Positions 1 through 64,000 of a stretch of DNA of 64,000 nucleotides are shown piece after piece. Origin of the DNA: an uncultured bacterium (GTDB lineage Bacteria; Patescibacteriota; Minisyncoccia; Phycocordibacterales; GWA1-40-21). Position 1 is the stretch's first letter. Each line of letters begins with the position of its first letter. Below the pieces are notes generated by a model. The model searched no databases and was not told the DNA's origin. It saw nothing but the letters and a program-made list of their open reading frames with translations. The translations under genes and the position numbers were made by a program. The stretch spans positions 64,144 through 128,143 of the forward strand of contig CAILDB010000014.1 in assembly GCA_903832855.1 (NCBI GenBank). Reading direction: 5' to 3'.

Positions 1-8
1 AACACAAA

Positions 9-1226
9 ATGAAATTTAAATATAAAGCAATAAGAAATGGAAATGATATTTATGAAAGTGTCAGGGAATCTGCCGATAAATTTTCATTAAATAGTGAGCT
101 CAAATCAGAAGGGGAGACACTTATTAGTGCCACACCTGCAGATTCTTCATCTTTTGCTGTTGGATTTAGAAAATTTTCCAATATTTTCAACACAGTTCCT
201 GTCCATCAGAGAATAATTTTTGCAAAAAATCTTGGGGCGATGATAAAAGCGGGGCTCTCAATTTCAAAAGCGCTTTCTGTACTTGAGAAACAAATTCAAA
301 ACAAAAAATTTAAAGGAATAATTTCCTCAGTCAATTTAGACATTAAAAAAGGAAAAAGTTTGAGTGACGCATTGAAGTCATATCCAAATGTTTTTTCTGA
401 ACTTTTTATCGCAATGGCAAAAGCCGGAGAGGAGAGTGGAAATCTAGCCGAATCACTGAGAAATGTTGGTGACCAAATGGAAGGTACCTACAAATTAAAA
501 TCAAAGATTAGGGGTGCGATGATGTATCCATCAGTTATTTTGATTATCATGCTTATAGTCGGTATTTTGATGATGATTTTTGTTGTGCCTGGAATCATTG
601 CTACATTCAGAGATTTAAATACCGAGCTTCCGGCATCTACAAATGTGATTATCGCTTTGAGCGATTTCTTTAAGTATCACTATTTGGCGGCTCTTCTGAT
701 TATTATTGTCTTAGCAATTGTCGGATACCTTTTTGCTCTTTCAAAAGTTGGAAAAAGATTTTTTGATACACTTATTTTAAGACTTCCTGTAATATCAAAT
801 CTTTCAAAAGAAATAAATTCCGCGAGAACTGCAAGGACCTTGTCTTCACTTTTGTCTTCCGGAGTTCCTTTCGCTGAAGCTATTACAATCATCGGAAATG
901 TAGTGCAAAACAGTTATTTTAAAAATATTTTACTTGATGCAAAAGCCCGCGTAGAAAAAGGTGAAAATATTTCTGCAGTCTTTTTGGAAAATACAAAACT
1001 TTATCCAATATTTTTAGGAGAGATGATAAACGTCGGTGAAGAAACAGGTAAAATGCCGGAAATGCTTATGGAAGTAGCGCTTTTTTATGAAGAATCCGTA
1101 GATCAAAAGACAAAAGATATGTCTACAATTATCGAGCCAGTCCTTATGGTTCTCATTGGTGCTGCTGTAGGATTCTTTGCGATTTCAATGGTAACTCCAA
1201 TTTATTCTGTAATGGATAAAATTTAA
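9..1226 (+). CDS. pilC: Type IV pilus assembly platform protein PilC / T2SS GspF family
   Basis: Two GspF-type repeats (AMAKAGEESGNL and GEMINVGEETGKMPEML) and three TM segments; followed by prepilin genes. Confidence 0.85.
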   Translation: MKFKYKAIRNGNDIYESVRESADKFSLNSELKSEGETLISATPADSSSFAVGFRKFSNIFNTVPVHQRIIFAKNLGAMIKAGLSISKALSVLEKQIQNKKFKGIISSVNLDIKKGKSLSDALKSYPNVFSELFIAMAKAGEESGNLAESLRNVGDQMEGTYKLKSKIRGAMMYPSVILIIMLIVGILMMIFVVPGIIATFRDLNTELPASTNVIIALSDFFKYHYLAALLIIIVLAIVGYLFALSKVGKRFFDTLILRLPVISNLSKEINSARTARTLSSLLSSGVPFAEAITIIGNVVQNSYFKNILLDAKARVEKGENISAVFLENTKLYPIFLGEMINVGEETGKMPEMLMEVALFYEESVDQKTKDMSTIIEPVLMVLIGAAVGFFAISMVTPIYSVMDKI

Positions 1227-1228
1227 TT

Positions 1229-1690
1229 ATGTTTTTTAAGAAAGGATTTTCTTTGATGGAGGTTATGGTAAGCATAGCAATAATGCTTGTGATTATTGGC
1301 ATTTCTACTCGCGTCTTCCAAAACACAAATAAAAATCAAGCCCTTGAAAAAGCAGTCACGAGCGCGGTTTCATTTATAAATGGTACGAGATCCCTCGCAC
1401 TTTCCTCAAAAGAATTTTGTAGTTATGGAGTGAATATTTCAACAACAAGCAACTCAATATCTTCTTTTATTGTTTCTGATCCAAACTGTACTTCTAATTT
1501 TTCATCCACATCTCTATCATTCAATACTTTCGGAGTTACATTGGCTACCACTAGTATAAATTTGGTCACTTTTGCAAAAGTTACCGGAGACGCATCAAAT
1601 TCAGGATGGTTTAAACTTCAACTAAAGAATGATTCGACTAGTTCCACGACGGTCACCGTTTATTCTACAGGACTTATAGAAACCAAATAA
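1229..1690 (+). CDS. Prepilin-type N-terminal cleavage/methylation domain pseudopilin (Ser/Thr-rich)
   Basis: N-terminus KKG|FSLMEVMVSIAIMLVII has the class III signal peptide with Glu at +5. Confidence 0.6.
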   Translation: MFFKKGFSLMEVMVSIAIMLVIIGISTRVFQNTNKNQALEKAVTSAVSFINGTRSLALSSKEFCSYGVNISTTSNSISSFIVSDPNCTSNFSSTSLSFNTFGVTLATTSINLVTFAKVTGDASNSGWFKLQLKNDSTSSTTVTVYSTGLIETK

Positions 1691-1691
1691 A

Positions 1692-2180
1692 ATGAAAAGA
1701 AATTATAAAAAAGGAGCTGCACTTGCGGAAGTATTGGTTGCTGTTTTTATTTTTTCTGTGATTTTGATGGTTTTAATTTCCGCAAATAATCTTTATTTAA
1801 AATCAGCAAGTTCAAATATTTCTTCTGCACAGGCTGCATATCTTGCCGAAGAGGGAATTGAAGCAATACATACTATTAGGGATAGATCATGGACAAGCTT
1901 TTACGCACTTTCTACTACAACTGATTTATATCTATATTTTTCTGCGACTTCATCGTCATGGAATTTATCTTCGTCAGCTACCTCAACAGGAATATTTACA
2001 AGAAAAATAAGAATTTATCCAGTACTGAGAGATAATACAAGCCATCAAATTTCAACTTCTACAATAAATACCACAAATGATATAAATACCAGATATGCCT
2101 CTTCTAGTGTATCTTGGCTTGATGGCGGTAAGACAAAAAGCAATTCTTTAACCGCATATTTTTCTAACTTAGAAAATTGA
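1692..2180 (+). CDS. Prepilin-type pseudopilin (PilV-like)
   Basis: KKG|AALAEVLVAVFIF prepilin motif; translationally coupled to neighbours. Confidence 0.55.
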   Translation: MKRNYKKGAALAEVLVAVFIFSVILMVLISANNLYLKSASSNISSAQAAYLAEEGIEAIHTIRDRSWTSFYALSTTTDLYLYFSATSSSWNLSSSATSTGIFTRKIRIYPVLRDNTSHQISTSTINTTNDINTRYASSSVSWLDGGKTKSNSLTAYFSNLEN

Positions 2181-2644
2181 TTATGAAAATAAATAAAAAA
2201 AACGGATACACACTGGTAGAGATGGTTGTCTATGTAGCAATAGTTGCTTTGGTAATGACTGCTATTGTGGGTGTGATATTAGGAATTGCAAAATCAAGTA
2301 AATATGTGGGAGCATTAAACGAAATAGAAAATTCCGCGATACTTTCTTTGAGTAAAATTTCCAGAGAGGCGAGGTCTGCGTCTTCTACAAATCTTGTGAG
2401 TGCATCATCTAGCGTGAGTTTTGGAACGACAACAATATATTTAAACTCGGGCAGAATTTACCTCAATGATTCCACAAGACCGCTAACTTCTTCAAAAGTA
2501 AATGTTTCTAACTTACTTTTTACTCCAATAATATCTACAACTTCAAAAGCGATTAAAATTGATATGACACTCAATGCAACTTCCTCCGAAAAAGTAATTT
2601 CAAAAGTTTTCAATACAACGACAGTTTTGAGGGGCGTAAATTAA
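2177..2644 (+). CDS. Prepilin-type pseudopilin
   Basis: KNG|YTLVEMVVYVAIVALV prepilin motif; 4-nt overlap with upstream gene. Confidence 0.55.
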   Translation: MIMKINKKNGYTLVEMVVYVAIVALVMTAIVGVILGIAKSSKYVGALNEIENSAILSLSKISREARSASSTNLVSASSSVSFGTTTIYLNSGRIYLNDSTRPLTSSKVNVSNLLFTPIISTTSKAIKIDMTLNATSSEKVISKVFNTTTVLRGVN

Positions 2645-2651
2645 ATTCAAA

Positions 2652-3947
2652 ATGAGAATTAAAAATAAAAAAGAATTAGAAAAAGGCCAGGTAATGATTC
2701 TCACTGCAATATTTTTTGTGGCGTTTAGTTCAATCGTTATTTTTGGTTTTGTCACACCGATGATAAAGCAGACAAAAATAACTTCTGATCTCTGGGATAC
2801 AAAAAAATCTTTTTATTTAGGTGAGTCGGGGGCAGAAAATGTTACCTTCTTAGTGAAAAAAGGTTTTGACATAAGTTTGAATAATATGTTGCCTTTGATA
2901 AATGCTAAAAGTGGCGATTCCGTTTTTTCTACTACGACCGTTAATCCATTAGATGGAAGTAAAACTGTGATTACCACATCACATATCAATGGTTATACCA
3001 GAAAAACACAGGTCACTCTTGTCCCAGGCACCGGTGCATCTTTTTCCTATGGAATTCAGACTGGCACAGGTGGGCTCACTATGGACGGAGGGCAAATAAA
3101 TGGGAATGTTTATTCTGCCGGAGATATTATTATAACAAGATCAGGCCCAAAAATTACTGGTTCTGCTGTTGTTTCTGGTAATGGAAAAATTCAAGGTTAT
3201 AATGTAAATAATAAATTAAGTATTGGGACTGGTGATATCGGAGACGCATACGCTCATACAGTCAATTCTGCAAATGTTGCAGGAAATTTAAAATGTCAAA
3301 GTGGAACAGGCAATAATAAAAGTTGCAATACAAGTTTCCCAGATCCTGCAAGTGCTCCTTTCCCTATTTCTGATTCAAGTATAAGTAATTGGGAAGCGGA
3401 AGCGCTTGCAGGTGGAACAATCGGTACTTTTGATGCCGGTACATACAAAACATGGTTTCTCGGACCAAAGAAAATTAATGGAAATCTACTTTTGAGTGGG
3501 AGTTCTGTCGTAAATGTCACAGGGACTCTCTGGGTAACTGGGAATATTATTTTTGATGGAAATTCAAAATTAAATCTTTCTTCTTCATATGGCGCAAGTA
3601 GCGGGGTAGTGGTCGCTGATGGAAAAGTTGTCATTCCAAATAGTTGTTCTGCAAATGGCTCCGGAATATCTGGAAGCTATCTAATATTAGTATCAAATAG
3701 TACTCTTGACGGCACAGGCGGAACCTATGCCATAAAAACAACCGGTTCTGCCGGGTCAATGGTTTTGAATGCTCAAAAAGGGGCGATTTATTTTAATGGA
3801 AGTGCATCTGCAAATCAAGTCACAGCCAATAAAATTGTAATAGACGGCGGTACAATTAATTATCAAAATGGTTTAGTCAGTCCTTCTTTTGTAAGTGGCC
3901 CCTCCGGTTCATTTAATATCACAAGTTGGAAAGAGTTGGAGAACTAA
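2652..3947 (+). CDS. Membrane-anchored Gly/Thr/Asn-rich pilus-associated protein (PilX-like?), hypothetical
   Basis: N-terminal hydrophobic anchor; last gene of the pilin operon; low-complexity beta-rich sequence. Confidence 0.4.
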   Translation: MRIKNKKELEKGQVMILTAIFFVAFSSIVIFGFVTPMIKQTKITSDLWDTKKSFYLGESGAENVTFLVKKGFDISLNNMLPLINAKSGDSVFSTTTVNPLDGSKTVITTSHINGYTRKTQVTLVPGTGASFSYGIQTGTGGLTMDGGQINGNVYSAGDIIITRSGPKITGSAVVSGNGKIQGYNVNNKLSIGTGDIGDAYAHTVNSANVAGNLKCQSGTGNNKSCNTSFPDPASAPFPISDSSISNWEAEALAGGTIGTFDAGTYKTWFLGPKKINGNLLLSGSSVVNVTGTLWVTGNIIFDGNSKLNLSSSYGASSGVVVADGKVVIPNSCSANGSGISGSYLILVSNSTLDGTGGTYAIKTTGSAGSMVLNAQKGAIYFNGSASANQVTANKIVIDGGTINYQNGLVSPSFVSGPSGSFNITSWKELEN

Positions 3948-3995
3948 AAATTTCAAAGGTTGAATAAAAATCGTTTTTGAGCTATAATTTTTAAA

Positions 3996-5186
3996 ATGGA
4001 AAAAGAACCAAAATCTATGCTAAATATCTCGGCAGTCACCATGGTCAAATTTATTTTGATTATTTTGGGATTTTACTTTTTGTTTTTTATTCGGGACATA
4101 ATCGTGGTGGTGCTTGTTGCAATTGTTATTGCTTCTGGCGTTGAGCCGTTTATTTTATGGTGTGGTAAATACAGAATAGTTAGATTGCCGGCAGCCATTA
4201 TTACTTACCTAGGACTCATTGGAATTTTTGCCGGATTATTTTATTTTTTTATTCCTTCCGTTTTAAACGAAACATCCTCCTTTCTTACTTCATTGCCAAA
4301 ATATCTTGAATCAACAACTCTTTGGAATCCTTCAGGTGCAAGCAGTGAAATAATTACAAAGTCACAGCAAGTCGTCAGTGGTATTTCTAGTGGAATAAAT
4401 AATCCTGGCGCTTTGGTCTCAGGACTTGGTACAACTGTTAGTGATAAAACATCAAGTGAGACAGTAGTGAGTACCTCTTTTGGCCTCAAGGATTTAATAG
4501 CAGGAGTTCAACAGCTTGCTTCCGGTGCGTCGGATAGTTTTATCAAAACTGTCAGTGCTATTTTCGGAGGACTTTTCTCTTTTGTTTTAATAATCGTTTT
4601 GTCTTTTTACCTTGTTGTGCGTGAAGACGGAGTTGCTGACTTTCTCGGTCTTATCACTCCTGCAAATAAAGAGAAATACATCATTGGTCTTTGGAAAAGG
4701 TCACAAAAGAAAATCGGTCTGTGGATGCAAGGGCAATTTGTTTTGATGCTTACTATCAGCGTTCTCGTATATCTTGGACTTACGATTTTGGGCGTCAAAA
4801 ACGCTTTGATGCTTGCCCTTCTCGCTGGAATGCTTGAAATCATTCCACTTTTTGGCCCAGTCCTTGCCTCCATACCTGCCATTCTTTCGGCTTTTGTGGA
4901 CGGTGGCGTGACGGCATCTTTTATTGTTATTGGTCTTTATGTCATAATTCAGCAATTTGAAAATCATCTCATCTATCCTCTTGTTGTAAAAAAGATTGTT
5001 GGTGTTTCACCGGTAATCGTTATACTTTCTTTGATTATTGGTGCAAAACTTGCAGGATTTTTGGGAATTGTTTTGTCCGTACCTATTATTTCAGCCCTAA
5101 TGGAACTTATTGAAGATGTTGAAAAAAAGAAAAGGGGTTCTATGGAATATATTGAATCAACAAGTGCCGGCCCTGATAAAAAATAA
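3996..5186 (+). CDS. AI-2E family transporter (PerM/UPF0118) with Ser/Thr-rich inserted loop
   Basis: Multiple TM helices; conserved C-terminal IIPLFGPVLASIPAIL motif of the AI-2E family. Confidence 0.7.
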   Translation: MEKEPKSMLNISAVTMVKFILIILGFYFLFFIRDIIVVVLVAIVIASGVEPFILWCGKYRIVRLPAAIITYLGLIGIFAGLFYFFIPSVLNETSSFLTSLPKYLESTTLWNPSGASSEIITKSQQVVSGISSGINNPGALVSGLGTTVSDKTSSETVVSTSFGLKDLIAGVQQLASGASDSFIKTVSAIFGGLFSFVLIIVLSFYLVVREDGVADFLGLITPANKEKYIIGLWKRSQKKIGLWMQGQFVLMLTISVLVYLGLTILGVKNALMLALLAGMLEIIPLFGPVLASIPAILSAFVDGGVTASFIVIGLYVIIQQFENHLIYPLVVKKIVGVSPVIVILSLIIGAKLAGFLGIVLSVPIISALMELIEDVEKKKRGSMEYIESTSAGPDKK

Positions 5187-5188
5187 AA

Positions 5189-6649
5189 ATGTCTGACAAA
5201 AAACTCTTCTACATAACTACTACTCTCGCATATGTAAATGCCGAAGCACATATGGGGCATGCTCTTGAATTTATTCGTGCGGATGTTATCGCCAGATACA
5301 AAAAACTTGAGGGTTTCGAAGTATTTTTTAATACTGGCTCGGATGAGCATGGGCAGAAACTTTATCAAAAAGCGCTTGAAGAGGGGAAGACACCAAAAGA
5401 GTTTACTAGTTTTTATGCCGATAAATTTAAAAAGCTTATGGGGCTTCTTGGTATTACGGAAGAAGAGGGAATTACAAGAAATTTCATCAGAACTACAGAC
5501 GAAAACCACATAAAATCAGCACAGGAATTTTGGAAAATTTGCGACAAAAACGGTTTTATTTACAAAAAGAATTATCAAGTGAAATATTGCGTGGGTTGTG
5601 AACTTGAAAAGACGGATTCGGACTTGGTAGATGGTAAATGCCCAGATCATCCGAACAGTGAGCTTGAAATCCGCGAGGAAGAAAATTATTTTTTCAAATT
5701 TTCCGCCTTCGGCGATAAACTTTTGAAACTTTACAAAGAAAATCCTACTTTTGTTATTCCCGATTTTAGATTTAATGAAATAAAAGCTTTTGTGGAAAGA
5801 GGTTTGCAGGATTTTAGTATTTCTCGTCTCAAATCCAAAATGCCTTGGGGGATAGAGGTACCAAACGACAGTGAACATATAATGTATGTTTGGTTTGATG
5901 CACTTGTAAACTATGTCACTGCTATCGGCTGGCCGGAAGATATGAAAAAGTATGAAAAATGGCAAGTGGAGACAGGTGGAATGGTGCAATACTGCGGAAA
6001 AGACAATCTTCGTCAGCAGTCTGCAATGTGGCAGGCAATGCTTATGGCTTGTGGCCTTTCAAATTCAAAAACAATTGTGATAGATGGTTTTGCAACGGGT
6101 CCGGGGGGGATAAAAATGAGTAAGTCGCTTGGCAATACTGTGAGTCCCGTTGAACTTGTAGAAAAATACAGCACAGATGCTTTGAGATATTTTGTTACGA
6201 GGGAACTCAGTACTTTTGAAGACAGTCCGGTATCTCCAGAAATTTTCAAAGAATCTTACAATGCAAATCTTGCAAATGGTCTGGGAAATCTTACGAGTAG
6301 AATTATGAAAATGGCAGAAACAAATTTGGATAAACCTGTGGAAATTTCAGAGAAAACAATTCCTCAAGAATTTTACGACTATCTTGAAAAATTTGAAATA
6401 CAAAAAGCCACAAATTTAATTTGGCAAAAGATTTCCGAGCTTGATAAATTGATTCAAACTGAGCAACCTTTTAAACTTGTAAAGACAGATAAAGAGAAGG
6501 GAATTGAGATTATTGTGTCTTTTGTCAAGGGCCTTGACACCATCGCCGAAATGCTAAATCCGATAATGCCTGAGACATCAAAGAAAATAAAAGAATTAGT
6601 AAAAACAAATAAATCTCCAGAGAGGCCACTATTTTTAAGGGTGGAATAA
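5189..6649 (+). CDS. metG: Methionyl-tRNA synthetase
   Basis: Class I HMGH (HIGH-type) motif near the N-terminus, KMSKS motif (KMSKSLGN), CxxC zinc knuckle. Confidence 0.9.
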   Translation: MSDKKLFYITTTLAYVNAEAHMGHALEFIRADVIARYKKLEGFEVFFNTGSDEHGQKLYQKALEEGKTPKEFTSFYADKFKKLMGLLGITEEEGITRNFIRTTDENHIKSAQEFWKICDKNGFIYKKNYQVKYCVGCELEKTDSDLVDGKCPDHPNSELEIREEENYFFKFSAFGDKLLKLYKENPTFVIPDFRFNEIKAFVERGLQDFSISRLKSKMPWGIEVPNDSEHIMYVWFDALVNYVTAIGWPEDMKKYEKWQVETGGMVQYCGKDNLRQQSAMWQAMLMACGLSNSKTIVIDGFATGPGGIKMSKSLGNTVSPVELVEKYSTDALRYFVTRELSTFEDSPVSPEIFKESYNANLANGLGNLTSRIMKMAETNLDKPVEISEKTIPQEFYDYLEKFEIQKATNLIWQKISELDKLIQTEQPFKLVKTDKEKGIEIIVSFVKGLDTIAEMLNPIMPETSKKIKELVKTNKSPERPLFLRVE

Positions 6650-6659
6650 GTAAATAATT

Positions 6660-7493
6660 ATGAAAAACACAAAAATTTCAATATTTGAAGGTCAAAAAAT
6701 AAGAAAAGTTTGGGATGATAAAGAAGAAAAATGGTATTTTTCGGTTACAGATGCGTGCGGTGCTCTTACAGAGAGTGTTGATGCTGGAGCATATTGGAGG
6801 AAACTTAAACAAAGGCTCATTGAAGAAGGAAGTGAGGTCGTGACATTTTGTCACGGACTGAAATTAGAGGCTTCTGATGGTAAAAAATATGAAACTGATT
6901 GTGCCGACACAGAAGGAATTTTTCGTATTATTCAATCAATTCCTTCACCAAAAGCTGAGCCCTTCAAGCGTTGGCTTGCTCGAGTAGGATACGAAAGAGT
7001 AGAAGAAACAAATGACCCAGAATTGGCTATCAACCGAGCGCTGAATACATATTTGAAAAAAGGATATAGTCCTGAATGGGTCAATCAGCGATTAAAAAGT
7101 ATTGAGATAAGAAAAGATTTGACTGATGAGTGGCGAAAAAGAGGAGTGAAAGAGGGTTTGGAATTTGCCTTGCTCACAGATGAAATTACTTTTGCTTGGG
7201 CAGGAATTAAAACAAAACAATACAAAGAGCACAAAGGATTGAAGGCGGAAAGTTTGCGAGATAATATGACTAATCTTGAACTGGTTTTAAATATGCTTGC
7301 GGAAACTGCGACTACAGAAATATCTAAAAAAGTTGAGCCGAAAGATTTTTTGGAAAATACAAGAGTGGCACAGCAGGGTGGGGGAATTGCTGGCAATGCT
7401 CGTAAAAATTTAGAGGAAAAACTTGGTAGGAGTGTTATAAACAAACAAAAATTCTTACCAAAGAAAAATATTAGGATAGGTAAGGGGAATTAA
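6660..7493 (+). CDS. dinD: DNA-damage-inducible protein D-like (BRO-N domain protein)
   Basis: N-terminal Bro-N-like segment (IFEGQKIRKVWDDKEEKWYFSVTDACGALT); C-terminal half alignable to E. coli DinD (HKGLKAESLRDNMTNLELVLNMLAETATTE). Confidence 0.55.
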   Translation: MKNTKISIFEGQKIRKVWDDKEEKWYFSVTDACGALTESVDAGAYWRKLKQRLIEEGSEVVTFCHGLKLEASDGKKYETDCADTEGIFRIIQSIPSPKAEPFKRWLARVGYERVEETNDPELAINRALNTYLKKGYSPEWVNQRLKSIEIRKDLTDEWRKRGVKEGLEFALLTDEITFAWAGIKTKQYKEHKGLKAESLRDNMTNLELVLNMLAETATTEISKKVEPKDFLENTRVAQQGGGIAGNARKNLEEKLGRSVINKQKFLPKKNIRIGKGN

Positions 7494-7498
7494 TAAAA

Positions 7499-7525
7499 GG
7501 CCCCCGAATGCAGCATTCGGGGGCC
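7499..7525 (+). terminator. Intrinsic terminator hairpin (12-bp GC stem) after dinD-like gene
   Basis: ggcccccgaatg-cag-cattcgggggcc followed by a T-rich run. Confidence 0.6.
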
Positions 7526-7538
7526 TTAATGTTTAGTT

Positions 7539-7563
7539 GTCATTCCGGCGAAGGCAGGAATCC
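7539..7563 (+). repeat. Family-1 palindromic repeat unit (GTCATTCC-N-GGAATCC hairpin), intergenic
   Basis: gtcattccggcgaaggcaggaatcc; 8-bp stem; same family as copies at 7571, 27044, 27104, 27181, 36688, 40872, 43601. Confidence 0.75.
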
Positions 7564-7570
7564 ATCTTTT

Positions 7571-7595
7571 GGATCCCGACCTGCGTCGGGATGAC
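7571..7595 (-). repeat. Family-1 palindromic repeat unit, inverted copy
   Basis: ggatcccgacctgcgtcgggatgac is the reverse complement of the 27181 copy (gtcatcccgacgcaggtcgggatcc). Confidence 0.75.
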
Positions 7596-7717
7596 AAAAA
7601 ATATAGTCATTTCATTCCTTATTTTTTTGTCAGTTATCCACAGCCCCTCTCTTTTTGCATTTGCACTCTTTTCCCTCAACATATATAATATACTCAATGA
7701 AACTAAAATTTTTTAAA

Positions 7718-7732
7718 TCTCTCTCTCTCTCT
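7718..7732 (+). repeat. (CT)7 dinucleotide tract between the signal-peptide start codon (7697) and the body of the surface-protein gene
   Basis: tctctctctctctct; ATG at 7697 is in frame 2 and the body is in frame 1; removing one CT unit fuses them. Confidence 0.7.
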
Positions 7733-7818
7733 ACTCTCTATTAACTCTTGCAATAATTACTAGCATTGTCGTCTTTGCCGGTTCTCTCACTCCCTCTGCC
7801 AATACCACTCAAGGTACA

Positions 7819-9186
7819 ATGTACACTCTCAACGACATCTACCACCTCATAGCAAACAACACCCTAGCAACCGAAGGATTAAATCATGAACTCTCCACCA
7901 CTTCTTCTCCCTCTGTACCCACCTCCCACTCTATATCTGAAATCTACGCTGCTCTAGCTAATCTCCCCACCCAAGACAAACTCAAACCAGATTCCACTTA
8001 TTTAGGTGTCTCCCAGTCAGGTTCTGCTCCCACTCCAACCACCTTTACTCCCGCATCTCTTACACCCTCAGGCTCACCTTCAATCACAGGCTATACTCTA
8101 AACGACATCTGGAACCTTGCTACTACAAGTGGCACCAGACTCACATCCCCAAGTTCTCACTCTCTTTCCACTACCTCAGCACCTACAGGTACAATGCACA
8201 CACTCAAAGAAATTTACCTTGCTTTAGTCGCATATGGAGATGCTCATAAATCTGATGTTCTAAATACCACAACTTACCTTGGAACATTAGGAACCTATGT
8301 CCCAACTCACACAGTTACTTTTGATGCTAATACGGGTACGGGGTCCATGTCTGCTCAAACAATTGCGGAAGGGGCCTCAGCTAATTTAACCTCCAACACC
8401 TTTACTAAAACAGGTAACAACTTTTCCGGTTGGGCCACAACTGCCGGCGGAGTTGTTGCTTATGCTGATGCCGCCAGCTATACCATGGGCTCATCGAATG
8501 TGACGCTGTATGCCAAGTGGGCTATAAATTACACAGTTACCTTTGATGCCAATACCGGCAGTGGTTCTATGTCTCCACAAACAATTGCGGAAGGGGCTTC
8601 AGCTAATCTGACGGCCAACACCTTTACCAAAACAGGTAACACCTTTGCGGGCTGGGCCACAACTGCCGGCGGAGATGTCGCCTATGCTGATACGGCCAGT
8701 TATACCATGGGCTCATCGAATGTGACGCTGTATGCCAAGTGGACAGCCGTAGTAGATGCTTGTGGCGTGAGTGGTGATGCAACGGATCTGGATTGTTGGT
8801 CTATGGGATCTCCGATCTCTATGGCTTGGGGGCCCAACCCATCATACCCTGGTGTTTCAACTGATATCGGTCTTTCAAACGGTAAAGCCAATACGGATGT
8901 TTTAATGGCAGCAGAATCTGCATATTCCGAGTCATATCCTGCCGCTCACTATTGCGCTACTTTAGACGATGGTACTCATCCTGTTGGTACGTGGTATCTG
9001 CCATCTTATGCTGAACTATGGGCTGGTTATGGCGCTGTCCCGGGATTTATGGGCGACGCTTATTGGTCTTCTACTGAGTGGTCACAAATGTCAGACACAT
9101 GCGCCTGGGCGTTGTACCCGGGCCTCAACGATATTTACGGCGCCAGTAAGGACACACCGCCGTACAATGTCCGTTGTCTCCGCTAG
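7819..9186 (+). CDS. Surface protein with tandem Listeria-Bacteroides (InlB B-type) repeats and C-terminal DUF1566 (Lcl-like) domain; probable true start at 7697 via CT-tract frameshift
   Basis: Two ~70-aa repeats TVTFDANTG.GSM..QTIAEGASANL...YAKW; C-terminus WYLPSYAELW...YWSST...NVRCLR; three YTLNDIY-type N-terminal repeats; GC-richer than neighbours. Confidence 0.7.
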   Translation: MYTLNDIYHLIANNTLATEGLNHELSTTSSPSVPTSHSISEIYAALANLPTQDKLKPDSTYLGVSQSGSAPTPTTFTPASLTPSGSPSITGYTLNDIWNLATTSGTRLTSPSSHSLSTTSAPTGTMHTLKEIYLALVAYGDAHKSDVLNTTTYLGTLGTYVPTHTVTFDANTGTGSMSAQTIAEGASANLTSNTFTKTGNNFSGWATTAGGVVAYADAASYTMGSSNVTLYAKWAINYTVTFDANTGSGSMSPQTIAEGASANLTANTFTKTGNTFAGWATTAGGDVAYADTASYTMGSSNVTLYAKWTAVVDACGVSGDATDLDCWSMGSPISMAWGPNPSYPGVSTDIGLSNGKANTDVLMAAESAYSESYPAAHYCATLDDGTHPVGTWYLPSYAELWAGYGAVPGFMGDAYWSSTEWSQMSDTCAWALYPGLNDIYGASKDTPPYNVRCLR

Positions 9187-9267
9187 CCCCAGTAACCAGA
9201 CAAGGACTGTCCTTGTAGATAGGGCAATAATGGGGTCAGCCACCATTTCATTAAATTATAAAAAACC

Positions 9268-9423
9268 ATGAGCACAATATCAGCACCACTACCACCTATC
9301 CTAGATGAATTTGTAAAAAGGATGGTTAAAGAAGGAAAAGCCCACAACAAAGCAGATGTTGTGCGTAAAGCTTTGGAGCTTCTGGAAGAGAAAGATAAGC
9401 AATCGGATAAGAGCAAGAATTAG
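9268..9423 (+). CDS. Small ribbon-helix-helix protein (ParD/CopG antitoxin-like), orphan
   Basis: 51-aa ORF not in the ORF track; ...VKRMVKEGKAHNKADVVRKALELLEEKDK resembles RHH antitoxins; followed by two hairpins. Confidence 0.4.
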   Translation: MSTISAPLPPILDEFVKRMVKEGKAHNKADVVRKALELLEEKDKQSDKSKN

Positions 9424-9473
9424 GGCCTACGGCAAGGTCAGACCTTGCCATAAGAACTTGTAAATTAGTCAAA

Positions 9474-9497
9474 GGCCCCGCGTTCTGACGCGGGGCC
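9474..9497 (+). terminator. GC hairpin terminator (ggccccgcg-N6-cgcggggcc family)
   Basis: Same 9-bp stem as the hairpins at 28196 and 53578. Confidence 0.55.
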
Positions 9498-9519
9498 TTT
9501 GTGATATAATTACAGAAAT

Positions 9520-10362
9520 ATGGAAATAAAATATATTGATATTCACTCGCACCTTGGTTTTGAGGATTATGGCGAGGATCAAAAAGAGGTGATAAAGAGA
9601 ATGCAGGAAGCTGGGGTTGCGACTATTGTAGTGGGGGCGGATTTGGCAAGTTCAAAAGAAGCTGTGAAAGTAGCAACTGAGAATGAAAATGTTTGGGCCT
9701 GCATTGGAATGCATCCGAATCACAATGTGGTGGAAGTTTTTGATGAGAAAGAATATGAAGAACTTGTAAAAAATCCTAAAGTTGTGGCGGTGGGGGAATG
9801 TGGTTTGGATTATCATATAGCACCCGATTTGTCTTTGCGAGGTAATCCGAAGCAAACCAGACCTGATTCTCTGGATTGCTTCACTTCGTTCGCAATGACA
9901 GAGAAGAAGCAGAAGCAAAAAGATGACTTTATAAAACAAATTGAACTTGCGATAAAATACAAGAAGCCCCTTATGCTTCATATTCGTGATGCTCATGATG
10001 ACGCATATGAAATTCTTAAAAAATATGAAGGAAAAGTTTTTGGAAATTTACATTTTTTCACTTCGACATTAGAAAATGCAAATAGATTTATTGCCCTTGG
10101 ATTTACTATCTCATTTCCGGGAATTATTACCTATGTCAAGGACCTTGACACCATAGTGAAGTCAATACCCCTTGAAATGATGCACGCCGAAACTGATTCT
10201 CCATTTGCCTCTCCTGTACCATACCGTGGCAAAAGAAATGAACCGTCATATGTGATAGAAGTTTACAAAAAAATCGCTGAAATCCGTGGAGAAGATTTTG
10301 AAGTCGTTCGTCAACAATTATTAAATAATGCCCGAAGATTGTTTGATATCTCTTTTGTATAA
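9520..10362 (+). CDS. tatD: TatD family metal-dependent hydrolase, with in-frame repeat insertion
   Basis: IDIHSHLGFEDY and GECGLDYH motifs; ~25-aa insertion LSLRGNPKQTRPDSLDCFTSFAMTEKK encoded by the family-2 repeat. Confidence 0.8.
   Translation: MEIKYIDIHSHLGFEDYGEDQKEVIKRMQEAGVATIVVGADLASSKEAVKVATENENVWACIGMHPNHNVVEVFDEKEYEELVKNPKVVAVGECGLDYHIAPDLSLRGNPKQTRPDSLDCFTSFAMTEKKQKQKDDFIKQIELAIKYKKPLMLHIRDAHDDAYEILKKYEGKVFGNLHFFTSTLENANRFIALGFTISFPGIITYVKDLDTIVKSIPLEMMHAETDSPFASPVPYRGKRNEPSYVIEVYKKIAEIRGEDFEVVRQQLLNNARRLFDISFV
9831..9903 (+). repeat. Family-2 palindromic element inserted in-frame in tatD
   Basis: gtctttgcgag...gattgcttcacttcgttcgcaatgacagag; homologous to 40791-40868 and partial copy at 27227. 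Confidence 0.75.
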
Positions 10363-10383
10363 TTATACACAAGAAAAAGCATG

Positions 10384-10421
10384 CCCCGTAGTAAGAAATT
10401 CTGATTTCTTTACTACTGGGG
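10384..10421 (+). terminator. CCCCGTAGTAA..TTACTACGGGG hairpin family (terminator-like) after tatD
   Basis: ccccgtagtaagaaattctgatttctttactactgggg; related copies at 41754, 55952 and split arms at 15283/15386. Confidence 0.6.
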
Positions 10422-10625
10422 TCCGTCTGCAACTTTTAGAAAATGCGAGGAAACTTTTTGGAATAAATCTGTCAAAATAACTCTATTTTAGACATCTTTT
10501 CAAATCGTTGATTTATTATTTGTATGGGTGTATAACATTATGTAGATAAGGAAGGTTCTTTGAATATATGAGATAGGAATAAATAGGGTTTGCCAAAACC
10601 TAACAACACAAGAAAGAAGGAAGTC

Positions 10626-12362
10626 ATGAAAACATTTTTGATGCTGATGCTGGTATTGCTTTGCAGTTTTGCAACTGCAGGAACTTACTATTGTTCCACG
10701 AGCGGATTATCTATATATCCGTATACGAATGCCGTTATGGCTGGAACTAATATGTATGCTGTTGCTCAAGCCATGAATACGGTCGGAGACAACAGCGGAA
10801 ACATCATCATTGTGGCGGAAGGTATTTTTCCTTGCCGTGCCGTGAAATTACAGAAAGATGTTTCCATTAAAGGCACTGGACCTGCGACCACTATATTGGA
10901 CGGAGGTTGGGTGGCCGGCAATAGTGTTCTGTCATCTCCGTGGTTGTATAACATAAATTTGGAAGTGACAGATGTTACGATACAACACGGAACCGCATCC
11001 ACCGGATATTATTCCGGCCTATCGGGTGGCGGACTGGCAGTGGATCGTGCAAATAGTGTCGTGCTGAAAAACTGTGTCATCGCTGACAATGGTGACTCTT
11101 CAACGCACTTCGGTGGTGGCATAGCAGCAGGACCAGCGGATGTAACTGCGATTGATTGTGTATTTTCAAACAATATGGCTTTGCATTCTGGAGGTGGAGT
11201 TTGGATTTACAACAATTCATCGTCGTCGTTTACGCGATGTATTTTTGAGGGCAATATGATATCCCTTGCTTTTGAAGGCATGGGTGGTGCTGGTGGCGGT
11301 TTGGATGCGGATGCCACCGACAGCAGTTTGAGTCTGACCGTGGACAGTTGCATATTCAGGAATAACATTAGCGGTTTGGGTGGCGGTCTTTATTTATCAG
11401 CAAGGCATGGAAACTCTAGTGTTCGTAATTGTCTGTTTCAAAACAATTGGGCACTTGGTAGCGCCGGATCTTCTGTTGGTGGTGGCATAATGGGTGGGAT
11501 AGTTGATTGTGTTGGAATACTGGAACTTTCTCATCTGACAATTACCGGCAACCATGCTGATTATTATGCGGGTGGAATTAAATTTGGAGGTGGCAGGACA
11601 TATCTGGAAAATTCAATTATATGGGGAAATTCTGCACCAACAAATGAGAATTGGCAGGTGAAAGATATTGATTTAATTCCGCATTCGATATCGTATTATA
11701 GGGGCAGTATCATATGCTCTTATATGTTGGTTGTTCCATTGATCGAGGATCCTCGACAATTCTACAATGTGTCGTACGTCTGCACTTCTCCTTTGACTAA
11801 CAGAGTGGAATGGCAGAGCTGTATAGACACAAATCCAATGTTTGTGACCAGTGACTGTAAACTGGACTGGTCGTCTCCGTGCGTTGGCGTATGTCCTGTG
11901 ACTACAACGACAAATGACATGCGCGGATATCCACGGCCCATACCTGGAAAAACAGGCACAGATATGGGTTGCTGGGAAATGGCAAATCCTGTCAGTGACT
12001 ACATTGGAGATAATATCCCAACATGGTGGAAAGAGCGGTACGGTCTAAATGTATTTGGCATCAGCAGTGCTGATTTGGACTTTGATAATGATAGCGTAGG
12101 CAACTACAGCGAGTGGATTGCTGACACAGACCCGACAAATAACCTATCATACCTACATATCAATAAAATATTCAAATCAACAAATACCGTTTTGTTCTTT
12201 ACAGCATCAAGCAATAGGACATACACAATCATGTCGTCGTCTAATCTAGTAAGTTGGACGACCGTTCTGACGAACTTGAATCTTGCGGGAGCAAGTCAAG
12301 TGGCGGTACCTGTGCAGAGTGTGCCGGAGTACTACCGAGTTAGAGCGCGTATGAACTATTGA
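10626..12362 (+). CDS. Secreted right-handed parallel beta-helix repeat protein, hypothetical
   Basis: Start moved to Met13 (SD aaggaag 5 nt upstream; signal peptide MKTFLMLMLVLLCSFATA); repeated NN..G.GGG beta-helix motifs; GC-richer than neighbours. Confidence 0.55.
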   Translation: MKTFLMLMLVLLCSFATAGTYYCSTSGLSIYPYTNAVMAGTNMYAVAQAMNTVGDNSGNIIIVAEGIFPCRAVKLQKDVSIKGTGPATTILDGGWVAGNSVLSSPWLYNINLEVTDVTIQHGTASTGYYSGLSGGGLAVDRANSVVLKNCVIADNGDSSTHFGGGIAAGPADVTAIDCVFSNNMALHSGGGVWIYNNSSSSFTRCIFEGNMISLAFEGMGGAGGGLDADATDSSLSLTVDSCIFRNNISGLGGGLYLSARHGNSSVRNCLFQNNWALGSAGSSVGGGIMGGIVDCVGILELSHLTITGNHADYYAGGIKFGGGRTYLENSIIWGNSAPTNENWQVKDIDLIPHSISYYRGSIICSYMLVVPLIEDPRQFYNVSYVCTSPLTNRVEWQSCIDTNPMFVTSDCKLDWSSPCVGVCPVTTTTNDMRGYPRPIPGKTGTDMGCWEMANPVSDYIGDNIPTWWKERYGLNVFGISSADLDFDNDSVGNYSEWIADTDPTNNLSYLHINKIFKSTNTVLFFTASSNRTYTIMSSSNLVSWTTVLTNLNLAGASQVAVPVQSVPEYYRVRARMNY

Positions 12363-12401
12363 ATTGAAAAAATCAACGAGGCTTAAAGGGCGTCGTTGGT
12401 T

Positions 12402-12436
12402 GGCGCCCGCATCGGATGCGGGCGCCTTTTTATTTT
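12402..12436 (+). terminator. Intrinsic terminator
   Basis: ggcgcccgcatcggatgcgggcgcc + tttttatttt. Confidence 0.7.
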
Positions 12437-12457
12437 CCTAAAAAATGTGTTATCGTA

Positions 12458-13339
12458 ATGATTATGGAACTCAAACATTCAGTATTAAAAACCCAAGCAA
12501 GTGCGAACTACGAGCTCTTGGATAGTGGTGACGGAGAAAAGCTCGAAAGATACGGCGAGTATGTTTTGCGTAGGCCAGATCCGCAAGCTCTTTGGAAAAA
12601 ATCATTATCTGAGGATGAATGGAAAAAAGCAGATGGATATTTTTTCCGTGAAAATGGAAAAACTGGCTGGAAAAAAAGTGTGAGTATGCCAAACGAGTGG
12701 CAAATATCTTTTGATGATTTATATTTTAATATTAAACCAACAGCTTTCAAACACACTGGAGTTTTCCCAGAGCAGGAATCAAATTGGAAATGGATTAAAG
12801 AAGTTGTAAAAAAATCTGGGCGACCAGTTAAAATTCTCAATCTTTTTGGATACACTGGAGGTGCAACCCTTGCCGGACTTTCTGCTGGAGCAGAAGTTAC
12901 ACACATTGATGCTTCAAAATCTACAATTACTTGGGCGAAAGAAAATGCAGTGTTGTCTGGGCTGAAAGATATGCCAGTAAGATGGCTTGTGGATGATGCT
13001 AGAAAGTTTGTGACAAGAGAAATAAAAAGAGGAAATAAATATGATGCAATAATAATGGACCCGCCATCCTTCGGCAGGGGAGGAAAAGGAGAAGTTTGGG
13101 AAATTGAAGGGGATATGATGAAGCTTATAGATGACTGTGCCAAAATCCTTTCTGACAAGCCACTTTTCTTTTTGATAAATGGCTATGCTTCAGGATATTC
13201 TGCCGAATCCTACAAAAACATTCTTTCCCCTACAGTAGAAAAATATGGCGGTGAAATGGAATTCGGTGAGCTGACAATTGAAGAATCAAAATCCGGCCGT
13301 CTCTTACCTTGCGGAATTTTCGCAAGGTGGAATGCATAA
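12458..13339 (+). CDS. Class I SAM-dependent rRNA methyltransferase (RlmI/RlmK-like)
   Basis: LNLFGYTGGATLA, IDASKS and IIMDPPSFGRG motifs; start placed after the upstream terminator. Confidence 0.6.
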   Translation: MIMELKHSVLKTQASANYELLDSGDGEKLERYGEYVLRRPDPQALWKKSLSEDEWKKADGYFFRENGKTGWKKSVSMPNEWQISFDDLYFNIKPTAFKHTGVFPEQESNWKWIKEVVKKSGRPVKILNLFGYTGGATLAGLSAGAEVTHIDASKSTITWAKENAVLSGLKDMPVRWLVDDARKFVTREIKRGNKYDAIIMDPPSFGRGGKGEVWEIEGDMMKLIDDCAKILSDKPLFFLINGYASGYSAESYKNILSPTVEKYGGEMEFGELTIEESKSGRLLPCGIFARWNA

Positions 13340-13499
13340 GAAAAGACCAAAAATTTTGTTAGGGATGGCGATCCTGTTCCTTTTGAAATGCCTTGGGAGG
13401 AGTGGTCTGACGACGGACAGAGAAAATTTCTAGCAAGAAATTTTCGTGCAGTTCAAAAGGAATAGGTCGACAGGACCCCGTGAAATTTTTGGTCATTTC
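13340..13499 (+). repeat. Structured hairpin element, copy 1 (core ttccttttgaaat ... atttcaaaaggaa)
   Basis: Outer 17-bp stem gaaaagaccaaaaattt/aaatttttggtcatttc; conserved inner arms shared with the copy at 61187; variable 58-nt loop with its own hairpin. Confidence 0.6.
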
Positions 13500-13559
13500 T
13501 TTTCGACGATTTTGTGCTATACTATCAGTATTATCAGCTTATTAACCTAATTAAATAAT

Positions 13560-14390
13560 ATGGAACAAAATAATCAAAATACAAATGCAGGAGAAGTATG
13601 TAATTGCAAAATGTGTCAGAAATGGGGATGGTGTCCTGCAGGTAAGGGACACAAAATAGTCACAGTTATTATATGGGTAATTGTCATTGCTTTTGTTGTT
13701 AGTTTTTTTGCTGGTGGTCATGGATACAATAAAAACAATATTCAAAAAGATACAATCACCGTTTCTGGTAAAGGTGAAGTTGTAGTGAAGCCAGATTTGG
13801 CGACAGTTTCTTTTTCTGTGACATCAGAAAGTTTGGATGTTTCAAAAGCGACAGATCAGGTTAATAAAAAAATGGCAGATGTCGTCAGTGGTTTGAAAGC
13901 CGACGGAGTGGATGAAAAAGATATTAAGACTACAGATTATAGTATTTACCCAAGATATAATTATGTAAATAACGGGACCTACACATACGGAGGTACACAG
14001 GTTTTGGCAGCATATGTCGTTACCCAAAGTATACAATTAAAAATAAGAGATTTGACGAAAGCCGGACAAATTATCACAGATTTAGGAAAGTTGAGCGTTA
14101 CAAATATGGGAGGGCTTACTTTCACTGTTGATAAGGAAGACGTTGTAAAAGTACAAGCTAGAGATTTGGCAGTACAAGATGCTAGAGCTCAAGCAAAAAT
14201 TTTGGCAAAAAGTTTGGGAGTGCGATTGGTAAAAATAACTGCTTTTTCTGAATCAGGGAATTATCCGGTTTATTATGACATGATGAGTAAATCATCTCAG
14301 GGTATGGGAGCCGCCTCGGCCCCTGCTGTGATTCCTACCGGACAGAACACCATTACTTCAAATGTGAGTATTACTTACGAAATCAGGTAG
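13560..14390 (+). CDS. SIMPL domain (DUF541) membrane-anchored protein
   Basis: N-terminal TM, then ITVSGKGEVVVKPDLATVSFSV... typical of SIMPL/BP26. Confidence 0.65.
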   Translation: MEQNNQNTNAGEVCNCKMCQKWGWCPAGKGHKIVTVIIWVIVIAFVVSFFAGGHGYNKNNIQKDTITVSGKGEVVVKPDLATVSFSVTSESLDVSKATDQVNKKMADVVSGLKADGVDEKDIKTTDYSIYPRYNYVNNGTYTYGGTQVLAAYVVTQSIQLKIRDLTKAGQIITDLGKLSVTNMGGLTFTVDKEDVVKVQARDLAVQDARAQAKILAKSLGVRLVKITAFSESGNYPVYYDMMSKSSQGMGAASAPAVIPTGQNTITSNVSITYEIR

Positions 14391-14473
14391 GCCCTTGCTT
14401 TTTGTCCCGAAGTGTACTAGTATTAAAAGACCTCGGGAACGGGGTTTTTTAATAAAAATCTTACTAAAATTTT

Positions 14474-14659
14474 ATGTCAAAAATAACAGAATATATTTTG
14501 GAAACAAAAGCAGAAATGAAGCATGTGAGCTGGCCTACCAGAAAACAAACAGTTATTTATACAATAATAATTGCGGCTGTTTCTGTTGGTATCTCCATTT
14601 ATCTCGGATTTTTTGATTACATTTTTTCAGTTGCACTTCAAAAATTTATTGGGTTTTAA
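14474..14659 (+). CDS. secE: Preprotein translocase subunit SecE
   Basis: 61 aa, single C-terminal TM; lies immediately upstream of nusG. Confidence 0.7.
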   Translation: MSKITEYILETKAEMKHVSWPTRKQTVIYTIIIAAVSVGISIYLGFFDYIFSVALQKFIGF

Positions 14660-14677
14660 TTTTTTTCACAAACAAAA

Positions 14678-15223
14678 ATGGCAAAACAAAGTATAGAAGA
14701 AGGACGAAATTGGTACGCTATTCACACCTACGCTGGGTATGAAAATGCTGTTGCCAGAAATCTAAAACAAAGAATTGAATCCTTAAACATGCAGGACAAG
14801 ATTTTTAACGTGGTTGTTCCTGTGGAAAAAACAATAAAAATTAAAGGTGCAAAAAGGGTAGAGTCAGAAGACAAAATTTATCCAGGGTACATTCTAGTAG
14901 ATATGATGGTTACAGATGATTCTTGGTTTGTTGTCCGAAATACTCCGCGTGTTACGGGGTTTGTCGGCACAGGTGTTCACCCCGTTCCTCTTTCAAAAGC
15001 CGAAGTTGATTTCTTCCTTGGCAATATGAATAGCCAGACAGTCACCCACAATGTAGATGTCGCTGTTGGAGATATCGTAAAGATTGCAGACGGACCATTC
15101 AAAGACCTTGAAGGAAGGATTGATGAAGTGGATGCAGAAAAAGGAAAAGCAAAAGTTATGGTTTTGATGTTTGGAAGAGAAACTTCAGTCGAGCTTGATC
15201 TTTTGCAAATCAGAAAGATGTAA
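14678..15223 (+). CDS. nusG: Transcription antitermination factor NusG
   Basis: NGN domain (WYAIHTYAGYENAV) and KOW motif (VGDIVKIADGPFKDLEGRI). Confidence 0.85.
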   Translation: MAKQSIEEGRNWYAIHTYAGYENAVARNLKQRIESLNMQDKIFNVVVPVEKTIKIKGAKRVESEDKIYPGYILVDMMVTDDSWFVVRNTPRVTGFVGTGVHPVPLSKAEVDFFLGNMNSQTVTHNVDVAVGDIVKIADGPFKDLEGRIDEVDAEKGKAKVMVLMFGRETSVELDLLQIRKM

Positions 15224-15282
15224 GCTTTACTTTATTGAGCTTTTCTGATACTTTAGTCAGGCCTCTAAGCAAATTATTTATC

Positions 15283-15408
15283 CCGTAGTAAATTTCAAAT
15301 CATTTTGTTTTTACAAGGGTTAAGTCAAATAAGTCGAAATTATTATTTTAATTAAGAAATTTCAAAAAGTTATTATAAGTATAAAAACAATTTGAAATTT
15401 TACTATCG
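15283..15408. repeat. 21-bp inverted repeat (atcccgtagtaaatttcaaat / atttgaaattttactatcgggat) bracketing the rplK leader
   Basis: Arms at 15283-15303 and 15386-15408; same CCCGTAGTAA family as the terminator hairpins. Confidence 0.5.
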
Positions 15409-15410
15409 GG

Positions 15411-15833
15411 ATGGCAAAGAAAATAACAAAAAAATTAAAACTTCAAATTCCCGCAGGGAAGGCGACACCAGCTCCACCTATTGGTCCAGCTCTTGGACAG
15501 GCAGGTATTAACATTGGTGATTTCGTCAATAAATTTAACACTGCAAGTAAAGACAGAATAGGAGATATTCTCCCGGTTATTATCACCGTTTATGAAGACA
15601 GAACATATGACTTCGTCCTAAAACAGCCACCAACAGCCAGCATGATTCTAAAGGCTTTAGGCATTGAAAAGGGCTCAGGTAAGCCAAATACAAGCAAAGT
15701 CGGAGTTCTCACAAAAGCCCAAGTCAAAGCCATTGCAGAGAAGAAAATGGTAGATATGAATGCCGTGGACATTGCCGGTGCAATGAAAATGGTAGAAGGT
15801 GCAGCAAGATCAATGGGGATAGATGTGAAGTAA
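15411..15833 (+). CDS. rplK: 50S ribosomal protein L11
   Basis: [22 protein letters not shown] motif. Confidence 0.9.
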
Positions 15834-15948
15834 GAAACATCTATCGGCCGGAGGTTGACGAACCGAGGCGTGCCCAGGCAACTTTTTAGCAAAAAAGTAT
15901 GCGTGGGTGGATGTCAAATAAGGCTTAAAACAAATTACAAACAAAAAA

Positions 15949-15968
15949 CCGCCTCACGGCGGTTTTTT
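15949..15968. terminator. Bidirectional intrinsic terminator
   Basis: aaaaaaccgcc-tcac-ggcggtttttt. Confidence 0.6.
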
Positions 15969-16001
15969 GTTGAAAATAATGTATAATTACAAGAACATAA
16001 A

Positions 16002-16598
16002 ATGAAAAAGGAAAAAACTTTATTAATAATCAAACCGGATGGTGTAGAGAGATCTCTTATCGGCCAGATAATAAAAAGACACGAAAGGGTTGGATTGAAA
16101 CTCGTGGCGTTGAAATTTCTCGTTCCCACTGTAGAAATGATAGAGAGTCATTACACAGTAGATCCGGAATGGCTTAGGAAAGTCGGTCAAAAAACAATTG
16201 ACGGCTACAGAGCAAAAAATATTTTGCCTCCTTCGGAAGATCCTGTAGAAAACGGTAAAAATGTTTTGAGACGACTCACAAAATATATGAAAAGCGGACC
16301 GGTCGTCGCAATGGTTTGGCAGGGGGCCCACTCTGTGGGGATTGTTAGAAAAATTGTTGGTGGAACAGAACCGCTTAATTCAGATGTCGGAACTATTAGG
16401 GGAGATTTTGTTACGGACTCGTACATAATTTCTGGAGCCGATGACAGGGCGGTAAGAAATGTTGTTCATGCATCAGGTTCTGTAGAAGAAGCAGAAAAAG
16501 AAATTAAGTTATGGTTTGGTTCGAAAGAAATTTTAAATTATCGTTTGATACAAGAAGAGGTTCTATATGATGTAAATTTGGATGGAATTTTGGAATAA
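16002..16598 (+). CDS. ndk: Nucleoside diphosphate kinase (with C-terminal extension)
   Basis: LLIIKPDGVERSLIG and NVVHASGSVEEAEKEI motifs. Confidence 0.85.
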   Translation: MKKEKTLLIIKPDGVERSLIGQIIKRHERVGLKLVALKFLVPTVEMIESHYTVDPEWLRKVGQKTIDGYRAKNILPPSEDPVENGKNVLRRLTKYMKSGPVVAMVWQGAHSVGIVRKIVGGTEPLNSDVGTIRGDFVTDSYIISGADDRAVRNVVHASGSVEEAEKEIKLWFGSKEILNYRLIQEEVLYDVNLDGILE

Positions 16599-16683
16599 AG
16601 TTTTTTATGATTCTTGACTTAGCTTTGACATCTGATAGTCTTTTCTCTAGAGAGTCGTTGTAACAAATAGAGAGGAGCTAGAG

Positions 16684-17250
16684 ATGAGAACTGCATTGTC
16701 GATCTGTGCTTTGCCTGGTGGTCACTTACCTGAACGAAAAACGCGCGGGGCAATAGGTTATGACACCTACCTTCGCGCTGTTGTATCTGCGACTGAAATG
16801 GATCCAACAAATCCAAATCTTCGCAAGACACTTTTTGACTTCGTGCACATACCGACGGATGAGACTGTTCGGCACGTTTTCACGAACGCTGATGGTAAGC
16901 ATGTTTACAGGATGGATCCGCACGAGTCGGTTCTCGTGGGTATTGGTTTCGTAACTCAGATGGTTTTCCCGATGTTTTATTGGGTAGCACCGAGAAGTGG
17001 TCTCGCCTCAAAGTGGGGCATTACGGTCACCAATGCTCCAGGCACGGTTGATCCTGATTATCGAGGCGAAGCAGGGGTCCTTGTGTACAATCGTAATAAG
17101 ACAACCTTTGATCTGGAGCACAACATGCGGATTGCCCAGATTATCTTTCAGATGGCGCTGATTCCAAGGTTCAAGGTGGTCAAGAAGGTTACTAACCTTG
17201 GACAAACCCATCGTGGAGTCGGGGGTTTTGGTTCAACGGGTTTGAGATGA
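16684..17250 (+). CDS. dut: dUTP diphosphatase (trimeric dUTPase)
   Basis: AIGYD and VDPDYRGE motifs; noticeably GC-richer than flanking genes. Confidence 0.7.
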   Translation: MRTALSICALPGGHLPERKTRGAIGYDTYLRAVVSATEMDPTNPNLRKTLFDFVHIPTDETVRHVFTNADGKHVYRMDPHESVLVGIGFVTQMVFPMFYWVAPRSGLASKWGITVTNAPGTVDPDYRGEAGVLVYNRNKTTFDLEHNMRIAQIIFQMALIPRFKVVKKVTNLGQTHRGVGGFGSTGLR

Positions 17251-17259
17251 TCTTTCCCG

Positions 17260-17292
17260 GCCTGCAGAGTACGGAACTCTGCAGGCTTTTTT
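17260..17292 (+). terminator. Intrinsic terminator after dut
   Basis: gcctgcagag-tacggaa-ctctgcaggc + ttttttg. Confidence 0.7.
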
Positions 17293-17326
17293 GTATATTT
17301 TAATTTTAAAGAGTATAATTTAGTTT

Positions 17327-17824
17327 ATGGAAAAAGAAAACAAAAATGATAGACCAAGCTGGGATCAATATTTTATTGATATAATGCATATCGTTGGTGA
17401 GAGAGGAACCTGTGATCGTGGTAAATCCGGATGCGTTCTTGTTAAAGACAAAAGAATTATTTCCACTGGTTATGTGGGTGCTCCGGCAGGATGTAAACAC
17501 TGCGATGAATCCGGTCATGAAATGCACACTGTGATTCAGGAAGATGGTACACAATCGAAACATTGCATAAGAACAACCCATGCTGAACAGAATGCAATCG
17601 TTCAGGCTGCTAGATTTGGTATTCCAACTAACGGATCAACTATGTATTCCAAAATGACGCCATGCTATGCTTGTGCCAAAATGATTATTAATTCTGGTAT
17701 TAAGCGAGTCGTGTCTGAAGGTGATTATCATGCAGGTTCTCGTAGTAAAGAAATTTTTAAAGAAGCTGGGGTTGAGTTTGTTTTACTAAATGATGTCATG
17801 ACGACTTATGCGAATATGAAATAA
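17327..17824 (+). CDS. dCMP deaminase (cytidine/deoxycytidylate deaminase family)
   Basis: HAEQNAI and PCYACAKMIINSGIKRV zinc-binding motifs. Confidence 0.8.
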   Translation: MEKENKNDRPSWDQYFIDIMHIVGERGTCDRGKSGCVLVKDKRIISTGYVGAPAGCKHCDESGHEMHTVIQEDGTQSKHCIRTTHAEQNAIVQAARFGIPTNGSTMYSKMTPCYACAKMIINSGIKRVVSEGDYHAGSRSKEIFKEAGVEFVLLNDVMTTYANMK

Positions 17825-17826
17825 TT

Positions 17827-18378
17827 ATGAGAAATATTTTAGCATTAGTTGGATTGCCGGGATCTGGAAAAACAGAAGCGATAAACCATCTCATGGAGAA
17901 GTATAAATGGCCAAAGGTTTACTTTGGTGATGTCACTTTTGATGAGATGAAAGTGCGCAATCTTGAAATAAATGAAAAAAATGAGAGATTTGTCAGAGAA
18001 GATTTGAGAATTAAATTTGGTCAATTGCATTACGCAAAAAAAGTTATTGAAAAAATTAAAGCTATGCAAGACCAGAATATTTTGGTTGAAAGTCTTTATA
18101 GCTGGGAAGAATATTTGGAATTTATAAAAGAATTCGGGGATGAATTTAGGGTCTTGGCTGTCTATTCTTCGCCAAATAAACGCATTGAAAGATTGGCAAA
18201 TCGTCCACATCGTCCATTAACAAGGGAAGAGGTTATTTCTAGGGATTATTCACAAATAGAGAATCTTCATCAAGCTGGCCCTATCGCTAGGGCTGATTTT
18301 ACTGTTATAAATGAAAGTTCAAAAGAAGATTTGCTTATTCAAATAGATAAAGTGATTGATCAACTCAAAATAAAATAA
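17827..18378 (+). CDS. P-loop NTPase, putative nucleoside/nucleotide kinase
   Basis: Walker A LVGLPGSGKTE; sits inside the dNTP-metabolism cluster. Confidence 0.45.
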   Translation: MRNILALVGLPGSGKTEAINHLMEKYKWPKVYFGDVTFDEMKVRNLEINEKNERFVREDLRIKFGQLHYAKKVIEKIKAMQDQNILVESLYSWEEYLEFIKEFGDEFRVLAVYSSPNKRIERLANRPHRPLTREEVISRDYSQIENLHQAGPIARADFTVINESSKEDLLIQIDKVIDQLKIK

Positions 18379-18446
18379 TTGCTATTAGCTTTTTTATCTG
18401 GTATCTTTTAAATAGAGATCTTTAACTCAAACAAAAAGGAAAATAA

Positions 18447-19073
18447 ATGAAAAAAGGATTGTTTATAGTAGTGGATAGTGGAGAGGGTGCTGGAAAGACT
18501 TCGCAACTTAATCGTGCGAAAGAAACCTACGGCGATTCTTTGGTTTTGACTCGTGAGCCGGGTGGTTCGCCTTACGCTGAGGAGATTCGGGCTTTGATTT
18601 TGAAATCTCCGAATGCCAGTCAGGCTGATGCTAAGACTTTGTTTGCGCTTTTTTGGGCGGCGAGGGCAGATCATTTGAAGAATACCGTTTTACCGGCTTT
18701 GAAAGCAGGTAAGACGGTGATCACTGACCGCTTCGATTCGTCTACTTTCGCTTATCAGATTATCGCTCAAGGTGCCACAGAGCTGAAAGACTTTTTCTGG
18801 CAAATGCGCGACTTCTATTTGGGCGATCTTAAACCGGATTTGTATATCTACTTTGATATTGATCCGGTTGTCGGTCTTGCCCGTAAACACAAACAGGGTG
18901 GGGAAGAATTGAACCATTTTGAGGCACGACAGATTGATTTTCATAATCGTCTGCGTGAAGGTTTTAAAGAGTTCATTGCCCACGTTCCACACGAAGTAAT
19001 TGACGCAAGTCAGCCGATGGAAAAGGTCTGGGAGGATTTCCATGCTGTCTTGGAGAAGTCTTTTGCGAAGTAA
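18447..19073 (+). CDS. tmk: Thymidylate kinase
   Basis: FIVVDSGEGAGKTSQ P-loop and LTREPGGSP motif. Confidence 0.85.
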   Translation: MKKGLFIVVDSGEGAGKTSQLNRAKETYGDSLVLTREPGGSPYAEEIRALILKSPNASQADAKTLFALFWAARADHLKNTVLPALKAGKTVITDRFDSSTFAYQIIAQGATELKDFFWQMRDFYLGDLKPDLYIYFDIDPVVGLARKHKQGGEELNHFEARQIDFHNRLREGFKEFIAHVPHEVIDASQPMEKVWEDFHAVLEKSFAK

Positions 19074-19128
19074 CTTCGCAAAAGAAAATGGCATCCACGT
19101 GGATGCCATTTTTGTTGCCCGAGATTTC

Positions 19129-19626
19129 TCATCTTCGGACGAACTCTTGAAAAGTAAAGGCACATGAATTCCTGTCGTCTTTGTCGTGGTGTTCTGATGA
19201 TACCAGATTCCAGTCTTCTTTTTCAAAAGCCGGAAAGAAAGCATCACCTTCACATTCGGTAGAGACTTCAGTAATATAAAGTTTGTTTGCTATTGGTAGG
19301 AACTGTTTGTAGATTTCACTTCCTCCGATAACAAAAACCTCCTCTGTGGCGTTTGAAAACATTTTGATTGCTTCATCAACAGATTGGACCACTACACAGC
19401 CGGGAGCGCTGAAATCACTTTGTGAAGTGATAACCACGTTTTTTCTGTCTGGAAGCCCGTGTCCCAATCTTTTGACTATGGATTCATAGGTTTTTCTGCC
19501 CATAATTACTGTGTGACTTTTGGTGATCTTGGCAAAATGCTTCAGATCATCAGGAAGTTTCCACGGAATATCTCCTCCTTTTCCAATCACACTATTTTTG
19601 GCTTTTGCCACAATTATAGATATCAT
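19129..19626 (-). CDS. folA: Dihydrofolate reductase
   Basis: MISIIVAKAKNSVIGKGGDIPWKLPDDLKHF and IMGRKTYES motifs. Confidence 0.85.
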   Translation of the reverse strand: MISIIVAKAKNSVIGKGGDIPWKLPDDLKHFAKITKSHTVIMGRKTYESIVKRLGHGLPDRKNVVITSQSDFSAPGCVVVQSVDEAIKMFSNATEEVFVIGGSEIYKQFLPIANKLYITEVSTECEGDAFFPAFEKEDWNLVSSEHHDKDDRNSCAFTFQEFVRR

Positions 19627-19640
19627 TTTTCCTTTCTTGG

Positions 19641-20468
19641 TTAAACAATCATTTCGGCTTTGATTGACGGATGATGTTCGTAATCAACGAGCTTGATATC
19701 GTCCATCGTGAACTTGTCAAGGTCCTTGACATCTGGATTGAGCCAGAGTTTTGGGAGCTTCATTGGTTCACGAGAGAGCTGTTCTTTCACTGCATCAAAA
19801 TGCTCGTGATAGATGTGAGCGTCATTGAGTGTAATGACAAACTCATGAGGTGTCATACCGACTACCTGCGCCACCATTGCGAGTAGCAGAGCATAGGAAG
19901 CGATGTTGAAGGGAACTCCCAAGAACATATCGCAACTACGCTGTGTCATATGCAAAGACAACTTTCCGTTCGCAGCAAAGAATTGACAGATCATATGACA
20001 AGGTGGCAAAGCCATCTCATCAAGTTCACCAGGATTCCATGCTGTGACGACAAGTCGTCTGTCATTTGGATCAGCTTTCAGTTTGTTTATCAGATTTGCA
20101 ATTTGGTCCACTTCCGTGCCGTTAGGTTTTCTCCAATGCCTCCATTGGACACCATATACACGACCGAGATCGCCTGGAAATTTTGCTTTTGGCTTCCAGT
20201 AAGGAGCCTCGGCATTGTCTGTCCAGATGGTGTGGTCTTTGCCCATGATTTCTTTCAGGCGTGCATCACTGTCGCTACCTTCCAGAAACCATAGCAATTC
20301 GCCCTTAACTCCATTGAATGCCAGTTGCTTGGTAGTTACGGCTGGAAAGCCTTCTTCCAAATTGAAACGCATTTGAATCGCAAAGCACGCTCTCGTCACG
20401 GCATTTCTGCCTTTACGATCAACGCCTTCGCTCAAAATCTTTTTCAAAACATCATTATATATTTTCAT
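19641..20468 (-). CDS. thyA: Thymidylate synthase (ThyA)
   Basis: LAFNGVKGELLWFL and active-site PPCH motifs; cotranscribed with folA. Confidence 0.9.
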   Translation of the reverse strand: MKIYNDVLKKILSEGVDRKGRNAVTRACFAIQMRFNLEEGFPAVTTKQLAFNGVKGELLWFLEGSDSDARLKEIMGKDHTIWTDNAEAPYWKPKAKFPGDLGRVYGVQWRHWRKPNGTEVDQIANLINKLKADPNDRRLVVTAWNPGELDEMALPPCHMICQFFAANGKLSLHMTQRSCDMFLGVPFNIASYALLLAMVAQVVGMTPHEFVITLNDAHIYHEHFDAVKEQLSREPMKLPKLWLNPDVKDLDKFTMDDIKLVDYEHHPSIKAEMIV

Positions 20469-20579
20469 ATGTTTACCTTTCTTTGTTTGTTAAAGACCAT
20501 TTGGTCTATGTTTATAATATCTCTTATTTAATAAAAAACAAGCTTGTTATTAGACCAAATTTAATTTAATATTAATCAT

Positions 20580-21842
20580 ATGAAAGATAAACAAATTGAG
20601 AAACTGATAAAAGCAGAAGAAGCGAGGCAGAAAAAAACGATTTCGCTGATTGCTTCGGAAAATTATGTCTCGGATGATGTGCTCAAAGCACTTGGTTCAA
20701 AATTTACAAATAAATATTCGGAAGGTTATCCTGGAAAAAGATATTATAAAGGCCAGACTTACACAGATCAGGTAGAAGAACTTTGCAGAGAGAGGGCGTT
20801 AAAACTTTTTAAACTTTCTCCTGAAAAATGGGCAGTAAATGTTCAGCCACTTTCTGGTTCACCGGCAAATCTTGCTGTGTATGTAGCTCTGGTGCCTGCC
20901 GGTGGAAAAGTAATGGGAATGTCTCTTGATCATGGAGGGCACCTCACTCACGGGCACAAAGTTTCTGCGACAGGGAAATATTGGATGCAGGTGCCTTATG
21001 GAGTAAATAAAAATACGGAAGTTTTGGATTATGATGAATTAAAAAAACTTGCGATTGCCGAAAAACCAGCGATGATAATTGCCGGTTACACTGCATATCC
21101 TAGAATTGTAGATTTCAAAAAATTCAGAGAAATTGCAAATGCGTGTGGCCCCATTAGAACTGACGGGGCAAGCCCTACTTCTAACGGGGCAAGAGCAATA
21201 CTTATGGTAGATATGTCGCATTTTGCCGGACTTGTGGCGGGTGGAGCGTATCCGTCACCATTTGAATATGCAGATGTCGTGACGACCACGGTGCACAAAA
21301 CTTTGCGTGGTCCAAGAAGTGCTTTAATTTTTTCAAGAAAAGATAAAACAAAAACAAGTGTAAAAGGAAATGAAATAAGTTTTTCTGAACTCATAGACAA
21401 AGCTGTTTTCCCAGGACTTCAGGGCGGTCCACATATGAATCAAATTGCTGCCGTAGCTGTGGCTCTGAAAGAAGCGAGTACACCGGCATTTAAAAAATAT
21501 GCAAAACAAGTAATTAAAAATGCAAAAGTTCTTTCTGATGAGCTCAAAAAACTTGGTTGGAAAATTATTTCCGGCGGAACGGATAGTCACCTCATTTTGA
21601 TGGATACTTTTATGAATGGCAAAGGCATGAGCGGAGCTGAGGCGAGCGACAAGCTTGAAAAAGAAGGAATTATCGTAAACAAAAACACTATTCCAAATGA
21701 AACCAGAAGCCCTGTGGATCCTTCAGGAATTCGTCTAGGCACAGCCGGCGAGACGACTCGTGGTGCAAAAGAAAAAGATATGATAAAATTAGCAAAGAGA
21801 ATAGATGGGGTTCTTTTTAGGAAAGGAGGTGATAAATTTTGA
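20580..21842 (+). CDS. glyA: Serine hydroxymethyltransferase
   Basis: PLP lysine region VTTTVHKTLRGPR; carries a ~15-aa GC-rich in-frame insertion (CGPIRTDGASPTSNG). Confidence 0.9.
   Translation: MKDKQIEKLIKAEEARQKKTISLIASENYVSDDVLKALGSKFTNKYSEGYPGKRYYKGQTYTDQVEELCRERALKLFKLSPEKWAVNVQPLSGSPANLAVYVALVPAGGKVMGMSLDHGGHLTHGHKVSATGKYWMQVPYGVNKNTEVLDYDELKKLAIAEKPAMIIAGYTAYPRIVDFKKFREIANACGPIRTDGASPTSNGARAILMVDMSHFAGLVAGGAYPSPFEYADVVTTTVHKTLRGPRSALIFSRKDKTKTSVKGNEISFSELIDKAVFPGLQGGPHMNQIAAVAVALKEASTPAFKKYAKQVIKNAKVLSDELKKLGWKIISGGTDSHLILMDTFMNGKGMSGAEASDKLEKEGIIVNKNTIPNETRSPVDPSGIRLGTAGETTRGAKEKDMIKLAKRIDGVLFRKGGDKF
21144..21195 (+). repeat. GC-rich ~50-nt in-frame insertion in glyA with direct repeat acggggcaag x2
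   Basis: gcgtgtggccccattagaactgacggggcaagccctacttctaacggggcaaga replaces the short conserved loop of SHMT. Confidence 0.4.
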
Positions 21843-21875
21843 TTAGAGTACATCTACCGCAAACAAGGAGATGGT

Positions 21876-22064
21876 ATGAGACCAGAATGGAATTTGGTAG
21901 GCCAAAAAGCAGATGGTTCGGGACTCAACATTTTTTCTTGTTTCAATTGCGAAAGGAGGTGCATGGTCGAAGTTTCTACTTCTAAACACAATGGTTCATG
22001 CATACCGGACCCGGTGGAAAGGGAATTTAGTCGGTTTCAGAGAAAGGAATATGCTGTCTTTTAA
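21876..22064 (+). CDS. Small Cys-containing hypothetical protein
   Basis: Good SD (aaggag) 7 nt upstream; followed by terminator hairpin 22127-22148 + T-run. Confidence 0.3.
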   Translation: MRPEWNLVGQKADGSGLNIFSCFNCERRCMVEVSTSKHNGSCIPDPVEREFSRFQRKEYAVF

Positions 22065-22254
22065 CCCACCACCGCAAGGGAGGGGGTGATCCATATCTCG
22101 CGTGAGATGCACGCGTAGATGCTCTCCCCCCACTGTAAAAGGTGGGGGACTTTTTTATCCGAGTATTAACCCAGTGCATAAATTGACAAATTTTTTCATA
22201 AGCATAAGATATAAATAGATTTGAGTTCTCAATAAAAATGGAAAGGAGCGCAAT

Positions 22255-22491
22255 ATGCGAGAAGGTGTTTTGTTTAAATGTACCGGGAATCTGGATGCAC
22301 ATAAATGTAACGATAGGAAATGCCCCCACAGGAAGGCGCATGTTCCTGGATATGATTGTGGCAACTCGTCGTGCAACAGTGCTAGTCATGTTTGCACAAT
22401 ACCGGGAGTTAAACTGCCTTTTGAGCCAACCGTAGAAAACGGTGGCTTGGTCTCGTGCATTTCAATCGGAGGGAAATGTGATTTCCCATAA
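22255..22491 (+). CDS. Cys-rich small protein (10 Cys), novel HKC..RKCPHR domain
   Basis: SD ggaaaggag upstream and terminator 22493-22535 downstream; homologous to the C-terminal 70 aa of the 41902-42639 DUF1566 protein. Confidence 0.5.
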   Translation: MREGVLFKCTGNLDAHKCNDRKCPHRKAHVPGYDCGNSSCNSASHVCTIPGVKLPFEPTVENGGLVSCISIGGKCDFP

Positions 22492-22544
22492 ATGACTCTG
22501 GCACACTCAGGTGTGCCGAGTCATTTTTTTTTGCAAAGAAAAAA

Positions 22545-22568
22545 CCCGCTGTTTTTGCAAACAGCGGG
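22545..22568 (-). terminator. Terminator for minus-strand NMO gene
   Basis: cccgctgttt-ttgc-aaacagcggg flanked by an A-run (T-run on the minus strand). Confidence 0.6.
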
Positions 22569-22575
22569 CTCATTT

Positions 22576-23646
22576 CTATCCCTCAACCAACTCCTTCATT
22601 AGCTCGGCGACGGAAATGATTTTTTTGATACGATAAGCATTACTGCCGACCGTAAACATTGGAGGTTCACTTGGGGCCATACCTACGGCCGCCCTGAGTG
22701 CATCACAGATACAGAAGTAATCCTTGTTTAAGGGATTATTGGGAGCAGCTTTGCAGACCGTGTATCTGCCTTCGCTGTCTTTTCCCAAAACATAACCCAT
22801 CCTACATTTCGGATGACGCGTCCCTTGACACATTTCCAAATATGCAGGAGAGCCCCTCAGTATCCGAAAAGGGAAACCACAAGGTGAACTTGGCACCACT
22901 ATGATGTCCTCTTCTGTTGAACTAACAATTTGCTGTTTGAATTCCTCCGTTGCTGAACTTTCAAAAGTGGCTAGAAATCTCGTCGCCATTTGGACACCAC
23001 TTGCCCCCATTTCTAGGAACCTTATGATGTCTTCATGAGTATATATTCCACCAGCCACAATGACTGGGATATTTCCATTTTCCGAAGCCACCTTCAGAAC
23101 TTCCGGCAAGATGTTTTCCAGAGCAAACTCCGGTTTGTAGACATCTTCCAGATGAAAACCCAAATGTCCTCCAGCCATCGGACCTTCTAGAACCACTGCG
23201 TCTGGCCGATGTCGCCAGCGTCGCAGAATTATGTTTAAGGTTCGAGCCGAAGAGGCAATGAGTATCTGAGCTGTATCTCCAGAGTCGGCGATTAGTTTGG
23301 GAACACCCGCTCCCAAAAAGACCGCAGTAACCTTGGCATCTATCGCAGCTCGGATTGTTTCGTCGTAACTCTCGTCGAGAATTCGCATTATGTTGATGCC
23401 GACGAGATAGCCGTCTGCCATCGCGGTTTCAATTTCTTCTCTGACCGCTTCGTAGGTAGTGTACGGCTTTTTGTTTCTCAAAGCGTAAAGGTCTTTCAAC
23501 CCTGCGCTTGAAAGAACGCCGAGACCACCTGTGCGGAAGACCGCTCTCGTCAGCGGGGTTCCAGACACCCCGGCACCCATTCCACCTTGTATGATGCAAT
23601 AGGGCAGTTCAAAATTCTTGATTCTCAATCCAGGAATCGTGTTCAT
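22576..23646 (-). CDS. FMN-dependent nitronate monooxygenase / FabK-like (NPD family) with Cys-rich C-terminal extension
   Basis: IIQGGMGAGVS and VLEGPMAGGHLGF motifs; GC-richer than genome. Confidence 0.65.
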   Translation of the reverse strand: MNTIPGLRIKNFELPYCIIQGGMGAGVSGTPLTRAVFRTGGLGVLSSAGLKDLYALRNKKPYTTYEAVREEIETAMADGYLVGINIMRILDESYDETIRAAIDAKVTAVFLGAGVPKLIADSGDTAQILIASSARTLNIILRRWRHRPDAVVLEGPMAGGHLGFHLEDVYKPEFALENILPEVLKVASENGNIPVIVAGGIYTHEDIIRFLEMGASGVQMATRFLATFESSATEEFKQQIVSSTEEDIIVVPSSPCGFPFRILRGSPAYLEMCQGTRHPKCRMGYVLGKDSEGRYTVCKAAPNNPLNKDYFCICDALRAAVGMAPSEPPMFTVGSNAYRIKKIISVAELMKELVEG

Positions 23647-23827
23647 TTGATATTTCCTCCTATAAGTTAAAGAACGCCTTTTCTAAATAAATGATAGCAC
23701 AACTTGGAATTTTTTCCACTTAGTTATTGAAGACAAGAGAGTCGAATTTTTTGCGGCAAAAAATTCGGCTTCAGTTTTGCGTCCCAAACTATTAAATGAT
23801 ATTATGTTTGCATAATTAATTTTTAAA

Positions 23828-26800
23828 GTGAAACGCCAAAATTGTTCTTTTTATATCGCGGGCTTATTTTTTTTGTCTTTTTTTATACTTTTTTCTCCAT
23901 TAAATAATGTTTTTGCAGAAACTGAACTCCACGCTGGAGATGACGGACTTTATCATATCTCCACAGACACAACTTGGACAAAATCTGCTGGGCCTTATGT
24001 TATTTATAACGATGTATCAGTGGATAGTGGATCTATTTTGACTATTGAAGCAGGAACTGAAATTAAGCTCGCGGCTGGTGTTTACATTAATGTTCTTGGA
24101 AAATTGATTGCAAACGGGACGGAAAGTGAAAAAGTTTCTTTCACATCTTTAGATAGTGCTTTACCGTGGGGAGCGGTTTATGCCCTTAACGGAGGAAGCT
24201 ACGAAGTACACAATGCCGATGTATCTTATGCAGACAGCGCTTTTGGTGCTTATCATGGAAATGGTTCTCTAGATTCGGTTAGTGTTCATGACTGTAAGTA
24301 TGGTCTAGACATTACCGATGGTAATTTTGATGTAAAAAATAGCTCTTTTACAAATATGTCTCGTATTGTCGCGGATATTTACGACAATAGCCATCTCTCA
24401 TTCACATCTTCTAGTATAGAAAATCCGGGAAGGAGAGTATTTAGAGTAACTCACGGAAGCACATTAAATCTTTCTGATTTAAGTTTGGATGATGCTCACG
24501 GTGACCAAGTGTTTGAAGTTTACAGGGAAAGCTCTGTGAACGTTGATAATTTATCTGTCAAAAATTTTTACGGATATTCTGTCGCAGAAGTTTATCAAAA
24601 CAGTTTGATAAGTATTACAAATTCAACGATAGAAGATTCAACGACAGGATGGGGAGACGTGATTGAAATTTTTGACAGCAGTCATCTTACTCTCACGAAT
24701 TCTACGATAAAAAATACAATAGGGTGGTCTGCGATAAATGTCGGTGATTGCAGAGATAATTCTAGTTCAACTGTGGACATATCAGATTCGGTGATAGATG
24801 GGGGAACAGAAATGGGGGTGGCACTCATCTGTTCTGTGACGGCAAATATATCAAATACAAAAATTACAAATTTTTTGACTGCTGGGGTGGAATCTCTTAG
24901 TAATCCGGTTATAAGAATTTCGAATAGTGAAATTTCGGGGAATGATAGGGGAATAGAAAGTTATGGTGGGGATGTTGAGATCACAGACAGTATTATTAAA
25001 GATAATTTATCATACGGGATTTATAATTTAGCTTCGTATTATGATTCTTACTATGAGATTTGGGTAGAAAAATTGCCAATAAAAGCCGATGGAAACTGGT
25101 GGGGGGATAAGAGCGGGCCGTTTAATGCAACATTAAACGGCCCCGGCCTCGCAAACCCAGTATCTTCCAACGTTGAATTCTCCCCCTGGCTCAAAAGCGA
25201 CCCAAAAATAAAAAAGAAAAATCCCGTAATAATTATCCCTGGAATTATGGGCACACATATCTCGCAAAATTATGGCGACAACGAAGAACTTTGGCCGAAT
25301 GTTGGTAAACTCCTCGGTTCTTTTACGGATGAATTTTTGAATGATCTCTCATTCAACACTGACGGGACAGAAAACGCCGATTTCCCAATGACTATCGGGG
25401 ATATTGTGCGGAAAGTGGAGCTTGCAGGGCAGACCGTTACAGATACATTTGACGGATTGATTTCGACTTTGATTGCGGACGGATATACCGAAGGCACCGA
25501 CCTTTTTGTTTTTCCGTATGACTGGAGGAAAAGCGATTCTGATGATGCAGTACTTTTGAAAAGTAAAATTGATGAAGTACTCGCGCAGACAGGCGGAAGT
25601 AAGGTGGATATCATCGCTCACTCAATGGGAGGACTCATAGCCTCAAAATATGTTGCCGATAATACTGCAGAAAAAGTTGATAAATTAATTTTCATCGGCA
25701 CACCGCATCTTGGCGCACCGAAGGCATTTAAGGCACTGATGTATGGGGATGATATGGGGATAAAACTTGGAAGTTTGAGCTTTCTTCACCCTCCTGAATT
25801 AAAAAAGATCTCTCAAAATTTTCCTTCCGTTTTTGATTTATTACCAAGCCAAGCATATTCATACAAATATATTTACGATATGACGGCAACTACCAGCAAA
25901 TGGTTGGACTATGACGAGGTAAAAAATTTTATCATCAATCACGGCGGAAACGAATCCCTTTTTTCACAAGCAGAAAGTTTGCACGCAAGCACGGATACTT
26001 TTGATCTATCAGGAGCAGATGTCTACAACTTTTCCGGTTGTGGCACGACCAAAACTATTGGCAGTATGACCGTAAAAAAGAAAAAATCTTGGACATCTCT
26101 CGGCCAAAAGCTTGTAGATGACTATAGTATTGATTATGTAAACGGCGATGAGACAGTTCCTCTTGTCTCCGCAGTCGGCCCGTTTGGTGATCGCAATTAT
26201 TATGTAAAAGGTTTTAAACATTCAGAGCTTCCATCTGCAGACGGCGTTCCTGAAACTATTTTTTCTATTTTGTCTGGCGTCAGTGCCACTACGACATCAA
26301 ATATTTCCAAAAGTGATTTATTTTGTGACATTCCCGGACAAGTTGTCTCCACCCACAGTCCCGTCACATTGGATATTTACGATGACCTAGGCAATCACAC
26401 TGGCCCAGTGGATGGGGGAGATATTGAATATGGAATAGAGGGTGTAAGCTATGACATTGTTGGCACATCTGCTTTTGCATTTCTCCCAGAAGGCAGAAGT
26501 TACAGAATAGTCATTCACGCTACCGACATTGGTGCATATGATTTTTACATTACAAAGCTCGGCACAGGTGGAGGCACAGTGAGCGAAGCGTATTGGAATG
26601 AAATTCCTCTCACAACTTTGTCTACAAATTCAGAAATAAATATTTCTTCTACAAGCACCGAATATGTAATAGAAACAGACCAAGAGGGTGATGGAATTTT
26701 TGAATCAACAACCACTCCTTCATCTATACTTTCTGCCACAACGAGCGAGGATTTAATTTCTCCACAATCCACAAGCACTGTTTCAAATGGTATTGTTTCA

Positions 26801-27373
26801 CTTTCTGCCGTAGACGACAATTCTGGTATTCTAAAAATAGAATATTCTTTTGACGGAAATACTTGGAATTTATACACAAAACCATTTTCTGCATATGGCA
26901 AAACTGTCAGTTATTTTGCAACCGACAATGCCGGAAATATTGAATCATTTCAAACTATTACCATACCCAATTTGGAAGTTGCTATCTCATCTGGTGGAGG
27001 TGGTGGTCCAATAATTCAAATTCCTATCCCCTCTGTCCCTTCTGTCATTCCCGTGCAGACGGGAATCCAGTCTCCTTCCTCTTCATCTCCCTCTGTTCTC
27101 TCTGTCATTCCCGTGACCCACCCCGTGAAATCTGATTTGTATTTCACTGGGGACACGGGAATCCAGTCTTCCTCTTCTCTGTCATCCCGACGCAGGTCGG
27201 GATCCATCCCCTCTGTTGTTCATTCTGTCTTTGCGAGGAGCTCTGCGACGAAGCAATCTACTCCGATCCTCACCGCCTCCGTCATAGACTCCAGAATAAA
27301 TATCCCCTCAATAATCACAACCTTCTTCCACAATCTCTGGTCCCACATATTTTCATTCTTTAAACACTTGTGA
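23828..27373 (+). CDS. Large secreted protein: signal peptide, parallel beta-helix domain, LCAT-like alpha/beta-hydrolase (lipase/phospholipase), Ig-like domains, repeat-encoded C-terminal tail
   Basis: GTG start; signal peptide; hydrolase hallmarks PVIIIPGIMGT, FPYDWRKS (YDWR motif), GxSxG IIAHSMGG and FIGTPHLGAP; C-terminus read through the family-1/2 repeat array. Confidence 0.7.
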   Translation: MKRQNCSFYIAGLFFLSFFILFSPLNNVFAETELHAGDDGLYHISTDTTWTKSAGPYVIYNDVSVDSGSILTIEAGTEIKLAAGVYINVLGKLIANGTESEKVSFTSLDSALPWGAVYALNGGSYEVHNADVSYADSAFGAYHGNGSLDSVSVHDCKYGLDITDGNFDVKNSSFTNMSRIVADIYDNSHLSFTSSSIENPGRRVFRVTHGSTLNLSDLSLDDAHGDQVFEVYRESSVNVDNLSVKNFYGYSVAEVYQNSLISITNSTIEDSTTGWGDVIEIFDSSHLTLTNSTIKNTIGWSAINVGDCRDNSSSTVDISDSVIDGGTEMGVALICSVTANISNTKITNFLTAGVESLSNPVIRISNSEISGNDRGIESYGGDVEITDSIIKDNLSYGIYNLASYYDSYYEIWVEKLPIKADGNWWGDKSGPFNATLNGPGLANPVSSNVEFSPWLKSDPKIKKKNPVIIIPGIMGTHISQNYGDNEELWPNVGKLLGSFTDEFLNDLSFNTDGTENADFPMTIGDIVRKVELAGQTVTDTFDGLISTLIADGYTEGTDLFVFPYDWRKSDSDDAVLLKSKIDEVLAQTGGSKVDIIAHSMGGLIASKYVADNTAEKVDKLIFIGTPHLGAPKAFKALMYGDDMGIKLGSLSFLHPPELKKISQNFPSVFDLLPSQAYSYKYIYDMTATTSKWLDYDEVKNFIINHGGNESLFSQAESLHASTDTFDLSGADVYNFSGCGTTKTIGSMTVKKKKSWTSLGQKLVDDYSIDYVNGDETVPLVSAVGPFGDRNYYVKGFKHSELPSADGVPETIFSILSGVSATTTSNISKSDLFCDIPGQVVSTHSPVTLDIYDDLGNHTGPVDGGDIEYGIEGVSYDIVGTSAFAFLPEGRSYRIVIHATDIGAYDFYITKLGTGGGTVSEAYWNEIPLTTLSTNSEINISSTSTEYVIETDQEGDGIFESTTTPSSILSATTSEDLISPQSTSTVSNGIVSLSAVDDNSGILKIEYSFDGNTWNLYTKPFSAYGKTVSYFATDNAGNIESFQTITIPNLEVAISSGGGGGPIIQIPIPSVPSVIPVQTGIQSPSSSSPSVLSVIPVTHPVKSDLYFTGDTGIQSSSSLSSRRRSGSIPSVVHSVFARSSATKQSTPILTASVIDSRINIPSIITTFFHNLWSHIFSFFKHL
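27027..27270 (+). repeat. Tandem array of three family-1 units plus a partial family-2 unit forming the 3' end of the 23828 gene
   Basis: Units at 27044-27068, 27104-27164 (with nested ccccgtgaaat hairpin) and 27181-27205; gtctttgcgagg...gaagcaatc at 27227-27269. Confidence 0.75.
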
Positions 27374-27393
27374 TAAAATAATAATCAATTCAA

Positions 27394-27738
27394 ATGCAAT
27401 CAATTCGAAACTTTTTTCATACAGACACTTGGTGGGGTAAAACAATTTTTATTGTTTTAATTTACGCACTTTATTGGTGTGTGTTTTATGGAAGTTGGCT
27501 TATTGTACCTCGTGAATATTTTGATAAGAACACAGGTCTAAGTGGTATTTTATTTTTGATACTAAATGTGATTATTGTTCCGGCTATTAGCTTTTTCATA
27601 CCACATTTTATCAAAAAACTCTTTCAGATAAACAAATTTTTCTTATATATCCTACACATTTTTCTGATTTTATTTGCACTCGGTTTGTTTCTTTACATAG
27701 GAATATTTATTGCTCTTTCTAACATCCAAATTGGCTAA
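27394..27738 (+). CDS. Small integral membrane protein, hypothetical
   Basis: Three predicted TM helices. Confidence 0.35.
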   Translation: MQSIRNFFHTDTWWGKTIFIVLIYALYWCVFYGSWLIVPREYFDKNTGLSGILFLILNVIIVPAISFFIPHFIKKLFQINKFFLYILHIFLILFALGLFLYIGIFIALSNIQIG

Positions 27739-27855
27739 ATAATTAATTCTTTTTCAAAGATGAGGTCTTGCATCGACTTGCATTTTGTTATTTTAGGTAT
27801 AGATTTTAAGACAGAACGAACTTTTGGAATGACATTTGATTGAAAGGAGAAAGAG

Positions 27856-28065
27856 ATGAGCGAAAGACAGAGGATACACAAGTGGTACATTGAGCCACTT
27901 GATAAGGAGAGGGCTAATGAAACTCTCAGCAAGAACCAGTGGTTCTTGAGTGATGATGATAATAGATTTGATGAAATCGTATGCTCCGATGGCGAGCGAC
28001 ACAATCTGTGGGGATGTCCGGATTATGCCTTTGTTTCCATTTTGGAAAAAAGAAAATCTGAATGA
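27856..28065 (+). CDS. Small hypothetical protein
   Basis: Strong SD aaaggagaaagag upstream; preferred over the overlapping minus-strand ORF. Confidence 0.35.
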   Translation: MSERQRIHKWYIEPLDKERANETLSKNQWFLSDDDNRFDEIVCSDGERHNLWGCPDYAFVSILEKRKSE

Positions 28066-28195
28066 AACACAGTTTTCAAAATCTGGCACCAGATAGGCAA
28101 CGGCCAAATCTGCCCGTGGGAGTTCCCCAAGGGGAAGACTGTGGCGATATCGGTAGGTGTCCCTTCCGATTCGCATTAATGACTCCAGCAGGCCT

Positions 28196-28218
28196 CGGCC
28201 CCGCGTACTCCGCGGGGC
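28196..28218 (+). terminator. GC hairpin terminator (exact reverse complement of the 53578 hairpin)
   Basis: ggccccgcgtactccgcggggcc + tttttc. Confidence 0.55.
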
Positions 28219-28360
28219 CTTTTTCTTGGATAAAATGGGATCAGCCACCATTTTCCTGTTGCAATTCAATGTAACTCAGGTTTGTACTAGTTGTTGCCTA
28301 AATGGATATATGCTATAGTATCTCTAAGTATTCCTAAAAAGCGGAATACTTGAAGATAAT

Positions 28361-28981
28361 ATGCAATTTTTAGACTTAAAGAGCCAATTAAAGGATTTTA
28401 CAGTCTTTTCAATAAAGGATATTGAAAAGGTGGATTTGTCGTTCCATAAGCAGAGATTAAGCGAGTGGCAAAAGAAGGACTATGTGAAGAAGATCCGCCA
28501 AGGATTTTATATATTCTCTGATCTACAAATAAACGAAAAGATTCTATTCACGATTGCCAATCGTATTTACGAACCATCCTACATCTCACTTGAAATGGCT
28601 CTATCTATTTACGGAATTATTCCTGAGGCAGTTTACGGTATAACATCAGTAACATCTCAAAACACAAAGAATATAAAGACCCCAGTCGGCGATTTTATTT
28701 ATAGGCATATTCAGCCGGGCATTATGTTTGGATACGAACTTCGAGAACATGAAGGCCACCATTATCAAATTGCGGAAATAGAAAAGGCAATCTTGGATTA
28801 TTTATATTTCAATTCAAAGATTAGCGATAATGAATCTTTTGAAGGAATGAGATTAAATACTTCTGAATTAAAGGAGAAGATAAATATCGAAAAGTTTGAT
28901 AAGTATTTAGAAGCTTTTCATAATAAGTCTTTAGCTCGTCGGGCAAAGAAGTTTTTAATATATATAAATAACCATGCTTAG
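28361..28981 (+). CDS. Type IV TA / abortive-infection antitoxin AbiEi-like transcriptional regulator
   Basis: AbiEi N-terminal domain pattern (...KDYVKKIRQGFYIF); 8-nt overlap with the downstream AbiEii gene. Confidence 0.55.
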   Translation: MQFLDLKSQLKDFTVFSIKDIEKVDLSFHKQRLSEWQKKDYVKKIRQGFYIFSDLQINEKILFTIANRIYEPSYISLEMALSIYGIIPEAVYGITSVTSQNTKNIKTPVGDFIYRHIQPGIMFGYELREHEGHHYQIAEIEKAILDYLYFNSKISDNESFEGMRLNTSELKEKINIEKFDKYLEAFHNKSLARRAKKFLIYINNHA

Positions 28982-29750
28982 TCTCAAGAACATAGAACAA
29001 TACTACCCAGATGTTCAAAAGCCTTTCAAGAGGAATATTCTTCGTGAATATTTGCAGTACAAGATTCTTGAGATTATTTTCAATTCAAAGTATGCACAGG
29101 ACCTCATATTTCTTGGTGGTACCACTCTTAGAATCGTTTACAACAACTCTCGATTCTCCGAAGATCTAGATTTTGACAATTTAAAACTTACCGAAGAGCA
29201 ATTTGCTGATCTTGCAAATGAAGTAAAGAAAGGTCTTGAACTTCAGGGTTACGAGGTAGAAATAAAGAATGTATTCAAGGGAGCATACCGTTCATATATC
29301 AGAATGCCAAAGGTGTTGTTTGATAACGACATATCTGATATGCAAGAAGAAAAGATATTGATACAAATTGACACGGTTCCCCACGCCTTTGATTATAAGA
29401 AGGATGCAAAAATACTCAACAAGTTTGATGTCTTTACTCAGATATTCACCACGCCTATCGACATCCTACTCTCACAAAAGATTTATGCGGCGTTGAATCG
29501 TAAGCGAGCAAAGGGTCGTGATTTTTTTGATATTGTCTTTCTTATTCCGCAAACAAAGCCAAATTATGCATACCTCGAGGCAAAGCTAGAAGTTAAGAAT
29601 GCTGATGAATTAAAGAAGATATTACTCGAACAAACTGCTGATCTTGATTTCAATGAACTCGCCCAAGACATCGAGCCCTTCCTTATCAACTCAGAAGATA
29701 GTAAGAAGGTAAAAATGTTTAGGGAATATATTAACTCTATAAAATTTTAA
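28974..29750 (+). CDS. Nucleotidyltransferase AbiEii/AbiGii toxin family (DUF1814)
   Basis: LIFLGGTTLRIVYNNSRFSEDLDFD is the DUF1814 signature. Confidence 0.7.
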   Translation: MLSLKNIEQYYPDVQKPFKRNILREYLQYKILEIIFNSKYAQDLIFLGGTTLRIVYNNSRFSEDLDFDNLKLTEEQFADLANEVKKGLELQGYEVEIKNVFKGAYRSYIRMPKVLFDNDISDMQEEKILIQIDTVPHAFDYKKDAKILNKFDVFTQIFTTPIDILLSQKIYAALNRKRAKGRDFFDIVFLIPQTKPNYAYLEAKLEVKNADELKKILLEQTADLDFNELAQDIEPFLINSEDSKKVKMFREYINSIKF

Positions 29751-29812
29751 TTATATGCCACTATTTCTCTATTCTATTTTTTAGAAAGTTTTGGATCAGA
29801 TATAATACCCAA

Positions 29813-30331
29813 GTGATTAAAAATAAAGAAATAAAAGTTAATAATAAAATGCAGACTGGTTATAAGTATAATCTGACTGCCAGAGAGGGTAAGGATTTTG
29901 ACTCACGCTTCAAGCCAGCTCTCACACCAAAGCAAATGCTAGCTCTAGGTGTATTTGGTGGGCGTTATTTGCGTGATTGCTGGTCCGAATATCCAGCGAG
30001 TTGGTTTGTAAAAGCAAAGTTTTATCCAGAAAATCTCCCTGGTCATGACAAGAAATTAAATTATTTTGGAGTGGATGCTTCAATGCCACTTTTTGTCTGG
30101 AAGAAAAAGGGTTGGATAAAACCCCAAGATCCTCGTGGTTGGTTTGAATGGTATTGCCGATATTTCTTTGGTCGCCGAACTGCTGATGATGACAGACAGA
30201 TAAAACGCTTTCTGGCTATGCGCCGTCATGTTAGCCAGCTCAAAAAGAACTGCCGTCCCGGTGATATTTTTTGCCGTCCCCGTCAACGCCAAGCTCTTCT
30301 TCACTGGGCTTATGACACTCGGAAGATGTAG
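29813..30331 (+). CDS. Hypothetical protein (GC-richer, basic, Trp-rich)
   Basis: ORF only; composition differs from neighbours. Confidence 0.35.
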   Translation: MIKNKEIKVNNKMQTGYKYNLTAREGKDFDSRFKPALTPKQMLALGVFGGRYLRDCWSEYPASWFVKAKFYPENLPGHDKKLNYFGVDASMPLFVWKKKGWIKPQDPRGWFEWYCRYFFGRRTADDDRQIKRFLAMRRHVSQLKKNCRPGDIFCRPRQRQALLHWAYDTRKM

Positions 30332-30358
30332 CATATTTTTCTATGTTACAATAGTTGA

Positions 30359-30688
30359 ATGAAAACCAAAGAACTCTTCAGAAAAATCGTCAGAGACTGT
30401 GCGGATTGCGGTAAGAAAATGACCGTTTATATTTATGCTGATAAAAATAAAATAAATCGTGGCGGGCACTACTTTGGAAAAATTGGAATTTGCTCCAAAA
30501 AAGAGAAAGATAAGGAGTCAAAATCTGGTACTAAAAAATGGAAAATGGATGGTCACACATTTTACTCTTACAAATATGAAGCTAAACCCTATAAATATCT
30601 TGAGCACTGGGAATGCCCAACTTGCTATTGGGGGAGTAGAAATACTAAGTTTCCTCCTTGTAACACCTCAACGGCGTTTAGCCGTTAG
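30359..30688 (+). CDS. Zinc-ribbon small protein, hypothetical
   Basis: CxxC ... CxxC pairs (CADCGKK / CPTCYWG). Confidence 0.4.
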   Translation: MKTKELFRKIVRDCADCGKKMTVYIYADKNKINRGGHYFGKIGICSKKEKDKESKSGTKKWKMDGHTFYSYKYEAKPYKYLEHWECPTCYWGSRNTKFPPCNTSTAFSR

Positions 30689-30738
30689 GTGTGGCCCTAA
30701 ATAGGGGTGTTTTTTGAAAGAACTTTTAATTTGTTAGT

Positions 30739-30776
30739 GCCATATTAAAAGTTAAGGCGTTAACTTTTAATATGGC
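30739..30776. promoter_or_regulatory. Perfect 17-bp palindrome with 4-nt spacer (possible operator or recombination site)
   Basis: gccatattaaaagttaa-ggcg-ttaacttttaatatggc. Confidence 0.45.
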
Positions 30777-31266
30777 TTAAAATAAGGGCTAAATGTAGGT
30801 AAAAACATCTTTTTTAGCTTGTTTTTTGATACGAAGTATGTTATACTACTAGTAGTTCTTTAAAACTTAAGACGAGACATCAAATATCGAAGGTCCAACA
30901 ACACCTCTTTTGTAAATTTTACAAAAAAGATCGACTTGAGCCCAAAAGATAAAATATCTTCGATCACGTAACAGTTAAATTATTCAAAAAATATAAAACA
31001 AAAGACGAGACCGAAGCACGGCCTCGTCTTTTGTTTTATGAATATGTAAAAATAGTCGAGTTTACATTTTATTAGCAAAATTTAAAAACAATGGCAAAGA
31101 CAAGTAAAAAAGTTGCTTCTCTTGCTTCCAAACTTCTTAAACGAGATCTTTCAAGAAAAAAAGAGAAGTCGGTTGCAGGAAGTGCATTAAGGCAGAGAGA
31201 AAAAAGAAGAAAATAACCGACGTGTTATTTTTGGGTCAATTTTATCAGATTAATTTAAAAAATAAT

Positions 31267-31563
31267 ATGGATAATAAAAATCAAATCCAAATTAGAGTAG
31301 ATGAAAGGGAAGCAAAGGGTGTTTATTCAAATGTTATGGAGATCAAAAGTTCCAAGGAAGAATTTTGCATAGATTTTCTTAATATTTTTCCTCCAATTGG
31401 TGCTTTGACCGCCAGGGTAATAATAAGTCCCGGACATCTTAAGAGAATGCTTAAGGTGCTTCAAAATACGGTCGTTGGTTATGAAAGTAAATTTGGCAAA
31501 ATAGACGAAGCGCAAGAACCTCCAAAATCTCAGATGGGTTTCCATACTGAACCAGGGGTGTAA
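31267..31563 (+). CDS. DUF3467 family protein
   Basis: ...VYSNVMEIKSSKEEFCIDFLN... matches the DUF3467 pattern; start at internal Met. Confidence 0.5.
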   Translation: MDNKNQIQIRVDEREAKGVYSNVMEIKSSKEEFCIDFLNIFPPIGALTARVIISPGHLKRMLKVLQNTVVGYESKFGKIDEAQEPPKSQMGFHTEPGV

Positions 31564-31638
31564 TCCCTAAAAGGAACAAAAAACAGTTTGAAATTCCAAG
31601 CTGTTTTTTGTTACATTTTGTGCTACCATTTAAGAAAT

Positions 31639-32742
31639 ATGGCAAACAAAAATCTTACAAACGCCAAAAAAGCAAAGAATGACGAGTTTTATACTCAGTA
31701 TTCTGATATTCAAAAAGAGATTGCAGCATATTTAGAATACAACCCAGATGTATTTCGCAACAAGGTAGTGTATTGCAATTGCGACGATCCTTTTGAGAGC
31801 AATTTCTTTCGCTATTTTGTGCTTAATTTCAACAAGCTTGGATTGAAACAACTTATCACTACCAGCTACAAACCCTCGCCCGTAGCGAACACACAACTGG
31901 GTTTGTTTGGTGATGATAAAACTCTTTCAAAATCAAAAGGCCGTCCAAAAGTAACCGCGAATAAATTTATTATAAATGAAGTTCGTGACATAGACGGCGA
32001 AGGCGAGTTCAACTTGAAGGATGTTGCAATGCAATTAAAGACAAACAAACACAATGAATGGACACCTCTTGAGAAAGAGGGCGATTTTAAAAGTCCTGAG
32101 TGCGTAAAATTACTGGAGCAATCCGACATAGTGGTAACTAATCCGCCGTTCAGTCTAACTCACGAATATGTTAAGCAACTTTTTGATTATAATAAAAAAT
32201 TTGTAATTATCATTAATAAAAGTGCTGTAACATATAAAGAAATTTTCCCATTGATTAGAGACAATAAAATGTGGTCTGGAAAAACAGGATGGTCCGGTGG
32301 TTTATGGTTTGTAACAATGGATGTCGATGATGTAGATAAGGTGATTGGTGGTGTTAATATGAAAAATACAGCTTCTGCTTGGTTTACAAATCTAGACCAT
32401 GGAAGACGCCATCAACCAATTCCACTTATGACAATGAAGGAAAATTTAAAATACAGCAAGCACAAAGAAATTAAAGGCAAAAAAGCGTATGATAAATATG
32501 TAAATTACGAGGCTATAGAAGTGCCGTTTACTGATGCCATTCCAAGCGATTATGATGGTACAATGGGTGTGCCAATTAGTTTTCTGGATAAATATAATCC
32601 TGAACAGTTTGAAATTATTGGAATGGCAGAAGATAATGGCAAAGGTTTTTCTGGTGGAATTTGGGATGGTAAAAATCCACATTGTGTTATAAATGGAGAG
32701 AATAAATTTAAGAGAATATTTATAAGACATAAGAAGAGATAG
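31639..32742 (+). CDS. Site-specific DNA methyltransferase (gamma-class N6-adenine); may start at TTG 31588
   Basis: DEFYTQ (HsdM-like motif) and VVTNPPFSL (motif IV NPPF). Confidence 0.7.
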   Translation: MANKNLTNAKKAKNDEFYTQYSDIQKEIAAYLEYNPDVFRNKVVYCNCDDPFESNFFRYFVLNFNKLGLKQLITTSYKPSPVANTQLGLFGDDKTLSKSKGRPKVTANKFIINEVRDIDGEGEFNLKDVAMQLKTNKHNEWTPLEKEGDFKSPECVKLLEQSDIVVTNPPFSLTHEYVKQLFDYNKKFVIIINKSAVTYKEIFPLIRDNKMWSGKTGWSGGLWFVTMDVDDVDKVIGGVNMKNTASAWFTNLDHGRRHQPIPLMTMKENLKYSKHKEIKGKKAYDKYVNYEAIEVPFTDAIPSDYDGTMGVPISFLDKYNPEQFEIIGMAEDNGKGFSGGIWDGKNPHCVINGENKFKRIFIRHKKR

Positions 32743-32743
32743 T

Positions 32744-33532
32744 ATGAAAAAAATAAATGTAATTACTCAAGATAAAGATAAAGATTTTATAAAAACTTTT
32801 CTAGAAAAAGAGAAAATTAATTTTGAAATTTTTGACGAAGTTGAATATAGTAATTCAAATAAATTTTCAGATGAAATTAAAAATAACGACCTGAATTTTT
32901 TGAAGAAGGGTAATTTTAATGCTCAAATTTTTCAGTCAGTTGACGAAAATATTTCCACGAGACTTCTAATTCCTAATAGTTCTTCAGATAAGAAGGATTG
33001 GCAAAAAGAGTACGACCTTTATCACGAATTGGGGCATTATTATTCAATGGAAAAAGATTTAATATGTAAATATTATAGTTTTTTAGAAAATAATGCTGTT
33101 TTAAAGGGTGAATTATTTAATCTTCCTTTTGAAGTTGAAGCAGAAAAATATGTATTTGAAAAATATAAAGAATTTTTTGAAAAAAATGCAAATGAAGTTT
33201 ATTTAAAATATTTGAGTCAAATAGGTAATCAACTTTGCTTAATAAACGAGGAAACGATTAAAAATCATAGTAATTTTTATGGAATTTATGAAATAAGGTT
33301 GTTTAGATATAACTGTATTATTGAAAATATTTGTGATAATCAATGTGAATTTTACAAAAAACACAAGAATAATATTAATGAGATTAAAAATAGATTAGAA
33401 AGCAAGGGAAAATTATTTTTTGAAATAAATAAAAAGGTTGATGTATTAGACAACTCGCTAAAAGAAGATTTTTATAAAAATAATGATTTTGAAAAATATT
33501 CAAGTGAATGTAAATTAATTTATGAAAAATAA
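32744..33532 (+). CDS. Hypothetical protein with HExxH motif (putative metallopeptidase-like), very AT-rich
   Basis: YHELGHYYS; translationally coupled to the MTase (2-nt gap). Confidence 0.35.
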   Translation: MKKINVITQDKDKDFIKTFLEKEKINFEIFDEVEYSNSNKFSDEIKNNDLNFLKKGNFNAQIFQSVDENISTRLLIPNSSSDKKDWQKEYDLYHELGHYYSMEKDLICKYYSFLENNAVLKGELFNLPFEVEAEKYVFEKYKEFFEKNANEVYLKYLSQIGNQLCLINEETIKNHSNFYGIYEIRLFRYNCIIENICDNQCEFYKKHKNNINEIKNRLESKGKLFFEINKKVDVLDNSLKEDFYKNNDFEKYSSECKLIYEK

Positions 33533-33557
33533 AAATTAATAAATAAAAAGAAATATT

Positions 33558-34721
33558 ATGAAAACAACTTTAAAAAACAACATCACTGTCAAAGATATTT
33601 GCGAAGGGTTCGTCTATAACGAACTGGAGGGTAAGGGTCTATTTGGTTTATCTGGCAAGCTCACTATTCAGCCGGAATATCAGCGTAACTATATTTATGC
33701 GGAAGAAGGAAAAGAGTCGGCGGTTATTGATTCGATTTTAAAAGGGTATCCGCTTGGTTTGATTTACTTCCATAAAGTTAATAGCGATACTTTCGAAGTT
33801 TTAGATGGGCAACAGCGCATCACTAGTATCGGACGTTTTGTTAATGATAAATTTGCCATTAGGGATGAAAATGGGTTGCAACAAAATTTTAGCGGTATGG
33901 CAAAGGACAAAAAAATTAAGATTTGGGAGACGAAGTTACTAATTTACGAGTGCGAAGGTGAAGAAAGCGAGATAAAAGATTGGTTTAAAACGATTAATAT
34001 TGCTGGAATTCCACTTAGGAATCAGGAATTACTTAACGCAGTTTATTCTGGGCCGTTTGTTACATTAGCAAGAGAGGAATTCAGTAATCGTCAAAATGCG
34101 AACATTCAGAAATGGAGTGCGTATATATCAGGCAGTGCAAACCGTCAAGATTTTTTTGAGCGCGCACTTGAATGGGTAAGTAAAGGAAATATTGAGGGTT
34201 ATATGACACTTCATCGCCACGATAAAAACATCACTGAACTAAAGGAATATTTTAACAGTGTGGTTGATTGGGCTTCTTGTGTATTTACTGATGTGGAAAG
34301 CGAGATGCGCGGACTCGAGTGGGGAAGGTTATATGAGGAATATCATAAAAAATCATACAATCCAAAAAAAGTTTCAGAAGAGGTGCAAAAACTTTATGGC
34401 GATCCGTACATCAAAAATCGTAAAGGAGTATTTGAATATATTTTGGGGGGATCTAACGATACAAAATTGCTTGATGTCCGAGTATTTGACGATGCGACTA
34501 AAAATGTAGTGTATAAAAAACAGACCACTGAGGCTGAAAAGAAAGGGAAGTCAAACTGTTCACACTGTGCTATTGGACACGATGCTAACAAGAGTAAGAT
34601 TTGGAATTTGAGCGAAATGGATGCCGACCATGTAGCATCTTGGAGTAAGGGTGGAAAAACTTCTATAAAAAATTGTGAGATGTTGTGTAAGACACATAAT
34701 CGAGCAAAAGGAAATCGGTAA
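33558..34721 (+). CDS. DUF262 (ParB/GmrS-like, DGQQR) + C-terminal HNH endonuclease: GmrSD/SspE-like nuclease
   Basis: N-terminal IQPEYQRNY...LDGQQR; C-terminal CSHCAIGHD...[12 protein letters not shown]...CKTHN (HNH). Confidence 0.7.
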
Positions 34722-35026
34722 TAGAAAAAGTTGCAGTGGAAAATATATGGTTTAACAGAGGAAAGAATAATTTAATTTATAAAAAGAAGATATAATAAAC
34801 AATATGGAAAGAATGAATTTCAATCAAATATTTATTGTTCACTCTGATGGATCTATTGAACCACGTTTTCCCGTTCGAGTGGGTGGAGTATCTTTTGGCC
34901 CAGGCGTTCGATTCGGTAAAGGCGTATCTTTTTCCGGGATAGATTTCTCTCTTTTTATGGGTAAAGAATTTCAAGTTAGAAGAGAGGGACAAATTATAAA
35001 TATTTTAGGGGTTTATCAATAAAAAT

Positions 35027-35371
35027 ATGAAAGATAACGAGGAGAATTTAATAAAAGAAAAATATTTTAAGGTTATTACCTTGGCAGTCACTGAAGCCAA
35101 AGCATATACTGATGAAAAATTAAAATCCATAAGTTGGCTAATGGTCGGTGTTGTTATAGTATGCTTTCTTGCTTTTATCCAACTTGTTGTTGATTCATTT
35201 CATGTTAATAACGCGACATATAGAGAATATTCACAGAAAACCGAAACAACTGAAATAACACAAAATACAAACAAAGTTTTATTAAAAAAAATTCAAGATT
35301 TGGCAGAACAGAATAATAAAAATCAGGAAATCATTATTGAATTACAAAAACAACTTTTAAACAAAAAATAA
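35027..35371 (+). CDS. Small membrane protein with coiled-coil C-terminus, hypothetical
   Basis: One TM (WLMVGVVIVCFLAFIQLVV) then Lys/Gln/Glu-rich helix; 3-nt gap to the protease gene. Confidence 0.35.
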   Translation: MKDNEENLIKEKYFKVITLAVTEAKAYTDEKLKSISWLMVGVVIVCFLAFIQLVVDSFHVNNATYREYSQKTETTEITQNTNKVLLKKIQDLAEQNNKNQEIIIELQKQLLNKK

Positions 35372-35374
35372 TTT

Positions 35375-36064
35375 ATGTTAGCTGCTATTTTTCAAGCATC
35401 ATATAATTCTTCATATGATAAAATAATCGGTGGTGTTCGTGGTACAGCATTTTTTGTTGACGGAAAAAAAGCCCTTACTGCGAATCATCTTCTTAATTTT
35501 AATAACTTCAAACCAAATGACGGTTTTTTATATTGTAAATTTTGGCTTCTACTAGAAAATGGTCAGATTTTAACAATTAAAAAGGATTATTTAAAAAGTC
35601 ACCCTGATGTTGATACAACTATAATTTGTTTTCCGGTAATGGTTTATAAAGATTCCTTAAATTTTAAAACTATCATTGCAAAAAGGGGCGATAAATTTAT
35701 TTTAAAAGGATTTTTAGCATCTGTTGAAGGAAACCCAAAACCCAAAATAACTTTGAGCTGGAATAATCAAGGAGAATTAATTGTAAGTAATTTTGATTTG
35801 AGTTTAATCATTTCTTTACAGGAAGGTTCTATTATAGAAGTAAAAAATATTTCTTTAGATAAACCCGATGTAAAAGTTGATAATAAGAAATATATAACAC
35901 TTTCATGTGGTGGAAGTAAGGGATTGTCGGGTGCGCCTTTAGTAAAATCTGATACTGGTGAAATTATGGGTCTTATGTCTTATGGACTACCTGAAGATGT
36001 AACTTATAAGAAAGAATTATTTGCAATATCAATTGATGAAATAGAAAAAGAAATATTTAAATAA
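35375..36064 (+). CDS. Trypsin-like (S1/Trypsin_2) serine protease, cytoplasmic
   Basis: Catalytic His (ALTANHLL), Asp (HPDVDTTII), Ser (GGSKGLSGAPL); no signal peptide. Confidence 0.55.
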   Translation: MLAAIFQASYNSSYDKIIGGVRGTAFFVDGKKALTANHLLNFNNFKPNDGFLYCKFWLLLENGQILTIKKDYLKSHPDVDTTIICFPVMVYKDSLNFKTIIAKRGDKFILKGFLASVEGNPKPKITLSWNNQGELIVSNFDLSLIISLQEGSIIEVKNISLDKPDVKVDNKKYITLSCGGSKGLSGAPLVKSDTGEIMGLMSYGLPEDVTYKKELFAISIDEIEKEIFK

Positions 36065-36188
36065 AATAAATAATAATGCAGAAGTTGGATAGAACGAAAT
36101 ATATTAGTGGAAAAAATCTTGGCGAAAACGGGGTCAGAAAAATGGGTTCAGCCACTATTTATTTCAAAGAAAAAATAATAATTAAAAA

Positions 36189-36638
36189 ATGTCTCATCAT
36201 AACGGGAACAATCTTCCACTTATAATTGTTTTGTGCATTTTATTCCCAGGGCTTGCTATGGCTGTGGGTGCTGGCTTTATTTTTCTTTGGATACTTAAAA
36301 TACTTTTCTATGTTTTGCTTATAATTATTTATCTCATCTACACTTACTTTTGGCCAGTCCTTATAGTTGCTGTGGTTATTTTCTTTTTCTATGCTTTAAG
36401 AAAGAAGCAGATTCCAAAAACAACAGATAAAAAAAAGGATAGTAGGGAATTAATAGAGTCAGATAAATATGTGGCAGAGGACTATTCTTGGGGTGAAAAA
36501 AGTAGTGAGGATGAAGAGATTTATGATCTGATGGAAAATCATAATCTTGATCGTGATGAAGCAGAACATGTAAAAGAAATTATGGACGATGAAGGTCTTG
36601 ATGAAGATGAAGCGGTAGAATTGAAGGATGAATTATAG
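36189..36638 (+). CDS. Membrane protein with two TM helices and acidic C-terminal tail, hypothetical
   Basis: ORF plus hydrophobic segments; family-1 repeat follows the stop codon. Confidence 0.35.
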   Translation: MSHHNGNNLPLIIVLCILFPGLAMAVGAGFIFLWILKILFYVLLIIIYLIYTYFWPVLIVAVVIFFFYALRKKQIPKTTDKKKDSRELIESDKYVAEDYSWGEKSSEDEEIYDLMENHNLDRDEAEHVKEIMDDEGLDEDEAVELKDEL

Positions 36639-36687
36639 GGACGACGAGGTGGGGAGGGTTTTGGGAAAAGAGGGGAAAAGATAAGAT

Positions 36688-36714
36688 GGATTCCGTTCTT
36701 CAACGGAATGACAG
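36688..36714 (-). repeat. Family-1 palindromic repeat unit, intergenic
   Basis: ggattccgttcttcaacggaatgacag, identical to the unit inside argS. Confidence 0.75.
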
Positions 36715-36883
36715 AAAAAAGCGTGAATTTGGGCTGTTTTAAGACCAAATTCACGCTAAATCAGGTTTAAATAAGGTTTTAAATGCGGAATTGCAAGATA
36801 GTGCACTTTACTTACACTAATAGTAACTAAGTGTTAAGATAGTTACTATTGAAGTTGGTAATATTAACTAACTTACAAAAATT

Positions 36884-37174
36884 ATGGAATTAGGTAAATT
36901 TATACAACAAAATAGCGAACCAAAAGAGAAAGAAAAAATCAAAATGTTTATTTGTGGGGAATGCAAGACAGCGTCAGATGTTTGTTATGATAGTAAGGGA
37001 GGATATTGTCATGAGGATATTTACTGTTGCCAAAAATGTAAAAGTTATTTTGTTGTTGGTGCAATTTGTGACAAATGTAATAGTACGCATAGCCGATCAT
37101 ATGGGTGTAATAACTCGAAATGTGATTGTGAGGACTATCATTACAATCACGAAACAGAAGAGGTCGAAGTATAA
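36884..37174 (+). CDS. Cys-rich small protein (16 Cys in 96 aa), hypothetical
   Basis: Multiple CxxC/CC motifs; preceded by an AT-rich region with the palindrome tagtaact...agttacta. Confidence 0.4.
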   Translation: MELGKFIQQNSEPKEKEKIKMFICGECKTASDVCYDSKGGYCHEDIYCCQKCKSYFVVGAICDKCNSTHSRSYGCNNSKCDCEDYHYNHETEEVEV

Positions 37175-37420
37175 CAAAAGGATGAATAAAATTAAACAAA
37201 ATGCCACAAACAAAAAAGGGTGAAAAAATAGAGAAGGCGATGGAGAAAGAATATGGGGCAAAACGAGGGGAGAGAATTTATTATGCTTCAATAGTTAAAG
37301 GAAAGATTAAAGGAGTGGAAGGCAAGGGGGGAACTGGTAAACTAGCCAAAGCGAAAAGAACTTATAAAAAACACCATAATTAAAGGGTTTTTCGGGATTT
37401 TGTTGACAATCGCTTGACAA

Positions 37421-38509
37421 TTGAATACAGATTGGTTTACAATAGGGTTGCTTATGAAAAACAAAGAAAAAATATTAGATATAATAAGACAGCAGGGGAA
37501 GACGACTTCTTCGGAAATTACTTCAAGACTTAACATTTCTCGTCAATATGTGAATTTGGTTATTTCCGAACTTATTGCGGAGAAACAGGTCTTAAAAATT
37601 GGCGGGACCCGAAATGCTTTCTATGTGTCTCTTTTATTTGTTAAGGAACATCCAGAGATACTTCCCTCCATATTTAAAAAAACATTTAAGAATCAATTGC
37701 TTGAAGAGCACGAGGTAATAGTTGAGATTGAAGAAAAGTTTCCGCAAATCCTTAATTTACCGGAAAATGTCCGAAGTATTTTTATTTTTGCTTTTTCTGA
37801 AATGTTTAATAATGCGATTGAACACTCTCAATCAAAAAATATATCAATTGAAGTTGCTATAAGAGATGGCAAACTTTCTTTTATGGTTTTGGATTCAGGT
37901 GTTGGTGCCTTTAGAAATATTATGAAAAAGAAAGGGTTACATTCAGAAGTTGAAGCGGTCCAAGATTTATTAAAAGGAAAGACAACGACTATGCCAAAGT
38001 CACATTCTGGCGAAGGTATATTTTTTACATCAAAATCTGCCGACCTGTTTATTTTAGATAGTTTCGGATATCAATTGGCGCTGAATACAAAAGTAGAAAA
38101 TGTCGCAATTAAAAATGTATCTATTATAAAGAGAGGTACAAAAGTGATATTTGAGATTGACGCGAACTCAGAAAGGCATCTCAACCAGGTATTCAAAAAA
38201 TATACAAATCTATCCGAGGAAAGTGATTATGGTTTTGATAAAACGGAAATACGGGTAAAGCTATACACTATGGGAGGAGTTCATATATCACGCTCGCAAG
38301 CACGCAGAATCCTTTCTGGACTAGAAAAATTTAAAATTATTTTATTAGATTTTGAAAATGTTCCAGTTGTTGGGCAGGCTTTTGCCGATGAGGTATACAG
38401 AGTTTTTCATTACAAATATCCCGACATCAAAATTGAGGAGAAAAATATGTCTGAGGGAGTTCGATTTATGATAGAACGGGCAAAAAATGAGGCAAAAAAC
38501 AACAACTAG
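37421..38509 (+). CDS. wHTH regulator fused to GHKL-type ATPase (RsbW-like) and C-terminal STAS-like DUF4325
   Basis: HTH (TSSEITSRLNISRQYVNLVISEL); FSEMFNNAIEHS...VLDSGVGAF (HATPase_c N/G1 boxes); ILLDFENVPVVGQAFADEV (DUF4325). Confidence 0.5.
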   Translation: MNTDWFTIGLLMKNKEKILDIIRQQGKTTSSEITSRLNISRQYVNLVISELIAEKQVLKIGGTRNAFYVSLLFVKEHPEILPSIFKKTFKNQLLEEHEVIVEIEEKFPQILNLPENVRSIFIFAFSEMFNNAIEHSQSKNISIEVAIRDGKLSFMVLDSGVGAFRNIMKKKGLHSEVEAVQDLLKGKTTTMPKSHSGEGIFFTSKSADLFILDSFGYQLALNTKVENVAIKNVSIIKRGTKVIFEIDANSERHLNQVFKKYTNLSEESDYGFDKTEIRVKLYTMGGVHISRSQARRILSGLEKFKIILLDFENVPVVGQAFADEVYRVFHYKYPDIKIEEKNMSEGVRFMIERAKNEAKNNN

Positions 38510-38583
38510 TTCCAAAATAGAACTAGTTCAAATTTTAGTTTTGGTTCTTTGAACTATAATTCTTCTTCGTCTATAATGAATAG

Positions 38584-39846
38584 GTGAAAAAAAGTTTAAA
38601 ATCAAAACTAAAATTAAAGACGTCAAAAACAATTTTGCATATGGATGGGGATGCGTTTTTTGTGGGTGTGGAAATGGCAAAAAATCCAAAGCTTCTGGGG
38701 AAGGCGGTGGTGACAGGTGAGGAGAGGGGGATTGTGTCGGCACTTTCATATGAGGCAAAGGCGCTGGGTGTGGTTCGTGGGATGCCGATATTTCGTTTGA
38801 AAAAAGAATTTCCGAATGTGATTATCTTGCCTGGGGATTATGCTTCGTACGCGAAATATTCTGGAATGATGTTTGATATTGTTCGTAGGTATGCGGATGA
38901 TGTGGAGGAGTACAGCATTGATGAATGTTTTGCGGATCTTACTGGGCTTGAGCCACCTCTCAAGATGACTTACAAGCAAATTGCTGAGCGGATTAAAAAA
39001 GAAATAAATGATGAGCTTCATTTGTCTGTGTCTGTGGGGCTTGCACCGACGAAAGTTCTTGCAAAAGTGGCGTCAAAATGGGAGAAGCCAAATGGGATGA
39101 CGGTGATAGATAAAAAGAGTGCCCCAGATTTTCTTGACCGGACTTCGGTCGAGAAAATCTGGGGCATTGGTCCGAAGACGGCCGAGTTTTTGAAAACGCG
39201 ATTTATAAAAACCGCAGGAGATTTTGTCAGAAAAGATATTGATTGGGTGCGAAGGAACCTTTCAAAACCATATGAAATTATCTGGCGTGAGCTTCAGGGT
39301 GAGTACATTATGGAAATTGATCCTGTGCCGAAGACTATTTATTCATCAATTCAAAAAACTCGCTCATTTCATCCATCCACAAATGACAAAATTTTTCTTC
39401 TCTCTCAACTTTCCAAAAATATTGAGGAAGCCTGCAGGAAGGCGAGGCATTACAAACTTGTTCCGAAAAAAGTTTCTCTTTTCTTGAAAGACAAGGATTT
39501 TAAATTTACAAATTGTTTGATTCCACTTCCTTCACCGACAAATGCTCCGGAAATTATTATTCCTCTTGCCGAAGCGAAGTTTAAAGAAATGCATACCAAG
39601 GGAATTCTTTATCGTACTACAGGTGTGACCTTGCAAGAACTTATTTCTGACTCTGTTTCGCAAGGTGATTTGTTTGGCGGGAGTGAAAAGGCGAATAAAT
39701 TTGAAATTATTCACAAACAGATTGATTCTCTTGAAGAAAAATTTGGTAAAAGAGTGATTTATTTGGGCTCTACACACGAGGCATTAAAGAAAAAAGAAAA
39801 GGGGACAGACGCGGATGATTTGGACAGAGATTTGCTATTTCTTTAG
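38584..39846 (+). CDS. dinB: DNA polymerase IV (Y-family); GTG start, or ATG at 38641
   Basis: ILHMDGDAFFVGVEM and SIDECFADLTG catalytic motifs. Confidence 0.85.
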   Translation: MKKSLKSKLKLKTSKTILHMDGDAFFVGVEMAKNPKLLGKAVVTGEERGIVSALSYEAKALGVVRGMPIFRLKKEFPNVIILPGDYASYAKYSGMMFDIVRRYADDVEEYSIDECFADLTGLEPPLKMTYKQIAERIKKEINDELHLSVSVGLAPTKVLAKVASKWEKPNGMTVIDKKSAPDFLDRTSVEKIWGIGPKTAEFLKTRFIKTAGDFVRKDIDWVRRNLSKPYEIIWRELQGEYIMEIDPVPKTIYSSIQKTRSFHPSTNDKIFLLSQLSKNIEEACRKARHYKLVPKKVSLFLKDKDFKFTNCLIPLPSPTNAPEIIIPLAEAKFKEMHTKGILYRTTGVTLQELISDSVSQGDLFGGSEKANKFEIIHKQIDSLEEKFGKRVIYLGSTHEALKKKEKGTDADDLDRDLLFL

Positions 39847-39956
39847 TCTTAGCTTGCGGGGGCTGTTAAAAATATGTGGATATGATATAATAGTCATTAT
39901 TAGCTTATTAGTTTTAATTAAGCCAAATCCGCTATTGCGGACGGCAAAATAAAAAT

Positions 39957-40208
39957 ATGGCAGAAAAAAAAGTGTCAGCGTTTATGCAACCAAAGAAGTT
40001 GAGCCCAGAGTTAGAGGCAGTGGTAGGAAAAGGTCCAATGGCTAGATCAGAAATTGTAAAAAAGATCTGGGTCTATATCAAAGCAAACAATCTTCAGGAT
40101 ACTAAGGACAAGAGAATGATTAATTGTGATGCCAAACTCAAACCAATTTTTGGTGACAAGGTTCACATGATGAAAATGGCTGGCTTTATCTCAAAGCACA
40201 TTTCGTAA
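39957..40208 (+). CDS. SWIB/MDM2 domain protein
   Basis: LSPELEAVVG...SRSEIVKKIWVYIKANNLQD...INCDAKLKPIFG matches the SWIB pattern. Confidence 0.7.
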   Translation: MAEKKVSAFMQPKKLSPELEAVVGKGPMARSEIVKKIWVYIKANNLQDTKDKRMINCDAKLKPIFGDKVHMMKMAGFISKHIS

Positions 40209-40236
40209 TCTCGTAAAGGAAATTTAAAAACAAAAG

Positions 40237-40270
40237 GCCCGCGAATGAGAATTCGCGGGCTTTTTGTTTT
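40237..40270 (+). terminator. Intrinsic terminator
   Basis: ggcccgcgaat-gaga-attcgcgggc + tttttgtttttg. Confidence 0.65.
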
Positions 40271-40305
40271 TGGTGGATTTTGTCATTTTGTGCTAATCTT
40301 TCCAT

Positions 40306-41733
40306 ATGGTTCAAAAAGCCCCAAAATCGGTTAAAAAGCCTAAACAAGACAAAGGCCCCAAGCTGACATACGATGTGGTGGTGATAGGTGGTGGGCCTGC
40401 AGGGCTTATGTCCGCTTGCATTTCTGCTGAAAACGGAGCAAAAGTCCTTCTACTAGAGAAGAACGAAGAAATGGGTAAAAAGCTTCTAATTTCCGGTGGT
40501 GGCAGATGTAACATCACAAATGCTGATCCAGACAAAAGAAAATTTGTTTCAAAGTTTGGTAAAAAGGGTGACCTTTTATTTAGTCCTCTTTCTGTCTTTG
40601 GTGTGCAGGATACGATTCAGTTTTTTAATAATTTAGGAGTGAAAACAAAAGTTGAAGCTGGTTTTCGTGTGTTTCCTGAGAGTGATAATTCTTCTGATGT
40701 TCTTGAAGCTTTCGTGCAAAAGGCAAAAAAAGTTGGAGTGGAATTTAAAACTTCTGCGGAGGTTATGGGATTTAAGACATTGTCACTCCCGTCTTTGCGA
40801 GGGTCTTCCCGAAGCAATCCAGATTCCGATTCTTTAGATTGCTTCGCTTCACTCGCAAAGACAGAGGAGATGGATTCCGGCCTTCGCCGGAATGACAGAA
40901 AAGAGGAAGGAAACGACAGAGGGAAAATCTCTGCAGTAATTTTGAAAAATGGGGAAGAAGTAGTTGGAAAGAAATTTATTTTGGCGACTGGCGGAATGTC
41001 ACACCCAGAAACTGGCTCTACCGGTGATGGTTTCAAATGGCTTACTGAAATTGGTCACAAAGTTGCAAAACCAAATCCTTCTCTTGTGCCAATTAAAATT
41101 TCTGAGTCGTGGATTGGCGATTTTTCTGGAATTACTTTGGAAAATGTTGGAATTTCAATCTGGCAAAATGGCACGAAAAGTATAAATAAAAAAGGCAGAG
41201 TTCTTTTTACACACAACGGACTTTCCGGCCCGATGATTTTGAATATGAGCAAAGATATTGGCGACCTTTTACAATACGGCGAAGTGAAAGTCGCAATAGA
41301 TTTTTATTCCGGAGTCGGACTTGATGAAATGCACGAGAATTTCAATAAACTATTCAAAGAGCATTCAAATAAAAAAATAAAAAATCTTGTTTTGCCGGAA
41401 GTCCCAGCAAAAATATTTGAAAAAATTCTTGAACTTCTTGAAATTGACGGAGAAATAGAAATGCACTCAATTTTCAGGGAGGAAAGATTTTCTCTGATAG
41501 AAAAATTAAAAAAGTTTGAGCTCACGGTCGGCGGACTATTGGGCTTTGATAAGGCGATAATCTCAAGTGGTGGACTGGACCTTTCTGAAGTTGATTTTAA
41601 AACAATGGGTTCCAAGCTTTACAATAATTTATTTTTTGCCGGTGACATTTTGGATTTCGATAGACCTTCTGGAGGATTTTCTTTGCAGTTATGCTGGACC
41701 ACAGGTTATATTGCTGGTAAGAACATCAAATAG
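40306..41733 (+). CDS. NAD(P)/FAD-dependent oxidoreductase, HI0933/YhiN (BaiN-like) family, with ~45-aa in-frame repeat insertion
   Basis: YDVVVIGGGPAGLMSA...LISGGGRCNITN; insertion LSLPSLRGSSRSNPDSDSLDCFASLAKTEEMDSGLRRNDRKEE encoded by family-2 + family-1 repeats. Confidence 0.75.
   Translation: MVQKAPKSVKKPKQDKGPKLTYDVVVIGGGPAGLMSACISAENGAKVLLLEKNEEMGKKLLISGGGRCNITNADPDKRKFVSKFGKKGDLLFSPLSVFGVQDTIQFFNNLGVKTKVEAGFRVFPESDNSSDVLEAFVQKAKKVGVEFKTSAEVMGFKTLSLPSLRGSSRSNPDSDSLDCFASLAKTEEMDSGLRRNDRKEEGNDRGKISAVILKNGEEVVGKKFILATGGMSHPETGSTGDGFKWLTEIGHKVAKPNPSLVPIKISESWIGDFSGITLENVGISIWQNGTKSINKKGRVLFTHNGLSGPMILNMSKDIGDLLQYGEVKVAIDFYSGVGLDEMHENFNKLFKEHSNKKIKNLVLPEVPAKIFEKILELLEIDGEIEMHSIFREERFSLIEKLKKFELTVGGLLGFDKAIISSGGLDLSEVDFKTMGSKLYNNLFFAGDILDFDRPSGGFSLQLCWTTGYIAGKNIK
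40791..40868 (+). repeat. Family-2 palindromic element, in-frame in flavoprotein gene
   Basis: gtctttgcgag-ggtcttccc-gaagcaatc-cagattccgattctttag-gattgcttc-gcttcact-ctcgcaaagac-agag; nested inverted repeats. Confidence 0.8.
40872..40898 (-). repeat. Family-1 palindromic unit, in-frame in flavoprotein gene, immediately after the family-2 element
   Basis: ggattccggccttcgccggaatgacag. Confidence 0.8.
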
Positions 41734-41753
41734 GATATGCTTGCCCCGTAGTA

Positions 41754-41793
41754 AACCGAGTCTGCGAGGTTTTACTACTAGGGTGGCGGGAAA
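41754..41793 (+). terminator. CCCCGTAGTAA hairpin family after flavoprotein gene
   Basis: ccccgtagtaaaccgagtctgcgaggttttactactaggg. Confidence 0.5.
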
Positions 41794-41901
41794 AAGCGCC
41801 TCAAACTAACTCTCTTGTTAAAAATAAAAAACTATTGTAGTCTTTAAAACAGATGCTCTTTAAACAAAGAGCACAACAAGTAGCAAGCCGGCGTCTGACG
41901 G

Positions 41902-42639
41902 GTGTCAGATAATGGGGCGTTACGGAAAGGCAAAATGAGTGCAAGAAAATGGGATTGGGCTGTCGTGGGTAAGGCGTGGTCTGTCTTGAATCAGATCACG
42001 AACAAGTTCCGTCAGTTGATAGAAAAAACTGACTGTGGCATTGACTGGGCATTTCTGGAGTGGCTAGCGACAAAGGCACCTGAGAAGCTTTACTCAGATT
42101 TGTTGGGTAATGCCATAAACGCTTGGCAGGCTTCAATGTCGGCGAAACGAATTCAGGAGCGGGCAAGCATGCTCGAATTTACAATGAGTCAATGCCTAGC
42201 CACACAAGCTCAAGCGGAGGAGTGGTGTAGTAATCGTTTCGGTGGTCGATGGAGAATTGCGTCGTTTACTGATCTCGCAAGATTACGCCAACAAGGATTT
42301 GATATTCCTAGTGGTGTCTTCTGGAATAAAGAAAATGGTGGGTTGATAGGCTCTGTTTGTTATACTGGACAGAGATTCGTGGTGGTTAACATACCGAAAG
42401 ATGCTAAATGTTACACGATTTGTGTTCGTGAAAAATTGTTTACTTGTTCTGGAGATTCTTTTTTTCACAAATGCGAAGGAAGAAAGTGCCCACATCGTCT
42501 GCCTCATACTGAGCTTGATAATTGTACGAAAAGGATTCTCAATAATGAGCGCGGTTGGTGCAGCGCACCAGGTACGAAATCCATGATTAATCAAGGAGAG
42601 GAAGACGGGGCTTTGGTCACTTGTGTACCGGTGAAATAG
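41902..42639 (+). CDS. Cytoplasmic DUF1566 (Lcl C-terminal-like) domain protein with C-terminal Cys-rich HKC..RKCPHR domain
   Basis: WRIASFTDLARL...VRE (DUF1566); C-terminal 70 aa homologous to the 22255 ORF; no signal peptide. Confidence 0.55.
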   Translation: MSDNGALRKGKMSARKWDWAVVGKAWSVLNQITNKFRQLIEKTDCGIDWAFLEWLATKAPEKLYSDLLGNAINAWQASMSAKRIQERASMLEFTMSQCLATQAQAEEWCSNRFGGRWRIASFTDLARLRQQGFDIPSGVFWNKENGGLIGSVCYTGQRFVVVNIPKDAKCYTICVREKLFTCSGDSFFHKCEGRKCPHRLPHTELDNCTKRILNNERGWCSAPGTKSMINQGEEDGALVTCVPVK

Positions 42640-42715
42640 TACCGATTGCTTCCGTGTAGTTTCAGCTTTTGCGAAACTACACGGATTTTTTTTAAAAAAT
42701 GTGGGGCAGAAAAAG

Positions 42716-42750
42716 TTTGACAAAAAATAGCCTACGGCGTATAAATAAAT
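42716..42750 (+). promoter_or_regulatory. Sigma70-like promoter (TTGACA-N17-TATAAA) for the 42798 gene
   Basis: ttgacaaaaaatagcctacggcgtataaat. Confidence 0.5.
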
Positions 42751-42797
42751 CGGAAGTTTGTTAGCTCTCTTTCATAACTGAAGCACAACGCTTCGGA

Positions 42798-43322
42798 ATG
42801 GCGGACGGCGACAATACAAAGGAAGAGGAGAAACTGACCATGAGTAAAAACATGCTCGGTGTGGCGCTCTGCGAAGTACGCGGACTGCTGAATCAGTTGA
42901 TGGAAAATCTCTGCGGTAAAGATTGGGAAAAGTGGCTTGAAGCCCTCAAAACCTTTCTTCGTGGAGAGCCGACTTTTGCTGAGGAGATGATTTATCCTCC
43001 GCTTAGGTGGAGTACCGACCTAGGGGAAATTCCTCGAGTCAATCTTTTGTCCCAAACTTCGTCATACTGTCGACAATTTGGAGAGGGATGGAGATTACCA
43101 ACAGAAAAAGAACTCGCCAGAGCCATGAAAAATACGGAGCTGGCTAATGAATTTGCTCTTTTAAAATATTATTGGACTTCAACATCTCATTCAGATGCTG
43201 ACAAAAAGATGACAGTCTTATATCGCCATCAAGACGAAGGCGTTAGTTATTCTAGAGAAGATTGGCTTGGTAATCAGAAGAATCCATATCTGCGGTTGTG
43301 TCGTACGAGGGAGTTTGCTTGA
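42798..43322 (+). CDS. Cytoplasmic DUF1566 domain protein (paralog of 41902)
   Basis: GEGWRLPTEKELARAM...YWTSTS...LRLCRTRE; shares the N-terminal LNQL..DW..WLE segment with 41902. Confidence 0.55.
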   Translation: MADGDNTKEEEKLTMSKNMLGVALCEVRGLLNQLMENLCGKDWEKWLEALKTFLRGEPTFAEEMIYPPLRWSTDLGEIPRVNLLSQTSSYCRQFGEGWRLPTEKELARAMKNTELANEFALLKYYWTSTSHSDADKKMTVLYRHQDEGVSYSREDWLGNQKNPYLRLCRTREFA

Positions 43323-43400
43323 TTGAAGAAGGGCGTCTTTTTCCCGAAGGGAAAAAGACGCCTGTTTTTTTGGGAAAAAAAATGATATTATGAATAAAAT

Positions 43401-45164
43401 ATGATAGAGAAAGTACTGGAAAATTTAATAAAAAAAGCATTGGAGTCGCTTGGAATTGAGGGAGCGGAAACTTTGAATGTGAGTTTGGAACATCCAGAGG
43501 TGATGGCTCATGGAGATTATTCTACAAATGTTGCGATGGTGCTGGCGAAAAAGATGGGGGAAAATCCGAGGGAGCTGGCGGGGAAGATTAAAGAGGAGAT
43601 GGATTCCGTTCTTCAACGGAATGACAGAGGGGAAAATATGATAGAGAAAATTGAAGTTGCAGGGCCGGGGTTTATTAATTTTTATTTAGCGAAAAAAGTT
43701 TTTGAAAATGGGGTGGGGGAGATTTTGAAGGATGGTAATCAATATGGTCGTAATAATATTTTAGATGGTCAGAGAACAATTATTGACTACACTGACCCAA
43801 ATCCGTTTAAGGATTTTCATATTGGGCACTTAATGAGTAATGCAATTGGCGAGTCACTTTCAAGAATAATGGAGGCGAACGGAGCTATCGTAAAAAGGGC
43901 CAATTATCAAGGCGATGTGGGTATTCATGTTGCTAAAGCAATCTGGGGTGCATTTAAAATGCTTAACGAGTCAGAGTGCAAGAAAGCATTTTTTGGGGGT
44001 TGGTTTGGTCTTGGAAAAAATTCAAAAATTTGGGGACAGGCGTATACTTTAGGTGCGATAGCTTTTGAAACAGATGAAAATGCAAAAAAGGAAATAACTA
44101 ATCTGAATAAGAAGATTTACGATCGTTCGGATGGAAAAATAAATAAACTTTATGATATTGGGAGAAAAACATCCCTAGAATATTTTGAAAAGATTTATAA
44201 AATTCTTGGCACAAAATTTGACTACTATTTTTTTGAAAGCGAAGTGGATGATTTAGGGAAGGCGATTGTGCTTGAGGCTATGGCGAAGGGTTATTTTGAA
44301 AAAAGCGATGGGGCGGTAATTTTCCGAGGGGAGAAATATGATCCGCTTTTGCATACTCGGGTTTTTATTAGTTCCCAGGGATTACCAACATATGAGGCAA
44401 AAGAAATTGGTTTAACAAAAGAAAAATATCGCCGATTTGCTTTTGATAAAACAATTGCTGTTACAGGAAACGAAATTAACGATTATTACAGAGTAGTCAA
44501 AAAAGCGATGGAATTTACTATACCTGATTTGGCTTCTAAAGTGGTGCATATTGGTCATGGAATGTTGCGACTACCTTCTGGTAAAATGTCATCTCGAACA
44601 GGACAGGTAATTACGGGTGAGTCATTGCTTACCGAAATACAAAAAAATATTTTGGAAAAAATGAGAGATCGAATGATGTCAAAAAAAGAAAAAACGCAAA
44701 TAGCAGAAATCGTGGCGGTGGGAGCATTGAAATATTCCATTTTGAAACAAGCTGCCGGTGGGGATATTATTTTTGATTTTGACAAGTCAATTTCTTTTGA
44801 GGGGGATTCTGGACCATATTTGCAATATTCATATGTTCGTGCAAAATCTGTTTTGGAAAAAGCAAAAGATGAAAATGTAAAAGCAAAAATAAACAAAGGT
44901 GATTCTGACGGAAGTGTTTTGGAAAAAATGCTTTTGAGATTTACGGAAGTGGTGGAAAGGGCGGGAAGGGAATACTCGCCACATTATCTTGCGATTTATC
45001 TGACTGAACTTGCATCTGCATTCAGCACTTTTTATGCAGAAGGAAAAATTGTGGACAAAACCGACGCAAAATCTCCTTACAAAATTGCTCTTACGCAAGC
45101 TTTTTCTGTCGTGATGAAAAGCGGATTGAATCTTTTGGGGATAAAGGTGCCCGAAAAAATGTAG
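43401..45164 (+). CDS. argS: Arginyl-tRNA synthetase (with 9-aa in-frame repeat insertion)
   Basis: FHIGHLMSNAIGESL (HIGH) and GKMSSRTG (KMSK-like); AGPGFINFYL; insertion MDSVLQRND from the family-1 unit. Confidence 0.9.
   Translation: MIEKVLENLIKKALESLGIEGAETLNVSLEHPEVMAHGDYSTNVAMVLAKKMGENPRELAGKIKEEMDSVLQRNDRGENMIEKIEVAGPGFINFYLAKKVFENGVGEILKDGNQYGRNNILDGQRTIIDYTDPNPFKDFHIGHLMSNAIGESLSRIMEANGAIVKRANYQGDVGIHVAKAIWGAFKMLNESECKKAFFGGWFGLGKNSKIWGQAYTLGAIAFETDENAKKEITNLNKKIYDRSDGKINKLYDIGRKTSLEYFEKIYKILGTKFDYYFFESEVDDLGKAIVLEAMAKGYFEKSDGAVIFRGEKYDPLLHTRVFISSQGLPTYEAKEIGLTKEKYRRFAFDKTIAVTGNEINDYYRVVKKAMEFTIPDLASKVVHIGHGMLRLPSGKMSSRTGQVITGESLLTEIQKNILEKMRDRMMSKKEKTQIAEIVAVGALKYSILKQAAGGDIIFDFDKSISFEGDSGPYLQYSYVRAKSVLEKAKDENVKAKINKGDSDGSVLEKMLLRFTEVVERAGREYSPHYLAIYLTELASAFSTFYAEGKIVDKTDAKSPYKIALTQAFSVVMKSGLNLLGIKVPEKM
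43601..43627 (-). repeat. Family-1 palindromic unit in-frame in argS
   Basis: ggattccgttcttcaacggaatgacag. Confidence 0.8.
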
Positions 45165-45246
45165 GAACATTTTTTCGGGCCATGTTTCCCCTTATCTCCA
45201 GAAGACGGCTTAAAACCTACCCATTTCACCTGTGGATAACTTTTGC

Positions 45247-45274
45247 TTGACTTTTAATTCAAAGGTGGTATACT
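45247..45274 (+). promoter_or_regulatory. Near-consensus sigma70 promoter (TTGACT-N16-TATACT)
   Basis: ttgacttttaattcaaaggtggtatact; predicted TSS ~45281. Confidence 0.6.
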
Positions 45275-45280
45275 ACTAGG

Positions 45281-45612
45281 GTATGTTGGACATTCATTGT
45301 GAGTGTTCATCAAGAAAGGGTAAAAGTATGTGTTATCGCAATAGGGCTGTTAGTTCCGCAGGGTTTAAATCTCACACGCCACGGGTGCCCGCCTTTCTTC
45401 GTGAAGGGGTGCGCACCTCGCCGGCAAGGACGGGAAATACTGTGCAATGTGCCCAGGAAAATAAGAAGCGGAATGAGGTGCGCGTGTGGCGTGCCGACAG
45501 CGTGGTAGTGGGCTGAGTTCCACTTTCGTTAACTAAGGTTTTCTGCGTCTAGGAAACGCATCAGAACCGCCCCGAGTTTCGCTTTGCCGTTTTAGGCAAG
45601 CGAAACTCGGGG
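45281..45612 (+). ncRNA. Candidate GC-rich structured RNA / ileS leader (identity unresolved)
   Basis: ~58% GC core in a ~35% GC genome; strong promoter; long stem tgtgag...ctcaca enclosing AUCA; ends at a 19-bp terminator; overlapping ORFs are Arg-rich artefacts. Confidence 0.45.
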
Positions 45613-45623
45613 TTTTATTTTTG
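45570..45623 (+). terminator. Strong intrinsic terminator immediately upstream of ileS
   Basis: ccccgagtttcgctttgcc-gttttag-gcaagcgaaactcgggg + ttttatttttg. Confidence 0.8.
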
Positions 45624-45668
45624 TTCAAAAACTGATAGAATAGGATTTCAAGTTTTAAATAAGCAAAA

Positions 45669-48600
45669 ATGGACAAAAAAGCCCAAAAAGAAGCAAAAGA
45701 AGAAAAACCTGCGACTGTGGGTAAGGTTTTAAAAAGCAAAATTGCCGAAAGGGAAGAAGAGATTTTGAAATTCTGGCAGGACAATAAGATTTTTGAAAAA
45801 ACCTTGAAAAAAGATTCGCCAAAAGGTGAGTTTAAGTTTTACGATGGTCCTCCATTTGCGACAGGACTTCCGCACTTCGGGCACATTCTTGCTGGGACAA
45901 TGAAAGATGTTTTTGGTAAATATGAAACGATGCTCGGAAAGCATGTGGAAAGAAAATGGGGTTGGGATTGTCACGGTTTGCCGGTGGAAAATATTGTAGA
46001 AAAAGAACTAGATTTAAAATCCAGAAAAGATATTGAAATTTACGGAGTTGAGAAATTTAATGAGATGGCGAGAAAAAGTGTCGTGAAATATGTGGACGAC
46101 TGGAAGAAAATTGTGCCGAGAACGGGGCGTTTTGTGGATATGGAAGATGATTACAAGACAATGTCGCCAACTTATAGCGAAACTATTTGGTGGATTTTCA
46201 AACGGCTCAACGACAAGGGCTTGGTATCAGAGGGCTTTAAATCAATGCATCTTTGTCCGAGATGTGAGACGACGCTTTCAAATTTTGAAGTCAATCAAGG
46301 CTACAAAGACATCACCGATATTTCTGTGACAGTTAAATTTGAACTAGTTGAAGAACCGGGGACTTTTATACTTGCTTGGACGACGACTCCTTGGACTTTG
46401 CCTGGAAATGTTGCACTTGCCGTGGGTAGCGATATTGAATATGTAAAAGGAAAAATAGAAGGGCAAGAAGGAAATTATATTTTTGCAAAAGACAGGTCAG
46501 TCGCAGTTTTAAAAGACAAGAAATTTACTTTGGTTGAGGAGATACTCGGTAAAAAGTTGTTGGGCAAATCCTACAAACCTCTTTTTGATTACTACAATAA
46601 TGATGAATTAAAAAATAGAGAAAATGGATTCAAAGTTTATCCTGCGGATTTTGTAACTATTGAGGATGGTACTGGAATTGTGCATATTGCTCCTGCTTTT
46701 GGTGAAGACGATATGATCCTTGGTAAAAAGGAAAAATTGCCCTTCATTCAGCATGTTGGAACAGATGGAAGATTCAAAAAAGAAGTGGTGGATTTCGCGG
46801 GTGAACAAGTGAAGCCAAAAGAAGATCATCAGAAAGCTGATATTGAAGTGATTAAATATTTGGCAGGGAAAGGAACTCTTTTTGATAAGGAAAAAATGAT
46901 TCACTCATATCCACATTGTTGGAGATGTGATACGCCACTTTTAAATTACGCATCTTCTTCTTGGTTTGTAGAAGTTCCAAAAATCAAAGACGAACTCATT
47001 GCAGAAAATAAAAAAATAAATTGGGTGCCAAAAGAGGTGGGTGAGGGAAGGTTTGGAGAATGGCTTGAAAATACCAGAGATTGGGCGGTTTCTCGTTCCA
47101 GATTTTGGGGTGCACCGCTTCCTGTTTGGAGATGTGCGGAATGTAAAAAAACGCATTTTATTGGTGGTGTGGAAGAGCTCAAACAAAAAATCGGCAAGAA
47201 AAATAATTTTTTTGTAGTTCGACATGGTGAGGCGGAAAGCAATACCTTAGGAATTCTTAGCACGAAGGTTGAGACCAAGCATCATCTTACCGACCTCGGT
47301 AGGGAACAGGCAAAAGAAGTTTCGGAAAAGATTAAAAAAGATAAAATAGATGTCATTATCTCGTCGCCATTTTTGCGGACAAAAGAAACTGCGGAAATAA
47401 TTGCAAAAGAAATCGGCTATTCGGAAGACAAAATTATTTACGATAGTCGTCTCCACGAAGTTTCTGTCGGGGTCTTGGATGGTAAATCAGATGCAGAATA
47501 TCAAGCATATTTTGGCACAAGAGAAGAAAAGTTTTGGAAAATTCCTGAAGGTGGAGAAAGTCACACGGATGTCAAAAACAGAATGACGGAATTTTTGTAT
47601 GATATTAATTCTAAATATGAAGGCAAAAATATTTTGATAGTCTCACACAACACTCCGCTTTGGCTAATGTATGCAGGTATGAAAGGGATGACGCCAAAGC
47701 AAGCTATTGCGATTAGGGAACAAGGGGCACCTTTTATTCATAATTCCGAACTGATGAATTTTGATTTTATTCCAATTCCACACAACAAAAATTACGAGCT
47801 TGATTTGCATCGCCCATATATAGACGAAGTCACTTTTGCTTGCGGTTGCGGAGGTGAGGCAAAAAGAGTTCCGGAAGTTTTTGATTGCTGGTTTGAGTCT
47901 GGCGCAATGCCTTACGGTCAAAATCATTATCCTTTTGAAAATTTGGATAAATTTAATCCGGAAAAAGATATTGGTTTTCCTGCAGACTTTATTGCCGAAG
48001 GTGTGGATCAGACGAGAGGTTGGTTTTATTCCATGCTTGTTCTTTCTGTCGCACTTTTTGGCAGAAGTTCATTTAAAAATGTTGTTGTAAACGGAATTAT
48101 TCTTGCGGACAACGGTCAAAAAATGTCCAAGAGATTGCAAAATTATACAGACCCTTCTGAGGAAATGGACAGATTTGGCGCAGATGCTATGAGATATTAT
48201 TTGCTTTCTTCACCTGCCGTTCACGCAGAAGATTTTAGTTTTTCCGACAAAGGTGTGGATGAAGTTGTAAAAAAAGTAATAATGCGTGTGGATAATATTT
48301 ATTCTTTCTGTGAAATGTACGGCGGAGATTTGAAAGGTAGAAAAGTTGAAAAAGTTTTGTCGGAAAATGTTTTGGATAAATGGATTGTTGCTCGTCTGAA
48401 AGAGCTAGCAGGCGAGATGACAGTTTCTATGAATAAATATGAATTGGATAGGGCGACGAGACCTGTCGCGGATTTTGTGGATGATTTTTCTACATGGTAT
48501 CTTCGAAGATCTAGAGATAGATTTAAGAGTGAAAATATTCAGGACAAAGATATGGCTATCGCCACTACGCTTTATGCTCTAAAAGAATTTTCAAAATTAA

Positions 48601-49223
48601 TTGCACCATTTATGCCATTTCTTGCGGAGAGTTTGTACAAAAGAGCGGGAGGCACTTTACAGCTTGAAAGTGTTCATTTGGAAAATTGGCCGGAAGATAT
48701 TGCGGGCGAACTTTCTCCGGAAGAAAAAGAACTCATCGCCAGTATGACTGAGACGAGGAAAATTGTTTCTTTTGGACTTGAAGCGAGAGCAAAACTTGGA
48801 ATTAAAGTTAGACAGCCACTTTTGTCAGCAAAAATAAAAAGCCAAATTATTTTGCAAAAAAATGAGCTTTCGGCACTTGTAAAAGATGAGTTAAATGTAA
48901 AAGATGTTCTTTTTGCGGAATTGCTTTCCGGAGAAGTAGAGCTAGATGCGACGATGACGGATGAGCTTAAAGAAGAGGGAATCATGAGAGATATTGTCAG
49001 GGCCTTGCAGGAGCTTAGAAAAACAAAAGGATTAAATCCTGGGGATATTGCTTCTCTTGAAGTTCACACAGATGAAAAAGGTAAAAAATTTCTGCAGAAA
49101 TTTGAGAAAGAAATTTCAAAATTGACCGGAGTAAAAGAAATATCTTTTGTCTCTGAAGCAAAAGGCGAGGGAAGTGACAAACTATCTTCAGAAATTGCCG
49201 ACTTCTCTTTTAAAATTTTGTAA
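45669..49223 (+). CDS. ileS: Isoleucyl-tRNA synthetase with inserted histidine-phosphatase (PGAM-like) domain
   Basis: PHFGHILAG (HIGH) and KMSKRLQN; CP1 editing domain; zinc CxxC pairs; extra ~190 aa (FVVRHGEAESN...SSPFLRTKETAEII...SHNTPL) between the zinc knuckle and the DLHRPYID segment. Confidence 0.9.
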   Translation: MDKKAQKEAKEEKPATVGKVLKSKIAEREEEILKFWQDNKIFEKTLKKDSPKGEFKFYDGPPFATGLPHFGHILAGTMKDVFGKYETMLGKHVERKWGWDCHGLPVENIVEKELDLKSRKDIEIYGVEKFNEMARKSVVKYVDDWKKIVPRTGRFVDMEDDYKTMSPTYSETIWWIFKRLNDKGLVSEGFKSMHLCPRCETTLSNFEVNQGYKDITDISVTVKFELVEEPGTFILAWTTTPWTLPGNVALAVGSDIEYVKGKIEGQEGNYIFAKDRSVAVLKDKKFTLVEEILGKKLLGKSYKPLFDYYNNDELKNRENGFKVYPADFVTIEDGTGIVHIAPAFGEDDMILGKKEKLPFIQHVGTDGRFKKEVVDFAGEQVKPKEDHQKADIEVIKYLAGKGTLFDKEKMIHSYPHCWRCDTPLLNYASSSWFVEVPKIKDELIAENKKINWVPKEVGEGRFGEWLENTRDWAVSRSRFWGAPLPVWRCAECKKTHFIGGVEELKQKIGKKNNFFVVRHGEAESNTLGILSTKVETKHHLTDLGREQAKEVSEKIKKDKIDVIISSPFLRTKETAEIIAKEIGYSEDKIIYDSRLHEVSVGVLDGKSDAEYQAYFGTREEKFWKIPEGGESHTDVKNRMTEFLYDINSKYEGKNILIVSHNTPLWLMYAGMKGMTPKQAIAIREQGAPFIHNSELMNFDFIPIPHNKNYELDLHRPYIDEVTFACGCGGEAKRVPEVFDCWFESGAMPYGQNHYPFENLDKFNPEKDIGFPADFIAEGVDQTRGWFYSMLVLSVALFGRSSFKNVVVNGIILADNGQKMSKRLQNYTDPSEEMDRFGADAMRYYLLSSPAVHAEDFSFSDKGVDEVVKKVIMRVDNIYSFCEMYGGDLKGRKVEKVLSENVLDKWIVARLKELAGEMTVSMNKYELDRATRPVADFVDDFSTWYLRRSRDRFKSENIQDKDMAIATTLYALKEFSKLIAPFMPFLAESLYKRAGGTLQLESVHLENWPEDIAGELSPEEKELIASMTETRKIVSFGLEARAKLGIKVRQPLLSAKIKSQIILQKNELSALVKDELNVKDVLFAELLSGEVELDATMTDELKEEGIMRDIVRALQELRKTKGLNPGDIASLEVHTDEKGKKFLQKFEKEISKLTGVKEISFVSEAKGEGSDKLSSEIADFSFKIL
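47202..47768 (+). other. Histidine phosphatase superfamily (branch 1, PGAM/cobC-like) domain inserted in-frame in ileS
   Basis: RHGE catalytic motif, SSPFLRTKETA and SHNTPL motifs. Confidence 0.65.
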
Positions 49224-49795
49224 TGCATCATAAATATAGTACAGAGGCATTTATTTTAAAAAGTCTTCATCATAAAGATGCAGACAAGGTTTATGTTTTG
49301 TTTACAGAAAATTTCGGACTCATTCGTGCATCAGCTCAAGGTGTGAGACTACTCAAATCAAAATTACGATATCATCTCTCGGATTTTTCTTGTATAAATA
49401 TTTCTCTTGTGCGAGGCAGAGATTATTGGAGAATCGTCGGCGCAGAAAAATCAGCCGGTTTTATTCACGGAAAAATAAAAGATCCGGAAGTTTTGGACTT
49501 TTATGGGAAAATTTTCTCTTTGATATTACGGCTCGTTCACGGTGAAGAAAGAAACGACGAACTTTTTACGGCACTGAAAGGTTCGCTACTTGAGGCTCAC
49601 AAAAATCAGTCCAAAGGGCTTGAATGTTTGTCAGTTGCAAGAATTATGAGAAGTTTGGGGTATTTGAAAGTTGCTGGATTTGAAGAACTTTTCCAAAATC
49701 ACGAATATGATGAAAAAGTCGTCTGTCTCGCAGAATCAATGCATGAAAAGATAATTTTAGAAATCAACAAGTCGCTTAATGAAACACATCTTTAA
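49223..49795 (+). CDS. recO: DNA repair protein RecO
   Basis: N-terminal OB-fold pattern EAFILKS...DADKVYVLFTENFGLIRASAQGVR; start codon overlaps the ileS stop. Confidence 0.7.
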   Translation: MHHKYSTEAFILKSLHHKDADKVYVLFTENFGLIRASAQGVRLLKSKLRYHLSDFSCINISLVRGRDYWRIVGAEKSAGFIHGKIKDPEVLDFYGKIFSLILRLVHGEERNDELFTALKGSLLEAHKNQSKGLECLSVARIMRSLGYLKVAGFEELFQNHEYDEKVVCLAESMHEKIILEINKSLNETHL

Positions 49796-49813
49796 TGTGG
49801 TATAATATCGGAT

Positions 49814-51727
49814 ATGTTTGAAGATGAACAAAAAGATAAAGGCAGAATAGAAAATTTGAAATCTGAACTGTATTCCAGAAATAATGACATCATTAAGCCG
49901 ATTCGTAGACACAATGCTGGCAAAAATGATGGGACGATGGGGACGGCCTGGAATGATAATGATTTGGAAACTGAAGAAAGTGATTTTCCTTTTAAAAAAG
50001 TTCTTTTGGTTGCTTTTATATTTTTCTTGATTGCTTTTGGTTTTGCTTTTTATAAATTTTTTCTTGGTAATAATGTAATCTCTGGAAATAATATAGAAGT
50101 GATCATAAGCGGTCCAGTATCTGTGGGCGGTGGGGAGGCATTACCTCTTCAAATAGAAGTTATAAATAAAAATACCACTGCACTCGAGTCGGTGAATTTG
50201 CATATTGAATATCCGGATGGATTTAGAAACGAGACTGATGTTTCGATTCCGATGACAAGATATGATGAGGTCTTGGGTAATCTAGATATAGGTAAAAGTG
50301 TAACTCGTACTTTAAAGACGGTCGTTTTTGGAGATGAAAATAGTCAGAAAGATGTGAAAATTACAGTGGAATACAGGGTCCCCGGTTCAAATGGAATTTT
50401 TTACAAAGATAAGACATTTTCTTTTTTGATTAGTTCTTCACCAGTAAATATTACTGTAAAAAATTCTACAGAAGTAAATGCAAATCAGAAAATGGATTTT
50501 AATATTGAGGTGAAGTCCAATTCTTTGACAATTATTAAAGGTTTGGCTCTGAAAGCTGATTATCCTTCTGGTTTTGATTACAAATCATCGAGCATAACTC
50601 CTGGCTCAAGCAATAATATTTGGGATTTGGGAGATCTTCAGCCGGGAGCAACAAAAAATATAAAAATTTCTGGAGTTATTTTAGGGCAAGATGGTGAAGA
50701 GAAAGTTTTTAAATTTTCTGTCGGATTGAAAGATAAACTTGATGTGAGAACTATCGCTACGACTTTTGCTTCATTTAGTTCTTCCGTTCTTGTCAAAAAA
50801 CCTTTTGTTGGCATGACGCTTACAATTGACGGTAATTCTTTAGGCGATGTTGCCATACCAAGTGGACAAAATATAAAAGGCACGGTTGCTTGGGAAAATA
50901 ATCTTCCCGATACTATTTATGATCTTGAAATTGATGTTTCATTGAAAGGTAATATATTGGATAAGTCCAGCGTTTCTGCAAATGGTGGTTTTTATGATTC
51001 TTTAAACAATCAAATTGTTTTCAGTAAGCAAACCGGCTCGGATCTCTCTACTGTTTTACCCGGTGCAAGTGGAAGCGGATCGTTTGATTTTTCAACCTTC
51101 GATTCTTCATCGCAGACCGGTTCTGCATTTAGTAATCCTCAGATAAGTTTTGACATTTCTGTGAAAGGTAGGAGGACCGATAGTGCTACTGCTCCAAAAG
51201 AAATTTTCTACACACAGTCAAGAATAGCAAAAATTACTTCCGATCTTTCTTTGCTTTCAAGAGGATTTTATTTTTCAGGGCCTTTCAAAAATATTGGTCC
51301 AATACCTCCTAGGGCCGAAAAAGAAACCACATATACTATCGTTTGGACAGCTACAAATCCTACAAATAATGTTTTAAATACTAAGGTTACTTCATCTTTG
51401 CCTTCATATATGAAATGGCTCGGAGTGACGAGTCCAGTCACCGAAGATATTTCCTATGATTCAATAGGTAATCAGATTGTTTGGAATATTGGAACGATAA
51501 AATCTGGTTCGGGCATGACTCTTCCTGCGAGAGAAGTTTCTTTCCAAATTTCTCTTACTCCGAGTTTGAGTCAAGTGGGTTCTGCTCCCGACATATTAAA
51601 TCAGGCGGTTATTTCTGGCACGGATTCCTTTACAAATACAGATGTTGGTGAGACAAAGCAGGTCATCACGACAGAAATAAAAACAGATCAAAATGTTTCT
51701 TCCGGTGATGGGGTAGTTGCACAGTAG
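49814..51727 (+). CDS. Membrane-anchored extracellular protein with repeated beta-rich (CARDB/DUF11-like) modules, hypothetical
   Basis: N-terminal TM LLVAFIFFLIAFGFAFYKFFL followed by ~560 aa Ser/Thr/Asn-rich repeats. Confidence 0.45.
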   Translation: MFEDEQKDKGRIENLKSELYSRNNDIIKPIRRHNAGKNDGTMGTAWNDNDLETEESDFPFKKVLLVAFIFFLIAFGFAFYKFFLGNNVISGNNIEVIISGPVSVGGGEALPLQIEVINKNTTALESVNLHIEYPDGFRNETDVSIPMTRYDEVLGNLDIGKSVTRTLKTVVFGDENSQKDVKITVEYRVPGSNGIFYKDKTFSFLISSSPVNITVKNSTEVNANQKMDFNIEVKSNSLTIIKGLALKADYPSGFDYKSSSITPGSSNNIWDLGDLQPGATKNIKISGVILGQDGEEKVFKFSVGLKDKLDVRTIATTFASFSSSVLVKKPFVGMTLTIDGNSLGDVAIPSGQNIKGTVAWENNLPDTIYDLEIDVSLKGNILDKSSVSANGGFYDSLNNQIVFSKQTGSDLSTVLPGASGSGSFDFSTFDSSSQTGSAFSNPQISFDISVKGRRTDSATAPKEIFYTQSRIAKITSDLSLLSRGFYFSGPFKNIGPIPPRAEKETTYTIVWTATNPTNNVLNTKVTSSLPSYMKWLGVTSPVTEDISYDSIGNQIVWNIGTIKSGSGMTLPAREVSFQISLTPSLSQVGSAPDILNQAVISGTDSFTNTDVGETKQVITTEIKTDQNVSSGDGVVAQ

Positions 51728-51750
51728 ATTATTTATGATTAAATAGGGAT

Positions 51751-53142
51751 ATGGCAAAAGAAAATAAAAATAACGAATTGATGGAAAAAATAATTTCTCT
51801 TTGTAAGAGAAGGGGTTTTGTTTTTCCCGGCTCGGAAATTTATGGGGGATTTGCCGGTACATATGATTTTGGCCCTTATGGTGTAGCCCTCCGCAGAAAT
51901 GTAGTTGATGCTTGGACGAAAGCAATGCAGGAACATGAAAATATTTCTTTAATTGACTCCAGTATTTTTACTGTTGGAAAGGTGTGGGAAGCCAGCGGTC
52001 ATGTTTCTGGTTTTTCAGACCCGATGGTTATCTGCAAGGAATGCCACACAAAACAGAGAGCGGACCATCTCCTTTCATCTATTGAAGTAAAAGCTGATGA
52101 AAAAATAACTGAAAAAGAAATTAATAAAATATTTGATGAAAATCGGGATAAAATAAAGTGTCCTGTTTGTGGCAAGAAAAATTTTGGTCAGATATCGGCA
52201 AAAAGTCTACTTGCAACCTCAACTCTTGGTATGTTTGAAGAAGGCGATGCACAAGTATATTTACGCGGAGAAACAGCCCAGGGTATTTTTATAAATTATA
52301 AAAATATTCTTGACTCCGGTTTTAATAAAGTGCCATTTGGTTTAGCACAAGTTGGTAAGGCCTTCAGAAATGAGATAAGCCCGAGACAATTTTTATTTCG
52401 CAAAAGAGAATTTGAACAGATGGAAATGCAGTATTTTGTTCCCGAAAAAGATGCTAGAAAGGTCTATGAAGAGTGGCGTATTGAACGAATGGCGTATTAT
52501 GAAAGACTCGGGATTAAGAAAGAAAAATTAAAATGGAAGCAGCATGAAAATCTTGTCTTTTATGCGAAGGATGCTTGGGACATTGAATACGAGTTTCCGT
52601 TCGGTTGGAATGAACTTGAGGGTATTCATTATCGTGGGGACTATGATTTAACTCAGCATCAAAAATTTTCTGGCGTTGATATGTCGGTCTATGATGAGGA
52701 GACAAAAGAGCGTTTTATTCCGAATGTTATCGAGACATCTGTTGGTGTTGACCGTACAATTCTTATGCTTCTTTCAGAGGCCTACACAGAAGATGAAATG
52801 AACGGTGAAAAGAGAGTTTTTTTGCGTTTTAAGCCAAATATGGCCCCGGTAAAAATTGCTGTTTTTCCGCTACTCAAAAATAAACCACAGCTTATTGAAA
52901 AGGCGAGAGAAGTTTACAAAAACTTGAAAAAAGAATTTGGTGCTGTGATGTTTGATGATAATGGGAATATCGGTAAAAGATACCGAAGACAAGACGAAAT
53001 CGGCACGCCATTTTGTGTGACTGTGGATTTTGATACGATTGAAAAAGACGACACTGTGACTGTGCGTGATAGAGACAGTGGAAAGCAGGAGAGAATAAAA
53101 ATTGAGGAACTCGTAAATTACTTAAAAAATAAACTCGGTTAG
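51751..53142 (+). CDS. glyQS: Glycyl-tRNA synthetase (alpha2 dimeric type)
   Basis: RRGFVFPGSEIYGGFAGTYDFGPYG and class II motifs; anticodon-binding C-terminus. Confidence 0.9.
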   Translation: MAKENKNNELMEKIISLCKRRGFVFPGSEIYGGFAGTYDFGPYGVALRRNVVDAWTKAMQEHENISLIDSSIFTVGKVWEASGHVSGFSDPMVICKECHTKQRADHLLSSIEVKADEKITEKEINKIFDENRDKIKCPVCGKKNFGQISAKSLLATSTLGMFEEGDAQVYLRGETAQGIFINYKNILDSGFNKVPFGLAQVGKAFRNEISPRQFLFRKREFEQMEMQYFVPEKDARKVYEEWRIERMAYYERLGIKKEKLKWKQHENLVFYAKDAWDIEYEFPFGWNELEGIHYRGDYDLTQHQKFSGVDMSVYDEETKERFIPNVIETSVGVDRTILMLLSEAYTEDEMNGEKRVFLRFKPNMAPVKIAVFPLLKNKPQLIEKAREVYKNLKKEFGAVMFDDNGNIGKRYRRQDEIGTPFCVTVDFDTIEKDDTVTVRDRDSGKQERIKIEELVNYLKNKLG

Positions 53143-53232
53143 TTTTGTGGAGTCACTTGCGTAAGCCGCTATTTTGTGGTATTTTTTCTGTGGGTTAAAT
53201 AGTTTGTTCTTGAAAAGAAAGGAAATAACGAG

Positions 53233-53562
53233 ATGAGAAAACAAAAGGTCTTGTTTGCTTCTGCCATCATGATGGTCGGCGTTGCTCGAGCTTCAGTGGA
53301 GGGGGCCCTCAAAAAAATGACAGGAGCACCTGTTTCTAAAGAGAAAGTGGTCGGCGGAGAAGAAAAGGAAACAGTTTTTCTCAAGCTGGCACGGTCTTCA
53401 AGGCTTGGAATTGCTGAGATTGATGAAGTTACTGCTGAACTGTACCGTAATTCTCAGCGTCAGCGTTTTGGGCCGGCACCGAGGGTTTTGATCGGATTTA
53501 CGGGACGTAATGGTCCTAGTCGAAATCGTGGCCATATGGTTGCTTATGGGAAGGGTGGCTGA
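53233..53562 (+). CDS. Small secreted hypothetical protein (GC-richer)
   Basis: SD aaaggaa upstream; signal-peptide-like N-terminus; terminator 53578-53600 downstream. Confidence 0.35.
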   Translation: MRKQKVLFASAIMMVGVARASVEGALKKMTGAPVSKEKVVGGEEKETVFLKLARSSRLGIAEIDEVTAELYRNSQRQRFGPAPRVLIGFTGRNGPSRNRGHMVAYGKGG

Positions 53563-53577
53563 AGTGAAGTGTAGTTT

Positions 53578-53600
53578 GGCCCCGCGGAGTACGCGGGGCC
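53578..53600 (+). terminator. GC hairpin terminator (reverse complement of the 28196 hairpin)
   Basis: ggccccgcggagtacgcggggcc + ttttctttt. Confidence 0.6.
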
Positions 53601-53634
53601 TTTTCTTTTCTCCCTTTTTTAGTATGATACCCAT

Positions 53635-54903
53635 ATGAATTACACAAAAGAAGTTTTGCCAAATGGGATGAGAATTATTGTTGCGCCCATGAAAGAAAAT
53701 CCTACAGTGACGGTTTTTGTTCTAGTTGAGGCTGGTTCAAAATACGAAAAAAAAGAAAATAACGGAATTTCGCATTTTCTGGAGCATATGTGTTTTAAAG
53801 GCACGACTAAAAGACCAACTCACAAAGAAATAACAACCGAGTTCGATGGACTTGGTTGTGATAGCAATGCATTTACTAGTCAGGAATACACTGGCTATTA
53901 TGCAAAGTCAGACAGTGCAAATTTTGAAAAGATTTTGGATATTGTGTCTGATATTTATCTCAATTCGACTTTTCCAGAATCAGAAATTGAAAAAGAAAAA
54001 GGCGTTATCATTGAAGAAATAAATATGTATAAGGATCTTCCGAAGGCAATTGTTTCAGAAGAATTTGTAAAATTGCTTTATGGTGACCAGCCAGCAGGGT
54101 GGACTATCGCTGGTAATAAAGAAAATATTTTAAAAATTAAAAGAGAAGATTTTGTAAATTATCGTAAAAATCATTATGTAGCAAGGGCGACCACTGTCGT
54201 GGTTGCAGGAAATGTAAATGAAAAGAAAGCTTTTGAACTTGTGAAAACAGCTTTTGCAAATATTTCTACAGGCAAAAAAGAAGAAAAGAAAAAGGTGACT
54301 GAAACTCAAAATAAACCGCGAACAAGTATTTATTTTAAGGATACCGACCAGACGCATATTGTACTAGGTGTGCGTTCTGTGAATATGTATGATAAAAAAA
54401 CTTCTGTTGCAAAATTACTTTCTGGAATTCTTGGAAGGGGAATGTCATCACGACTTTTTACAAAAATGCGGGAAGAACTCGGAATTTGCTATTACATTTA
54501 TGCCGTACAAGATTCTTCCACAGATCATGGAGCTTTTGAAGTCTCGGCTGGCGTGGATACAAAGAGGATTGAAATCGCAATCAAAGCAATTCTTGCCGAG
54601 CTTACTCGTGTGAAGACAGAATTGGTCTCTGATGAGGAATTGAATAAAGTTAAAAAGATGCTTGTCGGAAAGCTCAAGCTCAATCTGGAATCATCCGATT
54701 CTATCGCAGAGTTTTACGGTTTTCAGGAAGTTTATAAAAAGAAAATTAAAAGTATGGAAGACAAAATCAAAGAAATTAATGCAGTAACTGCTAAAGAGAT
54801 TCAGAAGTTGGCAAAGGAGATTTTTGTGGACAGTAAGCTCAATTTATCTATAGTAGGGAAGTTTAAGGACAGACTCCCGTTTGAAAAAATACTAAAGTTC
54901 TAG
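53635..54903 (+). CDS. M16 family zinc peptidase (insulinase-like)
   Basis: Inverted zinc-binding HxxEH motif GISHFLEHMCFKGT. Confidence 0.8.
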   Translation: MNYTKEVLPNGMRIIVAPMKENPTVTVFVLVEAGSKYEKKENNGISHFLEHMCFKGTTKRPTHKEITTEFDGLGCDSNAFTSQEYTGYYAKSDSANFEKILDIVSDIYLNSTFPESEIEKEKGVIIEEINMYKDLPKAIVSEEFVKLLYGDQPAGWTIAGNKENILKIKREDFVNYRKNHYVARATTVVVAGNVNEKKAFELVKTAFANISTGKKEEKKKVTETQNKPRTSIYFKDTDQTHIVLGVRSVNMYDKKTSVAKLLSGILGRGMSSRLFTKMREELGICYYIYAVQDSSTDHGAFEVSAGVDTKRIEIAIKAILAELTRVKTELVSDEELNKVKKMLVGKLKLNLESSDSIAEFYGFQEVYKKKIKSMEDKIKEINAVTAKEIQKLAKEIFVDSKLNLSIVGKFKDRLPFEKILKF

Positions 54904-54944
54904 ATTATTGCTTTTTGGTTTTCTCTATGCTAGTATTTACGACT

Positions 54945-55457
54945 ATGGAAAAGAAAGAAGCGTCAGAGAAAAAAGAGAATAGTAAAATATACGAAGTGGG
55001 CTACCACCTCGTTTCTTCTATTGCAGAGGAAAATATTCCTGCTGAAGTTAGTAAAATAAAAGAAAATCTTCTAAAAGAAGGTGCCGTTATCATTTCAGAA
55101 GATAATCCAAAGCTTAGACCGCTTACTTATACTATTAAAAAGGCTTTTGGTGGAGTTTACAAGAAGTTTGATAAAGCATATTTTGGTTTTATAAAATTTG
55201 AACTCACAGAAGGAGACATCACAAAAATTGATTCTTTTATGAAATCAAACGAGTCAGTTCTAAGATATTTGGTTATCAAAACTGTTAGAGAAAACACGAT
55301 GTTTTATCCAAAGTCACTTTCATTTGTTGAAAAGGAAGTTAAATTTAAACTTGAAAGATCCGAAAAAGCACCAAAAGTAGAAAAAGCACCAGAAAAACCA
55401 GCTTCAATCGAGGAAATTGATAAATCAATAGACGAGCTTGTGGCCACTGGATTATAA
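54945..55457 (+). CDS. rpsF: 30S ribosomal protein S6 (with C-terminal extension)
   Basis: YEVGYHLVSS...RPLTYTIKKAFGGVYKKF...VLRYLVIK; canonical rpsF-ssb-rpsR order. Confidence 0.75.
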   Translation: MEKKEASEKKENSKIYEVGYHLVSSIAEENIPAEVSKIKENLLKEGAVIISEDNPKLRPLTYTIKKAFGGVYKKFDKAYFGFIKFELTEGDITKIDSFMKSNESVLRYLVIKTVRENTMFYPKSLSFVEKEVKFKLERSEKAPKVEKAPEKPASIEEIDKSIDELVATGL

Positions 55458-55486
55458 TTTATTTTTATTAATTTAATTTTTCAAAT

Positions 55487-55951
55487 ATGTATTTAAACAA
55501 AGCATTTGTAATCGGAAATTTAACAAGAGATCCAGAAATGAGAGCTATGCCATCTGGAGGTCAAGTTACATCTTTTTCTGTTGCTACAAATAGAGTTTGG
55601 AAAGATAAAAGCGGAGCCAAACAAGAAGCTGCAGATTTTCACAACGTTGTTGTTTTCGGTAAACAAGCAGAGACCGTTAGCCAGTATTTAAAGAAGGGAA
55701 GTAATGTCCTCGTAGAAGGTAGAATGCAGACAAGAAGCTGGGAAACTGATGGAAAGAAAAATTACAAGATGGAAATTATTGCGGACAGAGTTCAGTTTGG
55801 TCCAAGACCAGCAGGTGCGGGTGCAGGAAGCTACACTCCAAAGACAAATGGAGCAGAACAAACCGCAGGAGGAGATAATAAAAAAGCCGACAAAATGGAT
55901 ACAATAGATTATCCAACAGAAGAAATTAATCCAGAAGATATACCTTTTTAA
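55487..55951 (+). CDS. ssb: Single-stranded DNA-binding protein
   Basis: OB-fold MYLNKAFVIGNLTRDPEMR...; acidic C-terminal tip DIPF. Confidence 0.9.
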   Translation: MYLNKAFVIGNLTRDPEMRAMPSGGQVTSFSVATNRVWKDKSGAKQEAADFHNVVVFGKQAETVSQYLKKGSNVLVEGRMQTRSWETDGKKNYKMEIIADRVQFGPRPAGAGAGSYTPKTNGAEQTAGGDNKKADKMDTIDYPTEEINPEDIPF

Positions 55952-55989
55952 TCCCAGTAGTAAAGAAATCAGAATTTCTTACTACGGGA
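55952..55989 (-). terminator. CCCCGTAGTAA hairpin family (inverted copy) directly after the ssb stop
   Basis: tcccagtagtaaagaaatcagaatttcttactacggga. Confidence 0.55.
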
Positions 55990-56007
55990 TAAATTAAAAA
56001 TAAAAAT

Positions 56008-56211
56008 ATGAATAAACAATGTTTTTTCTCACAAAATAATATAAAGCATGTGGACTACAAAGATATAGAATTGTTGAAGAAATTTGTTAATCCTCACGCC
56101 AGAATGAATGGCAAGAAAAAAACTTCCGTCTGTGCCAGAAGCCAAAGACAGCTTTCTGAAGCTATTAAGAGAGCAAGATACATGGCACTGATGCCTTTCG
56201 TTACTAGATAA
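56008..56211 (+). CDS. rpsR: 30S ribosomal protein S18
   Basis: IDYKDIELLKKFV...GKKKTSVCARSQRQLSEAIKRARYMALMP. Confidence 0.85.
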   Translation: MNKQCFFSQNNIKHVDYKDIELLKKFVNPHARMNGKKKTSVCARSQRQLSEAIKRARYMALMPFVTR

Positions 56212-56221
56212 TATTAAATTA

Positions 56222-56258
56222 AAACTGCCCCGCAAATCAGATTTGCGGGGCAGTTTTA
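56222..56258 (+). terminator. Intrinsic terminator after rpsR
   Basis: aaaactgccccgcaaatcagatttgcggggcagtttt. Confidence 0.7.
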
Positions 56259-56304
56259 ATTGTGATAAAATACTACTACATTTATCAATTTAATTAAAAT
56301 AAAA

Positions 56305-57345
56305 ATGGCGAAAAAATTTGGAAAGGATGTGAAGGAAAAAGAAGTAAAAGCGACTCCAGCAGAATCAAAAGATAGTAAAATAGAAGATACTTTAAATGCA
56401 ATCAAAGCAAAATTTGGTGACGAATCCATAATGATGCTTGGCGAGAAGCCACATGTGGATGTAAACGCCATTTCCACTGGTTCTATCGGGCTTGATGCTG
56501 CACTTGGTGTGGGCGGACTTCCTCGTGGTAGAATAATTGAAATTTTTGGCCCAGAATCATCAGGTAAGACGACTTTGGCTCTTCATGTAGTTGCTGAAGC
56601 ACAGAAGCTCGGTGGAATTTGCGCTTACATAGATGCTGAACATGCGATGGATCCTGAATATGCTAAAAAGCTCGGCGTAAAAGTAGATCAACTTTTAATC
56701 TCTCAGCCAGATACAGGCGAGCAAGGTTTGGAAATTACTGATAGTTTGGTGCGTTCAGGAAAAATGGATGTGATTGTCATTGACTCTGTCGCAGCTCTTA
56801 CTCCAAAAGATGAAATAGAAGGCGATATGGGTGCGTATCATGTGGGTAAACAAGCTCGCCTTATGTCTCAAGCCCTCAGAAAGCTCACCGCAATTGTTGC
56901 AAAATCAAAAACAATTGTTATTTTTATAAACCAAATCAGAATGCAAATCGGTGTGATGTTTGGAAATCCAGAGACAACTCCGGGCGGAAAGGCACTCAAG
57001 TTTTACACATCAGTTCGTCTAGATATTCGTAGAATTGCACAAATTAAAAAAGGTGAAGAGATAATGGGAGGACGCGTGAGAGTAAAAGTTGTCAAAAATA
57101 AAGTTGCTGCACCTTTCAAACAAACAGAATTTGATTTGATGTATAACGAGGGAATTTCAAGGGAAGGCGAGCTCATTGCTCTTGGAGAAACACACGGAAT
57201 TCTAAAAAAATCCGGAAATTCTTATGAATATGGTGAAGTGAAACTTGGTCGCGGATACGACGCTACCCGCCAATTCTTACGCGAAAATCCAAAAATTTCA
57301 GGTGAAATTTTGAAAGAGATTAAGGCGAAGTTGAAGGAGATTTAA
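56305..57345 (+). CDS. recA: Recombinase RecA
   Basis: [38 protein letters not shown] (Walker A); L2 loop. Confidence 0.95.
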
Positions 57346-57565
57346 AAAAAGAAAAAAGAAACGAGCCGGTGTTGTCATATTTTTGCGTCCGCAGGCGAGC
57401 TTGCAAGGCGCGATGTGGTGTAATTTTGTCGAAAGTATTCTTGAGACAAAACTATACCACAGCGCAAGCCGCCGAGGATTAGGAAATTTTCCGGCTGGGG
57501 AAAATTTCTGCACAAAAATATGACAATACTGGCGAGTTTTTTCTTTTTTTAAATCTCTTATCAGT

Positions 57566-58132
57566 TTAAACTCTACTCGTATATTCTCCTGTCAAGGTAT
57601 TGACACTGACCACATCTCCTTCATTTACAAATAGCGGAGCGTTTATAATAGCCCCAGTCTCAAGAGTAATTTGCTTTGTTCCGCCTGTCGCGGTATCTCC
57701 TTTGACTGCAGGAGGGGCCTCGGTAACTTTGAGTTCCACTTTTACTGGCAGCTTCGTACCGATTATTTTTTCTTCAAAAATTACGAGTTCAATCATTGAG
57801 TTTGCTTTCATAAATCTGGCTTGGTCGCCGATGAGTGTCTCCTCAAGTTTGAATCTTTTGCTTGGGTCATTTGGTTCACAAAACCAAAATTCTCCTCTAC
57901 TTTTATACAAAAATTTTGCTTCTTTGGTTTCAATATCTGCTTCTTTTATTTTTTCTGATTGATGAAAAGAAACCTCGGTGATTTTGCCTGTAATTAGATT
58001 TCGCAATTTCGTAGCATTCACCGGCTTTCTCATTTGTTTTCTAAAAACATGCGAAGAAATAACCTCATATGGCTGTCCATCCACAATAATGCATTTTCTC
58101 TCCGTTGCTTCGCTATATTCTAATATTCCCAT
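57566..58132 (-). CDS. efp: Elongation factor P
   Basis: Three-domain EF-P pattern; KPGKG-like region around KGDTATGGTK. Confidence 0.8.
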   Translation of the reverse strand: MGILEYSEATERKCIIVDGQPYEVISSHVFRKQMRKPVNATKLRNLITGKITEVSFHQSEKIKEADIETKEAKFLYKSRGEFWFCEPNDPSKRFKLEETLIGDQARFMKANSMIELVIFEEKIIGTKLPVKVELKVTEAPPAVKGDTATGGTKQITLETGAIINAPLFVNEGDVVSVNTLTGEYTSRV

Positions 58133-58188
58133 AGTGGACTGATTCTATACAAAAATTCCTCATTTGTCTATCGCTCCACTTAGCCGAC

Positions 58189-58400
58189 AAGAAGGAAACT
58201 CCTCTTTTTACGGTTAGCGAAGCAGTATTAGAAAATAAGAAGTTTTTTAGAAAAACGAGACTGTTTGACGAGTCCGCGAGGAGTTTCGAGTTTTTCGCCC
58301 GCTAAGACACACTTTCCCAAGTGTGCGAGCGGGAAAAGAAAAACTACTATATTTTCTATACCGCGTAGCGCTTGAAGTAAAAAGAGGAGTTTCCTTCTTG
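58189..58400. mobile_element. 212-nt element bounded by perfect 24-bp terminal inverted repeats (MITE-like or large structured RNA)
   Basis: caagaaggaaactcctctttttac at 58189-58212 and its exact reverse complement at 58377-58400; 164-nt internal region with additional hairpins. Confidence 0.5.
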
Positions 58401-58409
58401 CCGGCGTCC

Positions 58410-58775
58410 TTATTTATAAATCACCTCAACCTTTTTTTCTGTGCTTCGGCCAAATTTATCTTGAGCTTTTACGGATAGGACATTGTAGCCGTAAGAGAGA
58501 AGAAGTTGCTCGTTAAAATTTCCTTTTTCGTCCACGAATATTTTTTTATCATTCAAACTAATATCTGTGATATTTTTTGCGACACCGGATACAGACATAA
58601 GAGATTCAGAAACAGTTGCGCCGTTTAAAGGATAGGCGAGTGCAATTTCCGGTCCGGTTACAATCCTCTGTGCTTCATAGAGACCATATCCGATTACAAA
58701 CAAGGCAAAAAAAGAAATAATTCCTATTTTTAAATATTTTCTATTTTTTTCTCTGTCTGTTTTTATTTGGACCAT
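58410..58775 (-). CDS. Membrane-anchored small protein, hypothetical
   Basis: N-terminal TM IGIISFFALFVIGYGLY, then beta-rich domain. Confidence 0.4.
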   Translation of the reverse strand: MVQIKTDREKNRKYLKIGIISFFALFVIGYGLYEAQRIVTGPEIALAYPLNGATVSESLMSVSGVAKNITDISLNDKKIFVDEKGNFNEQLLLSYGYNVLSVKAQDKFGRSTEKKVEVIYK

Positions 58776-58777
58776 TT

Positions 58778-61066
58778 TTATAGATTATCTATTTTTTCTT
58801 CTTCGATTTGCTCGGCACTACCGCCACCTTCGACGGTTTCTTCAAAATCGGTTTCTGAATTACCATCTGTCGCACCTATTACTTCTCTCGCTCTTGAACC
58901 ATCTGCTGGGCCTATCACACCTCTGTCCTCGAGCATATCCATCAGTCGCGCGGCTCTGGCATATCCTACGCGGAGTTTCCTTTGTATGTATGAAGTGGAT
59001 GCTTTCCCCGCACCTTTTACGATTTCTTTTGCTTCTTCATAAAGTGCGTCATCATCACCTCCATCACCCTCATTTTCAAATGTTGCATCAAAAATATTAT
59101 TTCTGTCTGTTGCAGTCTCGGTAAGAGAAATAATTTCCGGAAGCTCATCCTGATAAGAAGTAGCCAAATATTTTGATACAGCTTTTACTTCGCTCTCAGT
59201 AATGTATGCGGACTGAATTCTCACAGGTTTGGACATTTCTCCACCAATGTAAAGCATATCTCCAGCGCCAAGGAGTTTTTCTGCACCCATTGTATCAAGA
59301 ATAGTTCGAGAATCAATTTGAGAAACAACTTGAAGGGCAATTCTTGCAGGAATGTTGGCTTTGATAAGCCCCGTGATAACATTTACTGAAGGCCTTTGTG
59401 TGGAAAGTATTAAATGAATTCCCACGGCTCTGCTCATCTGTGCGAGGCGAACAATTCCGCTTTCTAGTTCGCGAGGGTATGCCATCATAATATCTGCGAG
59501 TTCGTCTACAACAATTACGATAAACGGCATCAATTCCGGGATTTTATTTATTTCCGGATCATATCGTCTTTGTTTTTTGAGTTCCTCAATCTTTTTTAAT
59601 TCCGGTTCAAGGATATTTTTGTGATATGAATCGATGTCTTTGACGGCATGTGTTTCCAAAATATCATATCTTCGATCCATTTCTTTGGTACACCATTTGA
59701 GTGCGAGAATAGTTTTCTTTGCGTCTGTGATAACTGGAGTGAGAAGGTGGGGAATTTTGTTGTAAAGTGTAAGCTCAACTCTTTTCGGATCTATCATTAT
59801 GAATTTCAGGCTCAAAGGAGAATTTTTGTAGAGCAGGGAAGTAATAATAGTATGAATGGTGACAGACTTTCCAGAACCAGTAGCACCAGCGATAAGCATG
59901 TGGGGCATTTTTGCTATGTTTGCAAATTGTAATTTTCCGGAAATTCCTTTACCAAGCGAAACGAGAAGTGGTTTATCTGAATTTTGAAATTCCTCCGAGC
60001 CAACGAGAGAACCAAGTCCTACGATTGATTTAATAGTGTTTGGAATTTCAATACCTACGAGAGACTTACCTGGAATCGGGGCTTCTATACGGAGCGGGTG
60101 AGCTGCGAGTGCAAGTGAAAGATCGTTTTGAAGGCCGAGAATACTTGCAACCTTTACACCTTCTGCAGGCTTTAAAGCATATCTGGTAACGGATGGTCCG
60201 ACAGAAACTTCATCCATTTCCACATCAATACCAAAGTTTTGCAAAGTTCTTTTGATAATATTTGCATTTGCTTTGATGTCACCTACACCCGGCTTACCTT
60301 TGTCATTTGAAAGCAGAGAAATAGGTGGGGGAGTGTAAGTACCTATTGAAGATTGTTTGTCTGAGAATTTGAGTTCTTCGTATTCATCTGGCTTTTTGAT
60401 ACTTATATCTTTTTGGACTCTTTTTGAGGATATTCCACTATCACCCTCAGCTTTCTTTTCATCTTTGTTTATTTTTTCTTCAATCTTCTCAATGTCAGAA
60501 TCATCGTCTTCTTCCTCTTCTTCGTCTTCCTTTTTTTTGCTCCAGCGTCTCCAGAAGAATATCGTATCAACAGTGAATTTTGTTTCAAAAAGTATGAGGA
60601 CAGAAATTATTAAAATGGCGATGAGTATGATGATGGTGGCAGGGAAGCCAAAAAGTTTGAGAAGTGGAATAGAAATAAACTTTCCCAAAAGTCCGCCCTT
60701 TGCAATTTCAAAATATGTTCTGGAGACTGAATCTATGATACCAAGAGAGGAAACAAAAAAAAGTATACCACCAAAAACTTTTAGCTTATTTAAAATTCTT
60801 TCTTCTGCTTTCAAAAAAGAAATACTCAATAGTAAAAATAAAAGAGGGATGAGAAAGTATCCTACGCCAAATAAAAAGTATAAACTTGTGTAAGTTTTTT
60901 CACCCACGATGCCGGCTTTTTCAAGCGGGGCCAAAGAAAAAAGTATTGCAAGGACAAAAAATAATATTGCAAAAATGCCTTGCTTAGTTGTACTTTTCAT
61001 CCCTGAGAGAACTCCTTCTTTGCTTTCTTTTTTAGAATTCTTTTTTGATGATTTAAAATCTTTCAT
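58778..61066 (-). CDS. ftsK: DNA translocase FtsK/SpoIIIE
   Basis: N-terminal TM domain, acidic linker, motor domain with Walker A IAGATGSGKS, gamma domain SYIQRKLRVGYARAARLMDMLEDRGVIG. Confidence 0.9.
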   Translation of the reverse strand: MKDFKSSKKNSKKESKEGVLSGMKSTTKQGIFAILFFVLAILFSLAPLEKAGIVGEKTYTSLYFLFGVGYFLIPLLFLLLSISFLKAEERILNKLKVFGGILFFVSSLGIIDSVSRTYFEIAKGGLLGKFISIPLLKLFGFPATIIILIAILIISVLILFETKFTVDTIFFWRRWSKKKEDEEEEEDDDSDIEKIEEKINKDEKKAEGDSGISSKRVQKDISIKKPDEYEELKFSDKQSSIGTYTPPPISLLSNDKGKPGVGDIKANANIIKRTLQNFGIDVEMDEVSVGPSVTRYALKPAEGVKVASILGLQNDLSLALAAHPLRIEAPIPGKSLVGIEIPNTIKSIVGLGSLVGSEEFQNSDKPLLVSLGKGISGKLQFANIAKMPHMLIAGATGSGKSVTIHTIITSLLYKNSPLSLKFIMIDPKRVELTLYNKIPHLLTPVITDAKKTILALKWCTKEMDRRYDILETHAVKDIDSYHKNILEPELKKIEELKKQRRYDPEINKIPELMPFIVIVVDELADIMMAYPRELESGIVRLAQMSRAVGIHLILSTQRPSVNVITGLIKANIPARIALQVVSQIDSRTILDTMGAEKLLGAGDMLYIGGEMSKPVRIQSAYITESEVKAVSKYLATSYQDELPEIISLTETATDRNNIFDATFENEGDGGDDDALYEEAKEIVKGAGKASTSYIQRKLRVGYARAARLMDMLEDRGVIGPADGSRAREVIGATDGNSETDFEETVEGGGSAEQIEEEKIDNL

Positions 61067-61186
61067 AGCACTATTATATCACCCTGTAGTAGAATTTGCC
61101 ATCAAAAATTTTAAGAAAATTTTTAAAAAATAATGGCAAATTTCACTACGGGGTATCAAATTTTTATAATATAAAAAAGTTTAAAA

Positions 61187-61357
61187 GCAAGAGCCGAAAA
61201 TTAAAATTTCACGGGGTCCTGTCGACCTATTCCTTTTGAAATACGCACATAAAATCCTGCTGGATTTTTGTTATGCTCGGCCCAGTCGGCCTGCGCAATG
61301 TATTTCAAAAGGAACAGGATCGCCACCCCTAGCAAAATTTTAATTTTCGGCTCTTGC
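61187..61357 (-). repeat. Structured hairpin element, copy 2 (inverted relative to the 13340 copy)
   Basis: Perfect 23-bp outer stem gcaagagccgaaaattaaaattt/aaattttaattttcggctcttgc; conserved inner arms identical to copy 1 (ttcaaaaggaataggtcgacaggaccccgtgaaattt); different loop with its own hairpin. Confidence 0.6.
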
Positions 61358-61523
61358 TTTTTGCTTATAAATGTTTCCGATTGTTATTGCAGTGCTTTAC
61401 AACTTTACTGTCCGATATATAATGGACACAAAAGTTCTTCGTCCTTGATAAATTTGTATAAGACAAAATAAAAGACAGGATTCTATCTCAAGGACTCTCA
61501 GTAAAAGACATAACACTATAAAT

Positions 61524-62294
61524 ATGGACGAAAAAACAAATGTTTCAAAATTTGGTCAAATAAAAACAGCAGAAAACAGCCATACGGCTCATAGTATTCA
61601 GCATATCGTCTTTCATGGCGATAATATCGGTTTTTTCATATTTAAAAAGACAGAAAGGATTGTTTCTGCCCTATATATTATTAGTAGTTTTTTGTCTGAT
61701 ACAGCGCCGGCTAGAATTTCTATTAGAGACATCGCTAATAATCTTTTGAGGGATACTCTGGAACTGTCCAATAGGCATTTAAACGAAGACAAAAAACTAA
61801 TCATTGTTATAAAGGGGTTTGCAAATATCTCCATACTTATTAACGCAATTTCTGATGTTGGTGAAATGTCAAAAATGAATGCAGAAATCCTTCTGGAAGA
61901 GATAGAAAAGATAACAGAGATTTTGTTAAAGACATGGTCAAATAAGAACCTAGGCAGTAAGCTTTTTGACTCCTCTTTTTTTGAAATTAATACCGAAGAG
62001 GGCGCTGGTTATAATCAAAAGGACATAAAGGACAGCATAAAAGACAATGTCCTTTATAAAAATACATCTATAAAATCATCTGGACAAACCGGTTCTATAA
62101 AAGACAAAAATAGTAGACAGGATATGATAATATCAATGCTTAAAAAGGATAAAGTTCTAACTATCAAGGACTTTTCAAAAAATATAAAGGGCTGTAGCGA
62201 AAAGACAATTCAAAGGGAGCTTATAAATCTTATGTCAAAAGGTGTCTTAAAGAAAGAAGGGGAAAGGAGGTGGAGTAAGTATTCATTGGTATAA
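61524..62294 (+). CDS. Hypothetical protein with C-terminal winged-HTH-like segment
   Basis: ORF; C-terminal TIKDFSKNIKGCSEKTIQRELINLMSKGVLKK. Confidence 0.35.
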   Translation: MDEKTNVSKFGQIKTAENSHTAHSIQHIVFHGDNIGFFIFKKTERIVSALYIISSFLSDTAPARISIRDIANNLLRDTLELSNRHLNEDKKLIIVIKGFANISILINAISDVGEMSKMNAEILLEEIEKITEILLKTWSNKNLGSKLFDSSFFEINTEEGAGYNQKDIKDSIKDNVLYKNTSIKSSGQTGSIKDKNSRQDMIISMLKKDKVLTIKDFSKNIKGCSEKTIQRELINLMSKGVLKKEGERRWSKYSLV

Positions 62295-62300
62295 GGTCTG

Positions 62301-62400
62301 AATCCCAGCAGAAAGTCCTTTTGAACTGCACGGATATTTTTTTGCTAAAAAATTCCTCGTGCTCGCGCCGTCGCGCTCCCAAGTCAGTTCAAAAGGACTT
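62301..62400. repeat. Perfect 28-bp inverted repeat hairpin with 44-nt loop (core tccttttgaactg / cagttcaaaagga), related to the 13340 and 61187 elements
   Basis: aatcccagcagaaagtccttttgaactg ... cagttcaaaaggactttctgctgggatt. Confidence 0.6.
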
Positions 62401-63048
62401 TCTGCTGGGATTTCCCCTTATTCTATTTAACACTTGTTTTCTCCCTTCATATATGCAATAATACCCCTACCTAATGGAAAACAAAGAAAAGGCCTTTTTG
62501 GCCTCTTTAAAGTTATCCACAGGTTGCCATTTTGCTTGTTTATTTGCAAAAGGGTATAATGTACTTTAAGGATAAATTTGTGTCGCCTTTTGTGGCATAT
62601 CTGTGTCCTTAATTTCTGAATTACTTGCAGATTGAGCCCCGCTCAAGGCTCGGTTGTCAGCAAGGTCGAGAACTTTGACAATCAAATATTCTGGACGAAA
62701 GAAAGTCAGTTTAATTTTAGTCAACTAATTTTTTCTACTCGTGTCGAGCTTCATTTTTTAATGGAGAAATATGAGAAGAAAAAAATAGTATTCAAGATAC
62801 ATTATTTTCGTCGGTAGTGTGTCGGCTTTGAATGCAGAAGAAATTTTATTTAATTAATTGTTTCGTTTGTGTTTAAAGTTCGGAGACGAAATCATTTGCC
62901 AAAACATTTAGTTTTTAGTCGAAACTTTTTGTTTTATTTGCGGAGATTATTTCAAAACAAATCGTGCAAATGAAAAACCATAATCCCCTCCACATTATTA
63001 TTTTTTATTAGTTAGGGAGATCAGGATTATAAATTAGAATTATAAATC

Positions 63049-63999
63049 ATGGATAAAAGATTAACGAAATCTTTGATATCAGCTGTTGTCGGAATGACAA
63101 TGGTTCTATCATTGGTTGTCGGAGTAGGAAGCGCTTCAGCTTTGACAGCAAGTGAATTATTGAACTTGCTTATTGCTGCTGGCGTGATTGCTCCAGACAA
63201 AGTTGCTGCTGCTACAGCTGCGATGTCCGCAACTACAGTTACAGTAACTTCAGGTTACAATTACACACGAGATTTAACAATGGGTTCAACAGGCGCTGAT
63301 GTTACAGCTCTTCAGAACTATTTGATCTCAGGTGGATACATGGCTTCAGGATATCCTTTCGGATATTTTGGTGCTGTCACCAAAACTGCTCTTGGTAAAT
63401 TCCAATTAGCAAACGGTATTAGTCCTACAGCTGGATATTTTGGCGCTATTACAAGAGCCAAGATCGCCGCTTTGGGTACATCATCAACCACAACCACAAC
63501 AACAACTACAACAACATCAGGTACAGATTTAGCGGTCAGATTGGCTGCTTCATCACCTATGGCCAGTGCAATTGTTGTCGGTCAGGCAGCTGCTGATCTT
63601 GCTGAATTCACATTCACCAACAACACAGCTACTCCAGCCATCGTTACAAATGTATCACTTGCAAGATTGGGTGTATCATCAGATACAACACTTTCAAATG
63701 TTTACCTTTACAACGGTGCAATGAGATTGACAGATGCCGCTTCGGTCTCATCTGGTAAAATCACATTCAATGCCGGAACAGGATTGTTTACAGTTCCAGC
63801 AGGGAGCTCAATAACAATCGCAGTTAAAGCCGACATTGCTGCAAGCACATCAGGACAACAGGTTGCCGTGGCACTTACAGGAGTTACATCAAATGTTACT
63901 CTTAATGCGTCACTTCCAATCTCCGGTGCTTCAATGAATATTTTTGCTGCATCAGACATCGCTGGTGTTACAATCGGTTCAGTAGTTACTCCAGCCACA
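63049..63999 (+). CDS. Secreted protein with peptidoglycan-binding (PG_binding_1-like) domain and poly-Thr linker; partial, runs off the window
   Basis: Signal peptide MDKRLTKSLISAVVGMTMVLSLVVGVGSASA; DLTMGSTGADVTALQNYL...GYFGAVTKTAL; TTTTTTTTTT linker; no stop before the window end. Confidence 0.55.
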   Translation, partial: MDKRLTKSLISAVVGMTMVLSLVVGVGSASALTASELLNLLIAAGVIAPDKVAAATAAMSATTVTVTSGYNYTRDLTMGSTGADVTALQNYLISGGYMASGYPFGYFGAVTKTALGKFQLANGISPTAGYFGAITRAKIAALGTSSTTTTTTTTTTSGTDLAVRLAASSPMASAIVVGQAAADLAEFTFTNNTATPAIVTNVSLARLGVSSDTTLSNVYLYNGAMRLTDAASVSSGKITFNAGTGLFTVPAGSSITIAVKADIAASTSGQQVAVALTGVTSNVTLNASLPISGASMNIFAASDIAGVTIGSVVTPAT

Positions 64000-64000
64000 G

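Follow-up and report, generated by a model that had tools for sequence, protein, structure and literature searches.

The DUF262 domain with a DGQQR motif is typical of type IV restriction enzymes (PMC4619093). Accessory genes embedded in restriction-modification (RM) operons are a known phenomenon, e.g. [quoted passage not shown] CapP, IrrE and ImmA are regulatory peptidases that are activated by damage (10.1101/2022.04.27.489752; PMC12828697), and restriction alleviation of EcoKI is mediated by ClpXP (PMC11109961). The locus described here is an RM module that carries accessory genes of its own. A literature search showed no paper on this particular methyltransferase-nuclease pair.

The window, i.e. 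the whole 64,000-nucleotide stretch of DNA analysed, had been described in a first-pass annotation as containing a defence island, with AbiEi/AbiEii, an HTH-GHKL-DUF4325 gene and an IMS/DinB polymerase as neighbours. All of these neighbours are confirmed and the island assignment is supported. The features of the locus are as follows.

31575 to 31612, plus strand: terminator-like hairpin, which ends the upstream gene and forms the 5′ boundary of the RM operon
31639 to 32742, plus strand: M, EcoRI-family N6-adenine DNA methyltransferase (PF13651; PADLOC MTase_II)
32723 to 32753, plus strand: junction repeat, upstream copy (methyltransferase stop, 1 nt, ATG of the first cargo gene)
32744 to 33532, plus strand: B, cargo gene, putative Zn-metallopeptidase of 262 aa with HELGH
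33537 to 33567, plus strand: junction repeat, downstream copy, just before and into the nuclease start
33558 to 34721, plus strand: C, DUF262 (ParB-like, DGQQR) plus HNH, predicted restriction endonuclease (R) of 387 aa
34804 to 35022, plus strand: D, small Gly-rich soluble protein of 72 aa, opening the D-E-F cassette
35027 to 35371, plus strand: E, single-pass membrane protein with a coiled-coil-like tail (by hydropathy)
35375 to 36064, plus strand: F, predicted leaderless trypsin-fold serine protease, H38/D80/S185

M and B are 1 nt apart; the B-C, C-D and E-F gaps measure 25, 82 and 3 nt. Every gene that had been listed before is present, but the methyltransferase had been started at 31588 and D had been left out. 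The region is rather likely to be a single type II-like RM module of two genes, mobile by horizontal transfer, that has acquired two independent accessory cargo units, B and D-E-F. Read in this way, such RM units would be docking sites for exchangeable accessory defence genes and not a new three-part system.

The methyltransferase open reading frame (31588–32742) matches PF13651 EcoRI_methylase (9.6e-112) and PADLOC MTase_II (PDLC03297, 1.2e-96). The sequences NPPF, which agrees with the catalytic (D/N)PP(F/Y) motif, and DEFYT are invariant in 64/64 orthologues; an N6-adenine methyltransferase had been proposed from these two motifs, and the PF13651 match places it in the EcoRI family. The start is probably the ATG at 31639 rather than 31588, because MANxNL at this ATG is conserved in orthologues and the TTG at 31588, which was chosen by the ORF finder, falls within the 31575–31612 hairpin.

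C matches PADLOC REase_II (PDLC03418) at 1.4e-85, with residues 6–386 aligned to model positions 5–371 of 372. It also matches GmrSD_N/DUF262 (5.5e-22) and HNH (1.9e-6), the HNH matches being PF01844 and PF14279, and DGQQR is present in 64/64 orthologues. Relatives of the nuclease are found in at least 541 matched genome stretches. For comparison 80 loci were kept, with nucleases that are 77–87% identical and come from many phyla, and the methyltransferase is upstream of the nuclease in 74 of these. Four of the six loci that show no upstream methyltransferase have 738 nt or less of sequence 5′ of the nuclease; the locus L023, where the nuclease is found with no methyltransferase nearby, is counted against the M-R reading. 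The gap between the two genes is bimodal (n = 79): −4 to +4 nt in 46 loci and 540 nt or more in 33, with none in between. As a rule, the M stop and the R start overlap or are separated by 1 nt, an arrangement suggestive of translational coupling. The same pair is found on E. faecium and M. osloensis plasmids.

To judge from sequence, the methyltransferase and nuclease are a mobile two-gene type II-like RM module, in which M would mark host DNA and the nuclease would cut unmarked DNA. The first-pass annotation had taken the methyltransferase-HExxH-nuclease arrangement for a non-standard layout. This does not hold, as M and the nuclease abut in 46/79 related loci, each aligns along its whole length with a REBASE-derived type II model (M or R, respectively), and the plain pair with no insert occurs on plasmids of cultured bacteria. 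In gene organisation the two are a conventional RM pair, the outcome which that annotation had itself set against its reading.

The DUF262-plus-HNH assignment made earlier stands, but its extension to a GmrSD/SspE type does not: the HNH domain is a classical PF01844, C shows no match to DUF1524 (PF07510) at E ≤ 0.1, and with DUF1524 absent C is not of GmrSD/SspE architecture. An alignment of BrxU (7p9k) with C covers residues 37–78 only (E = 0.48). C could still be a modification-dependent type IV enzyme like GmrSD, BrxU or SspE, with the methyltransferase independent or protecting by some other logic. Such an enzyme would agree with the DGQQR-bearing DUF262, with weak PADLOC matches of C to HEC-05/06 and NsnA, with the L023 locus, and with a nuclease that is more conserved than its methyltransferase. 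Mean pairwise identity is 82% for the nuclease vs. 64% for the methyltransferase, which displays two hypervariable blocks; so large a difference would be uncommon for two enzymes that have to recognise one and the same site. However, the full-length REase_II match far exceeds any type IV-like match, and the methyltransferase is directly upstream with a stop/start overlap in nearly all informative loci. This near-obligate linkage counts, indirectly, against modification-dependent cutting. With the lack of DUF1524 added, a type IV enzyme appears improbable, and the type II-like module is the reading followed below.

Foreign defence genes have repeatedly been inserted at the M-R stop/start junction, which serves as a slot for them. 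The slot is occupied in 33/79 loci by one to four cargo genes, all co-oriented, and these represent at least 20 unrelated families. Cargo includes RhuM, T5orf172, Fic, Bro-N, HEPN_AbiU2, PIN_8, OLD, AntA and DUF2130, as well as Old and complete CBASS. Cargo families from the slot are also found immediately 3′ of the nuclease in 7/75 loci.

A repeat of the stop/start junction borders the cargo at either end. In the window the copies at 32723–32753 and 33537–33567 align in register. The repeat is A-rich and of low complexity, and could partly reflect convergent translation-initiation signals. Across the loci, the 16 nt before the nuclease ATG share 9.6/16 identical positions with the methyltransferase 3′ junction vs. 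5.6/16 for control gene starts (p = 1e-11). In 26 of 30 loci with cargo the repeat scores above the 95th percentile of controls matched for distance. L070 carries a perfect 24-nt repeat and L043 a 55-nt repeat. A bolder proposal, which we regard as speculative and on balance unlikely, is that the junction is a dedicated nucleotide-precise gene-cassette acquisition site with a core of approximately AAGAAAAAATAAT next to ATGAAAAC that is duplicated on insertion, and that B and D-E-F are new RM-guard modules that are set off once a phage has inactivated the RM enzymes. If this were true, a minimal type II RM module could capture and swap whole defence genes, with translational coupling relayed from M through the cargo to R.

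The occupant of the slot in the window is B, which starts 1 nt after the methyltransferase stop and carries HELGH at residues 94–98. It had been noted as an extremely AT-rich HExxH gene, and indeed shows a GC content of 21.8% vs. 35–38% for its neighbours and 38% for the window, with a sharp compositional break at its borders. The B family is very rare, near-orphan (only 9 clusters among 1.84 billion proteins), and appears to be a putative zincin-like metalloprotease. HExGH...PxExxAE is invariant, and H94, E95, H98, E130 and E134 are present in 12/12 family sequences. B displays no significant similarity to Pfam, NCBIfam or PDB entries, and the family has no consistent Pfam match at E ≤ 1, including none to M78. 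Nine of the 12 members match the PADLOC capP model, but weakly (best 1.7e-4). The AF2 model is confident (pLDDT 86) and consists of an N-terminal alpha/beta domain and a long helical C-terminus; a fold search with it gave no significant structural match, and among the weak annotated neighbours only peptidases and lethal factor recur. In the window B is bordered by the methyltransferase and the nuclease, and none of the M-B-C loci has an HTH gene next to B.

Most likely, B is a conditional Zn-metallopeptidase similar to CapP, ImmA and IrrE. It would be expressed along with the RM genes and would serve either in a second line of defence, as an abortive-infection effector, or as a regulator triggered by damage or infection. 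B is an optional insert, from a pool of at least 20 cargo families that can replace one another. Four lineages carry it in the slot, namely the window, L106-108, L001/2 and L004-6, and in L003 and L096 it is found outside RM loci. The earlier proposal was that methyltransferase, B and nuclease form an obligate three-component system, with the HExxH protein a required subunit or controller. The tight M-B and B-C spacings agree with this, as does the recurrence of the M-B-C order in L106-108. However, no gene is present between M and C in the 46 abutting loci, most cargo-bearing loci carry genes other than B, B is found where this nuclease is not, and its GC content is sharply unlike that of both neighbours. 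Synteny thus largely refutes an obligate three-component system, which is now very improbable.

The second cargo unit is situated downstream of the nuclease. A coiled-coil membrane protein and a protease separated by 3 nt had been described here as a pair immediately following the nuclease; the pair and its gap are as described, but D intervenes at 34804–35022, between nuclease and E, and the unit is therefore D-E-F. D homologues with 54–58% identity are found in the same position in L089/L097 and L102. E shows one strongly hydrophobic segment at approximately residues 37–55 and a heptad-like C-terminal tail (hydropathy). Its homologue in L102 is 44% identical over 86 aligned residues (BLASTP, 1e-15), or 41% when the full MAFFT alignment is counted; F has a 58% identical homologue there. 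The D-E-F triple is conserved between mod and res of a type III RM system in L102, so the predicted co-occurrence of membrane protein and protease elsewhere is borne out. In other loci the place of E is taken by non-homologous small transmembrane proteins. A weak transmembrane/coiled-coil match of E to Zorya ZorB (5e-4) was set aside, as E lacks an OmpA-like domain and no ZorA gene is found close by. D-E-F is placed 3′ of the nuclease across the 82-nt gap, and may or may not share a transcript with the RM genes.

F scores 27.0 bits against Trypsin_2, just below the gathering score of 27.6, and most F homologues carry PF13365 (precomputed table). The triad H38/D80/S185 is invariant, in conserved order, in 15 sequences. 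All fold matches of F (Foldseek, E ≤ 0.001) are PA-clan Spl or Deg proteases, found with a poor model (pLDDT 51). Among 5.8 billion proteins only 16 homologues of F are found, and 7 of 11 distinct contexts are inside or against an RM operon. F homologues are located between hsdS and hsdR of type I and between mod and res of type III RM systems. In these loci the R gene follows F, directly in L089/L090/L097, L091, L092 and L100 and after intervening WYL and NYN genes in L093/L101 and L102. Outside RM loci F is found beside ABC-type ATPase or PD-(D/E)XK genes.

A housekeeping HtrA-like quality-control enzyme in a coincidental neighbourhood could also match Trypsin_2 and have DegP and DegS as fold neighbours. 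The 229-aa F sequence, however, displays no N-terminal hydrophobic segment or transmembrane domain by hydropathy (maximum 19-residue value 1.23), no signal peptide by the same measure and no PDZ match. This bears out the leaderless cytoplasmic protease described earlier, and with the rarity of F and its RM contexts it makes a housekeeping role extremely improbable. It is proposed that F, as the cytoplasmic protease of an accessory unit, proteolytically activates or releases a variable partner. In the window and in type III RM loci this partner would be a small membrane protein; in type I RM loci it would be an HNH protein. By analogy with PrrC, the RM NTPase/nuclease next to it would form the first line and might also be the trigger.

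B and F might instead be regulators of the RM system itself, acting in restriction alleviation or anti-autoimmunity by degrading the R subunit or a repressor once DNA is damaged or unmodified host sites arise, and not be independent defence effectors. The CapP-like similarity of B, the damage-activated peptidases cited above, the ClpXP-mediated alleviation of EcoKI and the location of F upstream of hsdR or res in type I/III loci are all consistent with this. But there is no adjacent HTH substrate gene, the slot is otherwise filled by toxins or full defence systems, and F also stands beside ABC-type ATPase or PD-(D/E)XK genes outside RM loci. A regulatory role for both is thus rather doubtful, and accessory defence cargo is the preferred reading.

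Compared with known systems, the module resembles type II RM pairs in its two adjacent co-oriented genes with stop/start coupling, in the full-length matches to both models and in its mobility across phyla and on plasmids. It differs in the ParB-like NTPase-type DUF262 plus HNH, unusual for type II, and in a methyltransferase that is far more variable than the nuclease. With the type IV enzymes GmrSD, BrxU and SspE, C shares an N-terminal DUF262 with DGQQR and a C-terminal His-Me finger nuclease. However, C has a classical HNH (PF01844) in place of DUF1524, is half the size and is near-obligately linked to a methyltransferase.

B shares with CapP, ImmA and IrrE (M78, COG2856) an HExxH followed by a Glu motif approximately 35 residues on, the weak but consistent capP model matches, and an association with immune operons. 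It differs in lacking a Pfam M78 match and an adjacent HTH substrate (CapH/ImmR/DdrO), and in its N-terminal alpha/beta domain and long helical C-terminus. F is similar to the trypsin-MBL module (10.1101/2025.09.03.673762) and gasdermin-protease pairs (PMC10312443), in which a trypsin-fold protease is found beside a putative effector in a defence context. F, however, lacks a fused sensor domain and is not paired with an MBL or a gasdermin; its partners (membrane protein or nuclease) are small and variable, and their cleavage by F is predicted.

B and D-E-F were not found among the named embedded families in the literature. The systems with embedded genes (PrrC, TgvAB, HECs) nevertheless offer a likeness, i.e. 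accessory toxins or defence systems nested co-oriented in an RM operon, with the RhuM, Fic, HEPN and OLD families recurring in both. Placement is also as for PrrC, with B between M and R and F between hsdS/hsdR or mod/res. The host is different, namely a minimal type II-like pair of genes in this case and, where F homologues are concerned, type III RM as well. So is the mode of insertion, into one junction defined to the nucleotide, a copy of which borders the cargo at each end.

On the plus strand of the window six closely packed genes, M and B to F, are found between 31.5 and 36.1 kb:

M, 31639–32742, plus strand, DNA methyltransferase (MTase): PF13651 EcoRI_methylase, 9.6e-112; PADLOC MTase_II, 1.2e-96; likely start ATG 31639
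B, 32744–33532, plus strand, HExxH protein: HELGH at residues 94–98
C, 33558–34721, plus strand, nuclease (R): DUF262/GmrSD_N, 5.5e-22; classical HNH, 1.9e-6; PADLOC REase_II PDLC03418, 1.4e-85, end to end
D, 34804–35022, plus strand, 72 aa protein
E, 35027–35371, plus strand, protein with a single hydrophobic helix
F, 35375–36064, plus strand, protease: Trypsin_2, 27.0 bits (cut-off 27.6)

The N6-adenine MTase named in the first-pass annotation of this DNA is present, but the start placed there at 31588 probably does not hold; ATG 31639 is the likely start, since TTG 31588 lies within a terminator-like hairpin (31575–31612) and a conserved N-terminus, MANxNL, begins at 31639. Gene D, between C and E, had been overlooked. 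The neighboring AbiEi/AbiEii, HTH-GHKL-DUF4325 and IMS polymerase genes are present as described, and the protease is leaderless as proposed, its N-terminus showing no hydrophobic stretch. The C sequence carries no DUF1524 domain. Two further, unassigned genes follow F at 36189–36638 and 36884–37174, one encoding a multi-transmembrane (TM) protein with a strongly acidic tail and the other a Cys-rich protein of 96 aa; the related loci examined contain no homologue of either. A 172 aa open reading frame at 29813–30331 displays no family match, and homologues with 54–57% identity are situated 6–8 kb downstream of the nuclease in the related loci L012 and L084 (L numbers denote related loci in other genomes).

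In a homology scan with one genome per GTDB species, at least 599 stretches matched, and relatives of C are encoded in at least 541 of these. The best 80 of these relatives share 77–87% identity and come from Patescibacteria, Chloroflexota, Omnitrophota, Bacteroidota, Proteobacteria and others. An EcoRI-family MTase is found upstream of the nuclease in 74 of the best 80 loci. Four of the remaining six have 738 nt or less of sequence 5′ of the nuclease, and in L062 the 2.6 kb upstream consist entirely of inserted genes (cargo) up to the contig end. Among the 80, a clear orphan nuclease is seen only in L023, a Saganbacteria MAG, where an insertion between UbiD-like and radical-SAM genes contains a RhuM gene and the nuclease (3405–5623), and 4.4 kb of upstream sequence contain no MTase. 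The motifs DGQQR, NPPF and DEFYT are invariant (64/64). Two cultured bacteria, Enterococcus faecium (65% identity) and Moraxella osloensis (67%), also carry the plain pair on plasmids, where its annotation reads 'EcoRI family methyltransferase' with 'DUF262 protein' or 'hypothetical protein'; a literature search found no paper on it. M and C are a conserved, mobile pair; by gene organization and REBASE-derived models they are predicted to form an ordinary type II-like restriction-modification (RM) system, and the view that an MTase with a DUF262/HNH protein is a non-standard layout is not supported. This reading leaves unexplained why the nuclease is far better conserved than the MTase: mean pairwise identity over 64 orthologous pairs is 82% for the nuclease versus 64% for the MTase, which has two hypervariable blocks (residues ~221–240 and ~321–360) where the nuclease has none.

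A recognition site could not be derived from palindrome avoidance. Several 4-bp palindromes are markedly scarce across the window (observed/expected: ACGT 0.20, TCGA 0.46, GATC 0.54, CATG 0.55), and ACGT is also the lowest over 80 related loci (0.67), but these scarce words are not assignable to the M-R system. AATT and GAATTC show no avoidance in the window.

The distances from MTase stop to nuclease start fall into two groups, −4 to +4 nt (46 loci) and at least 540 nt (33 loci), with none between. This junction, termed the slot, is occupied in 28 of 74 nuclease-seeded loci (38%), as well as in loci reached through B. The cargo consists of 1–4 co-oriented open reading frames from at least 20 unrelated families, which include RhuM (11 open reading frames), T5orf172/MUG113 (9), Fic (4), Bro-N, HEPN_AbiU2, PIN_8, an AAA_15+OLD-Toprim protein, AntA and DUF2130; many other families have no match, several of them in neither Pfam nor PADLOC. 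The L082 slot (4868–7689) holds a complete minimal CBASS (CD-NTase, 3.6e-85, with a 2TM effector) and a Fic gene, and that of L033 (6109–7938) an Old-family nuclease.

The boundaries of the cargo are cassette-like. In 16 loci, which span several cargo families unrelated to one another, the first gene of the cargo begins exactly 1 nt past the MTase stop (TAA-T-ATG), the position at which the nuclease starts in unoccupied loci. When the 16 nt ahead of the nuclease ATG are compared with the 3′ junction of the MTase in the same locus, 9.6 of 16 positions agree, versus 5.6 of 16 for other gene starts (Mann-Whitney p = 1e-11). Of 30 loci, 26 have a local alignment of the two junctions that scores above the 95th percentile of distance-matched controls, and 18 one that scores above the 99th. 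L070 displays a perfect 24-nt junction repeat and L050 a repeat matching at 22 of 23 positions. In L043 a 55-nt direct repeat (~87% identical; ~1250–1300 and ~2240–2300) surrounds the RhuM cargo and takes in ~16 codons from the nuclease start; a 5′ fragment of the nuclease gene is thereby duplicated right behind the MTase stop. The repeat of the window is imperfect, 31 nt long, and situated at 32723–32753 and 33537–33567. Because the repeat is A-rich, convergent translation signals may contribute to it. In L070, L072 and L030 a conserved short open reading frame start (MKIELHLVYISLA...) is found straight after the MTase stop, although the cargo differs among them (two have Fic, one has RhuM); this could be a leader peptide or what is left of an earlier cassette.

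Gene B occupies the slot in four lineages: the window, L106–108 (81% identity), L001/2, where three more cargo genes accompany it, and L004–6, where a TM protein does. B is found also in two loci in which no RM system is visible and, on the contig of the homologous protein P0006 (genes 5916–8789), after Vsr and divergent from a C5 DNA methylase. That methylase also contains the DNA-binding domain of LexA and a peptidase domain of the S24 type, an unusual self-cleaving-repressor/MTase fusion. A Trypsin_2 gene in the L001 slot was dropped as a case of co-occurrence, its sequence being unrelated to F. The GC content of B is 21.8% versus 35.1% and 37.6% in its neighbors.

The B family is tiny, with 7 hits in 5.8 billion proteins and 9 clusters in 1.84 billion representatives, where even a profile search gave no link to a larger family. 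B has no match in Pfam, NCBIfam or PHROG, and PDB sequence searches with B and with the family profile yielded nothing. Residues H94, E95, G97, H98, P128, E130, A133 and E134 are invariant, a gluzincin-like HExxH-plus-Glu pattern. The PADLOC capP model is weakly matched by 9 of 12 family members (best 1.7e-4), and no other family is matched by more than two. A confident AlphaFold model (pLDDT 86, pTM 0.82) displays an alpha/beta domain at the N-terminus alongside a helical body. Foldseek gave no significant hit in PDB or BFVD; the top PDB hits belong to the N-domain of anthrax lethal factor, and those of the top BFVD entries that carry an annotation, a small number, are 'Peptidase' and 'Lethal factor' (E 0.03–1.4), non-significant model-based hits that share a zincin theme. 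On account of the invariant HExxH and Glu, the weak capP hits and these fold hits, B is termed a putative Zn-metallopeptidase that would work like CapP/ImmA/IrrE, without being filed within that family.

The 3′ flank of the nuclease is a second docking position, since slot-type families also recur directly 3′ of the nuclease (7 of 75 loci). An Old gene found there in L078 is 81% identical to the slot copy of L033. In the window this position is occupied by D-E-F. Only 16 homologues of F were found, with H38, D80 and S185 invariant. At E ≤ 0.001, Foldseek returned solely Spl and Deg/HtrA proteases, which serve only as a consistency check because the AF2 model is poor (pLDDT 51). The F-bearing loci show the following gene orders:

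L089, L090 and L097: type III, mod-D-TM134-F-res
L102: type III, mod-D-E-F-WYL-NYN-res; D 58%, E 44% and F 58% identical to the window
L093 and L101: mod-ZnR99-TM135-F-WYL-NYN-res-GmrSD
L100: 86aa-159aa-F-res
L091: type I, hsdM-hsdS-HNH170-F-hsdR
L092: type I, hsdM-hsdS-HNH170-F-hsdR, with RhuM
L087: ABC-type ATPase-F, beside an integrase
L098 and L099: F-PD-(D/E)XK
L094, 6001–6695: F homologue frameshifted into 190 aa and 53 aa open reading frames

Of 11 distinct contexts, seven lie within an RM operon or abut one. From these contexts D-E-F is a real cassette in which F is the constant element and its partners are exchangeable. The pairing of a TM protein with a trypsin-like protease, noted earlier from the window, recurs in L102. 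The L094 copy is probably a pseudogene and evidence of cassette decay. A weak match of E to ZorB was dismissed as TM/coiled-coil noise. Neither B nor F is present in plasmid, phage and IMG/VR collections.

The island is not marked by any tRNA or Rfam feature. A REP-like palindromic element, GTCATTCC-N10-GGAATCC, is dispersed in the window (10 matches versus 1.4 expected), with copies at 7539, 7571, 27044, 27181, 36688, 40872 and 43601, several of them inside open reading frames, e.g. in the C-terminal part of a 1181 aa protein and in a 475 aa flavoprotein. The copies at 27.04 and 36.69 kb are inverted on either side of the AbiE-RM-DEF stretch; as the element is dispersed, this pair was rejected as specific evidence for island ends.

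In the proposed scheme M would methylate host DNA and C would restrict unmethylated DNA, while B and D-E-F would be independent accessory modules co-expressed with the RM genes. In the chief alternative, the putative proteases B and F would regulate the RM system itself (restriction alleviation). The genes accompanying the B and D-E-F families are single-gene toxins and complete abortive-infection systems, and on these grounds B and D-E-F are favored as conditional proteases forming a second line of defense. As such a protease, F would most likely activate or release a neighboring effector, the membrane protein or HNH protein, which resembles the trypsin-MBL (10.1101/2025.09.03.673762) and gasdermin (PMC10312443) systems. 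The trigger of D-E-F might be RM failure, as for PrrC (PMC12707154; PMC3710099).

The slot offers a cheap 'guilt-by-embedding' route to new defense genes in Patescibacteria (CPR) and other uncultured lineages, and singles out two uncharacterized candidates with putative protease chemistry, B and D-E-F. It also raises the question of how cargo enters at one junction without an obvious recombinase. Type I RM (PrrC, TgvAB), Hma, BREX and DISARM are established hosts of embedded defense genes (10.1101/2024.04.04.588119; 10.1101/2024.01.29.577857; PMC3710099). Here the same logic is found in a host that could not be smaller, a two-gene type II-like pair, and for F also inside type III RM. Apparently new are the host type, the use of one precise, repeat-flanked junction, and the two uncharacterized cargo units.

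Follow-up and report, generated by a model that had tools for sequence, protein, structure and literature searches.

The interval between argS and ileS in the window (the whole 64,000-nucleotide stretch of DNA analysed here, which comes from a host genome of the Paceibacteria/Parcubacteria, CPR) is a real and autonomous unit with its own promoter and terminator. We consider that it represents an autonomous orphan small gene whose transcript is probably the mRNA of a basic peptide of 62 amino acids, a reading to which we give a probability of about 55%. The unit belongs to none of the T-box, RNase P RNA, tmRNA, SRP RNA and 6S RNA families and is separate from ileS; it neither senses tRNA(Ile) nor attenuates that gene. 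The features of the region are the following:

43401-45164: argS (domains Arg_tRNA_synt_N, tRNA-synt_1d and DALR_1)
45247-45274, plus strand: sigma-70-type promoter, with -35 TTGACT, N16 spacer and TG-extended -10 TATACT
45281-45623, plus strand: predicted transcript of about 340 nt, its start placed 6-8 nt past the -10 and its end at the U-tract
45284-45312, plus strand: 5'-terminal hairpin with a 10-bp core (45287-45296 / 45300-45309), containing tgtgag; local z -2.1
45312-45320, plus strand: ribosome-binding-like box AAGAAAGGG, 7-8 nt upstream of the ATG
45328-45516, plus strand: 62-codon ORF (MCYRNRAVSSAGFKSHTPRVPAFLREGVRTSPARTGNTVQCAQENKKRNEVRVWRADSVVVG) with its stop at 45514-45516; its start region aligns with the start of the ORF at the related locus L085
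45378-45425, plus strand: imperfect GC-rich hairpin inside the ORF, -24.7 kcal/mol, containing GUGAAGGGGUGCG
45537-45568, plus strand: small hairpin between the stop codon and the terminator; local z about 0
45570-45623, plus strand: intrinsic terminator with a stem of about 18-19 bp, a 6-nt loop and the tail UUUUAUUUUUG
45633-45641, plus strand: predicted extended -10 promoter of ileS, TGaTAGAAT, within a conserved block (45613-45668) that is part of ileS and not of the unit
45669-49223: ileS

The initial annotation had proposed that the unit is driven by its own promoter, and this is borne out by 10 matches of 12 to the consensus, with a TG before the -10, together with conservation in relatives. 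Taken by itself the promoter scan has no significance, 4 sites having been found in 2 kb where 3.4 were expected; what does support the promoter is that the -35, the spacer and the first transcribed bases are conserved in related genomes. The -35 and the spacer of the window (TTGACTTTT..AAAGGTGGTATA) are in fact collinear with those of five related loci (L170, L175, L177, L178 and L081).

At the other end of the unit, the 19-bp-stem terminator with its U-tract that had been read from the letters was also confirmed. Its arms (45570-45588 and 45595-45612) enclose a loop at 45589-45594 and are followed by the U-tract at 45613-45623, the hairpin having a predicted energy of -33.9 kcal/mol and a local z of -5.0. 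It ends about 45 nt before the ATG of ileS at 45669 and was overlooked by a simple terminator scan. Less can be kept of a long helix that was said to join tgtgag at 45298 with ctcaca at about 45383. Both motifs are present, the second one at 45371-45376, but in the minimum-energy fold tgtgag pairs locally, in the hairpin 45284-45312, and the long-range helix is not formed. Relatives do not conserve this 5' hairpin as such, but they do keep the sequence block GGAnTTCATTG.

The comparison set comprised about 170 related Paceibacteria loci, in 102 of which argS immediately precedes ileS. Judged by these two genes, the nearest relatives are MAGs of uncultured Paceibacteria, Vogelbacteria and Taylorbacteria, with identities of up to 80% for the N-terminal part of IleS and up to 77% for ArgS, and in the collections searched no genome has an ArgS identity above 85%.

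The order of the elements is common to all seven lineages of an alignment (the window, L170, L175, L177, L178, L081 and L085): TTGACTTTT comes first, then the spacer AAAGGTGGTATA, GGAnTTCATTG, a purine-rich box and finally an ATG. The alignment of window positions 45235-45321 with L170 has a score of 24, against 11.9 +/- 1.6 for shuffled sequences (maximum 17.5), and that of positions 45293-45344 with the 5'UTR, the GGAAAGGG box and the ATG-TGT of a 93-aa ORF in L085 has a score of 21.5, against 10.8 +/- 1.4, a value that 0 of 500 shuffles reach. The box, AAGAAAGG or GGAAAGG, lies 7-11 nt ahead of the ATG in L177, L178, L085 and L081. It is also found in the window's own genes that bear a Shine-Dalgarno sequence (for example CAAAGAAAGGTAAACAT followed by ATG), and the AAGAAAGG-N8-ATG arrangement of the unit fits the type of box that these genes use; such genes are 9 of 50, most genes of the window having no Shine-Dalgarno box. 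Because the alignments of the 5'UTR, the box and the ATG are collinear, the ATG at 45328 is a homologous start codon. These alignments establish that the window shares its promoter, 5'UTR, ribosome-binding site and ATG by homology with small genes of its relatives.

What stands between argS and ileS in those relatives is highly diverse. Of the 102 loci, 15 have a gap of at most 130 nt and 7 one of 131-300 nt; in 34 it measures 301-600 nt, and in 46 it is longer. Given these varying lengths and the 15 loci that are nearly without spacer, the insert is dispensable as well as variable. The spacers could not be aligned with each other or with the window, the promoter regions excepted. In most of them there is a small ORF on the plus strand, preceded by a purine-rich ribosome-binding site and followed, 12-50 nt past its stop codon, by a terminator; a few have minus-strand ORFs. 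Fourteen positional analogues share this anatomy, with a ribosome-binding site, an ORF of 42-173 aa and a terminator at the same distance, while the ORFs that follow collinear signals in relatives have 93-193 aa. The argS-ileS slot is therefore hypervariable and dispensable, and it holds unrelated small genes in the different relatives.

One protein family recurs in the slot. It includes the products of L081 and L083 (172 aa), P0127 (173 aa), L170, L177 (193 aa) and, more distantly, of L133 (118 aa) and L087, which equals L174 (105 aa); phmmer connects L133, L087/L174 and L081. Between L081 and L083 there are 29 synonymous and 7 non-synonymous codon differences and, judged by this substitution pattern, the family is truly protein-coding. 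A profile of the family searched against 5.8 billion proteins found only four clusters, which makes it clade-specific. Comparison of the slot proteins with Pfam and PHROGs gave nothing convincing, and structure prediction for the 173-aa family gave no confident structure (pLDDT 36).

Two other loci, L002 and L176, provide the only pair of related GC-rich units that was available. These units are homologous, their putative ORFs being 76% identical; the 3' flanks reach 84% and the 5' flanks 60%, where the start of ileS has 78%. Their substitutions are distributed over the codon positions as 7/9/11, and of the codon differences 7 are synonymous and 13 non-synonymous, a pattern that marks this unit as conserved sequence without a coding signature. 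Since it is conserved without any codon-position bias, some of the GC-rich units in this slot, at least, may work as RNA. RNAalifold gives a fold for the pair, which consists of two sequences only, and a covariance model of the L002/L176 core found no further member and no match to the window.

The ORF of the window starts 8 nt past the AAGAAAGG box, and the terminator is situated 54 nt beyond its stop codon. It is nested in an ORF of 77 aa that starts at 45283, and public assemblies of the window's species call it as a gene, either of 62 aa (ATG 45328) or of 77 aa (the in-frame ATG 45283). An open frame of 62 codons from the homologous ATG appears in about 9.6% of dinucleotide shuffles, and a second frame (69 aa) is open too. 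The coding score is -3.9 bits in the frame of the ORF and -28.5 and -50.5 in the other two, a score for the ORF that 21% of stop-free shuffles reach. The ORF has a GC content of 0.56/0.57/0.60 at codon positions 1/2/3, where argS and ileS have 0.47/0.33/0.32, and the synonymous usage corresponds to the 0.85th percentile of real gene windows. AlphaFold predicted no secondary structure for the 62-aa product (pLDDT 56). The net charge of the peptide is +8 and the mean of the shuffles is 7.6; the basic charge was consequently dropped as coding evidence, being a by-product of composition. The initial annotation had set aside the ORFs of this region as Arg-rich artefacts, and composition does explain both the Arg-richness and the charge. 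Nevertheless, the alignments show the ribosome-binding site and ATG to be homologous with those that precede small ORFs of related loci, and one family of these ORFs has been shown to code for protein.

From position 45345 on the sequence is unique. The body has no DNA match in about 170 related loci, in phage and plasmid collections or in the rest of the window; in searches with nhmmer and blastn, which included 160 related loci, the DNA matches of the unit were limited to the promoter/5'UTR and the promoter block of ileS. The only protein homologues of the ORF, in its 77-aa and 62-aa versions, are clonal copies in the same species, present on at least 9 contigs from several samples with one SNP at 45324. 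When the profile of the slot protein family was compared with the six frames of the unit the score was at most 1.0 bits, and the 62-aa ORF itself scored against this profile as shuffled sequences do (p 0.34).

Some apparent protein matches were rejected. An exhaustive phmmer search returned two FAINT-repeat proteins, of 1781 aa (E 5.7e-12) and 2207 aa (E 5.4e-11), which we attribute to chance. Their totals are inflated because they were summed over up to a dozen near-identical repeats, whereas the best single alignments have about 25-32 bits, the chance level estimated for a library of this size; the FAINT entry of Pfam had no match to the ORF. A peptide family W.SW.D ... RRFGGR that had been recognised by eye in L002, L004b and L082 was negative by BLAST and phmmer and produced only weak Smith-Waterman scores. 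The likeness of the ORF to a peptide of L004a (p = 0.008, uncorrected, in 12 tests) is not significant.

One of the unusual characteristics of the unit is its composition. The GC-rich core described in the initial annotation was recovered, with a GC content of 0.58-0.60 in 100-nt windows at 45350-45499, and the 150-nt maximum of 0.613 is the highest GC island of the whole window (mean 0.38, sd 0.065). This high GC brings no extra structure, because the body without the terminator folds like shuffled sequences (z -0.53, with 54 of 200 shuffles folding equally well); the z of -4.1 was obtained for the unit including the terminator, and the antisense strand showed the same pattern, with and without it. 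In a local scan of 60 nt only the 5' hairpin, the central hairpin and the terminator stood out, the remainder ranging from about -0.9 to +1.7. The central hairpin at 45378-45425 is marginal (z -1.4 to -2.0, at best -1.98, with 4.6% of shuffles equally stable). Beyond its ends the unit is not detectably structured.

A lineage-specific non-coding sRNA, in which the ribosome-binding site and the ATG would be left over from an ancestral protein gene, is a possible though unlikely alternative to the small-gene reading. It would agree with several of the observations above: the unit is the most GC-rich island of the window with GC equal across the codon positions, its codon usage is like random, its ORF has neither a protein homologue outside the species nor a predicted fold, and the GC-rich unit of L002/L176 is conserved without a coding pattern, its 3' flank being the best kept part (84%). 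As in the genes of trans-acting sRNAs, there is a free-standing, strong promoter and a Rho-independent terminator in an intergenic region of lineage-specific sequence. However, about 340 nt is long for this class, and the unit contains an ORF that is open (p about 0.1) behind a conserved ribosome-binding box, spacing and ATG. The structured sRNA suggested in the initial annotation is moreover not supported, as shown by a body that is structured no more than shuffles, only the 5' hairpin and the marginal central hairpin standing out from it, by its conservation in 0 of about 170 related loci and by the lack of any Rfam match. Nor is there an evident seed region or a nameable target.

It is improbable that the unit is a functionless transcribed remnant whose ancestral coding body was lost by deletion or was replaced by foreign or novel GC-rich DNA. 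The relatives closest by ArgS identity (L175, 77%, and L170, 73%) have a gene of roughly 173 aa behind the same promoter, and of this arrangement the window retains the signals only, followed by a shorter and unrelated body. The slot is dispensable, and the composition is atypical in every frame. On the other hand, decay in an AT-rich genome should reduce the GC content, yet the unit is the GC maximum of the window, and no damage is seen in the promoter, the ribosome-binding site, the ATG, the open frame or the terminator, which is unusually strong. The identical sequence on the same-species contigs also speaks against decay, and clonality fits it too. No reading accounts for the origin of the high GC; the simplest idea is that foreign or novel sequence may have been captured recently behind the conserved expression cassette.

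Known RNA families were searched as the initial annotation had envisaged, and the unit falls outside every one of them. With Rfam 15 no match was obtained at gathering scores anywhere in the 64 kb. At E<=10 a segment of 571 nt gave only chance matches, all on the terminator hairpin, and the 295-nt body alone gave zero. Neither a tRNA nor a tmRNA was found by ARAGORN, and the covariance models of tmRNA, SRP RNA and 6S RNA had no match at gathering scores or at E<=10.

The hallmarks of T-box leaders are a conserved sequence (AAUUAGGGUGGUACCGCG core) that forms the antiterminator bulge, a Stem I with a specifier loop and a distal platform for the tRNA elbow, and a terminator and antiterminator that are mutually exclusive, with no intervening promoter. 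One identity offered for the unit had been a divergent T-box, or an attenuator leader of another type, through which tRNA(Ile) would be sensed and read-through into ileS controlled. The unit does resemble T-box leaders (RF00230) in lying directly upstream of ileS, in its length of a few hundred nucleotides and in its intrinsic terminator at the end, close to the ileS start, and an AUCA adjoins one of its hairpins. In contrast with these leaders, however, it has no T-box sequence, Stem I signature or antiterminator. A search for GGGTGGTACCGCG with up to three mismatches had 5 matches in the window and 0 within 45247-45668, so that the absence of a canonical T-box sequence already remarked upon is upheld. 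The RF00230 model, which includes Stem I, gave no match at its gathering score, nor at E<=10 on 571 or 295 nt. The best duplexes of the body with the terminator arms reach -15.7 and -14.5 kcal/mol and are less stable than those of shuffled sequences, which average -18.2 and -16.3, and no pairing rivals the terminator. The ORF contains zero Ile codons, which removes an Ile leader peptide as well, and at the same place the relatives have unrelated genes or, in the 15 of 102 syntenic loci without an insert, nothing.

A further argument is that ileS seems to possess its own promoter. The block 45613-45668 (AAAAACTGATAGAATAGGATTTCAAG...) aligns with the region upstream of ileS in L081, L082, L175 and L133 with scores of 22.5-30.5, against shuffle maxima of 17-20.5, and it is present in relatives regardless of the upstream gene. 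Since it is conserved whatever gene precedes, we infer that ileS has a separate promoter past the terminator; boxes of the form TGnTAnAAT are found upstream of many genes of the window. A leader function is thus very improbable.

In bacterial RNase P RNA, the P4 helix is formed by CR-I (GAGGAAAGUCC..) and CR-V (ACAGAA..GGCUUA) and is flanked by P1-P3 and P5. A highly reduced form of this RNA would be compatible with a unit of about 300 nt that is GC-rich and has its own promoter and terminator, and the strings GUGAAGGGGUGCG and GCAAGG..AAAUA recall conserved regions of RNase P RNA. The manual threading confirmed the observation that P4 is lacking: AAGAAAGGGU (45312-45321) is without a complementary 3' strand, a CR-V-like AUCAGAACCGCCCC extends into the terminator stem, and the 5' AAAGGGU cannot pair with the 3' AACCGCCCC as P4 because the 3' bases are locked in that stem. 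Partners for P5 or P1 were likewise missing from the unit. A P4-like pairing in the unit of L004 was dropped as chance, as it is missing from its relative L002. Threading by hand was undertaken because the RNase P RNAs of CPR bacteria often score under the Rfam thresholds (Lui et al. 2021, PMC8172020), and it is to these diverged RNAs that the unit is similar in size, in GC-richness within an AT-rich genome, in its escape from the gathering thresholds and in the string mentioned. It differs from them in having no covariance-model score (RF00010 and RF00011 were absent among the matches at E<=10 on 571 or 295 nt), no P4, P5 or P1, a fold no better than shuffles and a body that no relative has; its promoter and 5'UTR, on the other hand, are common to protein genes. 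In addition, an essential RNA would not be expected in a dispensable slot, and hence an RNase P RNA has hardly any probability here. Together, the leader and RNase P readings amount to a few per cent at most.

Among the known systems closest to the unit are the orphan, taxonomically restricted small ORF genes of bacteria. They too have a short ORF (62 codons here) with its own promoter, ribosome-binding site and terminator, a restriction to one species, an atypical composition and a variable, dispensable locus. Unlike them, the unit shares homologous signals with ORFs of sister lineages to which its own ORF is unrelated, and the exchange of a body behind homologous expression signals is, to our knowledge, rarely documented. 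The translation of the ORF is putative, and its codon statistics are unsupportive. With the basic protein family of the slot (P0124-P0127, L170 and L177; 105-193 aa) the unit has in common the position, the -35, the spacer, the first transcribed bases, the purine-rich ribosome-binding site and the ATG, followed by a terminator. However, there is no detectable protein similarity, the ORF is much shorter and its GC3 is 0.60, compared with 0.39-0.45 in the family.

We suggest that the strong promoter at 45247-45274 would start the transcript of about 340 nt, of which the first 50 nt or so, with the AAGAAAGG ribosome-binding site and the ATG at 45328, were inherited from an ancestral small-protein gene. 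These signals would now drive a lineage-specific, GC-rich ORF of 62 codons, the product of which would be a basic and probably disordered orphan peptide. To judge from the anatomy of the unit, transcription should stop at the terminator 45570-45623, and ileS would then be transcribed from its own extended -10 promoter at 45633-45641, as the conservation of that block suggests.

It is conceivable, although we hold it to be rather unlikely, that in this Paceibacteria clade the slot is expression-ready, that is, that the promoter, 5'UTR, ribosome-binding site and start codon are kept while the body is repeatedly swapped. The bodies seen so far comprise the family of 172-193 aa, orphans of 42-109 aa and GC-rich units without a coding signature. 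If this were true, the body in the window would be a recently captured or newly arisen sequence in the course of becoming a gene, for a protein or an RNA, and the locus would be a natural case of gene birth or cassette exchange in the reduced genome of a symbiont.

For the annotation of these genomes, a tempting error is removed, as there is no T-box or tRNA-sensing control of ileS to infer here, nor is the unit the RNase P RNA that CPR annotations often lack. Taken alone, the unit of the window is an ordinary uncharacterised orphan. With its relatives it documents a small hypervariable locus of the CPR, where conserved expression signals are followed by unrelated small genes and by some units without a coding signature. 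Should it be true that bodies are exchanged in the slot while the promoter and ribosome-binding site stay fixed, the origin of orphan genes in minimal genomes could be studied there in a tractable setting.

In related Paceibacteria (loci numbered with L), the spacer between argS and ileS holds in several cases a gene for a basic protein, and the members of this family were located as follows:

L081, 2268-2786, basic-protein gene between argS and ileS
L175, 1310-1831, basic-protein gene between argS and ileS
L177, 2301-2882, basic-protein gene between argS and ileS
L133, 2412-2768, basic-protein gene between argS and ileS
L174, 4344-4661, basic-protein gene between argS and ileS

These proteins are 105-193 aa long, are restricted to the clade and carry in several members Cys-containing motifs. 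The family forms only four clusters in 5.8 billion proteins, it gave no match in Pfam or PHROGs, and its AlphaFold model is of low confidence.

The same slot is occupied in two other loci by homologous GC-rich units, in L004 by two tandem small units, and in L076 it contains a tandem direct repeat:

L002, 1115-1400, GC-rich unit
L176, 2516-2822, GC-rich unit, homologous to that of L002
L004, 3269-4001, two tandem small units, each running from promoter to terminator and together filling the spacer
L076, 3679-4001, tandem direct repeat of ~95 nt (GTATTTTTGGAGTCCGTCTGAAAATTC...)

The units of L002 and L176 share 76-84% identity, which peaks in the 3' flank, and their substitutions are spread evenly over the codon positions (7/9/11), and two open frames are present in the one unit and likewise in the other. 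This unit is a candidate either for a small RNA or for a small ORF of an unusual kind. When the 178 loci fetched were searched with a covariance model built from the pair, no additional members were found.

The second unit of L004 contains the strings AAGAAGGUCUGG and CCGGACUUAGUCCA, which are able to pair in the manner of the P4 helix of RNase P. Since these strings are absent from its apparent relative L002, the pairing was judged to be probably a matter of chance.

The repeat of L076 consists of two full copies followed by the beginning of a third. In loci L003 and L089 a long inverted repeat whose arms match almost perfectly (CTACCCCGTAGTAGATTTTGCCAT ... ATGGCAAAATTCACTACGGGGTG) lies 3' of the slot terminator and overlaps the ileS promoter region. 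In L006, L007, L021 and L137 the ileS promoter region takes another conserved form (TTACGGTAAATTAGAG), and the slot contains a small ORF on the minus strand with a strong AGGAGG box.

In the window itself the following features were located:

45669-49223, ileS, encoding IleS of 1184 aa
8531-9250, GC-rich island
23081-23650, GC-rich island
28051-28280, GC-rich island
53441-53620, GC-rich island

The islands, which are additional to the one between argS and ileS, reach a GC content of 0.56-0.59 over 150 nt. The class I catalytic domain of IleS is split into two halves by an inserted domain of the histidine phosphatase type (His_Phos_1, PF00300; E 9.6e-37) at residues 515-679. The same insertion is on record for IleS of L171, L173 and L174, and no description of it was found in a literature search.

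Within the 64-kb window no tRNA genes were detected and no Rfam family reached the gathering score. A Shine-Dalgarno-like box precedes only 9 of the 50 long ORFs, and at many long ORFs a TGnTAnAAT extended -10 box lies 7-25 nt 5' of the ATG, an arrangement suggesting that the mRNAs of the window are mostly leaderless or have short leaders.
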